A stretch of 20,000 bases of DNA from an uncultured virus (IMG/VR IMGVR_UViG_3300017940_000146) (Duplodnaviria > Heunggongvirae > Uroviricota > Caudoviricetes). A program made the translations under genes and the position numbers. The notes under the pieces were generated by a model that saw only the letters and a list, made by a program, of their open reading frames with translations, was not told the DNA's origin and did not search any database. Positions 1 through 20,000 of the stretch are shown piece by piece (within the stretch, counting starts at the first letter, position 1; each line of letters starts with the position of its first letter). The stretch lies in IMG/VR virus record IMGVR_UViG_3300017940_000146. The stretch is one strand, 5' to 3'.

Positions 1-2
1 TA

Positions 3-1565
3 ATCCCACAAAAAGAATATCAAGAGAAAAAGGATCAATATGTAGGTGCATATGTTAAACCACCTAATCCGGGAGTTTATGAAAGTGTAGTATCGTTTGA
101 CGTAGCTTCACTGTATCCTAATATTATTCGCGTACTGAATATTGGTCCTGAAGTTAAATTAACCGACCTGAAAATGAATTTAAATTCTGATGATGTGTTG
201 GCGGAAAATGATAAATGGGAAGAGGCTTTTGGTAGAGCGACAAGTAATAATTGTACTAGTGCTTCTAATGGAGTTTTCTATAGTAAGGAGAAACAAAGTT
301 TCTATAGTCGCATGGTTGAAACTATTTTTACTAAACGGAAGAAATATCAAGCGGATCTGAAAGCAGCTAAAAAAGAATTAGAAAGATGTACCGATCCAAA
401 GAGAAAAATAGAATTAGAGAATTTGGTTTCCAAATTAGATGTAAAACAAAAAGCAACTAAAATTTTGCTCAATTCACTTTACGGTGCTTATGGAAATCCT
501 TATTTTCGTTGGTATGATTTGGACAATGCTGAAGCGGTCACAATGACTGGGCAATTCATCATCCAATATATTGCGCGTGAATTGAATCGGTATTTTAATG
601 ACCTATATAAGACTGAAAATTTAGATTTTGTGATTTATTCAGATACAGATTCAGTTTATGTAAGTTTGGATAAATTGATTCAGCATGTGTTTAAAGGAAA
701 GAAACCAGATATTGAGACATTGATTAGTTTCTTGGATAAAGTTTGTAAGACTAAATTAGAACCATTGATTGATCAATTGTTTTCTCAAATTACAAATGAC
801 CTTATCAATGGGATGAAACTTGAAAAGCCGATCTTAAGTATGAAACGGGAAGTATTAGCAGACCGCGGCATTTGGGCATCCAAGAAGCACTACGCTTTAC
901 AAGTATGGAATTCAGAAGGTGATAATTATTTTGAATGTAATGCTTGCCATAATGAGTTTTCTGGTCCTTCTGAAAAAGCACCACCTTGTAATGATTGTAA
1001 AAGTAAAAATACTAAACGAGTTTCTAAATTGAAAATTATGGGATTTGATCTTGTTAAATCAAGTACCCCACAATATTGCCGAGATGCAATGAGAAAAGCT
1101 GTCCAAATTATGATGACAGGAACACAATTTGAAATGGCAGATTTCATAGAAACATTTCGACAAAAGTTTATGAAATTACCAGTTGAAGATATTGCCCGCC
1201 CTCGAGGAGTGAATAATTTAAAAAAATGGGAAGATGAAGCAGACACTTATAAAAAAGGAACAGATATTGGAGTTAAAGCCGTTTTAATTTATAATAAATG
1301 TTTAGAGGATAAAAAGTTGCAGAAAAAATATCCTCCAATTACATCATCTGAAAGAATCAAGTATGTATATTTGAAACAACCTAATCCAATTGATGATCAA
1401 GTAATTGCTTTTAATGGTAAATTACCACCAGAATTTGGATTGCATAAGTATGTTGATTATGAAAAAATGTATGAAAAGACTTTTATAAATCCAATTGAGA
1501 AAATTTTAGACCCAATTGGGTGGAGTACAGAAAAAATAGAAGATATGGATAAATTTTTCGTATGA
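3..1565 (+). CDS. 43: Family B DNA polymerase (T4 gp43-like), 5'-truncated by the window edge
   Basis: The frame is open from nt 3 (IPQKEYQEKKDQYVGAYVKPP...SFDVASLYPNII, motif A). It contains KILLNSLYG (motif B), YSDTDS (motif C), KKHYAL and KLKIMG. The ORF-track start at 174 is internal. Confidence 0.97.
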   Translation: MPQKEYQEKKDQYVGAYVKPPNPGVYESVVSFDVASLYPNIIRVLNIGPEVKLTDLKMNLNSDDVLAENDKWEEAFGRATSNNCTSASNGVFYSKEKQSFYSRMVETIFTKRKKYQADLKAAKKELERCTDPKRKIELENLVSKLDVKQKATKILLNSLYGAYGNPYFRWYDLDNAEAVTMTGQFIIQYIARELNRYFNDLYKTENLDFVIYSDTDSVYVSLDKLIQHVFKGKKPDIETLISFLDKVCKTKLEPLIDQLFSQITNDLINGMKLEKPILSMKREVLADRGIWASKKHYALQVWNSEGDNYFECNACHNEFSGPSEKAPPCNDCKSKNTKRVSKLKIMGFDLVKSSTPQYCRDAMRKAVQIMMTGTQFEMADFIETFRQKFMKLPVEDIARPRGVNNLKKWEDEADTYKKGTDIGVKAVLIYNKCLEDKKLQKKYPPITSSERIKYVYLKQPNPIDDQVIAFNGKLPPEFGLHKYVDYEKMYEKTFINPIEKILDPIGWSTEKIEDMDKFFV

Positions 1566-2038
1566 ATACAGAAGAAATGATAGAAGAAAATAATGAATAT
1601 CCGAAATATAAAACATTAGAAGGTGATAATAAATCTCATACAGTAATGGGTACTATGACTAGAGGACTTTCATTGGTTAGAGAATTTGAAACTGGAGCAA
1701 CCAGAGATTTAGATATATCAAAGATTGATTATGAAGCTTGTTTATCTCCAATTGTATTAGAAGCATTTGGAGAATATATGTTAAGTTGTAGTGTACAAGC
1801 GGATGGATCCAAAAGACCTGGAGATAATTGGCAGTTAGGTATAACTTTTAATTCATATATTAAATCTTTGTTACGACATGTTTGGGATTTATGGAAATTA
1901 CATAGAGGATATCCTACAATTGATAAAAAAACTGGTAAACCAGTAAATAAAGAAACTGCATTATGTGCTATTATATTTAATGCACAAGGATATTTGCATG
2001 AGTTATTGAAGGAAAAATTAAAAAATGGCGTATGTTGA
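1562..2038 (+). CDS. Putative dATP/dGTP diphosphohydrolase domain protein (DUF5664-like)
   Basis: FETGATRD...KIDY...LSP...DNWQLG...YIKSLLRH...CAIIFNA pattern resembles the phage DUF5664 family. ATGA overlap with the polymerase stop. Confidence 0.7.
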   Translation: MNTEEMIEENNEYPKYKTLEGDNKSHTVMGTMTRGLSLVREFETGATRDLDISKIDYEACLSPIVLEAFGEYMLSCSVQADGSKRPGDNWQLGITFNSYIKSLLRHVWDLWKLHRGYPTIDKKTGKPVNKETALCAIIFNAQGYLHELLKEKLKNGVC

Positions 2039-2555
2039 ATATTCCTGCAGAAAATTTGGATATTTAATTGTTAAAGAATTTTGTTATTATAAACCATATA
2101 ATGATAAAGTTTGTTCTTGGTGGAAATGTTTTTGTAATGGTTGTCAGAAAGAAATAATTTTACCACTGGTTTTGTTTAGAAGAAAGAGAAAAACTATTTC
2201 TTGTGGATGTAAAAATATTGAAAATTATAGAAAAGCACATTTAAAACATGGATATTTTTCAAGATATAACCATAGAGAAATACCAACACAAAGAAATAAT
2301 ATAACATATGGTTCATATATTAATATGTTGAAAAGATGCTATGAACCAAATGCCAAAGGTTATAAAAATTATGGTGGAAGAGGTATTTCTGTTTGTAGTA
2401 GATGGAGAAAATCTTTTGAAAATTTTATTAAAGATGTTGGTAAAAGACCTGGACCTGAATATTCAATTGATCGTATAGATAATGATGGTAATTATAAACC
2501 AGGAAATGTTAAATGGTCTACAAGAAGTGAACAAAATAAGAATCGTAGGAAGTAA
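2025..2555 (+). CDS. HNH homing endonuclease
   Basis: N-terminal W-x-C-x-C...SCGC, then YKNYGGRGISVCSRW...SIDRIDNDGNYKPGNVKWSTRSEQNKNRR, typical of free-standing phage HNH endonucleases. Confidence 0.9.
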   Translation: MAYVEYSCRKFGYLIVKEFCYYKPYNDKVCSWWKCFCNGCQKEIILPLVLFRRKRKTISCGCKNIENYRKAHLKHGYFSRYNHREIPTQRNNITYGSYINMLKRCYEPNAKGYKNYGGRGISVCSRWRKSFENFIKDVGKRPGPEYSIDRIDNDGNYKPGNVKWSTRSEQNKNRRK

Positions 2556-3257
2556 ATGGAACAAATTAAAGAATTAACTGGTCAAGAAATTTATGATCGT
2601 GAAGTGTCGGATAGTAAAGCAAGTAATCGCCAAGGTAATTATGAAAAAGGATCTTGGATAGGTACTTATAGAGGACATAAAATTTTCCCAATTAATCCAG
2701 ATCCTAATGAAATTGATATTCAAGATATTGCCCATGCATTGGGAAATAACTGCCGATATACTGGTCATGTGAATCAATTTTATTCCGTGGCACAACATTG
2801 TGTAATAGTAAGCGAATTAGTTCAACCAGAAAATGCTTTAGCTGGATTGCTCCATGATGCTTCAGAAGCATATTTAAGTGATATTGCCCGACCTGTTAAA
2901 TATAGTAAAGCACTTGAAGGTTATCGTGAAGTCGAAGCTAAATTAGAACGAGTAATCAATGAGAAATTTGGGTTACCATATCCAATGGTACAAGATGTTA
3001 AATGGGCAGATGATATGGCCTTGATGGCTGAAGGATATTATCTATTTAAACCTATTCCAGATTGGGTAACGGAAAGATTGTCACAAGAGGGATTAGATAA
3101 ACCTATGATTCCAAGATTTTTTTGTTGGCCTCCTGTAACTGCCAAAGCGATGTATATTAAACGGTTTTTAGAATCAAATGGTGTGAAACTATCAATAGCC
3201 ACTGATGAAGATTTCTTACAAATGGAGAGAATGAATGGCGCGTCCAAAGAAAATTAA
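2556..3257 (+). CDS. HD-domain phosphohydrolase (YfbR/YfdR-like 5'-deoxynucleotidase)
   Basis: DIAHAL...CRYTGH...YSVAQH...LLHDASEAYLSDIARPVK...KWAD motifs. Confidence 0.88.
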   Translation: MEQIKELTGQEIYDREVSDSKASNRQGNYEKGSWIGTYRGHKIFPINPDPNEIDIQDIAHALGNNCRYTGHVNQFYSVAQHCVIVSELVQPENALAGLLHDASEAYLSDIARPVKYSKALEGYREVEAKLERVINEKFGLPYPMVQDVKWADDMALMAEGYYLFKPIPDWVTERLSQEGLDKPMIPRFFCWPPVTAKAMYIKRFLESNGVKLSIATDEDFLQMERMNGASKEN

Positions 3258-4479
3258 AGCAGCAAACAAAATTCAACGGGTAAAGAAACCAAGAGCACCT
3301 AAACCTGTAAGAGAAAAGAAGGTACGGGAAAAGAAAGTAAAGCAAACGGCCAATATCGCCTTTTTTGAAAAGATAGCCAAAGCAACAGGAAATGACCTTG
3401 CTCAAGCGGCTTCAAATGGAATTATATCAGGCGATGTAACGGGTTGGATTGATACGGGTGTATATCTATTGAACGCTCAATGGAGTGGTTCATTATTTGG
3501 TGGAGCACCTAACAACAAGATTGTTGTTTTCGCAGGACCATCTGCTACAGGTAAGACCTATTTCATTTTAGCATTGGTTAAACATTTCTTGGATACGCAC
3601 CCGGGATCGGGGATCATGTTCTTTGAAACTGAAGGTGCGATTACAAAAGATATGATGGTGTCAAGAGGAATTGATGTATCTCGTGTATATGTGATTCCTA
3701 TCGAAACGGTTCAAGAATTCCGGACTCAATCACTTAAGATGTTGCGCGTAGTGAAAGAAACAAAACCTTCAGAGCGGCAAGAATTGATGTTTGTATGCGA
3801 CTCTTTGGGAAATCTTTCTACACAGAAAGAAATGGAAGATGCTGAATCGGGTAGTGAGAAACAAGATATGACCAGAACCCGGTTGATTAAATCAGCATTC
3901 AGAACTATTACATTGAAAATGGGTTTATTAAATATTCCATTCTTTATTACGAATCATGTATATAAGACTCAAGATCTATTTTCTCACACAGTCCAATCGG
4001 GTGGCAGTGGGCCACAATATGCCAATTCGCTTTCAGTATTCTTGAGTAAGAGTAAAGATAAAGAAGGAACTGAAGTAGTTGGAGTTATTTTACACTGTAA
4101 GTTAGAAAAGGGCCGCTTGACGAAAGAGAATACATTGATTGATGTATCTCTGGATTATGCGGGCGGATTAGATAAGTATTATGGATTACTGGAACTTGGA
4201 TTGAAGTATGAACTATTCAAGAGAGTAAAAGAGAAGAAAGAGAAAACAGCAACAGAAGGATTTGCGAAACTGAAAGAAGGTAAAGAGAAAGCAAAGAAGG
4301 GTGGTAAAATTAGAATTGGTGATAAGGTAGCAACTGAAAAACAGATCGAAGCAAACCCAGAGGTATATTTTACCGATGAAGTGCTGAAGGCGCTTGATGT
4401 ATTTGCCGGTAAAGAATTCAATTATGGTATGACGGTTGAAATGCCGGAGGAAGTAGCGAGTGAGGTTGAGGAAGATTAA
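3235..4479 (+). CDS. uvsX: RecA-like recombinase UvsX
   Basis: Walker A GPSATGKT, FFETEGA, DSLGNL, DMTR, TNHVY, SGGSG. Position between gp43 and gp41 matches T4. GGAG upstream. Confidence 0.95.
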   Translation: MARPKKIKAANKIQRVKKPRAPKPVREKKVREKKVKQTANIAFFEKIAKATGNDLAQAASNGIISGDVTGWIDTGVYLLNAQWSGSLFGGAPNNKIVVFAGPSATGKTYFILALVKHFLDTHPGSGIMFFETEGAITKDMMVSRGIDVSRVYVIPIETVQEFRTQSLKMLRVVKETKPSERQELMFVCDSLGNLSTQKEMEDAESGSEKQDMTRTRLIKSAFRTITLKMGLLNIPFFITNHVYKTQDLFSHTVQSGGSGPQYANSLSVFLSKSKDKEGTEVVGVILHCKLEKGRLTKENTLIDVSLDYAGGLDKYYGLLELGLKYELFKRVKEKKEKTATEGFAKLKEGKEKAKKGGKIRIGDKVATEKQIEANPEVYFTDEVLKALDVFAGKEFNYGMTVEMPEEVASEVEED

Positions 4480-4499
4480 GAATTGTTTGACTTTTTGAA

Positions 4500-4529
4500 T
4501 TGAAATGAAAGGTGGTTTAAGTATATAAT
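4500..4529 (+). promoter_or_regulatory. sigma70-like promoter
   Basis: TTGAAA (4500-4505), 18-nt spacer, TATAAT (4524-4529), in the intergenic gap after uvsX. Confidence 0.55.
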
Positions 4530-4554
4530 GGATTGATGTGACGAAAAATATTTT

Positions 4555-5091
4555 ATGACTATAGATGATTTTGTTAATGGATTATTTGATTTAAAATATG
4601 ATAAACATCCTGGAGTAGCAACAAAGAAATATTTAATAAAATGTGATGCTGACTTTATAGAACAACCAAAAGGTAGTCAAAATTTTCCAGATTTTGATCC
4701 TGTTGAAAATATTTTTAAAGAAGGAAAATGCTGTTTTCGGATAGAAGAAAAATCAAATAAAAAACATGGGATCCATGTAAAACCAATGTATAACGGTCAT
4801 TTTGTAAAAAAAGAAGATGACGCATTATATACTTATATAACTCCAGATTTTTCTGTTGCTTTTTTGGGAGAACATATTAGTAAAATTGATGATTATATTA
4901 TTTGGTTGGAATATATAAAGAAATCTAAAAAACTTGTTAATGAATTTATTCCAAAATTTGGAGGTTTATTAGTACCTTATTTTCGAGCGACAGTGACACA
5001 TAAAAAGGGAATTGAATTTTGTTATGGAGAGTTGAACAATGAGGTTATTAAAAAAGATTTGCATAAATATTTGTATGGGCACATTATATAA
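4555..5091 (+). CDS. Hypothetical protein
   Basis: 178-aa ORF filling the gap after the promoter; no recognisable motif. Confidence 0.7.
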   Translation: MTIDDFVNGLFDLKYDKHPGVATKKYLIKCDADFIEQPKGSQNFPDFDPVENIFKEGKCCFRIEEKSNKKHGIHVKPMYNGHFVKKEDDALYTYITPDFSVAFLGEHISKIDDYIIWLEYIKKSKKLVNEFIPKFGGLLVPYFRATVTHKKGIEFCYGELNNEVIKKDLHKYLYGHII

Positions 5092-5821
5092 CGAAGATTG
5101 TTTTAAAAGTTTTACCAAAATAGAAAAACATTCTGTGGATTTGGTTTTGATTGATCTTCCATATGGTACAACTGCATGTCCTTGGGATTCTATTTTACCT
5201 TTGGATAAATTGTGGAAAGAATTGAAATTAGTAGCCAAGTCAAATGCGGCATATGTTTTTACAGCACAACAACCTTTTACAACTACGCTTATCAATAGTA
5301 ATTTGAAATGGTTTAAATATTGTTTAGTTTGGCAAAAACCTAATGGTACAAGTCCATATCAAGCCAAATATATGCCAATGAAGTGCCACGAAGATGTTGT
5401 GGTATTTTATGATAAACAACCGACATATAATCCTCAAATGAGAGAAGGAAAACCATATAAATGGAATAGTAAGCGTTCTGGTGGGGAAGCGGGATCAATA
5501 AAACAAACTAAAGAAACTCCTATTGATAATGAAGGAACCAGATATCCCATATCAGTTTTAGAATTTTCACAAGATCGTGGATTACACCCAACTCAAAAAC
5601 CCGTGGCCTTAATGGAATATTTAATTAACACATATTCAAATCCTGGTGATATGGTATTAGATTGTTGTATGGGATCTGGTACTACTGGCGTCGCGTGTGT
5701 GAATACCAATAGAAAATTTACAGGTATAGAGAAGGATAAGAAAATTTATATTGGTGCCGATAAACGCATAAAACAAGCCATTAAGGATAAACCTATAGAT
5801 ATAGACAAATTCTTCAAGTAG
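5075..5821 (+). CDS. DNA N6-adenine/N4-cytosine methyltransferase (beta class)
   Basis: Motif IV DLPY precedes HPTQKPVAL and motif I DCCMGSGTTG. The ATG at 5075 (MGTLYNEDCF) is preferred over 5039 because it matches the usual N-terminus. Confidence 0.93.
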   Translation: MGTLYNEDCFKSFTKIEKHSVDLVLIDLPYGTTACPWDSILPLDKLWKELKLVAKSNAAYVFTAQQPFTTTLINSNLKWFKYCLVWQKPNGTSPYQAKYMPMKCHEDVVVFYDKQPTYNPQMREGKPYKWNSKRSGGEAGSIKQTKETPIDNEGTRYPISVLEFSQDRGLHPTQKPVALMEYLINTYSNPGDMVLDCCMGSGTTGVACVNTNRKFTGIEKDKKIYIGADKRIKQAIKDKPIDIDKFFK

Positions 5822-5822
5822 G

Positions 5823-5852
5823 TTGCTATCCACGCGCCCTTTGTGTTATAAT
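5823..5852 (+). promoter_or_regulatory. sigma70-like promoter with extended -10
   Basis: TTGCTA (5823-5828), 18-nt spacer, TGtTATAAT (-10 at 5847-5852); ATG 6 nt downstream. Confidence 0.6.
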
Positions 5853-5858
5853 GGTGTT

Positions 5859-6146
5859 ATGAGAAAAGAATTGAAGAAGTTTAAACTTGAGAAAGCCTTC
5901 CATGAATGCGGAGTATCTAAACTAAAACCATTTAATGGTGCTGGTGTAGATTTCTATTATGAGCCATTTGAACAAGTGGAACAAAATATGCGCAGAGAAG
6001 ATATGATGAAGAAATTAACTTCTCCACAACAAAATTTTGTAAAATCTTTAATGGGAGGTGTTTCTATAAAAGAATTGGGTTTGGATAAAGATAAATTAGG
6101 ATTTATGGTGAAACAAATTCAAAACGAATTACATACAACGGAGTAA
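5859..6146 (+). CDS. Hypothetical protein
   Basis: ORF MRKELKKFKLEK...; start moved to ATG 5859 because the TTG at 5823 coincides with the -35 box. Confidence 0.65.
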   Translation: MRKELKKFKLEKAFHECGVSKLKPFNGAGVDFYYEPFEQVEQNMRREDMMKKLTSPQQNFVKSLMGGVSIKELGLDKDKLGFMVKQIQNELHTTE

Positions 6147-6148
6147 AT

Positions 6149-6457
6149 ATGAAAAAGAAACCAGTAAAAGAAAATTGGAAGTTAGTGGGCCATATTGGTG
6201 TAGATTCAGGAATGTGTTGGATAGGTGATCCATGTTATATTGGTGATGGATTACCAGAATTGGATGTTAGTAATGAAAAAGGCCCATATATGAAAAGTTT
6301 CAACTATGAAGCGGGCCATGAAGGATTAGGAGTTTGTGTTTCTACAGGATATGGTGATGGATTTTATCCGGTTCATGCTTTACTTGAAAAAGATGTTTCA
6401 GGTAAAGGAAATAGAATTGCTATGATTGTAATTGATTTTCATTTAAATGCTGAATAA
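6149..6457 (+). CDS. DUF4241-like protein
   Basis: GHIGVDSGMCWIGDPCY...VSTGYGDGFYPV pattern. Confidence 0.6.
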   Translation: MKKKPVKENWKLVGHIGVDSGMCWIGDPCYIGDGLPELDVSNEKGPYMKSFNYEAGHEGLGVCVSTGYGDGFYPVHALLEKDVSGKGNRIAMIVIDFHLNAE

Positions 6458-6504
6458 ATTGTGAAAGGTGCCTATATAATGTCTAATGTGACCTATGATA
6501 TGAC

Positions 6505-7092
6505 ATGGTGGAAAATTATATTGAGAAGGGTGTAAATTGGCAGATGTATGTGAATAACAATTATACATTAGATCCATTGATCTATAATACCAATAAAGGT
6601 CATTTCCTGAAAGCAGATGAATTAGAACATAGTATTGCTGATTTTAGTAACGGAAAGATCCAGTTTAAAGATGAACAAGGACGAGATCTTTATGTTCCTA
6701 AATTTGATTTATATGTTGAAGTGAAATACAGTTCTCATGCTTTATATGGTAAGACTGGTTGGAGAGAATGTATTAAGGGAATCCAGTTAATGAAGTTCCG
6801 TGGGAATAATCATTACAATGTTTTGCCTGAAGACTATTCCCAATTTATTATGGTACTTGAGGAACAGTGTGGTATTCTGGTAAATAAAGATGCTGCTAAA
6901 AAATATATTGTAGATGCTGACGATGGTTTATATCTCAAAAAGTTTCCTATTGAGAAGTCCTATAAATTATTCGGCCCGTTGGCTCCATCAATATCAGAAC
7001 ACCAAAAAGATAAAATAATCCAAGAAAACCGCCACGATATGGAGAAATGCCGTATTAATTGGCGTGCAAGACTTGCGAGGTGTAGTAAATGA
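6505..7092 (+). CDS. Hypothetical protein, possible PD-(D/E)xK nuclease
   Basis: E...GRDL...YVEVK spacing is consistent with a restriction-endonuclease-like active site. Confidence 0.5.
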   Translation: MVENYIEKGVNWQMYVNNNYTLDPLIYNTNKGHFLKADELEHSIADFSNGKIQFKDEQGRDLYVPKFDLYVEVKYSSHALYGKTGWRECIKGIQLMKFRGNNHYNVLPEDYSQFIMVLEEQCGILVNKDAAKKYIVDADDGLYLKKFPIEKSYKLFGPLAPSISEHQKDKIIQENRHDMEKCRINWRARLARCSK

Positions 7093-7415
7093 AAAGAATA
7101 TTACCAGAAGGATATTATACCAATAATGAATCAAATCCTTATCTCGTAACATTAAATATGGGGCCTTATAAAGGACTTAAAATCCAGGTCGCAGAGAAAA
7201 TTAAAATTATACCTGTAAAAGAAATGGATTATAGACCAGGACAACCACAGTTTTGTTATGATTATAGAATTCTACATTATGCAGGGCATAATCCTAGAGA
7301 ATGTGAAAAATCGAAAGCACTTTCTCGGATAGTAGCAGCTATAGCACTTGAATTGGTTTGCGAACAAGAAGAAGGTTGGAAATTAACTCCTCAGGAGAAC
7401 AATGTCAGACACTAG
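7089..7415 (+). CDS. Small protein, possibly gp40-like head vertex assembly chaperone
   Basis: Size and position immediately before gp41, as in T4 uvsX-40-41; LNMGPYKG...FCYDYRI pattern. Confidence 0.45.
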   Translation: MKRILPEGYYTNNESNPYLVTLNMGPYKGLKIQVAEKIKIIPVKEMDYRPGQPQFCYDYRILHYAGHNPRECEKSKALSRIVAAIALELVCEQEEGWKLTPQENNVRH

Positions 7416-8856
7416 AATAGAAACAATTATCCTCCGCCAACTATTTCATAATGAGGAATATACTCGTAAAATTATTCCTTATTTAAAAGAGGAATATTTT
7501 AAACAGACTCACGAGAAATTAATTTTTACTCATACCGTAAATTATATTGCCGAATACAATAAACTTCCAACAATTTCAGTTATTGCTGTATCGATTGAAA
7601 AGGAAAATGTAGTTGAAGAAACATATAAAGAAGTATTGGAAACTTTAACAGAATTGGAAGATGATAGTGAAAAATTTGAATTAGATTGGTTAATAGATGA
7701 GACCGAGAAATTCTGTAAAGATAAGGCACTTGTTTGCGCTGCTTATAGATCTGTTGCGATTTTGGAAGGGAAAGATAAAAAACTAGATTCAGGTGCGATT
7801 CCACATATTTTTGAAAACGCTTTAGCAGTTTCATTTGATCCTTCCATTGGTCATGATTATTTTAATGATGCAGAATTCCGATATGATACATTACATGCGG
7901 ATGAATATAAATTACCTTTTGATGTTTCATATTGTAATAAGGTAACAAAAGGTGGAGTACCTTCCAAAACTCTCAATCTTTTGGTTGGTGGAATTTATGT
8001 TGGTAAAACATTAGGTCTTTGTCATCTTGCAAAATCCTATATGTGCGCGGGAAAGAATGTTCTTTATATTACTTTAGAAGTTTCAGAAGTAAATATCAAT
8101 TTGAGAATTGATTGTAATTTATTGGATACTTCAATTGATACTATTGAAGATCTTCCGAAGGAAATTTTCTTAAAGAAGATACAAAAGGCACGTGAAAGTA
8201 CTCCAGGTAAATTAGAAACTAAAGAATATCCAGCAGGTTCAATCCATGTAAATAATATTCGAGCATTATTAGGAGAATTGAAATTAAAAAAACAATTTAT
8301 TCCAGATGTTATTATCATTGATTCAATGAACTTGATGGCATCTTGCCGTATTAAAGCAAGCGATAAAACACACATTACAATTTTGGCAATTGCTGAAGAA
8401 GTAAGGGCATTAGCCCAAGAATATAATGTTCCTATTTGGAGCGCAACGCAACTTGATGCCGCTGGAATTGAATCTACAGATCCTACAATTACTCAAGTAG
8501 CTGGTAGTAAAGTTGGTTTATTAGCAACTGTTGATCTTGCATGGTTTTTAATTTGTACCGATAAATTGCGTGAATTAGGACAAATGAAGATTATTCAGCA
8601 CAAGAATAGATATAAAGATGCAAGTGAAAACAAAAGATTTTTTATTGGATTAGATCGTAAGAAATTCCGTTGGTATGATGTAGAACAACGTGGCCAAACA
8701 AGAGAAGATGATCCCCCTGAACAAGATGAACAACAAATGAAGCGTGATGTATCCAAGAGACATGGAAGCCAACCATATGAACCTGGTTATAAAAATCTAC
8801 AAACCAGGAAATTTGGGTTGCGTGGAAAGAAAACATTCTCCGATTTTAAAGTCTAA
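7402..8856 (+). CDS. 41: DnaB-like replicative helicase (T4 gp41-like)
   Basis: ETEKFCKDKA, SFDPSIGHDY, Walker A GGIYVGKT, YITLE, KEYP, IAEEVRALA, SATQ, KNRY, C-terminal FSDFKV. AGGAG RBS. Confidence 0.96.
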   Translation: MSDTRIETIILRQLFHNEEYTRKIIPYLKEEYFKQTHEKLIFTHTVNYIAEYNKLPTISVIAVSIEKENVVEETYKEVLETLTELEDDSEKFELDWLIDETEKFCKDKALVCAAYRSVAILEGKDKKLDSGAIPHIFENALAVSFDPSIGHDYFNDAEFRYDTLHADEYKLPFDVSYCNKVTKGGVPSKTLNLLVGGIYVGKTLGLCHLAKSYMCAGKNVLYITLEVSEVNINLRIDCNLLDTSIDTIEDLPKEIFLKKIQKARESTPGKLETKEYPAGSIHVNNIRALLGELKLKKQFIPDVIIIDSMNLMASCRIKASDKTHITILAIAEEVRALAQEYNVPIWSATQLDAAGIESTDPTITQVAGSKVGLLATVDLAWFLICTDKLRELGQMKIIQHKNRYKDASENKRFFIGLDRKKFRWYDVEQRGQTREDDPPEQDEQQMKRDVSKRHGSQPYEPGYKNLQTRKFGLRGKKTFSDFKV

Positions 8857-8859
8857 ATA
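8853..8859 (+). promoter_or_regulatory. T4-type late promoter (CTAAATA)
   Basis: TAAATA core overlapping the gp41 stop, 7 nt before the next ATG. Confidence 0.5.
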
Positions 8860-8866
8860 TTAAAGA

Positions 8867-10945
8867 ATGCTAGATATTGATACTAAACTCGCAGAAATAA
8901 AAACTAAAAGTTATAATGGGTTGTTTGAAAATTTTATTAAACAACCCAGTAATGCTGGTTCCATCCTTGAAGATATAACAGAAATCCTCCAAAGAAATTT
9001 TCCTACTCCTACTAAAGAATTCGAAGATATTGGATTCGAATTTGCGAAACCTACCCAAATCAATTTTAGTAACTTATTATCTTTACAAGATGTATTATCC
9101 TATAGTAATTTTGAACGATTGGTAAGAATCATTCAAAAAGGACAATTACGAACATCAACAAGTGGAGAAGATGCCGTTTATGTAATCCAATATCATAATC
9201 AAAAATATATTATTGATGGAAATCATAGAATAGCTGCAATGATTTTATTTGGTAAAACAAATGTTTCTGGGAAACTTTTAGATTTAGATCATTTACCAGA
9301 TAATTCTCCTGATAGATTAATTGCTGAATTTAAAAAATTAGGTGTTGTTATATCTTTTTCAGATCATCCAAGAAATGGAGAATTTTTAAAAAATGATTGT
9401 TCTATTAAAATTCTGGATATAATTTTAGGTGTTTTTAAAAAAGCTAAACAAAAAAATTTGAAATTACCTCCTGAAATTAAAGTTGATAATTCAATGGAAT
9501 TATATGCTTATTATGATCATATTGATCATTTTATGGGAATTAATACAGGATTATTTTTAAATCCTACAATTACCCATTCTTATGTAATTGATAATGATAA
9601 AGAAGCTTTAATATGGCATGAATTAGGACATATTTATCATGAAAAAACACAAAGTAAAACATTTTCAAAAGAGACTTCATTTTCTCTTAAATTGAAACGA
9701 GATATAGAAGATAAAGTTAGTGAATATGCTGCGGTAAATTCTACAGAATTTGTGGCTGAAGTTTTTTGTGGGAAAATTTTTCATAAATCATTTGAAAAAT
9801 GGATATTAGATTTATATAATTATATATTAGATCCAAAAACAGAAGTATTGGGTAGCCAATTTGAATTTAATAAAAAAACTCATCTTATTTCTCTTAGACT
9901 CCCAGTTTCACCTACTGCCAAATTATCTTCAGCTACCATAAAACAAATTATAACTAAATTAGGATATAAAGATGTTTTAAATGAACCTCTTATAGGTATT
10001 CCTAAAGCATTTTATATTATGGTTAAAAATAAAAAAGAAATTATTAATTTTGTTAAACCTATTTTTGATGCTTTAAGAATTTATAATCCTAAAATGAAAG
10101 AATTAGAACATGAAGGTCCTTACTTACCAGAATATCGGTATATTGAAGTAGGAGATTTTAAAATTTTTGCAAGAATTAAAGATACAATTAAATTACCTAC
10201 AATGTCTGCAGGAAGAAAAAATGAATTAGATTTTTATAATGCAATTCATGAATATTTGGAAGTATATAAAAATATTAATATTGAATTCCAAGTTAATGGA
10301 CGAACAGATTTTTTTGTTAAAAATATTACTGATATTATTGATGTAAGTACCAAAAAAACTAAAGAACGTTTAAAAAGTAATATGAATTTGGTTACGTATC
10401 GAGGTATAGTTCCAATTTCAATCAAACAAGCTGATGCGCCTGGATGGGAATCACCAGAAACATATTGGGGAGAAATTACTCAACATGTATTTGAATATGT
10501 ATTAGATACTTATCCAAAATTGGTGAAATTAAAAAATAAGAATGGTATATATAATTTGGATCCAGAAATAGATATTCAAACTTCTTCCCAAGAAGCTCAA
10601 GATGTAATTTTTGGTGATGATATTTATAAACATGGTGCGGTTATTAAACAAACTTGGGAAACAAGATATTTTGATTGGGATTATAGGTTTAATACATTAA
10701 TTTTAGAATGTAAAACCATTATTCAAAATTTAAATGATGTTCCTTTTGAAGATTATCCATTTTTTCAAATTAGAAATTTTGAAAATAAAAATCCAAAATA
10801 CCTATTAAAAGGATTAGGTGTATTGGCTGTAACAAAGAAAACTATAGCTAAACGCCATATTCTTTTAGAAAATCAAGAAGCACAAACTGCAAAACAATAT
10901 GTTTCTCCAAATTATACATTAGAAAATATTCGTAAAGCCACTTGA
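8867..10945 (+). CDS. Multidomain protein: ParB/Srx-like, HExxH metallopeptidase-like, C-terminal nuclease-like
   Basis: YIIDGNHRIAA (~9215); IWHELGH (~9617) with VSEYAAVNSTEFVAEVF; C-terminal AGRKNE...KSN...PISIKQ. Confidence 0.65.
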   Translation: MLDIDTKLAEIKTKSYNGLFENFIKQPSNAGSILEDITEILQRNFPTPTKEFEDIGFEFAKPTQINFSNLLSLQDVLSYSNFERLVRIIQKGQLRTSTSGEDAVYVIQYHNQKYIIDGNHRIAAMILFGKTNVSGKLLDLDHLPDNSPDRLIAEFKKLGVVISFSDHPRNGEFLKNDCSIKILDIILGVFKKAKQKNLKLPPEIKVDNSMELYAYYDHIDHFMGINTGLFLNPTITHSYVIDNDKEALIWHELGHIYHEKTQSKTFSKETSFSLKLKRDIEDKVSEYAAVNSTEFVAEVFCGKIFHKSFEKWILDLYNYILDPKTEVLGSQFEFNKKTHLISLRLPVSPTAKLSSATIKQIITKLGYKDVLNEPLIGIPKAFYIMVKNKKEIINFVKPIFDALRIYNPKMKELEHEGPYLPEYRYIEVGDFKIFARIKDTIKLPTMSAGRKNELDFYNAIHEYLEVYKNINIEFQVNGRTDFFVKNITDIIDVSTKKTKERLKSNMNLVTYRGIVPISIKQADAPGWESPETYWGEITQHVFEYVLDTYPKLVKLKNKNGIYNLDPEIDIQTSSQEAQDVIFGDDIYKHGAVIKQTWETRYFDWDYRFNTLILECKTIIQNLNDVPFEDYPFFQIRNFENKNPKYLLKGLGVLAVTKKTIAKRHILLENQEAQTAKQYVSPNYTLENIRKAT

Positions 10946-10970
10946 CATTAATGAAAAAATCTGATAATAT
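10942..10970 (+). promoter_or_regulatory. sigma70-like promoter with extended -10
   Basis: TTGACA (10942-10947), 17-nt spacer, TGaTAATAT (-10 at 10965-10970); ATG 6 nt downstream. Confidence 0.7.
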
Positions 10971-10976
10971 GTAAGT

Positions 10977-12080
10977 ATGAAGAATATTCATTTGCAGCAT
11001 GTAGAAGATTTATGTTTTACAAAAGCTGATCCATTTATTCCATTGAATATTTTGGAACAAGTATATCACTTTTTATGTGGTATAAACACTTCTAATACCA
11101 GAATATCAGTTAAATGGGATGGTGCTCCGGCTTTTATTTGTGGGAAAAATCCTGAAAATCAAAGATTTTTTGTAGGAACAAAAAGTGTATTTTCAGGGAA
11201 AATAAATTATTGTCATGCTGATATTTTAGAAAACCATGAATCAAAAGGACTTCAAATTACTTTAATGGAACTTTATGATAGATTATGGTATTGTGATATT
11301 CCACAAATTATTCAAGGAGATGTTCTTTGGACAAAGTACCGCACAGGTGGTGAAATTTCATTTCAACCAAATACTTTAAATTATAAAATTCCTCATCATT
11401 TCATAATTTCGAAATATATACGGTCTTGTCAAATTGGTTGTGTATTTCATACCACATATACTGGAAATAAAATAAAAGATATGGAAGCTAATTTTGGAGC
11501 AAATGCTCCAGAAAATGCATTTCAAGAACAAATTTATTGTTTTGAACCAGAACTTCCAGAAGAAGAAATGATAGCTCCCGGAGATTGGGGAAAAATTGAA
11601 ACTGCAATTTCTTCATTACGTCATAGAGCAATTGATATTTCTAAAACTGCATTAGCTACTTTAGGATCTAATGATTTATTCCAATTGTATATTAATGATT
11701 GTATCCGAAATGATAAACTTCCATATAGTAATGAATTTCTGTCTTTTGTAATTAGGGATTATACAAAACATCAAGAAACTTTAAAAACAGAAAAAGGAAA
11801 AAATGTTGTTTTTGAAAAAATGACCAAATATATGGCCGGATTACTAGTATATTGTGGTGATATTTTCAATTATTATTTGGATTTAATGAGGTTGAAAGTA
11901 ATATTGGTTCGAGAATTAGATAAATTAAATATATCTGTTAATATTTATTTACCTGATGGAACACCATGTGGCCATGAAGGGTATGTAGTAAAGTCATTGG
12001 GATATACAATTAAATTGGTAGATCGTTATACGTTTTCCAAAGCAAATTTTAATTATGATATGGAATGGAAAAGAAAATGA
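10977..12080 (+). CDS. Ligase-fold covalent nucleotidyltransferase-like protein (DUF6267-like, T4-like phages)
   Basis: N-terminal KNIHLQHVED; KWDG (motif I, 11112), QGD (III), EGYVV (IV, 11976), IKLVDR (V), FSKANF. Confidence 0.7.
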   Translation: MKNIHLQHVEDLCFTKADPFIPLNILEQVYHFLCGINTSNTRISVKWDGAPAFICGKNPENQRFFVGTKSVFSGKINYCHADILENHESKGLQITLMELYDRLWYCDIPQIIQGDVLWTKYRTGGEISFQPNTLNYKIPHHFIISKYIRSCQIGCVFHTTYTGNKIKDMEANFGANAPENAFQEQIYCFEPELPEEEMIAPGDWGKIETAISSLRHRAIDISKTALATLGSNDLFQLYINDCIRNDKLPYSNEFLSFVIRDYTKHQETLKTEKGKNVVFEKMTKYMAGLLVYCGDIFNYYLDLMRLKVILVRELDKLNISVNIYLPDGTPCGHEGYVVKSLGYTIKLVDRYTFSKANFNYDMEWKRK

Positions 12081-12232
12081 AAATTGAAAAGCTCCGAAGT
12101 ATGTTACGTAGTATTGAAATATTAAGGCGCCCGTTGACAGATAATGAATATCAATTGGCTATTTGGTTGAAAAAGGTAATTGATGAGCGGGAATTTAAAT
12201 TAAATGAAAAGTGGACTACATACGAGAATTAA
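12077..12232 (+). CDS. Small hypothetical protein (51 aa, MKIEKLRSMLRS...)
   Basis: Not in the ORF track. ATGA overlap with the upstream stop; ends 2 nt before the next ATG, filling the gap exactly. Confidence 0.6.
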   Translation: MKIEKLRSMLRSIEILRRPLTDNEYQLAIWLKKVIDEREFKLNEKWTTYEN

Positions 12233-12234
12233 TC

Positions 12235-12792
12235 ATGAAAACTATTGTAGTCACTTATGGAAGATTCCAACCACCTACACGTGCTCATGGTGAATTATTT
12301 TGGGCAATGCAAACTGAAGCTGATAAAATATGGAATTGTCCTGTTAGTATTTTCATTTCTCCTAAGCAAGATCATAAAAATAATCCTCTTTCTTTTCAAG
12401 CTCGTCAAGATTATTTGTGGAAATGTGGTCTTACAATTTCGAGAGGAGTAAATCCTGTAAATAATCCATTTCTTGCAGTTTGCCAATTAGGAGATGCTGG
12501 TTATGAAAGAGTAATTTTTTATTGTGGTTCAGATCAATTGAAGAAATATGAAACATGGAAACAATATATCAATCATAAAGATCCAAAGAAAAGGATTCCC
12601 GGTGTTCAAGAATTAATTTTCCGTCAATTTGGATTACCTCGTGGTCCTGTGAATGATATGAATGCCACTCAAGCACGAGAGGCCGCTAAAGCCGGTGACT
12701 TTGAGACTTTCAATTCCATTGTATTGGGGACCAATTTGGAACAAAATAGGTCACTTTACTTGGATACCGTTTCTGGTCTCCTGGATAAGTAA
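12235..12792 (+). CDS. Cytidylyltransferase-like (HIGH superfamily) protein
   Basis: TYGRFQPPTRAH, KNNPL, GSDQ, MNATQAREAAKAGDFETF; start at ATG 12235. Confidence 0.82.
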   Translation: MKTIVVTYGRFQPPTRAHGELFWAMQTEADKIWNCPVSIFISPKQDHKNNPLSFQARQDYLWKCGLTISRGVNPVNNPFLAVCQLGDAGYERVIFYCGSDQLKKYETWKQYINHKDPKKRIPGVQELIFRQFGLPRGPVNDMNATQAREAAKAGDFETFNSIVLGTNLEQNRSLYLDTVSGLLDK

Positions 12793-13385
12793 ATATAATG
12801 TGATTGAGACATTTTTTGTTTGGTTTCTTTTGAATGTTTAAATCCTAAATGACTTTTATTCCCCATAGCGGCCAAAGACATATTCTTTCTACTTTCTTGA
12901 GAATGTTTTCGTCCAACATTTCTTTTATTTCCAATTAAAGATTTTGAAATTTTTTTTCTTGTTTCTTTAGAACATTTTATTCCTTTATTCCAAGCCATTT
13001 GTAATCCTTTCTTTCCTTTATTCCAGGGAATTTTACCTTTATGTATTTCTGACATTTTTTGTTTTGTTTTTTCGGATATATGTCCCGAACCATCTCCACC
13101 AGGAGTCATATTATATCCGTTATGATAAGTATCATACTTCGCAATCATTTCAATTTCTAATTTCTTGGCTTCTTGTAGGGTCAGAATATTATTAATTAGG
13201 ACTTTATGAAGCCATTGATTTTCATTGGGGTATTTTAGGATTGCTTTATGAAATTTTCTTAATCCCCGCTTTGAATCATTTAGATGTATTTTCCATCTTT
13301 CTTCAATTGTTTTATACGTATATCCGATATAAGATTTTCCTGAAGGACTTGTATGTTTGTAAATGAGATAAATATTTTTAGACAT
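12756..13385 (-). CDS. GIY-YIG homing endonuclease with NUMOD3 repeats (Seg-like)
   Basis: IYLIY...YIGYT...ERW..H, E, GYNMTPGGDG, then repeated HSxExRKxMS and PWNKG motifs; start at ATG 13385 (MSKNIYLIY). Confidence 0.92.
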   Translation of the reverse strand: MSKNIYLIYKHTSPSGKSYIGYTYKTIEERWKIHLNDSKRGLRKFHKAILKYPNENQWLHKVLINNILTLQEAKKLEIEMIAKYDTYHNGYNMTPGGDGSGHISEKTKQKMSEIHKGKIPWNKGKKGLQMAWNKGIKCSKETRKKISKSLIGNKRNVGRKHSQESRKNMSLAAMGNKSHLGFKHSKETKQKMSQSHYIYLSRRPETVSK

Positions 13386-13387
13386 AT

Positions 13388-13415
13388 GCGATAGAACCTT
13401 TCTATTGCTTTGTTT
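13388..13415 (+). terminator. Hairpin with T-rich tail (possible intrinsic terminator; overlaps the HEG RBS on the opposite strand)
   Basis: GCGATAGAA-cct-TTCTATTGC followed by TTTGTTT. Confidence 0.5.
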
Positions 13416-13456
13416 AGGGACCATGTGGTGCTAATGACACTACTTGGTCCTATTAC

Positions 13457-13464
13457 TATTTATT
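13457..13464 (-). promoter_or_regulatory. T4-type late promoter for the GIY-YIG gene
   Basis: AATAAATA on the minus strand, mirror of the plus-strand late promoter. Confidence 0.5.
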
Positions 13465-13478
13465 GAATATTGAGAATT

Positions 13479-13486
13479 GATAAATA
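13479..13486 (+). promoter_or_regulatory. T4-type late promoter (GATAAATA)
   Basis: ATAAATA core about 30 nt upstream of AGGAG and ATG 13518. Confidence 0.7.
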
Positions 13487-13517
13487 GTAGTGTAATCATA
13501 GAAGTAGGAGAACTCTC

Positions 13518-14579
13518 ATGAAATTGGCACGAGATACAAATTTCGGGGATAGATTGGCAAATGAACATGTAATGGAGAACATTCATACCGCTCCATCTTA
13601 TTCATTTTCCCATTATTGCGAAATGAAGGAAAAAGAAAAACAGCACAAATATTTTCAAGATGAATTTAATTTATCTGAAGATCGGGAAGTGGTTTTCGGA
13701 ACTCATAATGGTTGTGATTATTGCGAAGGAACAGGTTGGTGCCCCGTATCTAAAGCTTGTATGGTTGAACCACTGCATTCACTTTGGGTACAAGCTGAAG
13801 TAGATACTCCTTCTGAAGATGGATACCATCTGGTTCAATGCCCAGTGTGTTGTCCATACAATGATGGAAGTAAAGATGTAAAAGATTCTCTTGATGAACA
13901 TATTGTTAAAAAAGGTTCTTCATTTGAATTAAAATCCAAAAAATCTGGAAAAAATCTTGGTACTTATCATTCTAAAGCTGGAGCCAAAAAGAGAGAGGCG
14001 CAGGTTGAATACTTTAAACACCTCAAAGAAGATGGTGGTGGGAATCCTTGGAAAACACATTGGGAACAAGCAATCCTTCCTGGTGCGCCTGATCGTGAAG
14101 GTGAAACTGATAAAGAAAAAAGGATTGAAGAAGCAAACCAACCATCTGATTATAACCGACAACAATCATCAGAAACAAAAGACCAAAAATCTCAAGAACA
14201 AAAAGCTTCTGGTCAAAAACAAAATGATAATCGGTTACAATATGAAAAGAAGAAAAAAGCTGCCGATAAAAAGAAAGCGGAAGAAAAAGAAAGAGAAACT
14301 AAAAAGCTTCTTCCTTATGAATTTACAAACCAAAAAGATGCTGAAAGAGCCGCTGGACATTTAGGCCTTAATGGATCTCATACGACTGGTAATGGAATTT
14401 ATAAACCAGGTTCTTCAGATATGTCATTACGTGATGCTGTAGCTCGTAAAAAAGCCAAACAACATATGCGAAGTGGATATCATGAAGAAAATAATAATAA
14501 CCCTCCACCTGCATATCCTTTAGATAAATTAGGTCTTCATGAAACTGTCCAATTAATTAAGGAATGTGTAAGACATTAA
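13518..14579 (+). CDS. Modular late protein (Cys-rich Zn module plus small basic modules), probable internal head protein
   Basis: AGGAG RBS; CDYCEGTGWC...CPVCC; HIVKKG...EYFKH module bounded by LDE and LKE; FTNQKDAERAA...YKPG module. Confidence 0.65.
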   Translation: MKLARDTNFGDRLANEHVMENIHTAPSYSFSHYCEMKEKEKQHKYFQDEFNLSEDREVVFGTHNGCDYCEGTGWCPVSKACMVEPLHSLWVQAEVDTPSEDGYHLVQCPVCCPYNDGSKDVKDSLDEHIVKKGSSFELKSKKSGKNLGTYHSKAGAKKREAQVEYFKHLKEDGGGNPWKTHWEQAILPGAPDREGETDKEKRIEEANQPSDYNRQQSSETKDQKSQEQKASGQKQNDNRLQYEKKKKAADKKKAEEKERETKKLLPYEFTNQKDAERAAGHLGLNGSHTTGNGIYKPGSSDMSLRDAVARKKAKQHMRSGYHEENNNNPPPAYPLDKLGLHETVQLIKECVRH

Positions 14580-15068
14580 ATGAAAACTTTATCAAGGATT
14601 CGGGAAATAATCCTTGAATCTAAAGACCTTATTATTCCGCGTGGGCATTTAAATATTCCACGATTTCAAATGCCCCAAATCAAGAAAGAAAATTATCCAG
14701 AATTTTTGCGTTTATTAGATCTTCGTAATATTTCTATTCAAAGAGTAAAAATTCCTGCAAATCAACTTCTTGCCGCTCAAAATGAAATCAACCATGATAA
14801 AGTAAAAGAATGGATGGTTTCTATGCCTATTGAAGCCCGTGAAAAACCTCTATTAGTTTCATCTGATTTATATGTATTGGATGGAAATCATACTTGGTTA
14901 GCTATTTTAAATCGTGATGAAAATGCTTCAATTGATTCTTGGATTTTAGGATTAGAAATGGAAGATTTATTAAAGGAAATTAAATTATTTGATAAAATCA
15001 CTTATAAAACAATTGATGAACATTGTGGAATCATAAATACTTTAAAGGGGAAGATGTTATGTATGTAA
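14580..15068 (+). CDS. ParB/Sulfiredoxin-like domain protein
   Basis: IPRFQMPQI...QNEIN...PLLVSSDLYVLDGNHTW; N-terminus MKTLSRIREIILE resembles a capsid-targeting leader. Confidence 0.75.
   Translation: MKTLSRIREIILESKDLIIPRGHLNIPRFQMPQIKKENYPEFLRLLDLRNISIQRVKIPANQLLAAQNEINHDKVKEWMVSMPIEAREKPLLVSSDLYVLDGNHTWLAILNRDENASIDSWILGLEMEDLLKEIKLFDKITYKTIDEHCGIINTLKGKMLCM
15032..15039 (+). promoter_or_regulatory. T4-type late promoter (CATAAATA)
   Basis: Followed by AAGGGGAAG and in-frame ATG 15059. Confidence 0.6.
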
Positions 15069-15640
15069 CAGATATTACTGGTAATTATGATGATTTTTCA
15101 TTATCAGAATCATTAGTTAAAAAAGTTCAAAATATTTTAGAAGGAAAAAATCCTTTAAATGAAGTTTCACCTCCTAATCCAAAAATTGAAAAATGGATTA
15201 AAGCTAATAAAGGAAGATTTGAAAAAGAATATGGGGCTGAAAAGGGAAAAGAAGTCCTTTATGCTAAAGCCTGGACAATGCATAATGAGGAATTAGAAAA
15301 AGAGAAAAAAATCCAAGAATCTATCATGAATGAAGTTTCTCCCCCCGATCCTAAAATAGAACATTGGATTAAGTCTAATAAAGGAAGATTTGAAAAGGAA
15401 TATGGAGCCGAAAAAGGAAAAGAAGTTCTCTATAGTAAGGCTTGGAAAATGCATAATGAAGCTTTAGAGGAAGAATTGGAAGAAGAAAAAAAGACTTTAA
15501 AAGATTTTAATGAATTTGATCCTAATGATAAAGAAAAAGAAAAAGAAGAAAAAGGTGGTAAAAAAAGAGAAAAAATCACCTTTAATCCGGTTGTTGAACC
15601 TGAAAAAATAGCTGAGCCGGATAAAATTACAAAAATTTAA
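15059..15640 (+). CDS. Charged protein with a duplicated 44-aa module, probable internal head protein
   Basis: Two NEVSPP...MHNE units and a Glu/Lys-rich tail; start moved to ATG 15059 after the RBS. Confidence 0.7.
   Translation: MYVTDITGNYDDFSLSESLVKKVQNILEGKNPLNEVSPPNPKIEKWIKANKGRFEKEYGAEKGKEVLYAKAWTMHNEELEKEKKIQESIMNEVSPPDPKIEHWIKSNKGRFEKEYGAEKGKEVLYSKAWKMHNEALEEELEEEKKTLKDFNEFDPNDKEKEKEEKGGKKREKITFNPVVEPEKIAEPDKITKI
15158..15460 (+). repeat. Diverged direct repeat, 2 x 132 nt (15158-15289, 15329-15460), period 171 nt
   Basis: NEVSPPNPKIEKWIKANKGRFEKEYGAEKGKEVLYAKAWTMHNE vs NEVSPPDPKIEHWIKSNKGRFEKEYGAEKGKEVLYSKAWKMHNE. Confidence 0.95.
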
Positions 15641-15651
15641 GGAGAATTAGA

Positions 15652-17184
15652 ATGTCACTTTGGACAAAAACTAGCGCACCAAAATTTGCGCCACATGCAG
15701 TTCCAGGGATTGATGGTTGGGTACATCCCGTAACAAATGAAATATTAGAAACATTTGGATCATCAAATAAACCTTCACCAATAGCATCACCTGTTATAGA
15801 ATCCTGTGTTCTTTATAGAGCATTTATTGCGGCTTCTGGTGATGTATTACCAGATTTACGAACAAGTTTTCATACAGGAGATTATTTAACTTTTGCAGTA
15901 AGATTTGATGCACAAGTAACAGTAGTTCCGGATGTTGGTTCACCATATCTTGAAGTAACAATTAATGGTGTTGTAAGAAATGCTGTATATGTTCAAACGA
16001 GTTTTGGACTTAATACTGCTACATTATTATTTGTATATCAATTACAATCTTCCGATGCAGCTACACCAGGAAATATTAGTGTAGATAGTCAAATACATTT
16101 AAGTGGTCATATTTATAAACTTGGGACAACAACCCCAGTTACAATAACTGGAATTCCAAGAACACTTTTATTATCATTATCGGGTGTTCAAGGACATTTT
16201 GCTGTAAATAATGCTATGTCATGTGGTATTGGTTCTGCACAAGGATATGTTGTAGGTTATACACCATCTTCTTCAACTTCAGGTACACTTATTGTAGTTG
16301 AAACGGCAGGAACATTTTCAACTAGTGGAACTGCTGGTATTCAGGATATTACAACAAGTGCTAGTGGTATATTAAATGCAACAAATACACAATTATCTGA
16401 TATCACAATTTCATCAACAGTTCCAGGTAATTGTTCAGTGGCATTTGGGGCCTCTGCATATGATTTAGGTGCTCAAGTTGTTCTTACAGCCACATTTGAT
16501 CGTCCAATTACAGTAACAGGCACTCCTAATATTGTAATTAATGTTAATGGTTCTGCTCGGACTGCTGGTTATGCTTCTGGTTCTACAACCGATGCATTAG
16601 TATTTAATTATACTGTTGTATCTGGTGACCATGGATCTCCAGGAACAGTTTCATTAGTATCTCCAATTAATTTAAATGGTGGAACATTATTGGATGCTAG
16701 TAGTTTAGCACCTTCATTAACATTTACACAACCGGCAGGTATCGCTTCTCAAATTATTGATGGTTCTGTACCAACATTTGCAATAACACTTGAAGATGGT
16801 ATCCATTTTACAAATGGTGGAACATCTGGAACAGCCGGTATGGCTGCGGCTTCAGTTATTGCCACATTTAATAAACCAGTTACATTAATACTTGGTAGTG
16901 CAGGAACCACAGGTATTGAATTACAATTCCATTCTTCAAGTGGAACCGGTGCTGAAACCATACAAACTAGATTTGCAAGTGCTGGAACATCTGGTATCAG
17001 TAATACAACCATATTAACATTCAATTATACAATTACTGGTAGTGATAAAGCAACGGCTGGTGGAGTTGATGTTGTTTCACCAGTATTGTTACATGGTGGA
17101 GCATCAATTCTTGATGATGCTGGAAATGCTCCAACTTCATTAATATTTACTCCTCCTGCAACTACTAATGATTACGTAAATTAA
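15652..17184 (+). CDS. Virion structural protein with three Ig-like beta-sandwich repeats
   Basis: AAGGAG RBS; MSLW N-terminus; G/S/T-rich; repeated F[DN]xx[VI]T[VL]...A.Y.SG...L.F.Y..GD units at about 15868, 16459 and 16855. Confidence 0.72.
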   Translation: MSLWTKTSAPKFAPHAVPGIDGWVHPVTNEILETFGSSNKPSPIASPVIESCVLYRAFIAASGDVLPDLRTSFHTGDYLTFAVRFDAQVTVVPDVGSPYLEVTINGVVRNAVYVQTSFGLNTATLLFVYQLQSSDAATPGNISVDSQIHLSGHIYKLGTTTPVTITGIPRTLLLSLSGVQGHFAVNNAMSCGIGSAQGYVVGYTPSSSTSGTLIVVETAGTFSTSGTAGIQDITTSASGILNATNTQLSDITISSTVPGNCSVAFGASAYDLGAQVVLTATFDRPITVTGTPNIVINVNGSARTAGYASGSTTDALVFNYTVVSGDHGSPGTVSLVSPINLNGGTLLDASSLAPSLTFTQPAGIASQIIDGSVPTFAITLEDGIHFTNGGTSGTAGMAAASVIATFNKPVTLILGSAGTTGIELQFHSSSGTGAETIQTRFASAGTSGISNTTILTFNYTITGSDKATAGGVDVVSPVLLHGGASILDDAGNAPTSLIFTPPATTNDYVN

Positions 17185-17193
17185 GGGTGAAAT

Positions 17194-17712
17194 ATGAATT
17201 TAAATAAAAAATTCCAATCTTTTTTAAAAGAAGATAATACAAATCCTTCAATCCCGTCACCTGGCAATGTGGTGACGGGATTGAATACTTCTGAACAAGA
17301 AGCTTTATTACGGCATATTAATAGTGTATTGGTTGGCATTGCTGAAGCACCATCAATTAATCCATATTATCAATTAGATCGGGTAAGAGAACGTTTGAAA
17401 TTGGCATTAGGATTAACATTTGACGATGTTTGGTTTTTAAAAGAAGTTGGGTCATTTGAAAAAGTATTAGTTCCTCATAATAATTTAAATGCTGCTACTC
17501 CTGCATTTAGAACCACTAATGATCAAACAACAAGTCCAGGAGTTCATACACATGCGCCTGCTCCCGGTGGAGATGTAATTGATAATGGGTATTTAAATAA
17601 ATTTCCTCATGGGTTGGTACTTAAAGTCCAATATTTAAAAAGTAAAACATTATGGTATATAAATGTTGAAATTGTTCCGGCCCCCGATCTTCCTAAAGGA
17701 ACAATTGCTTAA
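17194..17712 (+). CDS. Hypothetical protein with capsid-targeting-like N-terminus
   Basis: AAGGGTG RBS; MNLNKKFQSFLKE. Confidence 0.7.
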   Translation: MNLNKKFQSFLKEDNTNPSIPSPGNVVTGLNTSEQEALLRHINSVLVGIAEAPSINPYYQLDRVRERLKLALGLTFDDVWFLKEVGSFEKVLVPHNNLNAATPAFRTTNDQTTSPGVHTHAPAPGGDVIDNGYLNKFPHGLVLKVQYLKSKTLWYINVEIVPAPDLPKGTIA

Positions 17713-17716
17713 TGTA

Positions 17717-17723
17717 CTAAATA
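17717..17723 (+). promoter_or_regulatory. T4-type late promoter (CTAAATA)
   Basis: Intergenic, 7 nt before ATG 17731; same geometry as at 8853. Confidence 0.55.
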
Positions 17724-17730
17724 ATTATGA

Positions 17731-18147
17731 ATGATTGATAAAGAGAATTTAACTAATAATAACTTTCTTGAATATGCCATGTCTTCATATATCCATTTTT
17801 GTTGGCGTGGCATATCAGAATTTTATTATGATTTATTAAAAATCAAATATTTGAAACGCCTGTTTCGAAAATATAACGAAATTGGGGAAATTGATGATGC
17901 AAGGCTTAGATTGGCATTAAATCATTTGATTGTTTTTTATAATTTGTTTCCCATTCAAGTGGCCACAAGAATTTTATTTTTTAAATTAGAACCTGCTCTT
18001 TATCCTATACTAAAAACTTTTTTAATTTTCTTAAATTATCAACCTGCAATAGTTCATGGAATTAATGGGAAAGATATTGTATCCAAAAAAATTATTATTC
18101 ATGATGATATCTTAGAAAGATTAAAAACTTTGGGGAAATTATGTTAG
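17731..18147 (+). CDS. Conserved hypothetical protein of T4-like phages
   Basis: NF..YAM..Y...EF..DL..IKYLKRL..KY...RL.LNHLI..YN.F...RILFFK pattern, recalled from T4-like genomes upstream of primase. Confidence 0.72.
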   Translation: MIDKENLTNNNFLEYAMSSYIHFCWRGISEFYYDLLKIKYLKRLFRKYNEIGEIDDARLRLALNHLIVFYNLFPIQVATRILFFKLEPALYPILKTFLIFLNYQPAIVHGINGKDIVSKKIIIHDDILERLKTLGKLC

Positions 18148-18692
18148 AATATTATTTGATGCTCCAAATGATTAATTTACTTGTTAAACCCTGGACAGAA
18201 ATGCCAGCGTATAAGCTTGGTATAATTGATGCTCGTGGAAAAGTATTAAAGAAAACTCATCAATTAAAAACCGCTACTGAAAAAGTTGCATACGGAACAT
18301 TTCAAAAATTTTGTTTTAATTTACGACGTTTTATAGAATCTCTTCCTGGTGGGAAAACAAAATTAGCCAAATATTTAACAATTTATGCTTTATTCAAAGA
18401 ATCTGAAGATACGATGGATTCAATGTTTATAGAAGAATTTGGTAATATGAATATTAATGAAGCTTTTGAGGAAGATTTATTAATATCTAAAACAATTTTA
18501 TATAAAGGAATATATCGATTAATAAATGATATGTTGGATAATAAAGGTAAGATAGTTAAAAAAGGAAATTTTATAACTGTACCAATAGATCAAAAACCAC
18601 AAATGGTTTTATTTAATAAACCAATTTTTGAAGTAGAATATAAAAATCAAAAATTGTTAGTATCAACAGATGATATTTCGGATGATGTATGA
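18141..18692 (+). CDS. Conserved hypothetical protein of T4-like phages
   Basis: KPW...AYKLGIID..GK.LKK...EK.AY..F...FNLRR pattern. Confidence 0.72.
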   Translation: MLEYYLMLQMINLLVKPWTEMPAYKLGIIDARGKVLKKTHQLKTATEKVAYGTFQKFCFNLRRFIESLPGGKTKLAKYLTIYALFKESEDTMDSMFIEEFGNMNINEAFEEDLLISKTILYKGIYRLINDMLDNKGKIVKKGNFITVPIDQKPQMVLFNKPIFEVEYKNQKLLVSTDDISDDV

Positions 18693-18898
18693 AAAAATTT
18701 AAACAACTCAAAGAAGATATAGGACTTTCAACTGGGGCTGGAATGGCTATGTATGATCCAATGTTAGGTGGAACAAGACGCCAAGTAAAACCATGGAATG
18801 TTTATAAATCTTTAGGTGTTTGTGAAGAATGTATGCTTCCTATGCGTTTAAAGGAAGGTGAAATGACTTGCCCTGGATGTAATAAAATTTTAAAATAA
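18689..18898 (+). CDS. Small zinc-ribbon protein with capsid-targeting-like leader
   Basis: MKKFKQLKE leader; CEEC...CPGC; ATGA overlap with the upstream gene. Confidence 0.65.
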   Translation: MKKFKQLKEDIGLSTGAGMAMYDPMLGGTRRQVKPWNVYKSLGVCEECMLPMRLKEGEMTCPGCNKILK

Positions 18899-18901
18899 TA
18901 C

Positions 18902-18930
18902 TTGACATTCCATACAACATTTGATATAAT
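18902..18930 (+). promoter_or_regulatory. Consensus sigma70 promoter with extended -10
   Basis: TTGACA (18902-18907), 17-nt spacer, TGaTATAAT (-10 at 18925-18930). Confidence 0.88.
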
Positions 18931-18940
18931 AGAAGAATAA

Positions 18941-19079
18941 GGGCAGTTTAAAAAACAAGAGCTACGCTGCCTGCGTAGATTTCTGGTGAAATCAGACTTG
19001 GTCGTCAAGTTAAGCATTCTTTGGACCGTGTTGTTCGTATGGCTTTTATGCGGTTGATTTCTTAATTTTTGAACTGCCC
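18941..19079 (+). ncRNA. Putative structured RNA (cis-regulatory leader or sRNA) upstream of primase
   Basis: 14-bp closing helix 18941-18954/19066-19079 enclosing four candidate hairpins; several G-U pairs work only on the + strand. Confidence 0.6.
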
Positions 19080-19091
19080 CGCGAATTCTAA

Positions 19092-20000
19092 ATGTCTCTT
19101 TATATTGACCATAAATACGTTGCATTTATTTCTCCTCAATTAGAACGATTCAAACGTAAAAATCAAAAAACCTATAATTTTCGTTGTCCTATTTGTGGTG
19201 ATTCAGCTAAAAGTAAAATTAAAGCCCGTGGTTACTTTTATGTAAAAAATAATGATATATTTTTTTGTTGCCATAATTGTCATAAAAATTGGACATTAGG
19301 TCACTTCTTAAAAGAAATTGACCAAAATTTGTATGAACAATATACATTTGAAAAGTATAAGGATGTAAAAAAAGACCATGAAGATTTTTCAGAATTTAAA
19401 ACCACTACAGAATTTCATCAAATACCACATGACGAATCTGATTCTATTCTGGATAGTTACGATTGTATTGATAAGTTACCTTCCAATCATTTTGCTAAAG
19501 AATATCTCATTAAAAGGAAAATACCAGAATTTTTTTGGCGAAGCATATTCTTTATTCCAAATTTTAAGCAATTAGTAAACAAAATAGAACCAGAAAATGA
19601 ATATGGATTAAAAGAACAAGATCCAAGACTTGTTATTCCATTTTATAATAAAGAAAATAAACTTATTGCTTTCCAAGGTCGCTCATTTAATAAAACTGGA
19701 ATGCGATATATAACTATTAAAGTTGATAAAGAAGCTCCAAAAATTTATGGATTAGATAGGGTGAATTTAGATAAATGTGTTTACGTTGTTGAAGGACCTT
19801 TTGATTCTATGTTCCTTTCAAATGCAATAGCAACCGCAGGATCTAATTTGGCATCCAAAGAATTGGAATTTAAAGATAGTGTTTTTATTTTTGATAATGA
19901 AAAGAGATCAAAGGAAATAGTTAAACAAATGGAAAAAGTTATTAATGAAGGCAGAAAAATTTGTATCTGGCCAGATACAATTCAAGAAAAAGATATTAAC
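19092..20000 (+). CDS. 61: DNA primase (T4 gp61-like), 3'-truncated by the window edge
   Basis: Not in the ORF track because it has no stop in the window. MSLYIDHKYV...NFRCPICGDS...ARGY...CHNC zinc finger, RLVIPF, FQGR, TOPRIM VEGPFDSMFL, FDNE. Confidence 0.96.
   Translation, partial: MSLYIDHKYVAFISPQLERFKRKNQKTYNFRCPICGDSAKSKIKARGYFYVKNNDIFFCCHNCHKNWTLGHFLKEIDQNLYEQYTFEKYKDVKKDHEDFSEFKTTTEFHQIPHDESDSILDSYDCIDKLPSNHFAKEYLIKRKIPEFFWRSIFFIPNFKQLVNKIEPENEYGLKEQDPRLVIPFYNKENKLIAFQGRSFNKTGMRYITIKVDKEAPKIYGLDRVNLDKCVYVVEGPFDSMFLSNAIATAGSNLASKELEFKDSVFIFDNEKRSKEIVKQMEKVINEGRKICIWPDTIQEKDIN

Follow-up and report, generated by a model that had tools for sequence, protein, structure and literature searches.

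A structured insert between an early promoter and the primase gene of an uncultured T4-like peat virus, with a closing helix that may be under selection

Introduction

Stem-loops at the 5' terminus of bacterial mRNAs, of the type found in the ompA leader, are reported to stabilise the transcripts that carry them, the work being attributed to Emory, Bouvet and Belasco in 1992. Phage early transcripts, for example those of T7, also carry processing signals for RNase III, which consist of approximately two turns of duplex with an internal loop.

Stem-loops in 5' leaders, and the presence or absence of a leader, are listed among the features that protect bacterial mRNAs from RNases (PMC7509114). 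T4-like phages contain composite terminator/promoter cassettes known as PeSLs (PMC4122927; PMC2839356), and the former source describes recombination-prone borders for promoter/terminator cassettes in these phages, similar to the border considered here. Finally, the transcribed hairpin of the Correia elements of Neisseria can be bound or cut by RNase III, with altered expression as the outcome (PMC2649163).

The element described here lies directly before the primase gene of an uncultured virus (IMG/VR IMGVR_UViG_3300017940_000146). The window, ie the whole stretch of 20,000 nucleotides that was analysed, is the minus strand of G000:C1:29373-49372.

Results

The locus and its setting

The virus is a T4-like phage from peat soil. 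Its record is 101.6 kb long and estimated to be 56% complete, and its DNA was found in 20 peat, wetland or soil sequencing runs, with no RNA run among those listed. The nearest isolates by primase are the Pelagibacter myophages Mosig and HTVC008M, at approximately 44% identity. Seventeen tRNA genes and one permuted tmRNA gene are present in the genome, all on the strand of the element; together they point to an alphaproteobacterial host. The tmRNA gene (L134:13921-14239 (-), on G000:C1 but outside the window) is of the permuted two-piece, alphaproteobacterial type and scores 114 bits against RF04321 and 66.7 bits against RF01849. Five positions of the window (3175, 14349, 15531, 16119 and 16134) are not as in the genome record.

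The features of the primase leader are collected in Table 1. The primase gene comprises 336 codons in the genome, of which the first 303 are inside the window. From the promoter, the transcript is predicted to start near 18937. Over the whole genome approximately 20 near-consensus early promoters of the form TTGACA-17-TGnTATAAT were found on the element's strand. Most early promoters of the genome have an ATG about 6-30 nt downstream, and for this reason the 161-nt primase leader is unusual for the virus. At many of them the ATG is just 6-17 nt past the -10 box, a layout which suggests that the early mRNAs of the virus may be leaderless or near-leaderless.

No credible open reading frame was found in the 161 nt between the promoter and the primase. 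An antisense ORF of 107 aa (18802-19125) was rejected as a gene, having no PHROG match and overlapping both neighbouring genes, and an 8-codon ORF at 19039-19065, considered as a leader peptide, was read instead as a relic gene end.

Table 1. Features in and around the primase leader (positions in the window; pair probabilities refer to the predicted transcript).
Feature	Position	Strand	Remarks
Upstream 69-aa ORF	18689..18898	+	CxxC...CxxC; stops 3 nt before the promoter; no PHROG match
Sigma-70-type early promoter	18902..18930	+	TTGACA, 17 nt, TG-extended TATAAT; 12/12 matches
Closing helix P1, 5' arm GGGCAGTTTAAAAA	18941..18954	+	14 bp; pair probability 0.87-1.0; compensatory changes relative to L143
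Helix extension P1b, 5' arm AAGAG	18957..18961	+	pairs with UUCUU 19059-19063; probability 0.49-0.84
Hairpin 1, CTACGC/GCGTAG	18962..18978	+	probability 0.48-0.99; terminator-like with weak T tail in a pattern scan
Hairpin 2, GATTTC/GAAATC	18978..18993	+	probability 0.52-0.68
Hairpin 3, GACTTG/CAAGTT	18995..19011	+	probability 0.55-0.66
Hairpin 4, GACCGTGT/ATGCGGTT	19024..19055	+	weak; probability 0.34-0.44
Segment like the 3' end of the phrog_459 gene	19044..19083	+	last codons, stop, terminator-like hairpin; putative relic frame ends in TAA 19063-19065
Closing helix P1, 3' arm TTTTTGAACTGCCC	19066..19079	+	pairs with 18941..18954
Spacer CGCGAATTCTAA	19080..19091	+	12 nt, single-stranded, no Shine-Dalgarno; CGCG common to L143
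DNA primase (gp61-like)	19092..20000	+	phrog_47, 1e-71

Predicted fold of the element

The core element (18941-19079) is 139 nt long and ends 12 nt before the primase ATG. The minimum free energy (MFE) of the region 18930-19094 on the + strand is -50.9 kcal/mol (z -4.31), a value equalled by none of 200 dinucleotide shuffles. The - strand RNA of the same region also far surpasses its own shuffles (z -4.22). For the element alone the + strand is favoured by 10 kcal/mol (-46.3 versus -36.3), and 6 of its 45 pairs are G-U, against 2 of 41 on the - strand. As DNA, the element has folding energies of -24.7 (+ strand) and -20.8 kcal/mol (- strand). Pair probabilities were computed on the predicted transcript 18937-19115, and in this model hardly any doubt attaches to the closing helix or to hairpin 1, support for hairpins 2 and 3 is moderate and hairpin 4 is weak. 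The closing helix and its extension amount to approximately 19 bp (14 + 5), broken by a small internal loop. The primase AUG and the 12 nt preceding it are unpaired in the MFE structure.

Much of this had been described in an earlier note on this DNA, and all the coordinates and strings that it quoted are present in the sequence. The consensus promoter that it reported matches at 12 of 12 positions, the noncoding stretch that it called GC-richer than its flanks has a G+C content of 42.4% over the element (window 31.7%, genome 31.4%), and the primase ATG does lie 12 nt past the closing helix with no GGAG-like Shine-Dalgarno before it. All its listed helices are contained in the MFE structure, the comparison with shuffles that it proposed came out in favour of a fold, and the bias of G-U pairs that it took to favour a + strand RNA was borne out by both the pair counts and the energies. 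Its suggestion of mutually exclusive folds fared less well, the alternative 7-bp pairing GAAAUCA/UGAUUUC having a probability of just 0.12-0.15.

When the MFE of 150-nt windows was regressed on G+C over the whole genome, the element ranked 37th of approximately 4060 (z -2.59). Exact inverted repeats of at least 11 bp with 20-220 nt spacing number 24 in the genome, and 9-26 across 20 shuffled versions. The element is clearly structured, but strong hairpins are numerous in this genome and it does not stand out among them.

Known RNA families and terminators

The note had not recognised a tRNA or another known family here, and the searches agree. Rfam 15 at the gathering threshold gave no match in the whole window. 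With the limit relaxed to E = 10, the region 18800-19200 gave a sole match, to GP20-a, on the - strand and outside the element (14.9 bits against a threshold of 47.2). ARAGORN found no tRNA in the window. An intrinsic terminator, taken as a G+C-rich hairpin directly followed by a T run, was not found at the closing helix, which is followed by CGCGAATTCT; only hairpin 1 was flagged as terminator-like.

Other structured sites in the genome

A second consensus early promoter with a hairpin behind it was seen outside the window, at L134:11754-11904 (-). Between promoter and hairpin there are 11 nt; the hairpin is closed by 10 bp, is G+C-rich inside and is approximately 100 nt before the gene for the gp32 single-strand DNA-binding protein (PF08804, 8.8e-44). 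Taken whole, the 117-nt gp32 leader showed no more structure than its shuffled versions (z -0.19). Once G+C is corrected for, no 150-nt stretch of the genome is more structured than one in the window at 13300-13529 (z -4.3), where there are three adjacent strong hairpins, one of them a 15-bp A+T-rich helix. A further site in the window, 17139-17399, has a 15-bp G+C-rich hairpin (AATCCCGTCACC...GGTGACGGGATT) within the first codons of the ORF 17194-17712, just past a 510-aa repeat-rich structural gene.

Occurrence in relatives

A search of the viral_contigs collection with the primase gave 18 loci, 16 of which include the upstream region. One of the 16, L001, is the same virus and identical; the element is absent from all of the other 15 IMG/VR relatives (26-57% identity). 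A scan of metagenomes gave 22 loci, 19 with the upstream region, several of which are the same contigs as the IMG/VR loci. An element is present in two of these 19. One, L142, is the same virus; the other, L143, is a different virus, whose primase is 57% identical to that of the window. The remaining 17 have none. The element is also absent from the Pelagibacter phages Mosig and HTVC008M, where promoter-like hexamers are found 10 and 11 nt before the ATG. The relative L003 (57% identity) is as close to the window as L143 is and has no element; its -10 box is 11 nt before the ATG. In general the ATG of the relatives follows the promoter by 10-14 nt, or comes after a short leader without structure. 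Going by the absence of the element from relatives, and by the mostly short leaders of this genome, the ancestral state was probably one without it. Because L003 lacks it, the element is dispensable.

Three of the relatives (L007, L008 and L009) have a 13-bp hairpin followed by a T run some 60 nt ahead of the primase start, at locus positions 1440-1500, and its loop contains the -10 box of the primase promoter. This arrangement is a terminator/promoter composite of the PeSL kind.

The closing helix in L143

The leader of L143 consists of TGATATAAT, 8 nt, a 61-nt hairpin (L143 1427-1487) and 13 nt, and the primase then starts with TTG, preceded by GGAG. The predicted fold of its element (-33.1 kcal/mol, z -4.88) is closed by a helix of 17 bp, inside which are an internal loop and a single 6-bp hairpin, and a search against Rfam gave weak chance matches only.

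The arms were registered from the base of the helix by a script. (A MAFFT alignment of the window, L142 and L143 put the arms out of register and was left out of the counts.) In this comparison 8 of 14 arm positions differ between the two elements, yet pairing is perfect in both: of the 14 pairs of the window's helix, 6 are unchanged in L143, 1 has changed on one side and 7 on both sides, and none is broken. Three further features are common to the two: the helix has a GGG/CCC base, CGCG follows it, and a TAA stands just ahead of the 3' arm. The distance from the helix to the start codon is also similar, at 12 nt in the window and 13 nt in L143. The interiors are unrelated and cannot be aligned. 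Since the primases are only 57% identical, a helix without constraint should have decayed. Our main argument is accordingly that the pairing of the closing helix is selected and the inner hairpins are not, because L143 keeps the pairs with changed bases but has an unrelated interior. The covariation amounts to one pairwise comparison, as just two lineages carry the element, and two independent palindromic insertions would give the same picture. Conservation in relatives, on which the earlier note had made its proposal depend, is found for the closing helix and its flanks, in two lineages only, and does not extend to the interior hairpins, which L143 lacks.

Variation in the population

In three of four sequencing runs there is a second allele: two 112-nt contigs cover 18969-19080, one of them identical to the window and the other with three SNPs (T>C 18999, A>G 19025 and G>A 19050), linked within 52 nt. 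The window's DNA may itself come from these runs, and the two are not independent. The change at 18999 breaks a U-A pair of hairpin 3; in hairpin 4 pairing survives the other two changes, A-U becoming G-U at 19025 and U-G becoming U-A at 19050. The second allele has a predicted energy of -47.0 kcal/mol, compared with -46.3 for the window, with the 3' part of the interior folded differently.

L142 differs from the genome at 4 of 3909 nt, and three of the differences fall within the leader, namely one added A (18932), one added T (18946), which would form a bulge in the 5' arm, and the same T>C at 18999. The bulge means that the closing helix is not immutable. Altogether 5 of the 6 variant sites seen fall in the 161-nt leader (18931-19091), for which the Poisson probability is approximately 6e-6, a rough figure as it is pooled from two data sets. 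Such clustering points to relaxed constraint or to a tract of recombination within the interior; the linked SNPs are as would be expected of a tract received from a diverged strain.

Origin of the insert

The 3' part of the element resembles the end of another gene of the same virus. Over positions 19044-19068, 23 of 25 nt match the final codons, stop codon included, of a 734-aa gene (phrog_459, annotated as a peptidase; E 9e-5). When the element was shuffled by dinucleotides and compared with the whole genome as a control, 4 of 400 versions scored as high as this 25-nt match. The likeness runs on over the 3' arm as far as CCGCG, and there are only these two places in the genome where GATTTCTTAATTTT is followed by CCGCG within 12 nt. 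At the phrog_459 locus the segment is a weak hairpin, followed by a T run and then by another early promoter, and that gene end is a PeSL-like terminator/promoter composite. The putative relic frame in the element ends ...DRVVRMAFMRLIS-stop and the phrog_459 protein ends ...QRVVLTRFIRMIS-stop, its homologues in two of the relatives' records, G002 and G003, ending NRTVLNRFIGMIA and NRVVLNRFINLIA. By tblastn alone the match between the relic frame and the phrog_459 C-terminus is not significant (E = 1, third-best match in the genome).

We read the 3' part of the element as a probable relic of a gene end and terminator hairpin, brought in by recombination. The border is a recombination-prone one, because the genes upstream of the primase differ between this virus and its relatives.

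Searches for further copies

No second full copy of the element was found in the 101.6-kb genome, and as DNA it gave only chance matches of 16-18 nt in the relatives' records G001-G003. In a DNA similarity search of the phage collection only the primase coding part matched, those to the element being chance matches. A pattern of the helix ends with any interior gave at least 113 stretches in viral_contigs; among the matches listed, all were chance or belonged to an unrelated coding family of 120 nt, and none had an interior like that of the element. A tighter pattern of the arms recovered only the same virus from viral_contigs and nothing from genome_contigs (185,579 species genomes). The promoter combined with the start of the helix gave 19 stretches, with the helix present in the same virus only, and a pattern of the 3' segment gave nine, six from the same virus and three by chance. 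Protein-guided searches with the upstream 183-aa protein and with the L143 primase yielded no new lineages. On the evidence of these searches the element appears not to be a family.

Discussion

The preferred explanation

The explanation that we put first, tentatively, is a lineage-specific leader insert whose long closing helix would be under selection in the + strand RNA, where it would act to stabilise the 5' end or to direct processing. The early promoter is 10-14 nt before the ATG in relatives, and in this virus and one relative extra sequence would have been inserted between the two, some of it at least taken by recombination from the end of a gene with a terminator. Selection would keep a helix of 14-17 bp with a GGG/CCC base, while the interior, looped out, would be free to vary. 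Such a helix would begin approximately 1-4 nt past the predicted transcript start and end 12-13 nt before the start codon. Its most likely action would be that of a 5'-terminal stem-loop which shields the mRNA from 5'-end-dependent decay, and its position 10 nt past the -10 box, or 8 nt in L143, would fit the spacing of a stabilising stem-loop of that type. It may also serve as a double-stranded processing site, the start codon being left in a short open stretch; the length of the duplex (14 + 5 bp here and 17 + 6 bp in L143) would be compatible with an RNase III site. The RNA is presumably made, and presumably has a stabilising or processing effect. Against this reading, only two lineages carry an element, L003 does without one, the leader variants are as under relaxed constraint and, after correction for G+C, the fold ranks no higher than 37th among the windows of the genome.

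If the helix is functional, a near-leaderless T4-like phage has absorbed a recombination scar by closing it into a hairpin, which may in addition protect the primase mRNA, and the leader becomes a simple, testable case of selection on structure only in a phage. It opens no new class of regulatory RNA, and the evidence comes from two lineages of uncultured peat viruses.

Alternative explanations

The main rival is that the element is a non-functional relic or a selfish palindromic insertion, ie that illegitimate or promoter/terminator-cassette recombination deposited part of a gene end behind the promoter, or that a small element with inverted repeats inserted itself at that place, and that the sequence is tolerated there, with the helix kept by DNA-level processes or by its recent origin. 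We consider this rather unlikely, but it is still a strong rival, since L003 does without the element and the population varies in it. Its presence or absence among equally close relatives is what a tolerated insertion would give, as are the copy of another gene's 3' end with its terminator-like hairpin, the relic frame RVVxxxFxRxIS-stop, which is like the phrog_459 C-terminus, the concentration of variants in the element and the lack of conservation of its interior. By eye, there is also a direct repeat, AGATAT, on both sides of the L143 element; the window has only GAAT, within the palindromic GAATTC. Against it, the match to the protein C-terminus is not significant alone, and the copies with the same terminal inverted repeats that a MITE-like element would leave were not found: there is one full copy in the genome, none in the G001-G003 records and none in the 185,579 species genomes, and in the viral_contigs collection the arms occur in the same virus only. 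Arms that differ at 8 of 14 positions and still pair perfectly fit neither a terminal repeat recognised by a transposase nor neutral decay, and all the G-T pairs fall such that they are G-U on the + strand.

A processed small RNA seems improbable. A strong promoter would here yield a stable RNA of approximately 140 nt, cut at the long helix and acting in trans. The consensus promoter does precede the element, the virus already encodes many stable RNAs on the same strand (the tRNA and tmRNA genes), and the interrupted duplex is long in both lineages. However, there is no terminator past the helix, the interior, which would hold the trans-acting sequence, is not conserved in L143, and Rfam has no match.

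We give still less credence to the idea that the conserved GGG/CCC-CGCG base of the helix is the recognition platform of an undescribed post-transcriptional control of primase, where a double-strand RNA-binding factor of the phage or the host would set primase dosage and the variable interior would be a rapidly evolving module that tunes or evades it.

A riboswitch, or a switch of primase that senses a ligand, protein or temperature through mutually exclusive folds, we rate as very unlikely. Aptamers in 5' leaders do usually have this layout, a multi-branch junction enclosed by a closing helix, and the 7-bp alternative pairing exists. Neither the junction nor the hairpins are present in L143, though, and the other relatives have no element at all; a natural allele refolds the 3' half at equal energy; and with the AUG and the 12 nt before it unpaired and no terminator, no expression platform is visible. 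A switch is not supported, because the junction is unconserved, an expression platform is missing, the alternative fold has a low probability and no Rfam riboswitch matches up to E = 10. The earlier note had proposed a cis-regulatory leader or switch: the multi-branched fold in a noncoding leader, biased to the + strand, stands, and the conserved regulatory RNA or switch is not supported, given the interior missing from L143, the refolded allele, the improbable alternative pairing, a start codon outside the structure and the lack of a terminator.

A DNA-level signal, such as a cruciform or single-strand hairpin for replication initiation, recombination or protein binding near the primase, is likewise highly improbable: the inverted repeat does fold as DNA and its - strand RNA also beats shuffles, but the G-T pairs favour one strand, repeats of this length are barely commoner in the A+T-rich genome than in its shuffles, and nothing ties the site to replication.

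Comparison with known systems

The element resembles the Correia elements in being a small element bounded by inverted repeats beside a gene. It is unlike them in copy number and sequence, since Correia elements are multi-copy with conserved repeats, whereas here there is a single copy with arms that differ from those of its sole homologue. There is also a likeness to PeSLs: an early sigma-70-type promoter and a stem-loop are found in a T4-like phage, at a border where the neighbouring genes vary between relatives, and the terminator-like hairpin of which the 3' part of the element is a copy directly precedes another early promoter. A PeSL proper is a terminator followed by an early promoter, repeated at cassette borders. 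The primase leader is not one: it has the promoter first and then the stem-loop, its helix is without a T run and its motif is not repeated in the genome.

Riboswitch aptamers share with the element a closing helix and a multi-branch junction in a 5' leader, but here there is no conserved junction, expression platform or Rfam match. The RNase III sites of T7 are similar in having approximately two turns of duplex with an internal loop, on a phage early transcript and just ahead of a gene; the differences are that the duplex here is 14 + 5 bp and that it is in a 5' leader, not between cistrons. The stem-loop of the ompA type differs in that the helix here encloses a branched interior of 110 nt and that the 5' end is a predicted one. 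The two agree in a stable helix a few nucleotides from the (here predicted) 5' end, with a sequence that is free to change as long as it is paired. In kind, the element is a known one, a 5' leader hairpin, of recombinational origin.
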